Below, piece after piece: positions 1-64,000 of a stretch of 64,000 bases of DNA. The position numbers were made by a program, and so were the translations under genes. Source of the DNA: Camelus dromedarius (Eukaryota); assembly GCF_036321535.1 (NCBI RefSeq), contig NC_087436.1, positions 81,780,001-81,844,000 of the forward strand, read 5' to 3'. Each line of letters begins with the position of its first letter. Positions within the stretch are counted from its first letter, which is position 1. The notes below the pieces were generated by a model. It did not search any database and was not told the origin of the DNA. It worked only from the letters and a program-made list of their open reading frames with translations.

Positions 1-214
1 AGTCACATAACAGTCCAGAATAATTCCAGTGATGGGAGAAAAGCTGCCCCTACACAAATGGAATCAGACCAAGAGAGACTGAGGCAGGAAGCCAGCCTGG
101 GCTGGCACAGAAGTCATTTTCCATGTACTGCTCTCTTTCCTTTATCTTTCTACCTTCAGTAAAAGATTGTTACTTGAAACAAGTCTATATTGGGCCCTTA
201 AAACTCATTAGCCT

Positions 215-333
215 GCAAACTCAGTGAAGGCAAGAACCGTGCTCTTTTTTTTTGCTTATTTTTCTATCAGCATTGCCTAGTCCTGAGCCCAGCAAATTAT
301 TAGACACTCAATAGCTATATGCTGAATGAATGA
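215..333 (+). mobile_element. L2 LINE 3' tail fragment
   Basis: Ends in 'cactcaatagctatatgctgaatgaatga', the typical L2 3' terminus. Confidence 0.6.
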
Positions 334-1187
334 TGAAGCAGCTATGTGGGAGATTAGAAAGTGGTCTAGGCTTATCTTGGGACTTCCAAGGGGAAATAAT
401 TTAGTTTAAATTTTGCAAAAGGTCATGCCTCATTTCAGACTGACATCAGGGAGCAGGGAGGCTCAGTTTAGTGTGCTTGTGGGTAGGGAGAAGGAACACT
501 GCATCAGAAGAGGGCAGTGAGGGAAGTCTGGCAGGTTGGCAGCATCCTGGGTCCACACGGACAGTGTGTTCACAGCAAGAATCCAGGGGAACACTAGGTA
601 GGAAAGCAGTACTCAGCCTCGTTGGAACAAGCAGGGGAGTGACTTTCCACATGTGAGTGGAGGAGGGAAGACCGTTAGGGAAGGAATATATAGACCAGTC
701 TCAACCTGTGAAGCTGAGTGGATGTGAAGATCAGGATCAATGTCTTCTTTTTCATCACTACTCCAACGTGCTACTACTCTAACTTTAAAATGCCTGACAA
801 ATTTCAGGCATCGAAAACTGAGATGTTTGCTCACTTATCCTTAATTGATCTTGATACCATCTCAAGGAGCTGGATAATTTGAGCTTTTCCAACTCTCTTC
901 CCAAATAAGCCCTGACCTGTAGTCGTCTTAGATCCCTTTCACTTAGATTGGAATTTAGGTCCAGATAAAACTAACCCAATTTCTTAGCGGTCCAAGAAAT
1001 CAAGGCTGACTGTGGTCTGAGCCAGACTTCCAGGGCTACTCTAACAACTTTAGGATGTGCCTCCAATGCAAAACAAAGCACAAAGTGAACCTGTCTTGGG
1101 TTGATGAGGGTTAGGGTTAGGTCTGATAGCCTGTATTCATTTACATAGCTAGTATTAAGGGGCACTGTAACCAATTTATAGACGTTT

Positions 1188-1830
1188 TTAATGTTTTATT
1201 ATGGAGAATTTAAAATACACTCAAAAGTAGATAAAATGATATAATGAATACCCAGGTACCCATCTGTGCCAACAAACATAAGCCCATGGCCAATTTTGCT
1301 GTATCTTCACCTCCATCTATTCCTTCTCCCCAGGGATATTGAAGTAGCTCCCAGATATCATATGATTTCACCTATAAATATTTCAGTGTGAATCTCAAAG
1401 ATAATATCTTGTCTTTAAATAGAACTAAAATACCATTATTACACACAAAAAAATTTTCTTGATAATATCAAACATGTATTGTCAGGTATTTGCCTCATAA
1501 ATTTTACAAATAGGTTTTTTTCACCATGCTTATTCTAATCAGGATCCAAATAAGGACCAGATACAGTAAATGACCGTAGTCTTTTGGGTCTCTTTTAATT
1601 TTCAGGCTCCACTTTCAATCCTCTTTTTTTAACTCTTGCAATTCATTTGTTAAAGAATTGTGCTTTTATTTCCTATAGAAGTCCTCGTAGTCTGAGTTTG
1701 ACAGATCACATCTCCTCAGTGTATTCTAACACGTTCTGTCCTCTGGATTCCCTGCAAATTGGTAGTTGGATCTACAGGTTTGATCGGATTCCAGTTTAAT
1801 TCTTTTTTTGCAATATATTAATTTCTATTA
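1188..1830 (-). mobile_element. Old L1 (L1MC-type) 3' end
   Basis: 'ttttattatggagaatttaaaatacactcaaaagtaga...aatgaatacccaggtacccatc' resembles the reverse complement of an L1MC4/5 3' UTR. Confidence 0.6.
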
Positions 1831-2912
1831 AAAAAAAAAAAAAGCCCACCAGAATAATCTCAGTTTGGGTCAAAAACTTATTGACAAATTGTTTTTTCTA
1901 GAATTTGTACTAGAAGATGTGGAACAAAGCATCAAAAACTTTGAATTTGTAACTGGACATAGAGCTCTGGGTTTTATGGAAAAGAACATGCATACACACA
2001 CAAAATACCCCACTAACACCAAAAATAAACATAAGATTTCAAGTAATAATAGCAACAAAACCCCAAACAATAGGAACAATAAATGCAAATTAACCTTAGT
2101 ATCTAAGAAATGCTAAAACCTGAATCAATTACATACTTTCCAGCCCTTTAAATTAAATGTTCAAAACTCTGTTTTTGATTCAAAGAAATGAGTTTTTATC
2201 CCCCCAGATTTTTGTTTGCCTCAGCTAACACTAGAGGGAGGCCAAGATACATCTAAAAACCCATGCTTAAAAAATCAGGCCTCAAATTTTGAAAGATTTC
2301 AATTTTCTTTAAGTTTTTTTAATATATCAAAATTAAATATTAAAAATTATTTATTTTGTGTTTTACAACGAAACATTATACTAAAGTAGCTTTATATCCG
2401 AGCTCTGCCTGTATTATGGAGAAAAAAACAGCCCTTACGTGCTCTGTACAAAGTATAAGACACAAAACGCACCTGTGAAGGCTTCCCTCACTCCAGTTCT
2501 TTTTAAGACAAAGAGAGGTGTAAGAACCTAAGTACAAATTACTTCATAGTGGCTGAATTAAGGTTTTTTTATTTTTAAGAAATTCTAAGTACTTTTTAAG
2601 AGTACAATAACCCAGCTCCCTTATTACAAATTATAATTTTAAAACATTAAACTAAGCATAAAGAAATCCAACACATTTCTACTCTTCCAATGATGATTAA
2701 TTTATTTTGGACGGATTGAGGGAGCTATATCAAATTTTCTCTCTCCAAAATGCAAGTCACTACTCTTGCTAGAGGGCTAAATAAAGCACATGCTTTGTCA
2801 ACCTTGGGAAAATCCAGCTGCACTTCCTGTCCTACAAATGTTAGCTAAAAATGTCAGAACTAAGTAACCTCTCCTTTTACCACAAAATATGCACTCTCCT
2901 TATAACGCTTTA

Positions 2913-3113
2913 CATTAACATAGCTCTTTGAGATTTATAACTCATTTTCACGTGCTATTTATCCTCAAAACTGTATAACTGGAGATTATTAGTCCCACTT
3001 TAAAATAAACCAGCACTCCAAACAGTGAAATATTTTTTGCAAAGCTCCGCAGTTGTTACCTGCACACATGGGATTCAAATCTACAGCCTCTAACTTCTAA
3101 AACTCAGGTACTT
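2913..3113 (-). mobile_element. MIR SINE, degenerate
   Basis: 'attattagtcccactttaaa...gggattcaaatctacagcctctaacttctaaaactc' resembles an antisense MIR core and head. Confidence 0.6.
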
Positions 3114-3548
3114 TGTGACTCCCCTGACAATATCACTGCTAACAATTTCAGTTCCCCCATGAACTAGCCTGTTTCTTGTTGTCAATGCCCGGAAGACTCT
3201 TAGAAGCATCAAAGTGACTCTTACACTTCCCATCTCAACGACTGGACAAGGGACTTTGGAGGCTTGCGCTGAATGGCCAGTCTTAGTGCCAATGAAGACA
3301 CACCCTCAGGCCCTTGGCTCCTTCCAGACAGAGGACTCAGAGCACAGGCTGCACTGTAGCTGTTGAGGCCCAGGGGTCAGGCTCAATGGAGTACACGTCT
3401 GAGAGGCATACAGAGGAGGCAAAGGCTGGGGTTTTTTCATGGCAATCACAAATGTGCCTTTAATCACTGATCGTGAACATCTCCACTAGACAATGAGGGC
3501 AGGGAGAAGTATCAACCATAAACCCAGGGGAATTACAACTCCAGTCCA

Positions 3549-3614
3549 ACATGAAACTGGCATTGTAAATCAACTATACTTCAATAAGAAACAAGAAAAA
3601 AAAAAAAAAAAAAA
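3549..3614 (+). mobile_element. Extremely 5'-truncated L1 3' terminus with poly(A)
   Basis: 'cattgtaaatcaactatacttcaataa' (cetartiodactyl-type L1 3' end) plus A tail. Flanked by AACTCCAGTCCA (3537-3548) and AACTCCACTCCA (3615-3626). Confidence 0.75.
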
Positions 3615-3631
3615 AACTCCACTCCAGGGCC

Positions 3632-3838
3632 AAACGGTGTGCTGATGGATTTTTAACAACCAGCTCTACCAGAGGAGAGGAAAGAACGGTGGTGATTTGT
3701 AGTTTGCCATTTCCCATGGTGTAAGTACTCCCATCATGGCCAAGCTCAATCTACCAAGCATCACTGAATAGAGAGTTGAGAAGCAATGCTAACAGCTCTG
3801 TGCATCACTGCTCCGGCCCTCTGCTTACAGCACCCACT
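3632..3838 (+). mobile_element. MER63A-like hAT-Blackjack non-autonomous DNA transposon
   Basis: 'ggtgtgctgatggatttttaacaaccagctct...gatttgtagtttgccatttcccatggtgtaagtactcccatcatggcc...cagcacccact' matches the recalled MER63 consensus. Confidence 0.75.
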
Positions 3839-4959
3839 CTGGCCCTCCGCCAGCTGTGTGAGTTTTAGAGGAGGCCTGAAGGAAAAAACCTCTTTTCCTC
3901 TTCTGGGCAGTATGAGGATGACTTTTCCATGAGCACAACTGGCTTCCTGAGCCATCCCTCCCTTCTCTCAGGTCTGCCTGCCCAAAGAGGGGTGTTTTCT
4001 GCTTTGACTGCTGTCACGAGATAAAGGTCAGTGACCTCATGCCACGTTTGCCCGGAACAGTAATGGCATTTCACCCTCCTAGCGCCTCCTTTAACTCTCA
4101 GAACTGTCTTGGTTTGGACTATAAACCATGTGACTACAGCACCTTAGGTAAAAAGGAATTGCCCCTGCAGAGTAAGGCCTGCGGGCAGCCAGGAGAAAGG
4201 CTGCCTGTTTCTGGGTTCAGTCCTAGGAAACCCTTTGTTACCACAAAACTGAGACACATTTTAATTTCCATCTGCTTAACTCTATTATCTAGTGCTAATT
4301 ATATTCCAAACCGAGGAAGAGCATTGTTAACAGAGGCATTGCTTTTGGAGACCTTTAGAAAATTAACAGAGAACCCTGAAAGTTGCATGGCTGTGCCTCC
4401 TAGGCAAGAAGAAAGAAGTTCACACACAGACACAAAGAGACCAGGTTTCCCTCAACAAGGACCCACAAGCTCCCAAAGTTATATTAAGTAAACAAAAGGT
4501 AAGCAGTTTTACTGAGAACTTACCCATCAACAACACTGCCACATTAAAAGTTTAGAATTAAATAGGAGTGACGTTCTGAGGTATAAATCACCACCAGGAG
4601 TATGTAGGATACGTCATACTATTTGTCGTTGCCTAAGTGTATTTATGCCAGCTACCATTAGAGGGACCCTCTGATCTCCAAGTATCATTTTCCCCTAATC
4701 ATAGCTGCCCTTCTCTCCAGTGAATAAGCTCCACTTTCTTCAGCCCCTCATCTGTGTATCTACAAAGAAGATGCTGTGGAACACCCAAGTGGCACTCAGT
4801 AAAATTACAAAGCTCTTAATATTTGCGGAGCAGGTAAGTATGCATTATTTCCGACTGTATCTCTAAACTACCTTCTCATCTTAAATCAAAGTTCACCTGG
4901 CCATACCTTTAGATCAAATATGGAATTGATCATTTACTTTTTAATGGTTACATTCAATT

Positions 4960-5177
4960 ACAAAGAATCACAACTGGCTTATACAGCTCAATAGCAAAAA
5001 AAAAAAAAAAATCAAATAACCCAATTAAAAAATGAACCTGAATAAACATTTTTCCAAAGAAGACATATGAATGACCAACAGGTGCATGAAAAGGTGCTCA
5101 ACATCAGTAATCATCAGGTAAATGCAAACCAAAATCACAATGGTATATCACCTCACACCTGTTAGGATGTCTATTAC
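4960..5177 (+). mobile_element. L1 ORF2 C-terminal fragment
   Basis: 'aacatttttccaaagaagacata...gctcaacatcagtaatcatcagg..aaatgcaaaccaaaatcacaatg..atatcacctcacacctgttaggatg' is L1 ORF2 3' region. The same region recurs at about 6130-6340. Confidence 0.85.
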
Positions 5178-5178
5178 C

Positions 5179-6648
5179 TTGTTAGAACTAATAAACCAAT
5201 TCAGTAAAGTTGCAGCATACAAAAATCAGTTACATTTCACTGCACTAATAATGAACTATCAGAAATAGAAATTAAGAAAATAATCTCATTTACAATTGCA
5301 CCAAAAGGAATAAAATACTTAGGAATAAACTTAACTAAAGGGGTGAAAGATCTGTATGTTGAAATCTATAAGACATTCCATGCTCATGGATTGAAAGAAT
5401 TAATGTTTTTAATGTCCCTACTACCCAAAGTAATCTATAGATTCAATGCAATCTTTACCAAAATTCTAATGTCATTTTTTGGAAAAAAGGGAAAATAATC
5501 CTAAAATTTGTATGGAATCATAAAAGACCCCAAATAGCCAAAGCAATCTTGAGACAGAAGAACAAAGTTGGAGGCATCACACTTACTGATTTCAGACTAT
5601 ATTACAAAGCTATATGGTACGATATTGGCATAAAAATAGACACACAGATCAATGGAGCAGAACAGAAAGCCCAGAAATAAACCTATAACTACACAGTCGA
5701 TTAATTTATGACAAAGGAGGAAAGACTATACAAAGGGCAAAGGATAATCTCTTTAATAAATGGTGTTGGGAAAACTGGACAGTCACATGCAAAAGAATGA
5801 AACTGGATCACTATCTTACACCAGACACAAAAATAAACTCAAAATGGATTAAATACTTAAATTTAAGACCTGTAACTGCAAAACTCCTGAAAGAAAACAA
5901 ACAGGGTAAGCTTCTCAATATCGGTCTTGACAATGACTTTTTTGGATTTGATACCAAAAGCAAATGCTACAAAAGCAAAAATGAACATGTGGAACTATAC
6001 CAAATTTAAAAGCTTCTGTACAGCAAAGAAAATGATCAACAAAATGAAGACACAACCTATGAAATGTGAGGAAATATCTGCAAATCATATATCTGATAAG
6101 GGGTTAATACTCAAAATATATAAAGATCTCACACAACTCCATGGCAAAAAAAAAAAAAAAAAAAAACCCAGACAATTTGATTTTAGGATGGGCAGAGGAA
6201 CTGAATAGACATTTTCCAAAGAAGATACACAAATGGCCAACAGACATTAACAGAAAAATGCTCAACATCATGAATCATCAGGGAAATGAAAATGAAAACC
6301 ACACTGAGATACCACCTGACAATTGTCAGAATGGCTATAACAAAAAGACCACAAATAGTAAGTGTTGGTGAGGATGCAGAGAAAAGGGAACCCTTGTGCA
6401 CTGGTGGTGGGAATGTAAACTGATGCTGCCACTATGGAAAACAGTATGGATGTTACTCAAAAAAATTAAAATAGAACTACCATATGACCCAGCAATTCCA
6501 CTTACGAAGGTCTCTCCAAAGGAAGTGAGAACAGAATATCATAGAGATATCTGCACTCCCATGTTCAATGCAGCATTATTCACAATATTCAAGATACAGA
6601 AACAACTTAAGTGTCCATCAATAGATGAATGGATAAATCAGATGTGAG

Positions 6649-6689
<41 letters not shown>

Positions 6690-7041
6690 GGAATATTATT
6701 CGGCCTTAAAAAAGGAAATCCTGCCATTTGCAACAACATGGATGGAGCTGGAGGGCATTACACTAAGTAAAATGTCAGATGGAGAAAGACAAAGTGGAAT
6801 GAGCCAAACAGCATGGTATCACTTATATGCGGAATCTTTTTTTAAAAAAAACAAGTCAAACTTATAGAAACAAAGAGTAGAACAGTGGTTGCTGGGAGCT
6901 GGGGGAAATGGGGAGAAACTGGTAAGAGCACAAACTTTGGGTTATAAGATGAGTAAGTTCTAAGTACAGCATGGTGACTCTAATCAGTAATACTGTATTG
7001 TATAATTGAAATTTGCTAAGAAAGTAGCTCTGAAGCATTTT
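5179..7041 (+). mobile_element. 5'-truncated L1 (L1MA9-like): decayed ORF2 3' half plus 3' UTR
   Basis: ORF fragments 5797-6647 translate to L1 ORF2 motifs ([57 protein letters not shown]) broken by frameshifts. The 3' UTR 'gttataagatgagtaagttc...gaaatttgctaagaaagtag' is L1MA9-like. Confidence 0.9.
6650..6687 (+). repeat. (CA)n microsatellite inside L1
   Basis: Direct reading of the ACAC run. Confidence 0.95.
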
Positions 7042-7108
7042 TGGAAAGACAGGAAGGAAGGAAGAAATTACTACTGGATGTCCACATCACTTGTAGGGGG
7101 CAACTAGA

Positions 7109-7196
7109 TTTGTTTATTTATGGAGGTACTGGAGATTGAATCCGGGATCTAATGCATGCTGAGCACAAGCTCTAACACTGGACTATACTCTCCCCC
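7109..7196 (-). mobile_element. tRNA-Ala-derived camelid SINE (Vic-1 type)
   Basis: Reverse complement GGGGGAGAGTATAGTCCAGTGTTAGAGC...GGATTCAATCTCCAGTACCTCCA plus A-rich tail, resembling tRNA-Ala(AGC). Confidence 0.85.
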
Positions 7197-7769
7197 GACC
7201 CACAGAGTTTTTACAATTAGAATTTTGTTAAGTGAAACATTCCTTTCAAGCAAGTTACCTGCCACCTATGCTTTCAAACTCCTCCCAATTAGTGTCTGGA
7301 GAGTATGGAACAGCTGGACCTCAGGATAACACACAGAGAGACAGACACACTCATAGAAGGTACAGTGTAGAAAGTTGCACAAAAGTGGCTCTGCATTCCA
7401 GATTACTGTAATCAAACATTAAAGGGGAGGTTTACCCTATCCTGGTTCTGCCTAACTGTGATCAGCAGCAGCTGAGTTGTAAGTGCACCAGGAACCTACA
7501 CGTAAGTTCGTGACCAAAGGCAGGGTGGGGATGAATGCAGCAAGAACACTTCCAAACAATTCTGCTGATGCACTTGTTGGTTCGGTTATTTTCCTGCCAG
7601 GGTCACACAGATACACCCATAGGCGGTGCCTCCAGATCAAGAAAGGCAGTGGAAATGTGTCAGATGTTCAGTTCATCAATCAGCAAGACAAAAGGCCACC
7701 CATATAATTCACTGTCCAAAGAGGATTTTTTTTCTTTAATAATTGATTTTGGTTTCTTGCTATAAACCA

Positions 7770-8232
7770 CTAGTCACCTATCCAACATATAGTCTCTTCT
7801 TTTTCCTTAATAACAGAACTTTGATTTAATTCCAAGCAGTGGTGTGTCCAGCTAAATGACTGCATTTACTAACCTCTCCTGCAGTTAGGGATGGCTGATG
7901 AACAGTAAGTGGGCCTTTAGAGAAAGCTCCTGAAGACCAATAGCTAAAGTATGACTTTTTGTCCTTTATGCTTCCTGCCTGGAACATATATGTGATGTCT
8001 CAAACCCTAGCAACGATCTTGTACCATAAGATAACCTTGGAGATAGAAACCACATCTGTGAATGGTGGAGAAAAAAGAGAAAGAGCCTGGATCCTTGATG
8101 CCACTTTAGATGGCCCATCTAGAGCCTGGGGTCTCTCTTCAGCAGTCCCTTATGAAAGAAAAAAAAAAAGTCCATCTTGTTAAATTCCTATGTGTGTTAC
8201 TAGCAGTTGAATGAAATTTACAACTAATATAC
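7770..8232 (+). mobile_element. MaLR LTR (MLT1J/K-like)
   Basis: 'taataacagaactttgattt...cctctcctgcagttaggg...cttcctgcctggaac...gagcctggatccttgatg...gttactagcagttgaa...ctaatataca'. Confidence 0.75.
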
Positions 8233-8769
8233 AGGCTCTATGAATCGCCTAAGTTACCTGAAAACTGCTCAATACCCACATCATTTTGAATATGGAATGG
8301 ATATAGAAACAAAACTTTAAAATTAACCGTAATGGTTACGGTGATTTGATTCTTAAACCCAAAATTAGGTCACACAATAAGAACAGCTTGAATCTCCTTA
8401 CAGGATAAGCAGATCATCACTCATTTGAAATCAAGGCTGTGCTAGAACACCCAGATCATAGGATTCCACTTGAGTTATTAAGTTCAAGCACGTTGCAGTC
8501 ATCCTGACCTGATTTTCCATTTCATCAGGAAGGAGATAAGTTTGAGTACTGGGTAATATACACTACCCTAACCAGGAGTTTCACTTTAGTACATAATCTC
8601 CAAAAGTAACTTCACAAAGGGTTCTGGGCCTCCTGAAATTCCTATCCCCCCATGAACTGTGTTTACTTGAAGTGATTACACCTGTGCTTCTCTCTCCGCA
8701 CCGAGGAAGGAGCACCGCTTGCACGTTAACCTATAGAACTCAGGTCTGTATATTTAATACTTGCCTTAC

Positions 8770-8915
8770 TTAAGCCCTCTGTATCTGTTTCCCTATAAGA
8801 GGATAATACTTACCTTTCCTCCGAGATGTGTTATGATGTTTAATTAGTGTTTACAAAGTATGTAGTAAGCTGCAGATGAAAGATGCTAAAGAAGCAGAAA
8901 GTAGTATCATTAGTC
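8770..8915 (+). mobile_element. Ancient MIR3/amniote MIR-like SINE 3' part
   Basis: 'ggataatacttacc...taattagtgtttacaaag...cagatgaaagatgctaaagaagcagaaagtagtatcatt' resembles the MIR3/MIR-Amn tail. Confidence 0.55.
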
Positions 8916-11194
8916 TGACTCATCGGTCACCCTTATTAGGTATGCAAAGTGAAAGTCATGTTGCTACAACTAACACAGTTATGAATACACATTAGGTCAA
9001 ATGTAAGTCTCACAGAAACTTAAATCTATATACCACATCTACAAAGCAAACACCTGAAACTCCTTATTATTAGAGCAATGTGATTCTTTTCTCTAGTAAC
9101 TACTTGAAACCCCTTAATTTTTAGGAATATAAACTGGTTAGAAGTTTAGAGTAGTGATGAAAATATAGTATCTTTGTTAAACATCTGAACTTCTTTATAC
9201 TTCAATATGAAGATAAGGATTCAATCTGCAGTGATGTGAAACTCCATACAACTTGGAAAAAACTTGATTCTTTTGCAATTGAAATTAGCAAGAATACCCT
9301 GAATTTCATAGGTAATTTAAACAATAAATTGATAACCATAAAAGTTTAGTACAACTGATGTTGCCTGAGTTCAAATATGCACTATGTTGAGGTACATGTT
9401 ATTTTATATACAGTATATTTTATATACTAAATATACAACTATATTTATATAGTAAGTACATATTAAGATTTCACATATTTCTGAACCAAGGAATCATTTA
9501 CACTATATATACTGTCTTGACATACAGAACTAAAATACCATTTTATTGTGTGTCATGGGGCTCTTTTTCAAGCTCTACATCCTAATGCCCTATTGCTGTG
9601 TAGCAGAAAGAGAATTAGGAACTAAGAAAAGCCCTCCTGACGAGAAGAGTTCACTCTCCTACAACTAGTTGGGGTAAATGCATACTATCCATCTATAGTT
9701 TACACTGGGTGTACAGTTTCCAAGAGAACCAATAGTCTTAAAAGAGAAAACACAGCATACACACACACACATTACTGTAAAATCAAAGAATGAACCCAAC
9801 GCAGTTCTGAGAGACATTACAACAGCATTCATCACTACGTGTGTCAGAGAATGAAATGATGACTGTCCTTCATTGAGAAAAGTACAATATTTTGAACTTT
9901 TCTCCCAACTTCCACACAATTTGGTGAATTTGGAAACTGGTGACCTAGTCAGGGTTACATGGAAGTTAAAAAGACACATCCATTTCATCCCAAAAAAGCA
10001 CAAAGTTAACATTCTCCTGAGTTGAAAGTAAAGACTTTTTGGAGTCAATTAACCTCTTATAAAAAAAAAATTAAGACAGAGAGAGTAGGAAATTGCATTA
10101 CAGGATAGAAGCAACTTTTAAAGGTCAGCAGCTTTAGTGACACCTTAACCAGTCCAAATATAGTCACCCAAGTATTACAAATAATCTGAAATTACTTTCT
10201 TCTACCTCTACAATGACTAAATTTCTCACCTCCATTTCTTCTTTTCTTCCTTAAAAGTGTTGTGACCCACACATTTACAAGCTGGATGTCCCCAAAATAG
10301 TCACCACCCCCTTCTATTGTCACATATTTTAAAATATATTATGTGAATTAAAATGGAAAGAATCCCTACCCTGCATACGATGGAACACCAGCATCTCCCA
10401 CCTCATTCCTAATATCTTAATGAACTCTAAAGGACCTTCCATTACTCTGAGTCACTTCCTCAGAGTTCTCGCTTCTGCTGAATTGCCAAGTGTCATCTTT
10501 ATATTTCCTTAGCTTACTCCATGTTGACTCAACATAGAATACATTCCAAAACACTAATTTCCTGAAAATACTAATCTGGGAAGGTCTTTTCACACTATAG
10601 TTTTATTGAAGTTTCAATGACAACATGAGGTTAGAAGTATACTGTATCACAGAACACAGCAAAAGATTTAAAATGGAATTCAGTATTTCTTCTATTCAAA
10701 GACACATTTTACTCATTTTAATGTGCTTGGAATTTTGATAAATCTTACAACCAATCTGTGAAATTAAAATATTGCCATATTTTCTTCTGAAAAGATTTTA
10801 TTAAATTGACAATATATCACATTATCCACAGTAACCTAAAACCACAGAGATTTTCTTAAAAGTCTGTTTTCTTAAAAGTCCAAAGCTATACCCGCAATCA
10901 GGAGCTTTTCATTGATCGTCTCCTTTGGGATCCTCACTCTGTCCTACTCCCACTGCAACATCCCTTCCATCCCCTCCTATTGTTTCCTGTCTCCCAGTTT
11001 TTCCCCAGATTGCTCCTGTAGGCCTCATAAACCTTCTTGTTTATTTATCTTTATGTCTCCCCTAGACCACTCTCATGCACTGAATTTTATTTTCCACTAC
11101 AATATGGCCCATCAAGATGACTGACTAAAGAAAGTTTTCTTTTTGAAAATTTTTCTTGAAAGCTTTTTTCCTCTTTGCTTTCTCTTTTTTCAAT

Positions 11195-11377
11195 TTTTAA
11201 AAATGTTTTAATTTGAGACATAATTGACATGTAACATTGTATAAGTTTAAGGCGTATAATATGTGGATTTGAAGAATTTATATATTGCAAGATGGTTACC
11301 ACCACAGCATGAGCTAACACCTCTATAACATCAAGTAACTATCATTTCTTTCTTACTGTGAGAACATTTAAGATCTC
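11195..11377 (-). mobile_element. L1 3' end (L1MA9/10-like)
   Basis: 'ttgagacataattgacatgtaacattgtataagtttaagg...gtgagaacatttaagatct' is an antisense L1MA 3' terminus. Confidence 0.8.
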
Positions 11378-11387
11378 AATAGTTTTT

Positions 11388-11479
11388 AATTAGGTTTATT
11401 TAATGGAGGTCCCGGGGGCTGAATCCAGGAACTCATGCATGCTAATCATGTGCTCTACCACTGAGCTATACTCTCCCCC
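11388..11479 (-). mobile_element. Vic-1-type tRNA-Ala SINE with perfect TSD
   Basis: Antisense tRNA-Ala-like body. AAGATCTCAATAGTTTTT is duplicated at 11370-11387 and 11480-11497. On the minus strand the target reads TT/AAAAA, the L1 endonuclease consensus. Confidence 0.9.
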
Positions 11480-11899
11480 AAGATCTCAATAGTTTTTAAA
11501 TGTACATCTTTTCCCTCTACTCCATCCATTTTTCAAATTAACTTTCTTACTACATAGAATGTTTCCAAAACCTGTAATTAATATTCTTCTCTTTTTACAT
11601 TCTTTCCCTTGGAACTCTTATCCAGTTTGATAGCAAAGGTATCCTACCTTTCATTCTTCAACTTTTATCTCTCTTTTATATTCTGGACTTACATTTCCAT
11701 TCTGAAGGGTGTCTTCACCCAAACTTACCATACACGCACCTTAAGTCAAAGAAAAATAAGGAAATTGTTGCGAGGCTCTTATTCCGTGTGGATCATCAAT
11801 ATGGACTACAGAGTAAAGTAACAAAGGTTTACTCTAGGAAGAAGAGTGAGATCCAGTTGTCAAGGGCCTCAGTCAGAAGATCATGGTTTACCAAATGCC

Positions 11900-13131
11900 T
11901 CTGAAGTCTCAAAGCAGGGGCTGCTGATACAGGATTGTAGAACAGTAATGTAAAGGTGAGCATTAAAATCAACCTACATGTCCAGACTTCAAAGTCATGA
12001 TATACAAAATTAAAGGCATCATCTTCTGTTCCTGACTTTCCCATCTCTGTTAATGGAACTCTGATTTTCCTACTCACACAATTTCAAAAAATTTAACTTT
12101 GACTCTTCTGTCTCCATCTTACCCTATATTCCCTTCTTTTGTGTAGTTCTTTCACTTCAGACGCTAAAACTCCCTTTCCTTTTGCTACCCCATAATCTTT
12201 CAATAAAATGGGCACCTAAAGTGTCTCTCTAGTCTCAAATTTCTTTTCATTTAATCTAATCCTTCCCATCTACTGCTACCAGTAAACAGATTTTCATAAA
12301 GTACAACACTGATGATATCACTTCCCCATAAAATCTTCAAAGGCTCTTTATTACCTACCAAATTGAGTACACTCTACATAGTAACCACCCCATTGCCAAA
12401 TCCAAGGGTCAGTTCTCAGTCTTTACTTTATTCAACCAGTCAAAAGCATTTGACAATTAATCTCTAACTTGGATTTCTACAATTGGCCTCCTCCTCCAAT
12501 TCTTACCTAATAATTTATTTCATAAACAGCCACGGTGTAACTTTTAAAACATTAAGTTAGACTATGTCTCTATTATAATTAAAGTCCTCCAATGGCTTCT
12601 TCCTGTATCACTTAGGGTGAAATTCAAAGCAAAATTCAACTTAATGGCCTGCAGGACTCTTCATAATGTGGTTGGCTACCCACTACCTCCCTGACCTCAT
12701 CCTCTACCACAGTCCCCCACTTTTTTAACCCCACTCTAAACACACCTGCTTCTTGCTGTTACGAAGGACAAGAAGCATGCTTCCACCTCCAGGGCTTTGC
12801 AATAGCTGTTGCCTTGACCTTGGTGCTGCTTGGTTCTCTGACTCATTCAAATGTCTATTCAAGTATCATCACACTAGAGAGCTCTTCTCTCTCCACGCTG
12901 TTTAAATAACATTCCCGCAACCTACCCAGGTACTCCCTATTCTCATAACAATTAGCACCGTTTGAAATATTATATTTGTGTAATATTCTATATTGTCTGT
13001 TTCTTCCCACTAGAAGGTAAGCTCTCTGACAACAAGGCCTTTGTTTCTTTTACAGCTGTATTCCCAGAGACTAAAAGAGTCCCTTATACTTAGTAGATGT
13101 CCAATAAATATATGTTGAATGAATGAATGAA
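11900..13131 (+). mobile_element. L2 LINE fragments ending in an L2a-type 3' tail
   Basis: 'ttgccaaatccaagggtcagttctcagtc...agcatttgaca' (L2 RT region) and the terminal 'caataaatatatgttgaatgaatgaatga'. Confidence 0.75.
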
Positions 13132-13317
13132 TCTCTCACAGAATGACCCTTCCTCCAGAAACCCTACGCTAGCGTAGTGCAACCCCCACCTGTGGGCCTA
13201 GGACCTAGGAGGTATCAGAGCAATGTAAAAGGGTCTGTGAATTCACGTCAGTCCAATTATTATCTGTAAACTATATAAATTTCTGCTATATATGTTTTTA
13301 ACTTAAAAACAATTGTT

Positions 13318-13476
13318 TTTTTAAATTTGGTGGGGGGTAATTAGGTAGGTATGTATGTATGTATGTATGTATGTATGTATGTATGTATGTATGTATTTAA
13401 TGGAGGTACTGAGGATGGAACCCAGGATTTTGTGCATGCTAAGCATGTGCTCTACCACTGAGATCCCCCTCCCCAC
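13318..13476 (-). mobile_element. Vic-1-type tRNA-Ala SINE with internal (ATGT)n
   Basis: 'tggaggtactgaggatggaacccagg...gcatgctaagcatgtgctctaccactgag'. TSD AACTTAAAAACAATTGTT (13300-13317) versus AACGTAGAAACAATTGTT (13477-13494). Confidence 0.9.
13349..13396 (+). repeat. (ATGT)n tetranucleotide microsatellite in the SINE tail
   Basis: Direct reading. Confidence 0.95.
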
Positions 13477-14499
13477 AACGTAGAAACAATTGTTAAACTA
13501 TATTTTATCATCATGTATTTTCTCAATCAAAGGCACTAATAATAGTCATTATTATGTAGGGGCCTATTGATTTATTTCTTATTAACAAGAGGTTTCCATA
13601 TTAAAAAACATTAAAAAACCCTGCTATACTAGCCAAATGAAACCACTGTCTTTTCTCCAAGTTGTCCATTAACCTTCGCACCTCTGCCTTTGCTCATATT
13701 TGTATCTTAACTAGAAAAGAAAGTCTTTACCCTCTCTTCCTCCTCGTCTCACCGCACCTTTAATTGCTTTGCCTTTCCAAATCTTAAATCATCACCATCT
13801 GCACCTGAATGAGCATGTTCCTAAGTGAGAGCTGGCAATAAGACACATGATGACTGCCTGGGGCAAGGGATGGGCAGGAAGTGCCAGTGTGTGTGTCTGA
13901 AGTACCCCCCCTACAATAAATGTCCCCAACAGAGCCTCCCCAGCGGCAAAGCCCAACCACTCTGCATCCCCATGATACAACATGCTAATTCTTGACCCTG
14001 CACTATTTTTTCATACCAACCAAAGTTCTCTGCCCACTGCTCTCTGCCAAGTATCACCTATCACATCTTCATTTTGATTAAACCTCCACCTATTTCTGGA
14101 AGTCTTCCTGGTTAACCAACACTACATTCTTATCATTTCTCTATGGCTTTCAAAAATAAACATTTTTTCAAATAAATGTCCTACTCTAGTAACTTATTTT
14201 GTAAAAGTTTTCTTTTTTTTCATTTGTTCTCTTAAATGTGAATTCCAGCCTGAGATATAAGTGCCTCACAGATTTCTTTTTTTCATAGGTGTCTTCCCAT
14301 TATATCATAGTGTCTAGTACTCTACTAGATACAGAAGAGATACTGAAAAATGTGCTGCAAACCCACTGTTGCATCAAAAGTTTTTTGTATGCATAAGAAT
14401 ATACAATGAATATATATCAGGAAAAGACTGATAAATTAGATTGATAAATAAAAACGTATGCATTATAAATAATATCACTGGTAATGTTTTTAAAAGGAG

Positions 14500-14978
14500 C
14501 ACAATGAAATATTACTCAGCCATAAAACTGAATGAAATCTTGCCATTTGCAACAATATGGATGGACTAAAGGGTATTATGCTAAGTGAAACAATTCAGAC
14601 AAAGACAAAAAAACATGTGATTTAACTTATATGTGGAATCTGAAAAACAAAGCCAATGAATAAACAAAACAGAAACAGACTCATAGAGACAAAGAACAAA
14701 CTGGTGGTTGCTAGAAGGAGGAGGTGTGAGGGAATGGACGAAACAGGTAAAGGGATATTTCATGACTGGATAAACTTCCAGTCATAAAATAAATAAGTCA
14801 TGAGGATGTAATATACAGAACAGGGAATATAGCCCACAATATTGTAATAACTTTCTATGGTGACATGCTAACTAGACTCATAGTGATGAATATTTCATCG
14901 TGTTAAGTGTCGAACCACTATATTGTACACCTGAAACTAATGTAACATTGTATGTCAACTATACTTTAATAAAAAAAT
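14500..14978 (+). mobile_element. L1 3' end (laurasiatherian type)
   Basis: 'aatgaaatattactcagccataaaa...gtacacctgaaactaatgtaacattgtatgtcaactatactttaataaaa'. Confidence 0.85.
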
Positions 14979-14979
14979 T

Positions 14980-15880
14980 AAGTGAAAAGAAAATAATCCA
15001 GAAAAATATTTTCCACGTATATAACCAACTTTTATCCTTAATATACCAAGAATTCCCACATATCAAACATAAACAAAACAACCCAATAAAAATGGATAAA
15101 GGTATAAGCACAGAAAGAACATGAGGCAATTCCCAGAAGAAAAGATGAAATGGCCAATAAACATAAAAGGAAAAACAAACAGGAAATAAAAGTGAAAATG
15201 ATAAAATACCAGTTATGAACTATCAGAGTGACACTAAAAATTAAGTTTGATTATATCAAATGCTAGCAGACGTGCAGATAAAGAAATGTGGGGTAACAGC
15301 CCTTTCATTACAATTGCCACTTCAGAGGGCAACAGTCAGTGTCTGTCAAACCAGAAATACACACACCCCACGGCCTGACAATCCCACTTCTCAGTATCTC
15401 CTCTAGAGAAATGCTTGTGTGCATACGAATGTTTATAAGCATTGCTTATAATTATGCAAACAAGCCTAAGAAGGAGACAGGCTAAATATTATGAAATAGT
15501 ATGTCACTATTACAAAGAATAAACTAGATAGGTATGTAACATCATGGGTAAATCCCTCAAGACGTCTTGCAACTTGGGGTAAAATGCAATTGCATACAGC
15601 GGTATACTATCTTACTACTTGTGTAAAACATACTCATACATACATACATACACTCCTACTCAGATTTACAAGGAGTACCAAACAACTTCCATGTGTGTTG
15701 ACACATATGTCACTGCTTAAATAACATCTATAAACCTACAGCTACAATTACTGCTGGGAGGAAGAGAGGGTTATGCTGGAGTGCCAGTCAAAGGAAAATT
15801 TAGCCATTTCTGTCAAGTTTTAATTTAGGGAGAGAAGCATTATTTATGTACTACTTGTGTAGTTTACACTAAATATAAAA
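14980..15880 (+). mobile_element. Old L1 (L1ME-type) ORF2 end and 3' UTR
   Basis: 'aacaacccaataaaaatggataaagg...atggccaataaacata...caatcccacttctcagtatctcctctagagaa'. Heavily decayed. Probably the host of the 14.5-kb L1. Confidence 0.65.
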
Positions 15881-18235
15881 TAACAAAGATGGGTTTGGAC
15901 GGCATGCAAATGAAAGAGTCGCCCTTTAAGCAGGTGCCAAGGCTGGTGCGTCTGCACCTCCCAGGGCCCAGCCAACACTGTTCACCTGGCAGGCTCCAGG
16001 ACACGCTTGTTTAAATGGATAAGTGAATGCGGACACAACAAGAGGTTGCTGGGGCCAGATCATGAAGAGACTTAATTTCTGAATTCAAGAGCTTGTAATT
16101 TGTTTGACAGAACAGATAAATTAAATGAGATAATACATTTAATGCAGTTCCTGTCGAAGTATTTTAGCTTTCATGATTTTCATATTTCAGTTCCATCCTG
16201 TTTCATGACCAGAAGATGGAGCTCCAAACACTTAAACCTTCCCCCACACCCCTTTTCTCCCCCTTGCTTTGCTGGAGTCTTCATAGAGATTATGGTTTTG
16301 TTTCTTTAATTCTGGGTTTTTTTCCCTTCCCCATTTAAACCCTCGCATTTGTACTGAGTTCTCAGATTATCAAAATCCAATTGCTGAGAGACAGCAGATG
16401 GGAGGAGTAACCTATATGGGAAGCTCACCTTTTACTCATTTTTCTACCTCTGGGGGCTTCTTCGTTTCATGCATTAGTTCATACATTTTTATTCAAATCT
16501 TCCCACTTTGTTCCTCCCTCCTCAGAATGGAAAAGCCCACAGTAAACAGGTGCTGAAAACCCGCGCTGTCCTCATGGGAGGGGAAAATTCCAACCTTGCT
16601 ACGACTTTGTCATTCTGTGCAGCCAGGAACTTGTCCATTGAGGAAAGAAACATGTGTTTCTGGGGAATTTCAAACGCTGAGATTTCACTGGGTCGCAAAA
16701 TGAGGATGGGATGATGCTGTCTGGCAACAGCTTCCAAAAAATAACCCTAGAATGTGGAAATATATCTAGCCCGTATACTTCTTGTATATATTCATCAGTG
16801 CTATACAATCAGTATAGAATTACATGACTATTTGAGGAAACTTTAACATGATGCAATTCTGTGATATTTTTGGAAAGAAACATAGAACTACATGGTTGGG
16901 GGAGAGGTGAGGGGAAAAAACCTTACCTCTTACTTTTAGCCTTTTATATCTTTTGAATTCTATAACATGTGCATACATAATTATTCAAAAAATTTAAACA
17001 AAAGCATTATCAACTCATTACAGATATATAATGGTTTTATTTTTCCAATAAGTTTCCCAACACACACCACTTTCCTACTGAAGAGCAGCTCCCCAAATAC
17101 ATCTTTCCTACTTATGTGCTTTTCAAACAAATATGGTTGTGCCGATCTCATTCAGCTATTTCAGTCTCAGTCCTGTTCATTTAAACCCTTCAACTGCACA
17201 TTCATTCAATCAAAACCCTACTTGTCCCATGACCCAGAAGAGGTCTGAGTTTCAGTTGGGACTAAAAGTTGAGGGAGCTGGGCAGGGGTGGGGGGGGTAG
17301 GATAGAGAGAATGAGTTCTGGCTCTCTGTCACCTCTGTCCCCTCCTTCTAGGTGTGAGCTCCTTCAGAACTGGAGCAGGGAGGAAGGAGAAAAGAGCACA
17401 AGCACCTCCTCATGTGACTGAGCAAACTGTCATCCGACTGAGTAGCTACTGTTGACTGTAACTGCTAGTCTGGACTCCCGTCATGGGCTCGGTGAGGACC
17501 AGCGGTGGCTCCAAGATTCCCCGCTGGTGACAGATATGGTTTCCTTTAGCAGATGCTGCCCTGGTGAGCTTCCTCCACACGTGCACCTCTCCTTGCCCCA
17601 GACACTGAATCAATCTTGGGACAGCTGTGGCCCCCAGTCTCACATATTTCTCAAAGCCAACCCTCAGGTCTGCAGACGTGTGAGGACTTCCTCTTCTTCA
17701 CTTTGAAGCAGAGGCCCCTCTCCACTCATGCCATCTCCGCTGAGTTCTCTTTCCTCACATTCCCACAGCACGCAAGGCACACCAGCAAGTCTGCTGCTTC
17801 AGAAGGGTGTACAGCCAGGGAACAAAATGTCTGTTTACTTTTCTTTTCAAGTGATTTACTCGCGCTCCCCTCCCTCACACACTTGACTTGAGAGAAGGAA
17901 TGCCTGTACATCCACTCCCCAAATGGCTGTCTTCCTCTCTCGCAAAGTCCCCTGGGAGGTGGGGACAGCCATGGGTGGTTGGGCCAGTTCTACAACTATG
18001 GGCCTCTCAGTGAGCCTTGCGGGAGGGCAGCTGACCCCAACTGCTGGTGACTATTAACTTAGGGTAAGGAACACATTGTGCCTTTTGTCTTCAGTTTGGG
18101 TCTTAACAGTGGTTACACGCCAAAAAGAAAATTTCTACTTGACCTCCTGCAATACTTGTCAATGGTTTGCATTATCCATACATGGTTCAGGCACCACCAA
18201 AATTTTAGTTCTAAATGACTAGAATGTTTTTAGTA

Positions 18236-18790
18236 ATACTGGTTCTCAAACCTAGCTGCACATCAAACTACCTAGGAGGTTTTTTGGTTTTCTTTTTTTT
18301 TTTATTGAATTATAGTCAGTTTACAATGTTGTGTCAGTTTCTGGGGTATAGCACAATGCTTCAGTCATACATGAATATACACATATTAGTTTTCATATTC
18401 TTTTTCACTGTAAGCTACTACGAGATATCGAATATAGTTTCCTGTGCTATACAGTATAAGCTTGTTTATCTATGTTATATATACCAGTCAGTATCTGCAA
18501 ATCTCAAACTCCCAATTTATCCCTTCCCACCCTCTTCCCCCCGGTAACCATAAATTTGTTTTCTATGTCTGTGAGTCTGTTTCTGTTTTATAAATAAGTT
18601 CACTTGTCTTTTTTTTTTTTTAATTCCACATATGAGTGATATCATATGGTATTTTTCTTTCTCTTTCTGGCTTGTTTGTTTTTTTAATACAGAGATCCAT
18701 CCTAGATCCACTTGATCATAACATCCATGGCTATAATCAGGGATCTGCAATTGAGTCAAATAGAAGCAGCCTGATGTTTAGAAACTTCTG
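18236..18790. mobile_element. MER5-type hAT-Charlie element split by an L1 insertion
   Basis: Left half 'ctggttctcaaacctagctgcacatcaaactacctaggagg'. Right half 'ttttaatacagagatcc...gcagcctgatgtttagaaacttctg'. Confidence 0.65.
18289..18673 (-). mobile_element. Young lineage-specific L1 3' end
   Basis: T-run then 'attgaattatagtcagtttacaatgttgtgtcagtttctgg...ggtaaccataaatttgttttctatgtctgtgagtctg...ttccacatatgagtgatatcatatggta'. Confidence 0.85.
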
Positions 18791-18879
18791 GGTGAGAATT
18801 AAAAAAAAAAATTAAAAAAAAAAAACCACAGAGAGAGAGACAGAGATTTAGACAAAAGGTCAGAAAACAATTTGGGTTA

Positions 18880-19000
18880 AATATATCCCAAGGACGTAAA
18901 TCATATATATCTGATTCATTTTTGTGGCTTTAACACTTAGAACAGTGCCTAGCACATACTAGACTTTCAGTAAATATTTATTGCATGAATGAATGGATGA
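18880..19000 (+). mobile_element. L2 3' tail
   Basis: 'cttagaacagtgcctagcacatactagac...taaatatttattgcatgaatgaatg'. Confidence 0.7.
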
Positions 19001-21820
19001 GTGGCACATTTCCATTTCAAGAGACAAGCAACTATCAATCTCCTCATTATGTACCACACAGTAAGAAAATAAGAATCTACCAAATGCAGATATGTTGGGG
19101 TTTTTTTTTTCTGTAGTCATCTTAATATAAACAGACAGGTCTTTTTTGAACTTGGATATAGCTAAATTACGTGAGATAAGAAATACTACTTAGGCTGACT
19201 GGCCACTGGAGTGCGATTTCTCAAGGCTACCTCACCACCATGATGAGATTTCAACCATGCAGGATCTGGAGCTGACCAGGAGGGAGCTGGAAGAGCTCCA
19301 TGACTGCGGAGCTAACAATTACTTGGTGCATCCTTTTCCACCATAACAATGGATATGGAATGTAACCTGCCAACATGATTGAACCATTTAAATTAAAGAG
19401 TGCTGGAGATTTGCTGAAAAAATTCTTCCTCACTGGTTGCCTTTGCTCTAGATTCCATACTGTTTATCAAACTCAGAGGTGCACCAGTCTTTGTCTAAGC
19501 AAGTTATAAAGCAATTGATTATATTTGAGCCCATTACATAACAGTCATATTTAAGAGCCCTTACTCTGAGAATACACTCAGATCCCCTTGATTACAATGT
19601 GTTACAGACTGTTACAGGTGAGTTAACACATCATTACAGATGCGTTAATAAGAAAAAAAAACTACCTGATACCTCGGGATCGTTTTGAGGCAGTGGTGGT
19701 TGTTACAGGCTATTTTACTATACTCGTTGATACTGTTGTTATTGTTGCTATAGACTTACCAAGGAATGGGGACAGGATTGGGGGTTGTCACAGATGCCAA
19801 GTCATTGTCTCTCCTGACACAGAGCACTCAGGGCTGGGGGAGGCTGGGGCTGCATGGCATGAGAAGGAGGTTCGACACCAGGCCTAGAAGCGTCAGCAAA
19901 AGAGTCCACCAACCAGTGAGAAAGAGTGAGAGGAGACACTCATCTTCAAAACGGATCCCAGGGGCTTAGATAACAAGCTTCTGGGCACTTACTAAAGTTA
20001 AACCCCCAGGAAAGGGGAGGAGCCCTCAACATTGATTGACATTTGGTATCTCACCACCAGCCCGTGCCCTTCTCACGAGAGGGGCCTTGGAGCCAGGCTT
20101 CACTGAATTTGGTAAATAAGTGCTGTGATTTTTCTTTTGCCAAAGCATTGCAGAGAAACTTGCATGCCCTAAAGTTTGTCCAAATTCTTTAGATCCAGAC
20201 TTATAGGCAATTTCTCACGGTTTACTTGTACAGGTGGCTAATCTATTGCTTGTGGGTGAATTGTATAGGCTTGACTTTCAGCAAGTAATCTTATTTCTAT
20301 ATAACTAGGAAACACTTCACTGTGTTTCCATGTACCAACAAAAATCTTGTCAAATATGTTTTTCTCTACTGTTCACAGACAAAAGGAAACGCATTTATAA
20401 AGGACCCACAAGGTCATCAACTAGTCAGATAAGTCCAAATATAAAATGAGAACAGCTAGGTTAATTTTACTTTCTGACTAATATAGACAGTGTTTTCGAT
20501 AGAAGCACCAGCTTCTGTGGTTTCTGAGAAAAAGAAATTATACTTACTGGCCTTATGTTTCGTAACTTGTTCAGGATTCCACAGGAGAAAATATGCAGCA
20601 GGAGTAACTGATGATTCATTCCTCAGCTTTTCTTTTTTCCTAACCTTTGTTTTGAGCTGCCACTGAAAGGCTACTGGCATGCAAACACTGGGTTATTTGA
20701 TATTAGATTTCTCTTCAATTCTTCCCTCTTGTCCAAGCCTAGAAGAAAAATGCCTTGGGTTCCCTCACCACTTCACTGTTGTAAAAGCTCCGCCACTAGT
20801 GAACCTGTCCAGTTTCTCTATACAGTCTCATCGGATTAATCTTCCTAGATTACAGCCTTGATCATTTTACCCCATCCTCCCATCAAAATCCTTATAGTCT
20901 AATACCATTCTATTCAGAGAATGCTTACTGAGGAACTAGGAAGTTCAAGACATTTGTGCTTAATACTCTGAGAAACATAGACTGCTCTGCTTTCAGACAG
21001 TTCAAGTTCTTATAGAAGATGTAAACATTTCCCAACCTACTATAAGGCAAAGTATTCTAATTAAGGTCATGATTAAGGCTATGGGAGTTAAGGCAAAGGA
21101 AAGGATAAAGTTGGTTCATTTTCTGATGATGCCCATTGCTTACAAAAGACTCTGAATCATTTATCTAGTGTTCTTCATAAACTGGCACCATCAGTCTTCT
21201 CCTATCTCCTTCTGCATTCCATACAAACCCCTACAGACTCAGTCAAATTGGTCTATTCAGCTCCAAAAGCATCTTGCAGTATCCATCTCCCTATTTCTCT
21301 TAATGCCACTTCTTCTGGGTAGATCATTACCCCAATCCTCTCTGCCTGTCCAAATTCTACTCACTTAATATATCAACTTTTCTATGAAAACTTTCTTGCA
21401 TCAGCCAGCCAGAGTGGCCACTCCCTCCTTGGCATCTGAGTCACTCACTGGTGTCTTTCCCTTCACCTTTTTGAACCCACAGTCACCTCCATATGCACTA
21501 CAACTCTCGGACTCACAGAATTCCAAGCTCTTCCTGTCTAGTATCTCTGTCCCAGTCCAGCATCCGAGCCTCATATCACTGGCCTCAGCCATGTGATTTG
21601 GTCCTTCATTGCCCACAGCCCTAATGCTATGCCTGGTCCTCAATCTCCAGCTAAGGGATCTGGGGTCTCGATAGCCCTACTATTGACGTCGTACATTCTT
21701 CCCTCCAATGTGTATTTCATGTGTCCACCTATTTACCCCAGGCTATGAAATTGCCTCAGGAAAAAAGGCAAAAACTCAGCAGAATTTGACTGCAACTACT
21801 TTAGGAATAAAAGTATAGCA

Positions 21821-22180
21821 TCACAACATGAGTAAAACTTGAAAGACATTATGCTAAGTGAAATAAGCCACACACTAAAGGGCAGATAATACATATTATT
21901 CTGCTTAGATGAGGTCCCTAAAGTAGTCAGGTACATAGAGGCAGAAGGTAGAATAGTGGTTACCAAGGGCTGGAAGGAGATGGCAGTGGGGAGTAATTGT
22001 TTAATGGGTACAGAGTTTCAGTACAGAATGAAGAGTAAGTTCTAGATACGAACAGTGGTGATGGTTGAGCAACCATGTGAATGTACTTCGTGCCACCAAA
22101 CTGTACACTTAAAAATGGTTAAAATGGTAAATTTTACATTATGCATATTTTACCATGATAAAATAAATACATAAAATTTT
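21821..22180 (+). mobile_element. L1MB-type 3' end
   Basis: 'gacattatgctaagtgaaataagcc...tttaatgggtacagagtttcag...ctgtacacttaaaaatggttaaaatggtaaatttt'. Confidence 0.85.
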
Positions 22181-23407
22181 TAAATGAAGTATTCACAACA
22201 TGATAAAAAAAAAAAAGTAAAGCACTGAGAGTTTGGTGGGAAATCAAAACAGAGATCTCCATCCACACTCATTCTTTTGAGATTACTAACTAGCTGGCTA
22301 AATATCTCCCCCACAAAAGTTTCATAAGGCTGAATATTTGCTATGGATATACCTTTGTTCCTTCTAGTTATTGGGCTCTGGTTTCTTCTAAGCCACTTTG
22401 TGTCCTAACTCTGAATAATATACTTTAAAATAAAGTGTGTAAGTGGTTTAGAGCCAAGGGTTTCTGAACAAATAAATTTCACCAAGGTATTGCTTCCTGC
22501 TCACGTTCTTACTGCTTGATTTTCTCACCCTCTTCAGACTTCTTGCCCCATGGACTCAACCTCATTTGCTCCCCGACTAGTGAGTATGTTTCTCCCATGA
22601 TGGAGAGAGGAACCAGTCTCCTTCACTGTCTCCGTTTCCCTCCCCCTATCACAAATACACAAGAACTCCCTGCTCAGAATCATGGGCTCTTGGCGCCTCT
22701 AAAGATACGGCCCTCTACTGCCTCCTCAGGGATCCTGTTCCCACCGCCTCTGAGTATGTTTACCTTACAGCTCCCAAGGCTCTTCATTAATACTTGTCTT
22801 TCCCACCACATAATGTTTCCTTATATTGTTTACCTCCCTGGAAGGCAGAAGTACTTTCTCATATGTCTTTATATTCTTTGTAGTGCCTCTGACTATGCAT
22901 GCCACACTTTTAAAAAAATTTTTATGCTGACCCACTTTTTTTGAAATATATGTAGAATGTCACAGAGAGGAATCATATCATAATTATTAATCCAGAAAAA
23001 AATTTTTCAATTAACCACAGAATTTCTTTCAAGTACGAATCAATGTATTACTTGTAGATTTTGCTCCTGTTTACCTAAGTTCCAACAAAGTTCATGCAGG
23101 CTGTTCTCAGAGTCCACTGAATTCCACCACAACGCCCCTCAGGTATGAATCATAGAGATTTAATATGCTGTCATTCTGATAAATCCTGCTCATTCTAATG
23201 AAAATTTCCAAGATAATATAATATGAGCACTATTCTTCAATCCTATAATTCACTTAAATGCCTTTGATGGAATTTTCATAAAATTCCTCAGTAGGGTGGT
23301 TTCCGGTAAAATTCCTAGACTTTGGATCATGTCTTTGATCATTAATCTGAAAACTGTCTGAGCTCTGTCTGTCCAAGTCTACCTAGGCTAAAACCTACTA
23401 TAAAATT

Positions 23408-24465
23408 TCATCCAAGTATCATTCTCCAATAAAGGAATGAGAACTCCTTAGAGAAATGATGATTATAGGGCTGGAGGAGGCCAAACATATGGTAAGTCCA
23501 GAGCATCTTGTGGTACCAGAAAGCTTAAAACACAGAAAGATAGAAGTGTGACAAAGGTACATATAAGCCAATGTGAAAGAGTTCCCAATGGCCAAAACCA
23601 GAACAATTTAAGCAACAAAATAAATAATATGGCAAGGAATTACAATATAAAATACAAAATAAATACACATGAATCCCTGCTAATATACATAAATGAGTGA
23701 ATGAATGAATGAATGAATAAACAAATAACAGAGAAGAGATAAATTATTCTTACAGATGACTTCCAAACAATGTATGTAAATATTCCCTCTTCCAAGAGGT
23801 AAAAATTAATTCCCCACACGCCCTCTCCCCCCCTTGACTGTCAGCTAGACTTAGTGACTTACTTCCAAAGAATAGGGTTTGGAAATAGAAAAACAGTAAC
23901 TTTCCAATGGAGAAACCTGGCAAACAACTGATATGGTTATTATCTCCAGGATTAGTCATGTCGATGGCATGTACTCCTGATATGCTGTGATGAGGATACT
24001 TCATCCTTGTGGACAGTCTTTCCAAAAATCCATAACCTCAATCTAATCATGCAAAAAACATCAGCACAAACCAAAGGTAAGGGATATTCTACAAAATGCT
24101 CGACAAGTACACCACAAAACCATCCAGGTAATGAAAAATAAGAAAAGTCTGAGAAACTGTCACAGACTAGAGGAGATTAACGAGATGTGATGACTTATGT
24201 GCTGATTAACGAGATGTGGTATCCCAGACTGGATCAGGGAACCGAAAAAGGACATCAGTAGAAAAACTAGTAAAATTCAAATAAAGTATGAAGTTGAATT
24301 AATAGCAATGTACCAACGCAGGCTTCTTAGTTATGACGAACGCACAATCGTACTGTAAGGACACCATTAAGGGCAACTGATAAGGAGTATATGGGAACTC
24401 TATACTCTCTTTGCAACTTCCTGTGAATTTGAAATTATTCCAAAATAAAAAGCTGATTTTAAAAA
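23408..24465 (+). mobile_element. L1MC/L1MD-type 3' UTR
   Basis: 'gagcatcttgtggtaccagaaag...ggagaaacctggcaaaca...gagaaactgtcacagac...atgggaactctatactctctttgcaacttcctgtgaatt'. Contains (GAAT)n near 23695-23720. Confidence 0.8.
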
Positions 24466-26409
24466 ATCCACTAATACATTGCCCAGTCATCCTTAGAAAT
24501 GGGAAAGTATCCTCCTGCTTATAGCAGAGTCCTTTTTCTATCCTGGGACTCAAAAAATCAATGCTATAGACTCATGGCCATCTGTACATACGGCTTAATC
24601 TTCTTCTCAACCTGTCAGAACTGGATCTTTGGGTCCTTATTTCCATTTTGAGTTTTGTTGGTGACAAGAAAGAAATGGCCCCTTGAACTTTGTTTTGAGA
24701 AGTAAGCACCTGAAATTCATCTGCAAAAGTCATCAAATTCCAGGATAATTTTACAAAGTTCTAAAATTTACTAGAAAACAATTCAAGTTAATTACTGCCT
24801 AGACAGATTAAACAATTTATTCAAAATGGACAACCCAAGAATCACATGAAGACACAGCCTAAGTTAACTATATTCTTTTCTATCAACAATATACTTAATT
24901 AATACAAAAATATGTTTTAATGTACGTTCTCTTTTACTTTTGACAGTTAAACAATTCTCAAAAGGAAAAATGCAAAAAAAAAAAAAAAAAGCTAAAACAA
25001 CTTTATCTACCATACCCAGGGCTGAGATTTTGAAACATTTGCTTGTCTGTTGTAATATAATACAGAAAGATACTTCAAAACATGTTTTCAACTATGATAC
25101 AGATAATCCCACAAAATTTCTATCAAGTCTATGGCCACTGCACTTATGGAGGTTAAGCAGAACCAAGGGAATTATGGGATGTATCCCAGAAGAAGTTCAC
25201 AGTGAGTCTAGAGTAATGCATTAAGGGAGAAAAGTAATGGGACATTTCATTTCCCCATGTCCCCAGAGATTGACAACTGTGAGGTTCTAGTCAATTGAAA
25301 ATTGATAGAGGAAAACTAGAGGAGATAGTTTGGCTCAAGGCAAGACCAAGAAAAGTACACTATCTGCTGAAGAATTTAGTGATATATAGAAGAGCAGAAT
25401 CTGCACTAAAAATGCTCAGCAGGTAGTCTTTTAAAATAATACCTATAATAGTAAATATGCTTTGATAAATCCATGCTTTCTTTGGAAAGTTTTTGGTTTT
25501 CAGTGTTTAATTTTATTTGACATAATTCAAAGAAGTGGAGCCAAGGGTAAGGAAGGGCTTTTTTGTTTATTTTTCTAGATGGAAACAGATGTGTATTAGA
25601 GAACAATCCCTCATGAGTAACTACTACACTGCAGTCACAGAGCCCAGACATATTAACTACATCTATTCATCCTGAGGTTTCACACTTCAGGGAACAGATT
25701 TCTCAATTTAATTTTAATTTTAAAACTTTCCTGAGTTGTACTTTACATACTGTCTTTTTAAAGAAAAATTCAGCCTTGCTGAAATTCAACTTTATTTTTT
25801 TCTTTCAGTTGTAAATGAAATCTCCAACTTGCTTTCTCGAAAGCTCCTAGAGACGTCTTTCTACTGCTTTCATCAAAACTAAAAATTGTCACTTATTTCA
25901 ACATTGTACCTTATTATACTGATCAAAAATATTTATATGGGAATATAGAGAATTACTTAGTAAATAATGGTTTGATACAAGTATAAAAATTATGTCATAT
26001 TCCTATGGATTAAAGAGATAATTATAAAAAATGAAACCATAGAGAGCTAGAGAGCTCTTCCTTTCCTCTTTCTGTTCCCTTCTTTTCCAGAAACAACTCA
26101 CTCATAAAGACATTAGGTGGAGACAAGCATGACAGCATCTGCACCAGGATAGGGAAAGCCATGGTGACCCCAAGTGAGGTAATATGAGCATCGGCACAGG
26201 AGGAAGGCCTAGCATGCATGTTGGAGGCTGACCAGGGTGAGGAAGGTGCCCATGCATGAAGGTGCCTGGCTCAGGGTATCGCAGACTGGGTAGGATATAA
26301 AGGGAGTCCACCTGGTGGTGTCCAGCTGCAGCAGCCCTGCAGTTTAAGTGGGGTAAGGAAGTCACTGTTGTAAGGGAGGTGGCAGTGGGGCAAAAGGAGA
26401 TTGGTGCAT

Positions 26410-26860
26410 GTAAGGGAATTGATTAAATAAGTAAATGTATTAAGGATAATGAGATCCAGGGAGAAAATGAGGTTGAACTTCATGGTGATGGATTTAATTG
26501 GAGGATTCAGTGTGAACATAATGGTTTTCTGTATTATAGATATATATGGAAATGAACATAGATGTAAATGTGCGTGTGTTTAAGTATCCACAGAAATATT
26601 CCCTCCCTCTGTCCACAGAGAGGAAATGGGAGCAGTGACACCACAACAGTTATAATTTCATCTATAATGTAAGTCTTTGTTCATAAATAAAATTCTCCCC
26701 TAAAACGATCAGGGATCCCTGGAAAAATGGCTGATTCTAGACTGAGAAAGAGAAAGTGCAAATGAGCTTGAGATACCTTATTGTGCATTAATAAGGAAGT
26801 GCTCAAAGAATAACGGGTGACATGTCAAAAGGACAGAGAAGCCAGCCAAGAGGGACTCAA
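26410..26860 (+). mobile_element. L1MC-type 3' UTR fragment
   Basis: 'gggaattgattaaataagtaaat...ggaaaaatggctgattctag...aaggaagtgctcaaagaat...gacatgtcaaaaggac'. Confidence 0.7.
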
Positions 26861-26889
26861 GTCTCAAAGCCTCACTCAGAAATACTTAC

Positions 26890-27780
26890 AGTTCCTAACT
26901 TTTGCCTAATTTTCTATCAGGTTGTTATTGCCTTTATAATTAGGCTTTTTGATATTCTTTATTCTGTAAACCAATCCTTTCTAGGTTATACATGTAGAAA
27001 ATGTCTTCTCCTCACTTATGGCTTATTTGGTCACTGTCTTTTAATAAATAGCCGTTATTAATTTTAATATAGTTGAATTTATCCATTTTTTTCTTTATGG
27101 TTTGTACTTTGTGAGTCTTGTTTTAAATTTTTTCCAACCCCACATTTATAAAGATAGCCTCCCATATTGCCTTCTAAAAGTCTAAAAGTTTTGGGAAAGG
27201 TATAGCTCAGCAGTAGAGCGCACACTTAGCATGCAGGAGGTCCCGGGTTCAATCCCCAGAGCCTCCATTATAAATAAATAAACAAACAAATTTAATTATC
27301 TTCCCCCCCGCAAAGAAATTTAAAATATGTTAAAAGTCTAAAAGTTTTACCTTCCACAGTTTGGTCTTTAGTCCACACTGAATCTTTGTTCATGTATGGA
27401 GGGATATAAAGAGACAATTCCTTTATTTGCATGTAGCTAACGAATTATCTCAGCAACATTTACTACTCTAAAGAACAGTCACTCCTTTTCTCTCCTGAGT
27501 ATCGTCTCAACACCAGTACCACACTGTCTTAACTACTATAAATTTATAACAAATATTTCATACCTGATAAGGCAAATATCCCTGTTTTACTTTTTCTTTA
27601 AGTATATTTTGGATGATCTTAGACCTTTTCTGTCCTATATAAATTTTAGAATAAAGTTGCAATCTTTTACATACAACCTTTTTAGATTTTGATTGGAATT
27701 GCGTTGCTTCCATTAACCCAGTTGGCAGTAAAGGTGTCTTTACTGTATTCACTGTTTCTGTCCGTGAACACGGTATGTCA
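26890..27780 (-). mobile_element. Old L1 ORF2 fragment
   Basis: 'ccagtaccacactgtcttaactactata...tataaattttagaataaagttg...gattttgattggaattgc...ccgtgaacacggtatgtc' is antisense L1 ORF2. Interrupted by a SINE. Confidence 0.75.
27193..27330 (+). mobile_element. Vic-1-type tRNA-Ala SINE with perfect 18-bp TSD
   Basis: GGGAAAGGTATAGCTCAGCAGTAGAGCGCACACTTAGCATGCAGGAGGTCCCGGGTTCAATCCCCAGAGCCTCCA plus tail. TAAAAGTCTAAAAGTTTT at 27175-27192 and 27331-27348. Confidence 0.92.
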
Positions 27781-30019
27781 TAAAAATGTTAAACTTTTGT
27801 ATGCATAAAAATAACAATGAAAAGCCCCCAAAATGGGGTACCTATTTCCAGCAAATATGATCATTCAAAAGCTTATATATCTAACATTTTTAAATCTCAT
27901 ACTAAAATACCATGGAATAATGAGAAAGAACTTGACCAGATAACTAATAAGAAAGAAAGAAACAAACAAAAATTAGAAACAAGTATACAGAAAAATGCCT
28001 GGCCTAATAATTAGAACAGAAATGAAAATGTAAATGCCCACAAGATATTATTTTCACCTATCAAATTAAAAATCATTTTTAATGCTATCATAGTCACATC
28101 ACCTAGAGTCTAAGTGGAAATCAGCCCCAATTAGGGTCAAGGTCATAGGGTGGGCTTCCTAAAAAACTATTTGTATTCAAACTGAAGAGCTTCTTGGAAA
28201 AGAACACATTGGAAGGAAGAAATTTGGAATAATGAATTTAGGCCAATAAAACAGCAATTCTTGCTGGTACAATCTGGTCTGTCTTTCAAATTTGTCTTCT
28301 AGCCCAGTTCCTCCATTGAACTCCTACAGAGGAAGGGAGAGAGGTCATACAGGGGGAAAAAAAAAACCTGAAAGAGTAATTTCATCATTTTTGAAGCACT
28401 GGAACATACCAGCACAGCTTGGGGTCTGCTGGAGTGACAAGCTGGGAGAGAAGGCATCCTCCAGCAATTTACTAAACCATTCTGAAGCTCCAAACCTCAG
28501 TTACTGAGCTGAGGAAAAAAGGTGAGCACAAGACTGAAGACTTCGGCACTTTTAGAAAAATTTGATCACAGGGCTTAGGGAGAATTTCCAAAAGCACCAG
28601 AGGTCCCACATCAGCTAACAAGGGCAAAAAGAAAAAAGAAAAGAGAAGAAGGAAGGAAGGAAGGATAAAAGCAATATTGAAGTTATTAGTTTTTAACATG
28701 GCCCCCTTCTGTTATATAAATTAGTAAGGACTAGGAGGAACTAAGGTTAAATCATTATTTAATGTCAGCAAATATGCAGTAAGTCACACACCCTCATGTA
28801 CTGCTGATGGGTACAGAAATAAATACATCAAGATTATTTTTAAATTTTGACCCCCCAAAATTTCCCACTAAAAATCTTGTCCAATAAAATAAAAGACATA
28901 TATAAATGTTTGTCCAAGGACATTTGTTACAGTATTGATTATAATAATAAAATCCCCAAATGATCTAAATATTGAATCATAGAAGTTAAATGAGTTATGA
29001 GATAACTAAACAAGTATGTAGATGATTAAATATTATGCAGCCTTGTATTGGAAAATTCTCTTCGTGGTGGAAAACACAGGGTATCAAATTGAATGAAGAA
29101 AGATAAACTAGTTGAAAGTTTTAAATTGAGGGTTCTTTTTTTTTTTCGCCAAATTATTTATTTTGCCCTGTAGCTCTTGACCTACTGGATCAATCAGAGG
29201 CATTGCCTTAGAACAGAAATCCACTGGCCTTATAGATACTTGTGCTCCAAATAGGTTTTCGGATCTGAGAAAAGAAGGTACTTTTGTTCCACTTTCCTCC
29301 TCCATGAAATCAGGGAGGAACCACTTTCAGAATACCCACTGACAACAGAGGGAGGCTGCAGATGGGTATGAATGGCAGCAGGTCAGGACGAGAGACAGAG
29401 GGGGCCTGACAGAACCACTGACCCCTACAATCCTATGGTTCCTAGAGAGGTAAATGGAAGGGAGCTGGGAATAATGAGACAGCCAGCTGGCAGATGGGTG
29501 AGGGTAAGGGATGACCACAGCAGAGGATGGCGAGGTCCCATACTAGAACCGGGGCAGTTGGCTCTCAGCAGCAGCAGGGGATGATGCCAAAACTCCTGGT
29601 AGAAATCACGCTGTACTGCACCACCAGTACCCAGAACATAAAGGATGTGCTACATCATCAGCAGATCAGTGGGGCCAGGGGCCCACAGGCAAAATTTATG
29701 CAAGGCAAGACACAGCCAGAAAGGACTGGAGGGTAACACAGGGACCAGATATCCATCCCCTGCCAGCAGGATAATGGCATGAGCTACCTCTGTTCCCAGT
29801 GGCCATTGCAGGGATGGAGGAAGTTGGGATGGAAAAGAAAAGTTCTGAGAAGGAGACTGAGCTCTGAATGTCGTAACAATCCGGAAGAGAGAATTACACT
29901 GAACTGGAAACAAACAAACTGACTTCAGTGACGAAGAAATTTAAAGTTATTTATCCAAGATGTTACTGCAAATTTCAAAACTAAGACATCTATATTCAAT
30001 GCTATTTTGGCCTATCCGG

Positions 30020-30184
30020 TATTTATTCTCTTCTGATAAAAACAGCTGAGTTTCCTGGATACTACTTTTCCAAGGCCTGAGTGTTTCTTTGATTTTGTAG
30101 CCTGCCAAGAAATTCCTTTCCTTCCTTAAATTTGAAACTAGGTCAGTTTCTGTTATTTGCAACTAAAGGATACAAGCCGATACA
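30020..30184 (+). mobile_element. MaLR (MLT1-type) LTR 3' fragment
   Basis: 'aaattcctttccttccttaa...gtcagtttctgttatttgcaactaaagga...gataca' is an MLT1-style LTR end. Confidence 0.55.
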
Positions 30185-30529
30185 AAATATACAACCTCAA
30201 TTTGTATATACACAATTTTTAAATACACACACACACACACACACAACTACGTGTGAAAAGATTAGAAAGAAATCAAGGAAATGTTAATAGTGATCCTCTC
30301 TGGGTAACAGAATTACAAAGTATGATTTTCTTCTCCCTTGTTTCTAAATTTTCTATCCTCCACAATGAGTACACATTATATTTTATTCAGAATATGGAGA
30401 GATAGAAGCAATAATATCCATAACGCCCAGGAAAGTAACATTAGGAAGCCCAATTTATTAAAAAGACGTGTCAGAGGTCTTTGTCTCTTGACATCCTGGA
30501 CCAGCCAGCAGCTACAAACATAAGAACTG

Positions 30530-30690
30530 TAGGGCAGTGCTGGACAGAAAGCCTAGGGATACAAGTTTCAGCTCTGGCTCTGTCACTAACAAGCTGTGGA
30601 CCTTCAGTAAGTCTTTCGACCTTCCTGAGCCTCAAGTATCTTCATCTGTAAAATGAAGAGTTAAACTCCCTGAAAGATCACAGAGGTCAC
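30530..30690 (+). mobile_element. MIR SINE
   Basis: 'ctggctctgtcactaacaagctgtggacctt..gtaagtc...ctgagcctca...tcatctgtaaaatg' is the MIR core. Confidence 0.8.
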
Positions 30691-32693
30691 TGATCTGTCA
30701 ACCAGATTCTAGCTCAGGTTCCATCTCCCAACATCAGGTACCAACAGGTATACATGTGACAGGACAAAATGTCCCTGCTATGCCAGCCAAAGTTTTAACT
30801 TCCAAATACTTTCAAGAGAACTCTACCTACAACACTTGTTTTGCTTCTGAGACCAAAAGCTAGCAGTATCACTTTCATGCCTTCTATCTTGTCTTCATGC
30901 TATCTGTCACAGGGAAACTTTACAGCCTAGCATCGCCTGTCACCAGAATGAGAGTACAGCTAGTGCTGGGCCCTGACATCAGCCCAGCTCAGCCTAGGAC
31001 CCAGGTACACCACAACAGATGGTGCCACAGCTCTTCCTGATGAGCACGCAGCGCCTCATCCAGTCAGTTATCAGAGGCACAGACAGTGGGAGGGGCTTCT
31101 GGAGGGATCTAGGGAAAGGCAGATTTGCTACTGTTGCTTCCATCCCAGGAATCACAAAGCAAAGGCAGCTCACTAGGATGTGATGCAATATTTCACACCA
31201 CATCCTTGGTTAGTGGGGGTCTGTCCAAGCAGGGGACCTAGGATGAAGCCCAGATGAAGCAGATGCACAGAGAAGGGTGCAGCACATACAGAGCTGCAGG
31301 AATAACAGAGGCCAACCTAGTAACTTCTACTTCTGCTCTAAACTAACCATGGCTTCATTAAACTCATTTCTCAGCTGTTTGTTTTTTTTTCTTCCATTCT
31401 TATATCCATGTCCTGCAACTTCCTTTGGGAATTTGCCTCCTCTCTTTACACGTCTAAAAATTCTCTGGTGCGCTGAGAACAAACTCCCCATGCTCTGGAG
31501 TGATGCATGACCTGAGACTCTCCATTATGTCTCAGGAGATACCAAACTCTCAGGGCTCTAAGGAAAACAGAAGCCTTAAAACCCTTTAATTCTGTACTGT
31601 CCTTTTTTCTGTTCATCTTAATTTCTAACCTAAGAGAAGAAAACATAATGGAAATGGACTGGGTAATCTTTTCTAAGAAAAACTTGAATGTTTTAAACAC
31701 TAAAAAGAGAAGAAGTAAAATCTGAATGCAGAAAAAATGCAATTAAATACTTGCAACCTTGGCAAGGACATTAAGGGGAGGGAAAAGGGAATTAGACTGC
31801 GTGGGAGTCAGGCTCAGTCCAAAGAAAACAGGCCCAGGAACGTTTCAAGATGGGATCTAAAGGGATGGAGTGAGTCACTTCATCTAAGTGAAGAAGGGGA
31901 AGAACAGAAAACACCAGAAGACACAGTCATTCCAGTGAAAGAAACTCTATAATGAGCAGTGAGGAGGTTTAAAGGGTAGAAACGTTATTTAAACTAAGAC
32001 TGAAGAAAAGCAAAGAGGGAGAAATAGTGATTAGTCTCTTTGCCAAATTCAGTGCTGCTGATGGGGAGGGAAAAGAATGGGAAATGTGGGAGGAACTGAG
32101 GAATTTCAATAAGAAGGTTATCTCCCCCAAAGAAGGCCTGCAGAGGGGTTTTTTCCACAAGAGATTAAGTTATTCTTAAATAACCCAAGAGGTCATGCAT
32201 GGCCTTTCTGGTGCTTACTAGTATAACTACTGAGCAGAAAAAAAATTTTTCTAATATGAAGTAGGGGAGCAGGAGGTAACATAGAAAGGATATAGATCCT
32301 GCAAATTAAAAATAAGACAGCACTTTAATGGTTTATGGATTAAAAATAAAATTTTTTTGAGAAAAACTCCTGACTCTGTAGGCAAGGCTGACATTACAGA
32401 CTGCATTGTAGGTAACTGCCTACCAACTATTCTTACTGAAAATGCAGCAAGATAGGAAGCCACAAATATCTTCTAAATAGTCCTTTATCTCTCTTTCTCT
32501 TTCTCAAGTAGCTTCAAGTCACAAATGTAGTTTTCATTCAGTGAATCAAAGTATCACTTACTTACGTTCTCCATTTTCAAATCTAGTGAGCAATGCAAGC
32601 TAATTTAATAAACAAAGAAAATATAAATAAAATAAAATGTAATCATTTTGAGAGAAGTATAGTTCCTTGATTATAAAAAGAACATTTCTATTT

Positions 32694-33555
32694 TGTTGCC
32701 AGTGGGGATTTCTGGTAGTGGGTCTATCTGATAAGCTTCAGAAACAATAGTTCTATTGAATTGCTAGAAAGGAAGTTGTTATGACCAGATTGCTTCCTGT
32801 GGTGAACAAAGGGCTTTTGCTGACAGCAACTTCATGGTTACAGAGACAAGTCTGCAAATTTTGTCCTTCAGAACTGTAAGTTGTTGTTGTTGTTTTATTT
32901 TCACTATTTCAAGAGGTAACAGAACCGTTAGCTTTCTAAGTTACAAATGTTACAAAGCCCATGTGTGTATCATCCTAAGGCTAAGAATACAGGGCAAAGC
33001 CCACACAGCCAAGGATACAGGGTTTTGAAATGAGTGCAAGGATTTGTTCACCTGAAGACTTTTTAAGGAGGGGAATCGATGATTTAGGTTAAAAGGCTGA
33101 GTCTTGGGAATGAAAAAAAAAAGGGTATTTTTCCCTCATGTCCTTCATTTCTCTCCCCTTGTCCTTAGTGTAGAGGGCATCATTGGTAAGTTAGAATAAA
33201 AGGGGGCACTTTTGTGAGGATCAGGGGAGTCCAGAAGCAGGTTGCTTTCCCCCGGAGTACTCTCCACAGCAGACGCCTTTCCCATAGTGGTTAAGGCTAT
33301 GATGAACAGATGTCAGAAGAATTATTAAAATATCATCGGAGGTTTGCTTTCCAATGGCATAGCCTAGGTCTGTGTGGTAATGGAAGAGCAAGCAAGTGTG
33401 TCTTGATAGGTGTGTCTCTAAGTGAAAAATATATATGCTTGTTGCATTTTCCATGGTGGGACATCAGGGGGAAGACCTGAGGGAAGTCCAGGAAGGAACA
33501 TAAAGGCCCTGATGGACAGGAGGGAGAAAAGAGGTGTTAATGGGAGGAAGTTACA
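32694..33555 (+). mobile_element. Ancient ERVL-type solo LTR (LTR82-like, tentative)
   Basis: A block of about 860 bp bounded by TGTTGCC...GTTACA, with an internal AATAAA near 33196. The family name and orientation are from recall only. Confidence 0.4.
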
Positions 33556-33740
33556 CAGTTTAACACTTTGAACATCTGTTTCGCTTCAACTCTGACTAAA
33601 GACCTTTTGCCTTAATGCCTAAATACATTCAAATAAAATACACACCAACTTTAGATTTTTTTAAATTACTCATACACTAGATATACATTAGAGAGTGTCT
33701 ATACCATTCTTCCTTCAAAAATAAAAGCAAACCACTGCCA

Positions 33741-33910
33741 CAGAACTAACTACATAATGTGCAAGGTCCAGTGCAAAGTGAAAATTCAGGGCTCAAAACT
33801 TTCTAAGAATTTCAAGAGGGCAACAGCAGAGCATTGACCCAGGCAGGAGGCCCTTCTGAGTGCCTGTCCTGTGTGACTGCCCACGACATTCACCCATAAA
33901 GCCAGCCTTG
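33741..33910 (-). mobile_element. MER45A hAT-Tip100 element
   Basis: 'ctacataatgtgcaaggtccagtgcaaagtgaaaatt...aagaatttcaagagggcaacagcagagcatt...ggcccttctgag...cccataaagccagccttg' matches the reverse complement of MER45A. Confidence 0.8.
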
Positions 33911-34639
33911 CCCCACAGTTAAGATCAGATTTGGTTGGGTTCAATAAAGCATTTTGGGGAAAGAAAACAAAAGGTTCCCAGACATAAATTCCCACTGTAC
34001 AAATTCAAGAGGGAGAGCTTGATTACTGACATCAGACCAGTTACCCTCTGCTTTTCTCTGAGCTGTAGTAGGTGTAGCTGCCCTCAGTTCTACTTCCAAT
34101 CCTAATAATTTTACTATTCCACCAGACTACAACCTGCTCACTGCAAACAATGAGAGCTCAGAAGGACATCATATAGAGCTCTCAGGTATGGAAAAGGCTG
34201 AAAACGTGTTCTGCATTGTTTTAGTTCCTTTTAAATACCTTTATTCTCTTATAACACTGTGAGGCCCAAATAAATCTATGCTTTCTCTGTTATGGATTAG
34301 TGGTTTCAGTTTTGGAGCAAAGTGGAAATACTACTGGTAATTCACTGTTTATTTCACATAATGTTATACTGCCAGTATAAATGCTAGTGTTGTATTTTAA
34401 AATTTAAAAATTAGTGAAACTAAATATTTAATTCATCTAAAGTATAAAAGTTTATGAACATATTATAAAACATGAAATAAAATCAAAATTTATAAAAATA
34501 TAAATGTTAACCATTCATTATCATTGTGATAAAAAAAATTTCCGTAGATAAAATTATTCAAAATACTTTAAAATGTATTAAATACTATGTTCAAATTAAG
34601 ATAATTGAATTCATCATGAAAAGTCGGAAATGAAGCACA

Positions 34640-34860
34640 CACTTTTAATAAAATGCAGTATAAAAATAAAAGCTTCAATTACATCTGATTAATCCTTGAG
34701 CAGAATTTTCTACCATTTTTTTTCCAGCTACTGCAAAAGTGTTCTGACTCTATATTAGTTGGAAGAATGGTGAGGAACAATTACATGTGTGAACTACAAA
34801 TAATTTTCTCTGGCCCATCAGTTTCAATTAATTTTATTTATTATTGAATAACTTTGAGAT
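34640..34860 (-). mobile_element. Decayed hAT transposase C-terminal dimerisation-domain fossil
   Basis: Joining minus-strand frames across three frameshifts gives LTILPTNIESE/TFAVAGK/NGRKFCSRIN/SDVIEAFIFILHF. This resembles the hATC motif LxIPxTSxxSERxFSxAG...RSRL...IEAL. Confidence 0.5.
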
Positions 34861-35968
34861 AAACTTTGGGAGCAACTTTTATGGGATTACAATGTTTTCA
34901 TTGATAATGATTGTTTTGTTTTACTGATATTTTTAAAGGAAGTATTTTAAGTTCATTTTCATTTCTTTAATTTTATTATGTATAAGTGAAGACTCCCAGA
35001 GTTAACTATATCACTTTTAAAACTATTATTATTTCTGTGTACAAAAAAAATATTTGCACTGGAGTGAAAATTAATTTTTCAGTAGAAGTTTCCAATATTG
35101 CAGTATGGCTGCTTATTGAGACTCCCATAAACATAAACCTGTTTGGAGTAAAGTTATCTTTCTGTATAAATTAAGTTTTGGGGTAATTGTTTTTGATCTT
35201 CAATCACAAATGATTCAGATATCACATTTTTTAAAACAATAAAATAGTGGTATTACATGAGCAAAAATATCAATATGCAGGGGGTTACATAGAAAAACAG
35301 TTATCAAACATCACCTTAACCATCATTGTTATGGTTCATTTGCTTTTGTAATCCAATTCCTCACACATATACAGAAGTCAATTTCTCTTTGAGAATTTCA
35401 AGGACATCCTTGAGAAAAGTGGAAATATGATGTGGTATCAAAAACCTGAGGTTAGAATTATCGTAATGAAATTTCAGATCAGTGAACAATTAATAAATAT
35501 TTCCATTTTAAGACAGGCACAGTATGACAAATAGCATAACATAAACAACTCCCCATCATCAACTCATTTTTCATTCTTTGACTACAGCCAGCTTGGGCTA
35601 TGAGGTAACCTTGGGAATGGAGGTTCATCCACAATAGACCAAGATAGAAGGACACAGGATCCCAGTCATGTACTTCAAGACATTCACAAGAAAGAAAAAA
35701 CTTTTTTAGGCCATTATTATTTGAAATTTTTTGCCACTCAGACTCAAACTAATACTAACTAATATAAAATTCTGCATACAAAAGTGAGCTGCTTCAAACA
35801 TAGAACCTGATATACATGGTACTTGTTCACTGAAAGTAGCTGGAATACTTTCCCATGGGCTGGAAAGGTAGCAACCCTTCCCATGTCTTAGCAAAATACT
35901 TGATAAAACTGTTACCTATGATAACTTGGAAGACAGACCACTTGCTAACTAAGAATGTAGTACTTGGG

Positions 35969-36419
35969 TGGCTCTCACTCTGTCATTCTATCTTCACCTT
36001 CTGAGATGGCCCGCACTCCGTCTATGGACTGTGTATCTCCTTTTACTTTAAACTAAACACCCCAGACCTCTTGGATTCTCTCCTTCTCACCTTTCTGAAA
36101 TGGCCCACATTCTACCTAAGGAGTATGTTATCTCCTAAGCCATTTTCCCTTCTGAGAGAGAGAGAGAGCACACTCTGTCCATGGAGTGTGTATATCTCTA
36201 AATAAACTTGCTTTCACTCTACTATGCCTTGCTCTTGAATTCTTTCCTATGTGTGGCAAGAACCTATTCGCCCACATCATCTTTGGCCAGCCAGCCAGGA
36301 GGATTCGGTAAATCTCAGCCTCTTAACTCCCTTGAGCTTGAGAGGCCTGTCTCTGTCTCTCTGTCTCTCTCCTGTGCACACTTCTCCTCTCTGCACCTCT
36401 AGCTCTTTCTTATTTTCAC

Positions 36420-36450
<31 letters not shown>
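35969..36450 (+). mobile_element. L1-mobilised retrocopy of an ERV1 LTR(R-U5)-PBS-leader transcript
   Basis: Perfect TSD AAGAATGTAGTACTTGGG (35951-35968 and 36451-36468). A30 tail at 36421-36450. LTR-type 'aataaacttgctttcact...ctcttgaattctttcct' with AATAAA at 36201. LTR-terminal CA at 36279. PBS at 36284-36301. Confidence 0.8.
36284..36301 (+). promoter_or_regulatory. Retroviral primer-binding site for tRNA-Arg
   Basis: TGGCCAGCCAGCCAGGAG matches 17/18 to TGGCGAGCCAGCCAGGAG, the complement of the tRNA-Arg(ACG) 3' end. It lies 4 nt after the LTR-terminal CA. Confidence 0.8.
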
Positions 36451-36454
<4 letters not shown>

Positions 36455-37599
36455 ATGTAGTACTTGGGAAATGATTAGAAAAAAGAAATCAGAATACTTG
36501 TTGGCTGTGTCAAATTCTTACAAGGTTGAGCTACAGCTAGCCAGACTTCAAGCAAAGGTGGGAAGAACTTCAGCTCTGCTGAGAGACCTATTCTGCCGAT
36601 AGCCTGCAATCAAAGGACACTGAAAATCTGATCAATTAGAATCTCTCGATTTTAAAAGCCGAGCATTCTCTCTCCCAACTGAAACAGTTTTAAGCAGTGT
36701 CTTAGAAACTCCAGTCTTAACAGTACATATGCCCTATCTTACCAAAGCTGTTTAAAAAGACAGATTTGAGATTTTGCCTTTTAATAATCAGCCCATTGCT
36801 TTAGTTGACTTCATAGCCATCATTAAGTTGATGGGAATGAGGAGAACTCAAAGGCTACCAATAGAGACCAGAGTTTTCATGAAAAAAAAATGACAAGTAT
36901 TTTGGCTGTGGTTACTTACATATGAAACTGACCAGTGCAAACAGACTGGAAGTCAAGTAAATTTGGGAGGAATTTTGTTGCCAAAGAATTCTCACAAGTC
37001 TAGCCTGCAAAAAGCTGTGATTGTTCAACACCTATAACACACTGGACATCTAAATCTGAATCAGCAGAAAGTAATAGATATAGTGCAGTATCCTCTCCAA
37101 TGCCTACCTCATTGTGGAGATGTAAAGATAACGAACAAGGAAGAATCCCCTAGAGGGTAGTGACAGGGCTACATAGGTTGATGGGCAAAGGACTTTCTCC
37201 AGGGGAGCAGAACCAGAGCTTCTAAAGGGGGTGGGGAGAGGAAGGGATAACCCAGAACTTACTCTCCTCCCAGAGAAGACAATCTTTCCCATTTCTGTAT
37301 ATTAGGATTTGGGTTTCACCCATTCTCCCCTTTCCCAAATGGGTGTGTCTTTTTTAGCTACCCTGCTCCTATACCACCATAGTATAGGAAAAGGGAAGCA
37401 AATAACTTATCCTTTAGTTTATGGTCACTGAAACAAGAGGAGCCAAATTGGGACCGGGTAGGAAATACCGTACATCATTCAGATCCTAGATTTTGAGGCT
37501 TTGATATGACTGACTTTGGAATTGTCTCTCTTAGAAAGACAGCAACAAATGCATTATTTATGTAGGAAGAAGGGTGTACAGAGCCAACACTGGAAAAGA

Positions 37600-38357
37600 C
37601 TGATGATTGTACTCCAGTAGATTTTGTAGCAACAGAACTCTTGATCTGTACTAGTCACGTGGCCACCCAAAATAAAGCTACATTTTCCAACCTCCCTTGT
37701 AGTTAAGTACATGGTCTTCAAGTCATGTGACTAAATTCAGACCAAGAGGATGTAGATAAAAGTAGTATATATGTTTCTGAGAAGTAACCTTAAAGGGAAA
37801 AGATAAATTTTTCTCTTTCCTTTCTGACTCTTCCCTGCTAGCTGAAATACAGACTTAATGAATGGAGCTGCACCTCTGGACTAAGAAGTGACTTTGTAAA
37901 TGAAGGCCATGCAGAAGAAGGTGGGTCTCTCAGACTGTAAAATATTGTATCATCTTTGGACCTCCTACCTCTAGACCTGTGCTGTTCCATACAGCACTCT
38001 TTAGCCTTATGTGGCTACTGAGCATTTGAAATATGGCTAGTTCAAACTGAGCTGCAAGTACAAAATATGTATCAGATTTTGAAGATTTAGTATGAAAAAA
38101 AGAATGTAAGATAACTCAATAATTTTATATTGATTACATGTCCAATTATAACATTTTGGATACACTGGCTGAGTAAAATACATTAATAAAATTAATTACT
38201 ACTGTTTCTTTTTACATTTTTAACTGGTTAGTAGAAACATTTTAATTACATACATGACTTACATTGTATTTCTACTGGACAGCTCTGTACTAAACTTTTA
38301 TGGAGGCAAAGTCTTCTTTCTTAAGCCCTTGTTATTTTGGATTTTCTGCCACTCACA
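37600..38357 (+). mobile_element. MLT1J-like MaLR LTR split by MER33
   Basis: 'aacagaactcttgat...gctacattttccaacctcccttgtagttaag...catgtgactaaattc'. Resumes after MER33 with 'ttaagcccttgttattttggattttctgccactcaca'. Confidence 0.7.
37978..38288. mobile_element. MER33 hAT-Charlie element
   Basis: 'tgtggctactgagcatttgaaatatggctagt...cagattttgaagatttagtatgaaaaaaagaatgtaa...tgtatttctactggacagc'. Confidence 0.85.
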
Positions 38358-38364
38358 TATATAT

Positions 38365-39365
38365 TCTCAAATGTCTACTTAAAATTTCCCCATGGCTAGC
38401 TAAAAGGCATTTCAACCCTACAAGTCTCACAATGAATTCATGATCCTTTCCTATATGCACCCATATTCAAACCAGTTTCTCTTCCACTGTAACCTCAGTG
38501 AAATCACTACCATCCACCCAGTTATACAAGCCAGGGAATTAGGTGCAGTATCTTGACATCAACCCTTCCCTTACCCAGCACACCCAATCCATAAGTCCTA
38601 GAAACTGAATCCAAAGTATCTCTCTTGTAGTTCACTTTACTCCACCACCATTGCCACTACTCTAGTTTCCCTTTTTTATTCTGTGATCTACTGTGATAGT
38701 CTTTCAATTGGTCTCCTTTACATCTAGCCTGGCCTCTTTGCAACACATTTTTCATGCTGCTACCAGAATGTTCTTTATAAAAACTTAATCTGGTCACATA
38801 AGCCTCAGGTTTAAAATCTTTTGATGGTTCTCATTGCTCTTAAGATAAAGACCAAGCTCCATTAGAAGGACTATAAAACTAACACTGTCTGGTCCACTCT
38901 TCCCTCACTCTCTGTACTCCTGCCATGTGTAATGCACCATGCTCCCTCATGTCAGAGGGCCTCCCTCACTCTCTGTACTGCTGCCATGTGTAATGCACCA
39001 CGCTCCCTCGTGTCAGAGGGCCTCTGCTCATGCTGTCCTCCCCATCTAGAACATGCTTCAGTGCCCTCCCTTCATCCTCCATTTCCCCAGCTGACTCCCA
39101 TTCATATTTTGGAAATCAGGAAAATTTTTTCTGACTTCCAGTATAGGTTAGTTTTCTTCACTGCATGTTCTCACAGAATTATATTTCTCTCTCTTAGATC
39201 ACAATCTCAGTTTATAACTATATATTCATTTTATTTATTTATTTGTGTCTGACCATGAAAATTGGAACTGGGCCTGTTTTTTGTTCTCTGTTGTATTCTC
39301 AGTGCTTAGTACAATTTTTGGCTGAAAATAGGCACTCAATAAACACTGGTTAAAAGAATGAATGA
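38365..39365 (+). mobile_element. L2 LINE 3' kilobase
   Basis: 'ccatccacccagttatacaagcc...cattgctcttaagataaagacc...ggcactcaataaacactggttaaaagaatgaatga'. Confidence 0.8.
38901..39022 (+). repeat. 61-bp tandem duplication (2 copies, 3 mismatches)
   Basis: 38901-38961 and 38962-39022 align end to end. Confidence 0.95.
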
Positions 39366-39950
39366 CTTTGTATTTATTATTTCCATTTGTAAACATTTTA
39401 TTTTAAATACTTGGGATACAAAAATAATCAGAAGCATTATAACATGGTATTTTAAATTCATTTAAGTTTATTTAAATAAAATAGTTTCCTCAAAAACTAT
39501 ATCCTATCAAAGAAGAGCAGATTTTAAAAAAAGACATAAGATACATTACACCCTAAAAGTCAGGCCTCTTGGAACTTCGAGCAGAAAAAAAATAAATCTC
39601 ACAAGTGATCTACAAGTTGCTATGCATTATATCAGTACCTTTCAAGGATAGCTTTCAAGTCACCACAATTGCCTGGAGTGTAGATTTACCATCTGCTTTA
39701 AAGACAAAAAACTTCTCCATGTAAATGTGAGATAGATCTTTCTCACAAACATTCTGAGCTTGGACCCAAAGTGAACTAGTTCATTTAGGACTCAAGAGCA
39801 CACATACATAGACCTACTGTCCATACCACTGAGTCTAGATCTTACAGTGAGACCCAATGGCATTAAAGTATGACAGTGGACAGTTTGTGCATGTGTGTGG
39901 TGGGCGGGGGTATGTGTTAGACCTACAATGCTGATAACAGTATTCAATAT

Positions 39951-40344
39951 GCATCAGAGTTCAGAATAAACAAGATGTAGTAGCATCATTATAAAGCAGA
40001 GGTTCAGTGAGAAGTGAAAAGAAGAGCAAGACCTCAAATGTCAGGGGGTTAACAGAAACAAAGTTTAATCCTTGCTCACACGAAGTCCTCTGAGGCGTGC
40101 TTTTCTCTGTGGTCCACTTTCTAGACTGCTATGGTATAATGGCAGCTCCTTATCAGCATGTGCTTTCACAACACTGGCAATAAATTTTCTCCTGAGAGTG
40201 ATATATATCAGTTCTACACACAGTACATAAGCCAAAGCTGGCTGCATGGCTACACCTCCCGTCAAGGAGGCAGGTAAGTGCAATCCTCTTGTCTGTCTGG
40301 AAACAGAGGGGAAGAACTAAGTGAACAGCAATAATGCTATCCAC
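39951..40344 (-). mobile_element. MaLR LTR (MLT1K/L-like)
   Basis: 'cctcaaatgtcagggg..aac..aacaaagtttaatccttgctcaca...catggctacacct...aaggaggcaggtaagtgcaatcct...gtgaacagcaataatgctatccaca'. Confidence 0.65.
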
Positions 40345-40784
40345 ATAGTGTATTACAGTCATCTAGATTTGTGGCAGTTTGTGTAGTTTGACCCCTATCT
40401 TCTAATATTTACAGTAAAGATGATGTATGTATACATGTGTTAGTCCAATAAATAAAATTATTTCATTGATATTATCTTACAGAAATTTATGTTTTCTACT
40501 ATTTAATGACCACATCACATATGCTAAATGAAGTAATATCAATTTAAAAATTTTTATTTTACTTTTGCCTATGAATTTTCTAACTAGGCAAAAACAGATA
40601 AAATAATTTTGTTGTGATTTTATTTTTTATTTTTTGTAAAACGAATTTTATTACTGGAAATGAATTAAAGTACCACAACAAATGTATCAGCTACAGTAAT
40701 AATATTAACAAGCACACTTGCTGAGCATCTACTCTGTGACAGGCTTTTACACCTATTATTTACACTCATTTTTTAAAGCTGATT

Positions 40785-41135
40785 TATTAATTTAATTAAT
40801 TTTTATTGAAATATGGTTGATTTTCAATATTACATTAGTTTCAGGTGTACAACATTGTGATTCAATATTTTTATAATTATATTCCATTTAAAGTTATTGT
40901 AAAATATTGGCTATATTCTCTGTACTGTACATATATTCCTGTAGCTTATTAATTTTATACATAGTAGTTTGTATCTCTCAATCCCCTACTCCTTTCTTAC
41001 CTCTCCGCCTTCTCTCTCCTCCCTGGTAACAAGTAGTTCTCTATATCTGTGAGTCTGTTTCTGATTTGTTATATTCATTTGTTTGTTTTATTTTTTAGAT
41101 TCCACATCTAAGTGACAACATACAGTGTTTGTCAA
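40785..41135 (-). mobile_element. L1 3' end (cetartiodactyl/laurasiatherian type)
   Basis: 'ttttattgaaatatggttgattttcaatattacattagtttcaggtgtacaac...ctatatctgtgagtctgtttctg...ttagattccacat'. Confidence 0.85.
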
Positions 41136-41545
41136 TTTCACGAAGCTTATTAGTGCTGTGATTTTAGAAATTACTTCTACTCAATGTGTGATTGTAATTA
41201 AGTTAGTATCATAAACAGTGTGTGAAATTTTGTCAAAAAGATTATTCCTGATTTTGTATTTTTATTAAAGTTCATAAAGTATCTACTTCAAAAAATAGAA
41301 TTAAAAAAATATTTCCCAAATATTCTCTTGCCACTCTTTGCCGCCATAACAGTTTGGGCCTGAATTTTATTTTCATAAATTTAAAGACAGATTTTTATTT
41401 CTACTGAATTTTGTCATTACAGGATACCTATTATTAAAAAATAATTTTATGGATCAAATTGTATCTTAAAAGCAAATAAAGAGGAGAAAATACAAAAAGG
41501 GAGGGTTTAAGAGAGGGAGGAAGAAAAGAATAGTTAGAACCTACT

Positions 41546-42060
41546 TGTTGGGAAATAGTTCTCCAGGGATTGCTCACATTTCTGCATATCATGCAAGCAA
41601 AGGAATTTACTTTTTTTTTTCTTCCTTGGTTATCTTTTCAAGGATGTTTGTATAGAGAACAACCCTGGAAGACAGAAGGAGTATATCTCTTTAGAGTAGG
41701 AGGCAGGTTTGTCTGCTGCACAGTACAATTAAGATTTTTCCCTCCAGGGCAAAGGTTGGCAAAGTCTGCTTGCAGCCACCTTAAAATTGATTGGGGGTTC
41801 CTAAGTTCAGGGTCCTCAGAGGTTCCTCATGGTGATGCAAACCCACTGCTTGTGCAGCACTCCCCTGGGCTGCTGCACATCACCTCTCTTACGACTTGTA
41901 GGGGTACAAATGACACAAACTTGAAACTCATGCCGCCCAATGCATTATGTATAATAAAGTCCTTTTTTCCTGACCTAGGAGTCTCATGTCTTTTGCCAGC
42001 ATCCACAAAACTGTGTTAGCTAATTTGACAGCCTTTGGTACAAGAATGGGATACTAACAG
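41546..42060 (+). mobile_element. ERVL-type solo LTR (MER54/MER88/LTR53 group)
   Basis: Starts TGTTGGGAAATAGTTCTCC. Contains 'tatcttttcaaggatgtttgtatag' and 'aataaagtcc...tgacctaggagtctcatgtc'. The 3' end is approximate. Confidence 0.7.
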
Positions 42061-42999
42061 ATACAGCTTTCTCAAAGAGAAAGGACAAGAGTTTAAGAGA
42101 AGACTCCCCAGGATCCATTTGGTAGTGAAGTTCTGGCCCAAGCAGTAGACAAGGGCTGATGGGAGGAGGAAGGGGACCCCTACTGTCCGACTCATTTGTA
42201 AATGTTTAGTATCTGTGTGGCAAGAGACAGGATTGAAATAAATCACTTAAATGGTGCTTTATTTGTTGTTCACCCTCCTCTGGGAAAGAAGGCAAAGGGT
42301 CAAGGAATCCCTAGAGCTAATAGAGGGCTTTAGGTAGCCTGAGCTGAGCCATGAGCAGTCACTGAGTCACTCAAAATGGAAAACAAAAGTGCTTTGCTTA
42401 CTGGCATAGAGCCATTCTCTTCCTATACATGTTCAGATTCCTCCTTCCATCCGTTCTACTCCTAACTCAGCTCCGTTCAAGAGAAAGGTAATTGGAGGTG
42501 GAGGTGAAGTCTCCATGTCCCCAACAGGGAGCAGAAACTACATGCACACTTCCAAGCATGCTGGGGGACTTAAGGGAAGTGAAGGACTCAAACTTCTATG
42601 GCTCTACTGGGCACAGGCACCCAAGTCATCCATTCTACACAGTTCCATGAAGGAAGGTGACGCCCAGATTCGATTCATATGATTTGGTCAGGCTTTGCAT
42701 TAGGGATGTGACACTAATATGACCTTGGCTTCTAAGTCACCATCCAGTCATGATTTTCCCCCTACTACTCTAAGAACCCCTCTGTTTTCTTCAATAGTTC
42801 CTTCCGCTCAGACTGCTTCTTCAATTAGAAATTCTTAAAAGAAATAGAGGAGAGGAGAAAACAAGAAATTATGGGCTTTCAAGGGGAAATATCTGAATTG
42901 CCATAGTTAGAGGTAAGCGGAGATTTTTATATTTTCAAAGGGAGGAATGAGTTGAAAATGCACGAGGGACACTGTCTTAAGTGTTGATGTTTTCCACAG

Positions 43000-44002
43000 T
43001 TTCATCCTTGGTAGCCTTTCCTTCTATATTTATAGATACATGATTTAATCCACATTCTAGAAGTATTTTCTATGTTCATGGTTCCTAAGTCTGTATCTCC
43101 AATTCTATCCTATCTTCAAGTTCCACACCAGCTTTTTCAAACAATTATCAACTTGGCCATAGGCAATTCAACCTAATACATTAAAAAAACTAAAATAATA
43201 ATATCTCTTTAAATAGTCCTTCCTTTCCCATTATGGTTAATGGAATCAACATCCTCAAATTTCCCAAGTAAGAAACTGATTCTGGAGTCCCTCCTCTTTT
43301 AACCAGCTACATCCAAATCCCATCTATTTTCTTTCAGAAATATATTCAAAACATGACCATTATCTCCTGTTTCCACTGCCACTAATTCAACTCAGGCTCT
43401 TCTGACTTCTGTCCCAGGCTAATGATAGTGCCCCATCCGGTCACCTCCCCCATCAGTCTCTCCTACTATCCATTTTTACACTCCTGCAAGGATTATCTTA
43501 CTAACAAACAAATATTATTACGCCCTCTGTTTTGTTTAATGATTCCCCCTGATTTCCCACTAGCTACTCTGTAAAAGCCAAGTTCTTTTGTCTGCGTATG
43601 ATGCCCTGCAAGATGTAACTCCAATGTATTGTTCCAATTTCATTTCCTTCCACTCCCCACCGCAACCTCAAGCTCCAAACCACAGTGAGCTTCTCATATA
43701 TCTTTTTAAAACTCGATGCCTTTGCACATTTTGTCCTCTTTGCCTGAAATGCCCTTTCCTCCTCTTCTTTATATAGCAAATTACCATTGTGTCTTCAAGA
43801 GTATCAAGAGTTCAGCTCCTCTGTGAAGCCATCCCTGACGTTCCCAGCATCTACCAGAGCACTTCTTTCTGTGTATTCAATTTGTTTCCTCATGCATTTG
43901 CCTATTCCACTAGACTGAATTCTTTAAGAGTAAGGATCACAAGTTTTTAAGTTCTGAGTCCTAAATGCTACGCAGAATGTTAAACATAGCTGAATAAATG
44001 AC
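43000..44002 (+). mobile_element. L2 LINE fragment
   Basis: 'ggttaatggaatcaacatcc...ttccactgccactaatt..ctcaggctct...gcctttgcaca...ttccactagactgaattctttaagagtaagg...gctgaataaatga'. Confidence 0.7.
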
Positions 44003-46699
44003 TACCTGCTTAATAGTTTCTTATGTCAAGTCAGGAGCCAATGAATGCCTCAGCCTGAAATCAATTCTTAAGCAACCAAATGCTGGTATTTTACATATTT
44101 TCCGTATTTTATATCACATAAACTTTATTCTTTGAACCCTTCATTCCTTGACTACCTTCATATAGGTTATTTAAATGAAAATAATGAACTATCACATAGG
44201 GGGAAAAACATTTAAATTTTACTCATTAAAAGTTTAAGAAGTTTGGTAAGAGAAAATTTAGAAACTATTAACTAAATTAAGGATGAGGATCATCTATGAA
44301 TTATCCTTTCACCCCTAGAGGTCATAAAAAATCAAGACTGTGATAATTTGACTAGATACAAATGTATTACTAATCACATCATGCCTTATAATATCCAGAA
44401 TTTCATCAATAAAATAAAAGTTTAATTTGAAGATCCCACAAGATCATTCTGGCTACTAAAATTATATTCTGCTCAGTGTGTTTGGGCCATAGCATTCTAC
44501 AGTCTCTTGCATTATATCTGGTCATTTTATCAAACTGACCAAACACCTCCTGCTCTATCTCAGAAGCATGTCAAGTTCCATAAGGACAAAGAGCTTTTAC
44601 TTACCCCTCCTCCTCTCCAGATAAAACATTCTGAATACACCTTTGTTGAATTGTATTACATAGAATGTGTTAGTTCTTTTTTTAGTTTTTTACTAAATTC
44701 TAGATGATATTCTAATAAAGCATACTCATCTATTGTCTGATATAATAAAATATAACACATACATCAAAAAGAATAAAAAGTCTTGCTTTTACTCTCATCT
44801 AATTTTAAGCAGAAATAAACAGAGAAATATTTTTAGACAATCTTCAGGCAGAGGAACCTGCAAAGTAATTGCTGATTCAGTCACTGGAGATGAGAACAGT
44901 TTATTTCTATCAACTAAAAGAGATAGTACATAACAAACCAGGAAAGGAGAAATATTTTTGTTTCACAGAGTATAGATCTGTGACTGCAAAAAGAGTTAGA
45001 TGCCCAGCAAAGCAAAAATATGGTGTTTGTTTATTATGGAGGCTTTCAAGTCTTCAGATGCAAAAAGAATAACTAAACCAAAAGATAACTTGGACAATAT
45101 CTCCTAATATCTGAAAAGCCTTAAATTTTTAAACTTAACAATGTGAAAAATGAAAGCCATTTTTATAACATTGGCAAGATGATCAGGTTATACAATGTCT
45201 TTATAATTTTATGCTCAGTCAGTACTCAGCTATAACCTCCATGACTTATTTTTTCTGAGTGGGTTGGGCAGTGAAACCCATAAGATTCTCCCTCTGGGAT
45301 GGAGCCATTTTAAATACAGTGTTCTGACCACTCATCAGACATAAGAAAGTAGTGAATCATTCATCTTCTAGCCAAAATCAAGCTGGTTAATTGCATGGCT
45401 ATCAACCTTGACAGTTAATGTTTACATTCAGAACTAGGTAAAGGATAGATGAGTTTTTAACAGCAGTAACAAAATTATATGAAGTGGAGCATTAATGAAA
45501 TTCTGTCTGGAGAGAAACTAAATCTTTTTTTTTTTTTTAATAGCAATAGTAAATGTTTTAAAGACATATTACTGGTTTTCGAGTCTTGACCACAACCAGC
45601 ATAGGATATAATAATTCTAAAATAACAGCCTCCTAAGTTATATTATTGTAGAGTAGTTTTACAGCCCAACCCAAGGCAAAATAAACATCAGTAATGGGTT
45701 GTTCCCATGAACCGACCTAAGGAAAGACTATCACTAAAAACTCAGTACATTTTTTAAAGCCTAAGAAAAGCAGAACTCTGAAGTATGACAGTTTCATTGC
45801 TAATTTATGTCATCCAAGATTTCATCCAACTGAGAAATTATTTAACTAGGAAATAATATCTCCAGAATCTTATTGGCTCCAGTTGTAATTATTTACAAAC
45901 TACCTATAAATGAAGTGATATTTCAAAGGGTAAGATTGTTCACTTACTTAGCACTAGCTGTAGAAATTTAATGAAATCAAAATGCTATTTAGTTTCATCT
46001 AAAAGTAGGTGACAAATATTTTTTCCCCTTACAAAACACAGAGATAACTGATTCATCACAACGTTTTTCTGTTTTCGTATTAGTCATTTGGCATCCAAGA
46101 GATTCAATGTCATGGGGAAGGGGGGTGCAATAGGAGTCATATTTCTGAAAATGAAATTACTGTTCTCGTATACTTTTCCTGTTGGCTTCTAAATTCAGGC
46201 ATTTAGAGAAACATACTTCCCTTGATTGTGTCCTGACTCAGGCAGAATCTTTATTCTAAGAAGACTCATTTTTACCTTGATGCTAAATGGTGGCAACAAA
46301 TTAAAATGTTTCATTCTTTCATGTAACCCCAAGAAGCTCTTCTAGACTTAATCATTCTTTGGAAAGAAACACCTGATTAGCTCATTGATGACACACAGAG
46401 GTGACACAAAAAGCAAATAAAATATACACTTTTAACTCTAAATGGCTATAATTACCATTTTTAAACTAGTATTCCCTTCAGTTTTTGATTAGCCTAGGTT
46501 GAAAAATTTAATATAGAACACCTAAATAAAACACACTTATGAATCAATTAATAAATATGAGTCACAAAAATCCAGAAAAGTGTATTCTTATTTGATGCTT
46601 CAGAATTTTGCCAACAACAAATGAGTTTTTATATTCCAACAACTTCAGGGCTAATGATGAGGCTTGTACTTAGTATGGTGTCTTTCATCCTTGGCCTTT

Positions 46700-46890
46700 A
46701 AAAGCTTTTATGGGCCTTAGTTAATTCTCGCCACACCCCTCTGAGACAGATTGGTATTATTACCCCTTTTTTATAGTTGAGAAAATGAAAACAAAAAGAG
46801 ATTAGTATAAGATTTGCCCAGTGATACAAAATAAACCAGGGACTCATTCAGTGTGACTACGAAACTCCTTACCGGTAACCATGCTGTCGG
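46700..46890 (-). mobile_element. MIR SINE
   Basis: 'ggtattattacccctttttatagttgagaaaatga...atttgcccagtgataca' is an antisense MIR core. Confidence 0.7.
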
Positions 46891-48647
46891 CCTCTTCATT
46901 TCGCCTCCCTGTCAGTATCAATGTTTTAACATCCTCCACACACAAAAAAAAAAAGTTTCTCATTTAGTAACACAGTTAAGTTGAATTACTTTCTCATTCT
47001 GAAAAATGTGAAAAATTTACATTGCCTCTTTGAAGATTTATCTTACTGCTTTCTTTTTGCTACAAAATACATTTTTGACATTTTGCAACTAAATGTATAA
47101 CTTGGTACCCCGAGGAAATTATAGAGTATGCCTTACAGTGAGACATAAAACTTTCAGGAAATGTCTAGCATAACATATTGGATTATTTACCAGGATATTT
47201 TAGAGTCCACAGAGGCCATTCACCTAGAAATCTTTATGGTAATATTATTATGATACAACTTCATGAAGTGACTCATGTTGGCTTGTTCAGGCTTGTGCTC
47301 TTTGTGAACTGAAAACCTGCCATAAACCCAGTCACGACTAGTTTCTCTGCCTATTGCATTAGGCTTCACACTGACTGTGAAAGTAAATCTGTGTATCCAT
47401 GTTTCTATTAAAGTTTTTCAACAGCAAATGACTGCCACTAAGTGAAATGAAAACCAACACTTTTTTCCTATCATTTTTTCCCTTTTTTTGTTGAGACATC
47501 CCAAAAAGTTTATCTTCAGCCTTATCCAAATCTAATAGGTTTGCTTTTCTATCCCTTACTTGACTAGCACCTCTTATCAAATAGATAATGCCTATCTTTT
47601 AAAAAAATTATTAAAAATCACAGGATTTAAAAAATTATATTTAAATTATCTTATCTAGATGGAAATGCTTACTGGGAGATCTCTATTATTAGATTTATTC
47701 CAAATTTGGTTTGCTTATGCTGTTTGGTTTTCTTGTGATGTCCTACCACTCCATTAAATCACATCAGATCATGCTACCAACAAAGGATCTCTCTTCACGC
47801 TGGACTCTTTCTTCTTTCCCTTGCTCTACTCTGGATAATTTGTATAAAATGCAATGCAATGATTACCACTGAGGAAAAAGGAAAGAGAGGAAAGGCAAAA
47901 ATACACCATTTTAATTTTGAAACTTTTGAAACTACACTATTCAAGTATTTTATGCTTCACCCTTCATGCCCACTCACTTTCCTTATATAAAAGCCACCAG
48001 TTTTTAAGTTTAGGATATTATTAGTCATATAGTTTCACAGTAAACATTTTGTTTTAAAATTCGGCTATACTAAATTAAATTATACTAAATTAAATTCACC
48101 ATTTTACATATAAAGTAGATATATAAATATATATATATATATAAAAGAAAATAGCAGGACTTTTCAATGTGAATGATTTACTCCAAGACTTAGGTTTGAT
48201 AGATTCCTGTTGTTAGCAACTCTCAATTGCTGGATTTTTAAAATATTTTCCAAAGTCCACTAGTGTGTGCCCACATAGTTTGGACATGTTATAAAATAAT
48301 CTTTTCCTCTTAAAATAGAAGTATGTTCATTTTCATCAAATGGGAGCTTTTGAAAGGAAGACACATCTTCTTTCAATATTTATTGCAACTTATACTGGAA
48401 TCCTTACTCTAAGGTTTGGATAGAATCAGTTGCACTTACTTGTCATATACTCCCAAATATTTATGTTAGGGAGTAGTTGATAAATCTGCGTGTTCTGTCT
48501 GGTAGCTTAAACTAGGTCAATTTCACCATTTGGAGCTAAGCACCATCCATCACCCTTATCTCTCTAACAGCTGGTCTGAAGTAGTTAAGCAGTAATATAT
48601 CAGCATTCCTCCTTTTAACTGATGCAGCAAGCTATAGACTTAGTATT

Positions 48648-48680
48648 AACAAAACAAAACAAAACAAAACAAACAAAACC
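48648..48680 (+). repeat. (AAAAC)n simple repeat
   Basis: Direct reading. Confidence 0.9.
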
Positions 48681-49509
48681 AACAACAATTGTGCAATAAT
48701 CCTTACTGATTTGGTGGTCGAAAGCTTGGTAAACTATTTTCAATTCAAAATAAAGAGCCATAAAATCTTTTCACTCAGTTAGTGGATTCTTTCCTGTGCA
48801 AGATCAGGACATCATAGAGTATATTTAATGAACTGTGCAAGGAATGAAGCCTTTTTGCTTGTATAGAGTTCATGTCAGAAATAGAACAAAGCACATTAAA
48901 TTCTTCTCACACTGTAGTTAAAGTCGTGTTTGATTTCCTAGATGACTATTTGTTGCTGTATATCATGACTTTTTATATGTAATGTGAATAATACAATGCT
49001 TATTAGTAGTAGCTGTAGTATTTCTAATAATCATTCTACCATGCCTTAATAAACCAGACTCACATGTGCTTCAAGCATATGAGTTCAGTTTCAGTCTCTT
49101 TCTTTTTTTTTTTTTAAAGAGAGCAATTCACCAAAACCACCTCCCTCTTTTCCAGAGTTGACTCTTCATTGTTGCTTCTCTTTTGATTTACCGTGAATGA
49201 AAAACTGCTCTAATATTATTAAGGTCTGTTTTTCTTATAGAAGACTAGCTGTGCTGAAAAAAAAAAATACATATATATACATATATATATATATATACAC
49301 ATTAATTAGTCTATGCAAGACACAATTATTTGAAAGCAGACAATATGAAAGTGGATATAGTAGGTAATAAAGGAGGATATTTATTCATCATTAAACATTT
49401 CTCTGTGTCAAGCAATGTAGCGGGCACTGTGGAGACAAGATGCAGACACAATCTTTGCTCTCAGAAACTGACAATTGGTTAGATTAAATATAAACTGTTT
49501 CTTCCTTTA

Positions 49510-50220
49510 CAATTCATGATGAATCATTCATTTTTCCCCCATTCTAATTATTTATCACCCTAGTTTGGGCACTTATCACTTCCTGCTTAGATCACTACAA
49601 TGATCTCCTCTAAAAAGAGGCTAAAATGATTTAACCTCTGGCAAATCCCCTCATTTGATCCTTCCTGGATTGACTATTCATTCTACCTTCTATTTTGATT
49701 GTATTTATACAGGATTGTGTAATCCTGCTCAAAAAGCTTAAGAATTAATGCCTTTGGAATCAAATTTTAATTTCTTAGTCTAGCCTCAAAGTTTCTACAA
49801 TCAGATGCCAATCTACTCATCAGTTTTACCTGCTGCAATAGTTCCATTCATACTGTAAGTTAAACTACATAGCAAATCATTCCCTATATATGACACATAC
49901 TTTCCCATATTTCTACCTTGGATTACACTGTTCCTTTGTTTAGAATTCCTTTTGTTGAAATCCTACCCATCTAAGGTCAAGTTCATGTGCCACGTCTTCT
50001 GTAAAGCCTACCCAGATTTCCCCCGGCCGAAACTGCTCTCTCTCTCTCATCTAAACACTTTCACTTCTTTGTATCACTCTTATGGCACCAGTCAAATACT
50101 ACCTCGTATTGTTATGTTTATTTCTTTCTTCCTTACAAGCATATAAAAACCCCGACATAACTCTTGGCATATGTCACATCCGTGGAGCACTTAGTAAGTA
50201 CCTGTGAGGTGTTGAATGGA
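49510..50220 (+). mobile_element. L2 LINE fragment
   Basis: 'atcacttcctgcttagatcactacaa...aatcctacccatctaaggtcaagttca...gccacgtcttctgtaaagcct...gtgttgaatgga'. Confidence 0.65.
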
Positions 50221-51165
50221 CACAGTGCAAGGAACAGGTGTGCAGAGATGAGAGCAAATACGCTGGTGGAGATAAATGTCATGGAAAGCTTTGCAAAAAT
50301 AAAAGTGGAGCTTAAATTTAATGCTGAAGAAGGGAATTTTATTCACTATTGCATGTTGATCTACAGTTTCCTTATAGGAAACTTCCAATTTCTCACAAAA
50401 GCATTTCATTCATTTATAAAATATGGGGGAGGTACAAAAAGGTGTTGAAATCAGTAGGTGAAATCACTGTGAAAATTTCAGGAAACAGAGGAAATTCAGA
50501 GTATCTAAAAGAGAATTTGTTCAAGGTAGTAGCATTATTTGTACCCTGGCAATTAAATGACCAGATTTTATGTGCTGAAATATCTGTTTATTTTTTGTCC
50601 CCTATGTTTATGGTGTCATCATGGTAAGTAGGCCCATTTTGGACTGGAGTAACTTTTCTGATTATTTGATAGACATAGCCAACTTCTTCTTGCTCACATA
50701 GCTTTAAGGTGAGCAGTCTCCTGACCACTAAAAGGGGTTGGATGCACAAAGCGTTTTGAAAAATAAACACATGGAGAGAAGAGGAAAGGGGCTGCAACTG
50801 TTAGAAGTAGTGCAGGAGTCACCTTCTCCCAAAGCAGCGGGTTTCAGAGCCCTTTGCTTGCTTCTATTGCAGTCTTTCACCCTTCCCTCCCTTAACATAT
50901 AGTACACGATTCAAAAAGAGTGCTAGCTGACCTCAGAGAGAAGATCAGAAATAGCTGTGTTAAACATCCATTTGCCTGAGGATGAAGAAATGCTGAGACG
51001 CTACCAGATGAATCCCGTTCTCCCACTGCCCACTCTGCAATGAAGAGGTCTCATGACCCCATGCAGGCTTGGAGCTGCGGGGGCAGCCTTTCCCCTCTCC
51101 CACCAGCAGTTTAAGGAGATGAAAGAAGGAAATATTCTTTAGGTTGGATTTAGGCCACAAATCTC

Positions 51166-51562
51166 TGTAAAGGGTGAATTTCCGGAAGGGCAAGATAGTC
51201 TTGCCCTATCTTGGAGGAATTCTTCAAGTACACAAGGTCAAACTACTCCCAAGAAGAACACAATAGAGTATTTGCCTAGGCTTGTGGAACAATCTGCATT
51301 TATTCAAGCCAGAGATAGTGGGGGAGGTTCAAGGGCCTCCCACACTGGAAAGTGTGCTTAATGACCTGGCATCCTGAGAACTCATCCAGACTAGCGGGAG
51401 GAAGCCTAAGCCTACAAATGTGCTTCTGTGAGAATTCTTACGTTTCCCTCTCCTGTGGAGAAGGCAGCTGGCTGCACATGCGGCAGCCAGATGGTCCACC
51501 GCGTTCACTCAGAACAGGAGGAGGAGGGACAGAAGAGAAGATGGGCAGCCTCCTACTGTACA
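51166..51562 (-). mobile_element. Possible ancient solo LTR (unclassified)
   Basis: Minus strand reads TGTACAG...CACCCTTTACA over about 400 bp with an internal AATAAA. No clear TSD. Confidence 0.35.
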
Positions 51563-52784
51563 ACACATTCATCCAATCCGGCTCACCTATGTACAACTTT
51601 GTTTTTTAATAGCACAGAACAACATTTTTATTGATGGAATCCAGAGTATATTTTCAAATTACACACATAGTTCATTTCTCACTTTGCTTGGAAGAATTAA
51701 ATCCATGTTAAACTACAGTTTTCATTCCCAGAATTTTTATTACTTTGTAATGACATTAAAAGTGTGAACAGGATACAAAAATGTTAAATGTATAAGATGT
51801 TTAATAAATATTTCCTAATACTATGATAGACTATAAAGATGCTCTCAAACACACAGATTTATCTCTAAAAGCTGCCACTTCAGCTCATTCACAATAGCAT
51901 AATTGACCCAAAAATGGGACACATAGTTGAAACACTGAAATGTCTTCAACTTCCTTTTGAATCACTGGAGATAAAATTATGTTTAGCTATTTAAAAACCA
52001 ACTCTAATGGAAACAAGGTGCAGTGAAAAATAAATACATGGATGTAACATTTTTATGTAGCACACACTAATGTAGCAAAAACAATCCAGTATTCAACACT
52101 TCAGCCCCGGAACAGATATGATTCAGCTTGCTTACAATTCTTGTTGCCTATGCCACTCCCATCTTCCTGTTTAAATTTCTTTGACAGCTCACCATTTCCT
52201 ACATTAAACTTTCAAGCTTTTCTCTCCGCATTCCTAACACTTCAAATGTATTCCAATGACTTCCTTATATAAAACTCCTGCTCAAGATAAACTGGTCTAT
52301 TTATTGTTTCCTGAACACATCATTCACACACCTTCTACCTTCACGGTCTTGCTCAAGCCCTTCCTCATGTGTTTTATCACGTCTCTATTACCTTTCTTGA
52401 AGATGCGGTGTAAGTGCTACCATTTCCAGGAAGCCTTTCCCAACCCTCTCCCTATCAACAGATCTGTACACACTCACATCCCTGTGGAGCACCCCCTTTC
52501 CTGTCCTCCTCTGACAAGGATCATATGGACTTCACCCACTGTTATACTGACTGTATTTATTCTCTCTTCCAAGGCCAAGGATCAGGTCTATTGTCTATTT
52601 TAATCCCCAGAAACCAGAACTAAACAGTAGTTAATAACACTGTTCCTGATAATAGTGGTGATTTGATAAGGGACCCATGGAAAACAAAGACTAGGGTGGG
52701 GTCTCTCAGGAAATTATTGGCCACAAAAGCATGAAAACACCCTGTTCCTTTCCTAATTTCACCAGATATAAAAGTAACTCATAC

Positions 52785-53199
52785 TGTGAAGGAAAAGCCG
52801 GGCTGGGCTAACAAGATAACTCACAAGTCTAAGTATCGGAATACTGATCTGAGTTCTGCTGGACTAACTTGTAAATCTAAGTTAATTAGTGTTGGTTTGC
52901 TGTTCATGTTTTTTTTGCTAGCCAGCTGGATTTTCAAAGAGATATATCTGGCTTTGGAATGTTGGTTTGCTGCCCCCCTGCCTCCACTTTTGTGATAATG
53001 ATGCTGCTAAAGCTGTTCCATGCCTATTGGCCGAATACCCCAAGCTTGTACTTTAACCTATAAAACCTCATGTGCACGTCTTGGAGGTGCTCAGAGCTTC
53101 AGAGCAGAAGCCCCTCTGAGTCCACCGGCGTAATACATCTGAGTACTCCAGCCCTCCGAGTGGTGCTTGTTTCTTGACTGGCCTGTCGTTTCCGTAACA
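52785..53199 (+). mobile_element. Young class I (ERV1) solo LTR, 415 bp
   Basis: TG...CA termini. Perfect 4-bp TSD ATAC (52781-52784 and 53200-53203). ATTGG at 53026, TATAAAA at 53059, variant poly(A) signal AATACA at 53132. Several retained CpGs. Confidence 0.88.
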
Positions 53200-53917
53200 A
53201 TACCATATTTTGGCCAATAATCACCTATTTCCACATTTATTCATGATAATTACACTCATTTTAGTAAATATTTTTTAAGACTGCACTTTTAAATTACCTA
53301 TATTGCATACTATACATAAAAATATTATTCAAAAGTATGATGTCTCATACTTGAAAACTCAGTACAGAACATTATTTCCAGGGATGTTATTTAAGTTGTA
53401 GTCAGATTTTTAGTGTTTATCCACCCAAGTGCTATAGTAATTTCCTTATCTATACCAGTCCATGCTGGTTTACTTACACCTCTGAGTTTCCTGATAAAAG
53501 ATAACTCCTGGAATAGACCAGAGATATATATACCTGAGAATGTACTATAATCCTCTGAAAAATTCTATAGCTGAGAATCAGAGTTCCTTAATTCTAGTCT
53601 TCGTTATACTACTGTGTCACTCTCCTATCAGTGAAATGCGACTAATAACATCAATCCTTTTCCTACCGCATATTAGGTAATAGATATGAGATAAGAGATC
53701 TGAAAATCCTTAAAGGAAAGGTAACACATAAAGTCAAGGTATTATCCATTAAAATAAGAGTTAAATCTTTTCATTGCTTGAAAAAAATTTTGTTTAAGTT
53801 ACTAAGCACCTATATTGTGCCAGGTGGTTCATTGCCTGGGAATTCAAAGATGAATAAGACCAAGGACAGGTTCTGGATCTCAAAATATAGTAGAGACAAA
53901 GAGCTAAACAAATAGAG

Positions 53918-54270
53918 CAGAGGTCAGGAAACTTCATTGCCTATTTTTGTAAGGCTTGTGAGCTAAGAATAATTTTTACAGATAAACATTTGCAATCAAT
54001 TTGATAAATGAGAACATTAACTTTGAACCAGTATTAAGAGAAATGTTATCTTCTCCCAAAAGAATTCCACTCTTCTGATAAGTTTATCTATATTACAAAA
54101 ATGGTACTCAATTGTTATTTTATTTTTAATTCTGTCAATAAAAATCATTAGAATTTGTTTTCTCTCTTATTATATAAATGTGTACATAATATCTTTGAGT
54201 TTGCCTCTTGGTCTGAAAGCCTAAAATATTTACCAACTGTAAACTTTACAGAAAAGGTGTGCTGATTCTG
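53918..54270. mobile_element. MER58-family hAT-Charlie (Cheshire-derived) element
   Basis: 'cagaggtcaggaaact...gtgagctaagaataatttttacagataaacatttgcaatc...aaagcctaaaatatttac...ctttacagaaaaggtgtgctga'. Confidence 0.8.
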
Positions 54271-54849
54271 GAAACAAACATTCAATTATAATGCAATAAA
54301 TAGAGTGAAAGAGAATATAACTTGAGAATTTAAGTTGAAAACATTGATCTATATTAGCTTGGTGGCATGGTTTCAGGGTAGACTTCTGGGAGTAGATGGC
54401 ATCAGACTGAGTCGGAAAAACTAAATAGGAGAAAACCAAAGAAGGGAGGGCACAAGGGTCATCTAGGGTAGTTGGTGGGTTAGTTCAGGTCTTCAGATAA
54501 GCAGATGCTCAGATGGGATTAGATATGATTCGTTTCAGGTGTAGATGATGCTTAATGGAATACCCCTACCACGGACTTGATTCCAGTTATACCCAGCTGC
54601 CTGATGGTGTACATAACCACAACTGTGTGAGTGGGAGTAGGGATCTCTACCGAGAAGACACCGTAATCTCTATTCCTCCTATGGACAAAGTCCTTGTTAC
54701 ATGTTCTCTTCTCTCTTCACTGCATTCACTGTTCATTTTTTAAAGTTGCATTGTTTTATATAAAAGAGCAAAATAATTTTTTTAGTGACAGAAGTCTGTA
54801 GAAAATAAAATAAATTTTTAAAAAAGTTTTTGCAATGACATCCAAATTT

Positions 54850-55520
54850 TAAATATTTATTTTCAGTAACAGTGAATAGAACACGTATGTATTTTTCCCT
54901 TCTCTCTCACAAAAATAATGGCAGGAAAGGAATGTTTAAAGATATAGAACCTCAAAGAAAAGAAGAGCTGGAGAGAAGATAGCAGAGAGAACTGTCAAAA
55001 ACAAATGAGAATCTGGAAAGTGTATGATCAAGTTGTTGTCTTAGCAGACCAGAGGAAGCTGAAAGGTAAGTGCCTGTAGCTGGGAACATCAAGAAGCAAA
55101 CTTATTCATTTGGCAAAACCTTAGAAAGCCTCAGGAATTGGAGGCTTGGCGGGAGCCACAAATAGTAGGCTTGGTTAAAAGTCTGAATAAGAAGCAGGTT
55201 CTTCCCCTCTGCCCCCAGCCACTAATAACCTTATGAAGCAAGGTGACCACCTCCCCTTACTCAATAGAAGACTAGAGGCTTTTTCTTTGAAAATTTTGAA
55301 CCAGAGGGACTCTGGATGTAAGGCAGTACTAAGCATAGATAAGGGCTAGAGTGGGAGACTAAAAACAGGTGAATTAAATTAAAAATCTGTATTTTAAATG
55401 ATGAGAATTAACCTGTTCTCCTTAGCTCCAAGAACACTGTCTGTAGCATTCTGGGATATCTGGTTGGGTATCTCCTGATAACCCTCCATTGAAGCCCAAC
55501 AAATGATTTCTCGGCCATAT
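54850..55520 (+). mobile_element. Old L1/HAL1 5' region (tentative)
   Basis: Purine-rich 'cttagcagaccagaggaagctgaa...gcctcaggaattggagg...agaagactagaggc...gaaccagagggactctgga' resembles old L1M/HAL1 5' ends. Confidence 0.45.
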
Positions 55521-55582
55521 AGTAAATGCATAATTAAATCTGTATATTTCTAAGTGTTTGGAATTTGACTGTTTAACTTTTA

Positions 55583-56441
55583 CATGGTCAACTATATAAT
55601 GTGTCAGGCCCCTTGTGTAAAAGGCAAGAAAAAAGTGTCACTAAAAATACTAAAATATAAAGCTTTTTCCTATCTTCCTCAGTCTTTCACCTTGCTATGT
55701 TTTTCTTATTTGCTATTTAATATTTTCTAAAGAAAGAAAATTTGAAAATTTAAATTAGTCTGATTTTCAACATTTATCTTTATATTGTACAATGCCATTT
55801 TAAACGCAAATATGACATTTAATTCAGAAACCACCAAAATTATTCGATTTGTATTTTGCAGCTCATACATGCATATATATTTTGTTCTTACCAAAACAGT
55901 GGAACCAATACATAAAACTAACTCATTGTTTATGTCAAGTCTTGATATGCATACATTTTGCCAACACTCTGCTTTTGGTTTATTGGTATTGTCACTTCCG
56001 CCAAAAGCGTTTTACTAATACTACAGACAATAATTGTGTTTCTCAGAATGCCACTGTCTTCTTTCTGCATTAGAAACAATTCTGGTTCAAACAGAAAATG
56101 TGGCTTCTAGAGGTTGTCTGTCCCCACCTAGTCGTAGATGTAACTTACTTGTACTGACTACATTTGAGTCTCGCCATACTCTCATGTACCATGTGTCCAC
56201 CGGAATTATGTGTTTATGGGGCATCTTGAACACTATATGTGAATGGGGCAGCAAGTACTGGCAGATATACCGCACGTGTTCCAGTGTTCCAACAGACTTT
56301 AATTATAAAACACAAGTTCAGAGATAAAATTATTAAGAATTTCAAGACAGCAACAGTAGAATATTAAATCAAGTGTGGGGCTTTTCTGAGCATGAGGCCT
56401 TATTCAGTTATACAGGTCTCATCTCCATGAAGAGGGGTCTG
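55583..56441 (-). mobile_element. MER45B-like hAT-Tip100 element
   Basis: The right end 'attaagaatttcaagacagcaacagtagaatattaaatcaagtgtggggcttttctgagc...ccatgaag' is shared with the MER45A copy at 33.8 kb. Long internal segment. Confidence 0.7.
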
Positions 56442-56449
56442 ACTTTATA

Positions 56450-57310
56450 ATAAAGTGCCAAGTTGTTTTCCAACACAGTTGTACCATGTTGCATTCCCAC
56501 TAGTGAAGTGTGGAAGTTCCAGTGATCTGCATCCTTACCACTAATTGGTAGGGTCAAACATTTTAAATTCAGCCATTCTGGTAGATATATAATGATATCT
56601 CATTTTAGTTTGGGTTTGCATTTCCTAATGAATAATTATGTTATTTATTCATTATGTTAATTGTTCATTTATCAATGAATTATTTGTTCATAGTTCATTA
56701 ATAATTACGTGCTTATTTGCCTCCTGGATATCTTCCTTTGTGAAATGTTTGTTTAAAACTTCTGCTCATTTAAAAAAGTTGTTTGTTTTCTTTTTTATTG
56801 AGTTTGAGAGTTCTTTATATATTCTGGATTCAAATTCTTAATCAGATGTGTTTTTATAAAAATATTTTCTCCTAATCTGTCTTCACTTTTCTACAACAGT
56901 GTCTTCTGAAGGGCAAGTCTTTTAATCTATGAACATGCATATCTCTCCATTTATTAGGTCTTCTTTCCTTTCTCGCACCAATGTTTTATAGTTTTCAGTG
57001 TATAAATCTTACACGTTTCTTAGATATATCCCATAATATTCATATATTGATGCTGTTATGATATTTTTAATGTTTCAATTTCTAATTGCTCCTTGCCAAG
57101 TATATGGAAATATAACTGATTTTGTATCCTGTGACCCAGCTAAATACACTCATTAATTTTAGTAGATTTTTTTGTGACTTTTTGTATTGTAGAGGAGACA
57201 ATAATATCATCTGAAAATGAGTTTTATTTCTTCCTTTCTGTTCTATATGCCTTTTATTTATTTTCTTGCCTTATTGCTCTGACCCAGTATAGTCAATACA
57301 ATATTTAGTT
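56450..57310 (-). mobile_element. Old L1 ORF2/3' fragment
   Basis: 'gcattcccactag...tcagccattctggtag...ttgcatttcctaatga...gagttctttatatattctgga...tttatagttttcagtgtataaatc'. Confidence 0.8.
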
Positions 57311-57382
57311 AGTACAATTATAAATTCCAAATTCCTGATGAGGCAACAAAGTCACAGAAAACGTAGTTAACTTCCCCAAGAT

Positions 57383-57603
57383 GAGTGGTTCTCAACTGGG
57401 GGTGATTTCGTCCCTTTGGGGGGCATTTGGCTATGCCTGGAAAGATTTTTAGTTGTTATACGTGAGGTGGGTCGGCGCGACTGGCATCTAATGAGTAGAG
57501 GTCAGAGACACTGCTACATATTCTATAATGCACAGTATGACTCCCCACAACAACAAAAAAATATCTGGCACAAAATGCCAATTGTGCCTGTTAAGAAACA
57601 CTG
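57383..57603. mobile_element. MER20 hAT-Charlie element inserted into an antisense MIR
   Basis: 'agtggttctcaactgggggtgattt...ctggcatcta..gagtagaggtcagaga..ctgcta...aagaaacactg'. The MIR halves flank it at about 57335-57382 and 57604-57680. Confidence 0.88.
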
Positions 57604-58669
57604 CTCGAGGTGAACAGAAACAGTGAGTGGAAGAGTTGGGATTTGAATCCTAGCAGTTCTTGACCAACTTATGATGCTGCTTCCAACAGCAGCCCAGGGA
57701 TGTTACTTAGAAACATGAAGGTTAATGTCAGAAGGGAGAGCTGGGAAAGTCGGAATTAGTTGCCTCTGTGGAGAGATAACCTCACATGGGGAATAAAGGC
57801 CAGTAAAATAGTTTTTCGTGTGTTTGTTGTTGGTTTTTGGGTTTTGTTGTTCTCTTAAGAGACCTACAGAACTATTTGAATTATATTTATTTTTAAATGT
57901 TAAAATGATTGCGAACATTTAAATCAGACTATTTTTAGCTTAGTCATTGTTCCTTATATTTTAGAAATGTCTAGTAATACGCAGTTTATAAGAGTTGTCT
58001 CTCAGTAAATTTTGTTTGAATGAATGAAAAGAAGGAAAAATATTCATGAAGGAAAGAATAAACAAAAAGAGAACTTTCTTCTTGATTGACATCTTGCATA
58101 TCAAGTTCCATCTTGCAACATAATGAAGCATTTCAGACAGAAAATGCTGAAGATCCAGATTCCTAATGGAAAAGCTATTTCAAATTTAATTATAAGCAAA
58201 CAAGAAAAAATAGCTTTACTACATAATGACAGATTACCAACACTATCATTACATATATAAAAGCACCCATAATAGAGGAACAATGAAGTTACTTCTAAAA
58301 AACACTGAAAGCAAGTGAAAGAAGAATGACACTGTTATTCTTAATAACTATTTTAAAATTTATAAATATCTTGCAATCTTAAAATATTTGTTCAGAAAAT
58401 ACAAATCTAACTTAGAATTTACCAACCCCCCATTATCTTGTACCAGTAACAATGTATCTTTAATTTAACAAGGTATACTGCAAAGAAAAGGAATAAAGAT
58501 ACCAAATTCATGTCACTACTACAGCAATACGTTGGAGCAACATATTATCTCACTCTTTCTCAGTGAAAACAAAAGCCATCAGCAAGAATCTTCCCCATCT
58601 CTACTTCCTCCCCCACATCTCTATTTTCTTTCTGTGGGTATCTCTGTTTAAGGTTCTCTGCATGTGCCT

Positions 58670-58930
58670 TTCTTTTCCCCTGATTACATAATTTTACGTT
58701 TCAAAAAGCAAAAAGATGTCCAAATGTATACAGTCAGAAGTCTTGCTCCCGCTGCTGTCCACATTCAGTCCATTTGTCTCTGTCTCCTATAGGTAACCAT
58801 TTGTAACAGCATGAATCCTCTTAGTATTCGTTTATATAAATACAAGCAAATCTAGATATGTACACATATGTATATATTTCCTCATATTTCCCATAAGCAC
58901 TGTTCTATTTCTTGCTTTATATCACACAAT
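58670..58930 (-). mobile_element. L1ME-type 3' end
   Basis: 'ttcaaaaagc...gtatacagtcagaagtc...ataggtaaccatttgtaacag...tataaatacaagcaaat'. Confidence 0.55.
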
Positions 58931-61859
58931 ATTTTGAAATAAAACTTAATGTTAGTTAAAATCTAGCCATCTTAGAAATACTCATCACTTAACAAATGAG
59001 AAAATTTAAGTGCAGAGAGATTACATCTCTATTAAAGCTACTGACTGCTACGGTAATTATTTAACAACTATTAAACAATTATTTAACAATTTTTTAAAGT
59101 TTTTCAGTTCTCAGGTACAGTAAAAGAAAAATATTTTTAAAATCAAGTATACACTATGTTTTTAGAATGTTTTTCAAAGTTACTAGTTTAGCCATCTCAA
59201 TGAAAACTTGTACTTTAACAAATAGTATGTTTAGAAACAAAGTCATAATGAAACCTAACAATATCCCCTGTATAAAAATAAATCAGTTTTAAATTGGCTA
59301 AACTTTATAGTATTTTCCAGACTGCGAAATAGTAATTACATAAAATTTCAATAATATGCTGTTCTATCAAAAATTTTAATTTCTTTTCTTAAAAAGGTCA
59401 TTCTTGGTAGAGTCAAAGAACATAAAACAAATGCTAAAGGCTTAAGTAAACACAATGAAACCAAGTTTTTTTTCAACAAGATTTTAATGGGAAGCTAAGG
59501 GGCTTAGAATTGTGTAAATGATTAAACAAATCTACCTTTCTTTCTTCCATCTATTTCCCATCCCCCAGCCCCATGCAACCTGGACAGCTCAGTTGGAAAC
59601 ATATTTCTTTGAGTGGAGCTCAGAATGGGGACTTGGCAGAGGAGAGGAAGGAAAATGTAGCACATAACATCTATCCACCAAGTTAACTCAGGAATACTCC
59701 TCTTCAGACTGCTTCTCAGCCAAGCTATTTGGCCTGGAGCTGTGAAATCAAAGGAGCATGTGCATTTCTCTATGGCCCTTCCAAGATTCTTCCCAAGAGC
59801 AAAGCCTATTCTATGTTCATAGGAAAATCACTATTCTACGGTCAATGGTATTTGAATGAATGGTTTTCTGTTCCAATTCACATTATTTTTGGAGTATATA
59901 TGAAATTCTTTGGCCCTGTTCTTTTATTTTAAGTGAGAAAAAAAAATACTTTGACATAGAGAGGTGACCTAGCAGACAGTCAGAAGTCATGGCACTATGT
60001 CTGTTTGAATTTCTTAAGGTATATGGACATACTCTTGTCTCAAATAAAAGACTACAGAAAGAAAGGGGAAGAGCAGCTGCATGCCTCAAAATAGAAAAGG
60101 AAAAAATGTCAACATATGCAAAATCATTAGAAGAAATTAAACATGTATTGAATAACTATTATAAGCAGAGAAGGCATCTGCCCCTTCCAATTTTCTAAAA
60201 CTTAAAAATAATAATGTGCTATCAAAAATATGATAAAAACTGTCAAATATAGATTATATCAGCTAAGAAAATTAAATCAAGATTCTTCCATGAAAATTAT
60301 GTGTATTCACAAGCAAGAAAATAAAACAAAGAAAAACAGTAAGCAGTTTATCAAAACTCCACTAATGATATTTCAGTCACATCAAATCCCCCAAATGGGT
60401 GTTCTGTTGAACAAAGTTGTATGTTCACTCCTGTTCAGTTTTACATAGCCAACTTATCTTTCTCTGAGTTATCATTGTGCATTGTCATCGTGCATATGTG
60501 TGCTTTTTCAGTGAAGATGAGATTTAAGAATTTAGAATTCTTTATATAATCTATATCCATGTATCTTTCAAGAGACTATTAATTTTTAAAAACATTATTA
60601 ATAGGAATAAAAGAACAACATAACAGTTGAGCTGAATGTTCTCGTATGTTATTAGTTGGCATGGATACGTTTCTAGAAATTAGGAAAACATGATAAGCCA
60701 TTCTTCAAACACTGAAGTGGCATGTGGATAAGATGATTTGCAGAACTCATGCCCCCAAAAGATTTATTTTCTGTTAAAATATTATTAATCAGCTGCCAAG
60801 AATAATAAGAATTGTCAGGAGCATCATAATAAATGTACAGGTTTTTCTCTTTGTTTTCAAAAGTACAACAAATATTTATCATCTGTGAAATGAAAGTAGT
60901 AACAAACATCAAATCCATTTATGAAAAAAAAAATAGAAAAGATAAGCCAAAAGTAATCTCTAGCTCTTTCAAAGTCAAAAACAATCCCTTTAGGGAATAA
61001 GAAACTTAAATGTCCAAGGTAAAATGGCTAGTATATATTTCTTTACATTGTTAGAAGTACGTTATAAAATTATATTATTTTCAAGGGCTAGATGCCATAT
61101 TACTAATATAAATATATGATTTTCAGAGAATGATAACAATAGTAGTATTAAACAGACAAAATTAAACAACAGTTTTTGCACCAATAATGCAAATATTATC
61201 AACATCTTTATTTTACCAAAACTATGCACTCATGATCATATCAAATTAACTATCCTGGCTCTCTGTTTTCTCCTCCAAAACAGGTCTCTTGTGCCTTAAA
61301 GCTATTACATCTTACTTGGCTTAACCTATAACTAGAGCAAACCGAAATAACTGTCTGTCATCTTAAAAAAAAAAAAAAAAACACTTATACAACAGTATGG
61401 GAAGAAAGAGGCAGCGGCCTGCACTGATGACCATCAAACAGAAACTGGGAACTAAACAAATGAACCCTGAAATACTAGTAATTTGACAGGAAATTTTCTA
61501 TAGTAAATGAGAAAATAAGGACACTAAATAAAATTTAAGCTTTTATAAGATTTTTGCATTTTAATTGATAACTTTTATTTATATTTTGATTTTACTACTA
61601 TGTTATAGTTGAACATGTTATTAATACAATTGTTGATGTGATATAAAAATATATTATTTTATAAAAATATTGCATTATTAAAATACAAATAATTCATTTA
61701 AAATTTGTTTTAAATTGAAATAGCCCATAAAGTCCTTGCTTGTTATGTAAAGATGCACGGAAATACTCATTGTTACTATATCCATGTGACTTACTCTCAC
61801 CACTCGCTGAATCTTGACTCTGCCTGTAGTACTCCCATGCTAGGGATACTGAAGGAGCA

Positions 61860-62333
61860 GACACTGATGATTGCCTTAATAAACCCACATCCATTTCCAA
61901 ACTCTGTTTCCTATGCTTGTCTTCTCTTGAGGCTAGAAGAGCTAAGTACTTGCTTCCCTGCTTTCCTTGTAGTTTAGGAGGACACAATTCTGGCCAATAA
62001 TACGCAGGTGAAAGAATACTGAAGCAAAGCCTTTTGGGAGAAGCTTTTAATTTTGTATGTGTGTGTGTGTGTGTATACATATATATATGGAACAGCCAAG
62101 GCTGGCCCCACACATTTCCATCCTTCCTCTGGCCTTGAAAGAGGACCAGGTATCTGGAGTTACAGCATCACCTTGTGATTGTAAGAGGAAAGCAAACAGA
62201 ACTGCAGTGACCCAGCCTGGACACACAAGCAGCTGCCTACCACCTCATTTCTTGCGAGAAAAAGAACCCTTTTTGTTTAAGCCACTTCTGAGCAGATACT
62301 CTGTTACTTGGAGCCGATAGCCTTTCTGATGCA
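61860..62333 (+). mobile_element. MaLR/ERVL LTR (MLT1I/LTR33-like)
   Basis: 'gaggctagaagagctaa...ttctggccaat...ttgtttaagccact...ctgttacttggagccga...ctgatgca'. Confidence 0.65.
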
Positions 62334-63756
62334 CTGCCCTCAAAGAGTTCATATTCTACTGAGAAAAAAATGGTCAGATTCCCCAAACTGTGGCTGTAGC
62401 TGTGCTTTAACTATAAGACAGCTCTTATCTTAAAGAGAATGATACTGATCCTCACTGCATCCTCCTGCAATATTCTGATTATCAGAGTCTGGCTGTTTGC
62501 TGAAAGGGAGGGCTGGTGATTCCTCAAAGTGTCTATTTGAATGAGTTTATGCACAGAAGTGTTTTTACTTTTCGTTGAAGGAAAAGAGCAGTGTGTGTGA
62601 GTCTGTGTTTGTGTAGGGTGATGACTGTACAGGGAAAGCACAGCATGGGGATTACCTCCCTTCACCTCCATCCTCAAAGAACAATTAATTGCATCAGAGA
62701 CATTGTGATATAGTGAACACAAGCAGTGCTGCTGCAAGAACCAGGTGACAGTGGTGGCCTGGTTCCTGCCGTTGAGCCCAGCCCCGCTGTTACTCATTGG
62801 TGGGCAGCTTCGGGAGCACTGAGACAATCCTCTTGACACCAGCACTGATTCTCTTATGGAGGGTCTCAGCAGCAGTGGAAGTGGCAAGCTCCCTGCTGCA
62901 AGCGATGTTCAGGCTTTAGACTTTCAGGAGAAGGTTTGAGCACAAGAACAAAGACAAACGTTACAGAGCACTATGAACTATCTCTTGGGGAATCCTGGAA
63001 ATATGAGAAGTAGGTAAGATGTTTTCAGGAGTCTACAGGCTCTGTGGTAGCAGAAGGGGCTAAATTTGTATTATTAATGTGACTAGAATCCAGTCCATAG
63101 CTCAAGATGGTGAGAGTTTTAAAGAGAGTCATCTTTGGCTAATTTGTTTTTAACTAACAGATACTTTAACTCTTCATCTAATTCAGACTGCCATTGGTGG
63201 TACCGAGAAGACTTTTCCATTAAAAGAACTGGATGAGGGAAAGGAGGATCATTAAAACTACAATGAAGCATTCTCTTCAAAATGGAGTAATTGGAGTATA
63301 TTCTCTGATCAAAGGCAACAGAGATCATTTTTCTTTGAGTTCACACTAACGGTATAGTTTAGTAACTGTTCTGAGGGAGTAGAAAAGTCTCTTTTCCCCT
63401 CTATACCCCAAAAGTATATATGCAATGTTAATATCTCTTCTATTTACCCTTCCCCCTTTTCTTTCTCCCTCCCTGAGTAGAGTAATAAGAATAAAGATAT
63501 CAACCAAAAATCAACAGAGATTAATATTTTCTGAACACTTATTGTGTATAAGATATTGTGCTAAGCACTTTATGGGGATTTTTCAAAATAAAATAGAAGC
63601 ACCATAAATGATCTCCACTTAGTCAAACATTAGATTTACTAGTATTCTCCATTTCCTCTATAAAACAGTGTTTTACTAATAAGTGTTTACTAATGGGCTA
63701 TGTCATGGCATATACCTGCATAGTCATCCTTCCCCCAGCTGAGTTGTAACTACTAA

Positions 63757-63872
63757 GACCCATTCATTCATTCCTTTAATAGTGTTTGAGTGCCTACTAT
63801 GTGACAGGCACTGCTCCAGGCCACAGCACTGAATACCAGAGACAAAAATCCTGCCTTTATGAAGCTTACATC
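63757..63872 (-). mobile_element. L2 3' tail
   Basis: 'cattcattcattcc...tgagtgcctactatgtgacaggcactgctccagg...gacaaaaatcctgcctttatgaagcttaca'. Confidence 0.8.
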
Positions 63873-64000
63873 AAAATCAACTGTTTTAGTTTCCCAAACT
63901 TATAATGTGTGTTATTCTTGCTAATGTAATTAGGTAATTTAATTTTTATATACTTTATTAAGAGTAAGTGTAAAAGATATTTTCCCCATTGAAAATGAAG

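Follow-up and report, generated by a model that had tools for sequence, protein, structure and literature searches.

A probable one-off LINE-1 retrocopy of a short endogenous retrovirus RNA ending in the 5' leader

RNAs of endogenous retroviruses (ERVs) are among the templates copied by LINE-1 (L1), and the processed pseudogenes of HERV-W that arise in this way are described as making up 135 of the 213 HERV-W loci (PMC5016936, PMC5537654). These copies are defined by an R-U5 5' end, a poly(A) tail, a TT/AAAA site and a target-site duplication (TSD) (PMC5016936). Among ERVs, the copying of RNA by L1 is described as almost limited to catarrhine ERV-W (PMC5537654), and no L1-copied RNA is described for platyrrhine ERV-W (PMC6995185). 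The insert described here, which lies in a window of 64 kb (the whole stretch of DNA that was analysed), resembles the HERV-W processed pseudogenes in that an ERV RNA appears to have been copied by L1, with no U3, a poly(A) tail, a long TSD and a nick site that is at least partly TT/AAAA-like. As in HERV-W, the primer-binding site (PBS) lies ~4 nt after the LTR, and the Arg PBS is common in the HERV-W group (PMC5016936, PMC5537654); this type of PBS is considered to have low taxonomic value (PMC5016936). The differences lie at the other end. HERV-W copies are colinear with the mRNA and normally end in the 3' LTR, as the preliminary description of the insert had stated and the literature confirms, with a U3-R end (PMC5016936, PMC5537654), whereas the insert contains neither gag, pol or env nor a 3' LTR. 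It ends 120 nt past the PBS with no signal, while the HERV-W tail is found at the LTR poly(A) site; its TSD is 18 bp compared with the 5-15 bp quoted for HERV-W, and it is one copy, not a burst. Since the defining 3' U3-R end is absent, the insert is not classed as a HERV-W processed pseudogene.

SVA elements draw on the 3' end of HERV-K, which supplies a poly(A) signal of its own. The insert shares with SVA/SINE-R composite retroposons the principle of ERV-derived sequence moved by L1 (PMC5753468), but SVA is an amplified family and the insert a single 5'-end copy. The ARTenvV retroduplicate of Hippotraginae/oryx is likewise a single L1-made copy of an ERV RNA in an artiodactyl, with a 14-bp TSD and an A tract; its template was a spliced env mRNA, its ORF is intact and its parent is known, whereas the insert holds an unspliced, non-coding leader and has no parent that we could see (PMC9604959). 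A third likeness is to the Group II snRNA retrocopies (Doucet et al. 2015), in which 3'-truncated, poly(A)-extended snRNAs were copied by L1 with TSDs, so that an RNA cut short, a signal-free tail and L1 insertion are found together; the template there is an snRNA and here an LTR transcript, and the mechanism is likened by analogy (PMC4476161). Target-primed reverse transcription (TPRT) by L1 is well supported as the best explanation of the insert, and we consider it likely that the insert is a one-off L1 copy of a short RNA that an old provirus transcribed from its 5' LTR and that, after an early end in the leader, was tailed without a poly(A) signal.

Anatomy of the insertion and its LTR part

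The insert occupies 482 nt (35969-36450) between two 18-bp TSD copies on the + strand, at 35951..35968 and 36451..36468. The two copies are identical at 18/18 positions and the match can be extended on neither side; judged from base composition, the chance that this 18-mer recurs within 7 kb is ~1e-7. An uninterrupted A30 tail (36421..36450, + strand) directly adjoins the 3' TSD, and the A run reaches 32 when the first two TSD bases are counted with it. The nick lies at 35950/35951 in CT/AAGA, which reads 5'-TCTT/AG on the bottom strand and agrees with the L1 endonuclease consensus 5'-TTTT/AA at 4/6 positions; the departure at the other two counts against the L1 model. The perfect 18-bp TSD, the 482-bp insert, the A30 tail and the CT/AAGA site had all been reported before, and every coordinate was re-verified. 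Published TSD lengths are 4-6 bp for ERVs and 7-20 bp for L1 and SINEs, so that the 18-bp duplication fits L1 and not an integrase, as had been argued (PMC13756887).

The LTR part (35969..36279, + strand) is the 3', R-U5-like portion of a high-copy, presumably class I (ERV1-type) LTR and ends in CA at 36278-36279. That the insert starts with TG and its LTR part ends in CA could be taken as the mark of a provirus made by an integrase whose ends were later lost, but only 3/10 positions pair between the 10 nt that open the LTR part and the 10 nt that close it, so that the TG at its start does not mark an LTR end. With the TSD at 18 bp rather than 4-6, the upstream part of the LTR missing, and a deletion expected to add neither tail nor TSD, such a provirus, or an assembly artefact in its place, is scarcely credible.

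We take the LTR to be ERV1/MER41-like. Contigs of other members of its family extend upstream of 35994/35997 by a median of 49-231 letters, and the LTR-side sequence they carry is absent here; the 5' part of the LTR is therefore missing from the insert, and no TATAA occurs anywhere in it, in keeping with the earlier reading of a 3' LTR part without U3 or TATA box. Within the R-like region, 35969-36206 is made up of three imperfect units of 60-80 nt, and the number of units varies among family contigs (joints back by 60/65/80, skips of 70-192). The copy is not typical of its family: at no fewer than 13 of the difference rows (40 of 131 are listed), at least 90% of the depth in run X4 carries another letter than the window copy, and the divergence from the X4 majority is at least 4.6% over 285 nt, a calculation into which 25 of the 40 listed rows entered, the other 15 all being below 60%. 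This places the origin of the template in an old or rare branch of the LTR family.

The LTR polyadenylation signal AATAAA (36201..36206, + strand) occurs once in the insert, 232 nt from its start, and was read through, as proposed, the tail following 215 nt later. Retroviruses normally suppress the poly(A) signal of the 5' LTR (PMC3694450), and read-through is what a 5' LTR would ordinarily show, with nothing further to explain. The same signal bears on the suggestion that the insert is an orphan 3' transduction or a 5'-truncated chimeric RNA, for which transcription of an upstream L1 or gene would have run on through an ERV fragment and reverse transcription would have stopped by chance inside the LTR. 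Transductions, 'parentless' ones included, are described as common (PMC13756887), and few family contigs have a counterpart to the first 25-28 nt of the insert (depth 44 at 35990). However, the 5' end lies just upstream of the first conserved R-like block, with no TATA motif, as expected of an end at a start site, and for an RNA begun far upstream, use of the AATAAA at 36201 would have been the likelier course; a transduction is unlikely. The insert may also be what is left of a longer RNA after 5' truncation at an arbitrary point.

Primer-binding site, leader and origin of the tail

The PBS (36284..36301, + strand) is complementary at 17/18 positions to the 3' end of tRNA-Arg(ACG), taken from PMC7757669, and follows the terminal CA after a spacer of 4 nt. 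Beyond it, the 5' leader (36302..36420, + strand) is 119 nt long and 72% pyrimidine, contains 16 A up to the junction, and has no AATAAA-like hexamer with up to two mismatches in the 66 nt before the tail. A donor-like CG/GTAAAT at 36308 (36305..36313, + strand) agrees with the splice-donor consensus at 6/9 positions and was left unspliced. The preliminary description had these features right: the tRNA-Arg PBS after the CA at 36279, the unused donor-like site, ~120 nt of CT-rich leader, and no poly(A) signal near the tail. A hairpin of ~14 bp is predicted at 36316-36349, just past the donor-like site; the predicted structure of the leader RNA is not above that of shuffled sequences (z -1.43, 16/200 as good).

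The longest ATG-started + strand frame in the insert is 26 aa, which rules out a coding function. The A and B box patterns of Pol III promoters have no match in the insert, and runs of T4 occur at 36041, 36143 and 36413, which together rule out a Pol III origin. With no upstream promoter region and no Pol III boxes, the insert is likely a dead copy. Self-BLAST returned no second copy of the insert in the 64-kb window, and Rfam gave 0 matches in the window.

How the tail was acquired is where a second version of the same L1 event has to be weighed. ORF2p could have primed internally, at an A-rich tract in the leader of a longer proviral RNA, with slippage producing the A30; we regard this as possible but rather doubtful. 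What speaks for internal priming is that the last 66 nt before the tail hold no close match to AATAAA (two mismatches allowed); moreover, L1 ORF2p is described to prime in A tracts and to expand them (PMC3415434), and the ERV-W pre-gag, a related class I leader, has an AG-rich region of ~140 nt (PMC6995185). On the other hand, the leader is A-poor right up to the junction and the tail is uninterrupted, which favours signal-free tailing of an RNA that had ended prematurely. The junction ends in CA, a usual 3'-end dinucleotide, and no parent was seen at 80% likeness.

An origin by L1 TPRT from an ERV 5'-end RNA, as first put forward, has the support of every hallmark open to test. Seen in the sequence itself are the TSD and the tail, a nick site partly like that of L1, the loss of the upstream LTR, the PBS and the unspliced leader. 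In the sequence of events that we favour, the template would quite probably have begun at the LTR promoter and passed the AATAAA of the 5' LTR. The RNA may then have stopped 120 nt past the PBS and been adenylated without a hexamer signal, a step whose chances we put at about even. L1 ORF2p would almost certainly have cut the bottom strand at TCTT/AG, begun cDNA synthesis on the A tail and left the duplication behind. On the depth comparison at 80% likeness, the copy did not amplify.

Copy number in public sequencing runs

Four of the 24 public runs were compared with 35650-36850 at 80% likeness, all of them in the form of contigs: X4 (organism A DNA, the whole run read), X16 (organism B), and the RNA libraries X15 and X19; X20 (share 0.07) was left out. 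Summed contig depth is no copy number and serves as an order-of-magnitude contrast only. The leader depth was read over 37 bases, 36306-36342, and 36343-36464, which takes in the tail junction and the closing 78 nt of the leader, was skipped. Left-flank contigs were filtered from all four runs; the uncovered stretches 35650-35854 and 36343-36464 result from this filter and from the skipping of repeats, and were not used as evidence.

The summed depth of X4 was 2,468-24,468 over 35978-36264, 182 at 36277 and 13.2 over 36306-36342. Relative to the unique right flank (depth 10.1), the leader is thus present at ~1.3x single-copy depth and the R-U5 part at ~200-2,400x (80% likeness). The leader gave 8.98 against 12.9 for the right flank in X16, and 11.3 against 9.35 in X15; a single contig makes up the whole leader signal in X16 as well as in X19. 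By this contrast in depth, the LTR family has very many copies and this leader about one. The approach does detect other proviral 5' ends, with leaders that differ, as X4 record 29 demonstrates: it shares the U5 and PBS (19 differences and 7 gaps in 177) and diverges at 36305.

These depths speak to the proposal that the insert belongs to a SINE-like family of LTR-derived retroposons whose members all end at one 3' breakpoint. The anatomy would suit such a family, and an RNA-library contig, X19 record 24 (depth 3.2, 36219-36342, no flank), could be its expressed source. Members would, however, need to share the leader, and the leader is close to single-copy at 80% likeness in 4/4 runs, which excludes such a family, apart from copies cut down to less than 78 nt, which would escape. 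The single copy in the 64-kb window and the absence of internal Pol III boxes point the same way, and a family of this kind is very improbable. The preliminary description had raised the family and named the one-off retrocopy as what would be left if no other copy shared this 3' end; with the leader at about one copy, the former is not upheld and, by that criterion, the insert is a one-off.

A near-identical parent provirus was not visible at 80% likeness, and the depth fits one copy, two at most. A young copy ought to have a near-identical parent, and that none was seen at this likeness counts against the best explanation; the parent locus may have been lost, be hemizygous or have been filtered out. 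X19 record 24 has 2 differences in 124 and runs 63 letters further, in a run without flank cover, and is at most a weak hint of transcription from the insert locus or from a parent. Pattern scans for the leader gave 0 in metagenome_contigs, and the pattern scan of viral_contigs also gave 0; 8 metagenome_contigs loci with the U5+PBS pattern were dismissed as chance matches, with no similarity past the motif (best E 0.088). An index of scanned sequences likewise gave no look-alike of the insert.

Presence across samples, age and meaning of the insert

Among the best-holder rows, 14 of 24 are whole-genome-sized organism A runs with 0.95-0.97 of the words of 35300-37100. Without the 3 rows that belong to two samples which may be the source, 11 runs are left (11 samples, 6 studies), which argues against an assembly artefact; as a list of best holders, these runs give no allele frequency. 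A share of 0.95 as opposed to 0.97 was ruled out as an allele difference, since sample S2 yields both. The right-flank contigs of X4 and X16 both start 34 letters left of 36465, which is inside the A tract if the insert is present, and this too speaks against an artefact. X15 record 8 reaches 231 letters left of 36465 and apparently crosses the tail (36421-36452), where the X4 and X16 contigs break. By arithmetic only, this suggests a shorter A tract in the X15 animal.

An empty allele in X16 would predict a depth of 8.8 in the bin 35937-35977, where 0 was seen, and in X15 it would predict 8.9-9.3 over 35732-35895, where 0, 0, 2.45 and 4.75 were seen. For X4, 6.9 would be expected under an empty allele and 11.3 was seen, and depth alone does not decide. 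Of the 4 runs, 3 cover the right flank, and no empty allele was seen in these, nor any insert-skipping joint among the 15 of 44 joints listed; that the target was single-copy is therefore presumed. We infer that the filled allele is present in runs of two species labels, a statement about depth and contig ends in which no listed piece bridges insert and flank. Organism B contigs differ from the window at 1 in 226 and 1 in 143 positions in the insert and at 1 in 386 in the flank. The insertion is likely common to two closely related species labels, via descent or hybridisation. At 36534, a flank difference is common to X16 (organism B) and X15 and absent from X4 (organism A).

Two short SINE copies in the window (11370-11499 and 27175-27348, with a head of ~80 nt) keep exact TSDs of 20 and 18 bp, and further copies lie near 7116-7196 and 13395-13476; the bodies of the four are pairwise 72-80% alike. 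We presume that this short SINE resembles the camelid Vic-1 SINE. In the accessible text of PMC8605555, nearly all camelid SINEs are MIRs and 'Vic-1' has 0 occurrences. An 18-bp pair stays identical with a probability of 0.48 at 2% divergence per copy, and a perfect TSD as proof of youth is ruled out by these older-looking SINEs, whose TSDs are equally perfect. The pure tail still argues against great age. With the filled allele inferred under two species labels, no empty allele found and SINE TSDs just as perfect, the earlier suggestion that the insertion is recent and possibly polymorphic lacks support.

The left flank at 35896-35936 is matched by a few other contigs (X4 depth 57), consistent with an old interspersed repeat as target, presumably MLT1-int. 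Elsewhere in the window, a 61-bp tandem duplication (two copies, 95% matches) lies at 38901-39024, and two segments, 4983-5177 and 6133-6341, are 70% alike; broken frames within 4983-6341 (5689-6208) resemble, we assume, the C-terminal part of L1 ORF2.

That L1 copies ERV RNAs is not new, and an end inside the leader makes this copy a minor structural variant. A literature search at the level of titles and abstract starts (subscription papers, Repbase and Dfam being outside its scope) returned no ERV retrocopy ending in the leader and no LTR-leader-derived SINE; short HERV-W copies relevant to how new the insert is may stand in the locus tables of PMC5016936. If the insert is indeed a lone dead copy, no function is expected of it; it is a possible presence/absence marker, given an empty site. 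A wider mechanism can be imagined, although we consider it quite improbable: old ERV 5' LTRs would fire in the germline, their RNA would be cut 100-150 nt past the PBS and tailed without a signal by nuclear surveillance, and L1 would capture the product. If this were true, leader-terminated retrocopies from different parents would form an overlooked genome-wide class that maps aborted ERV transcription in vivo, and the U5-PBS-leader contig of X19, which has no flanks, would be a short RNA still being made.

To what is known of ERV RNAs copied by L1, a clear example from a further mammalian order, with its end inside the leader, adds a little. The insert records an ERV RNA 3' end that no poly(A) signal explains, and it would gain in importance if many leader-terminated copies exist genome-wide, since these would attest that ERV transcripts end prematurely in the germline.
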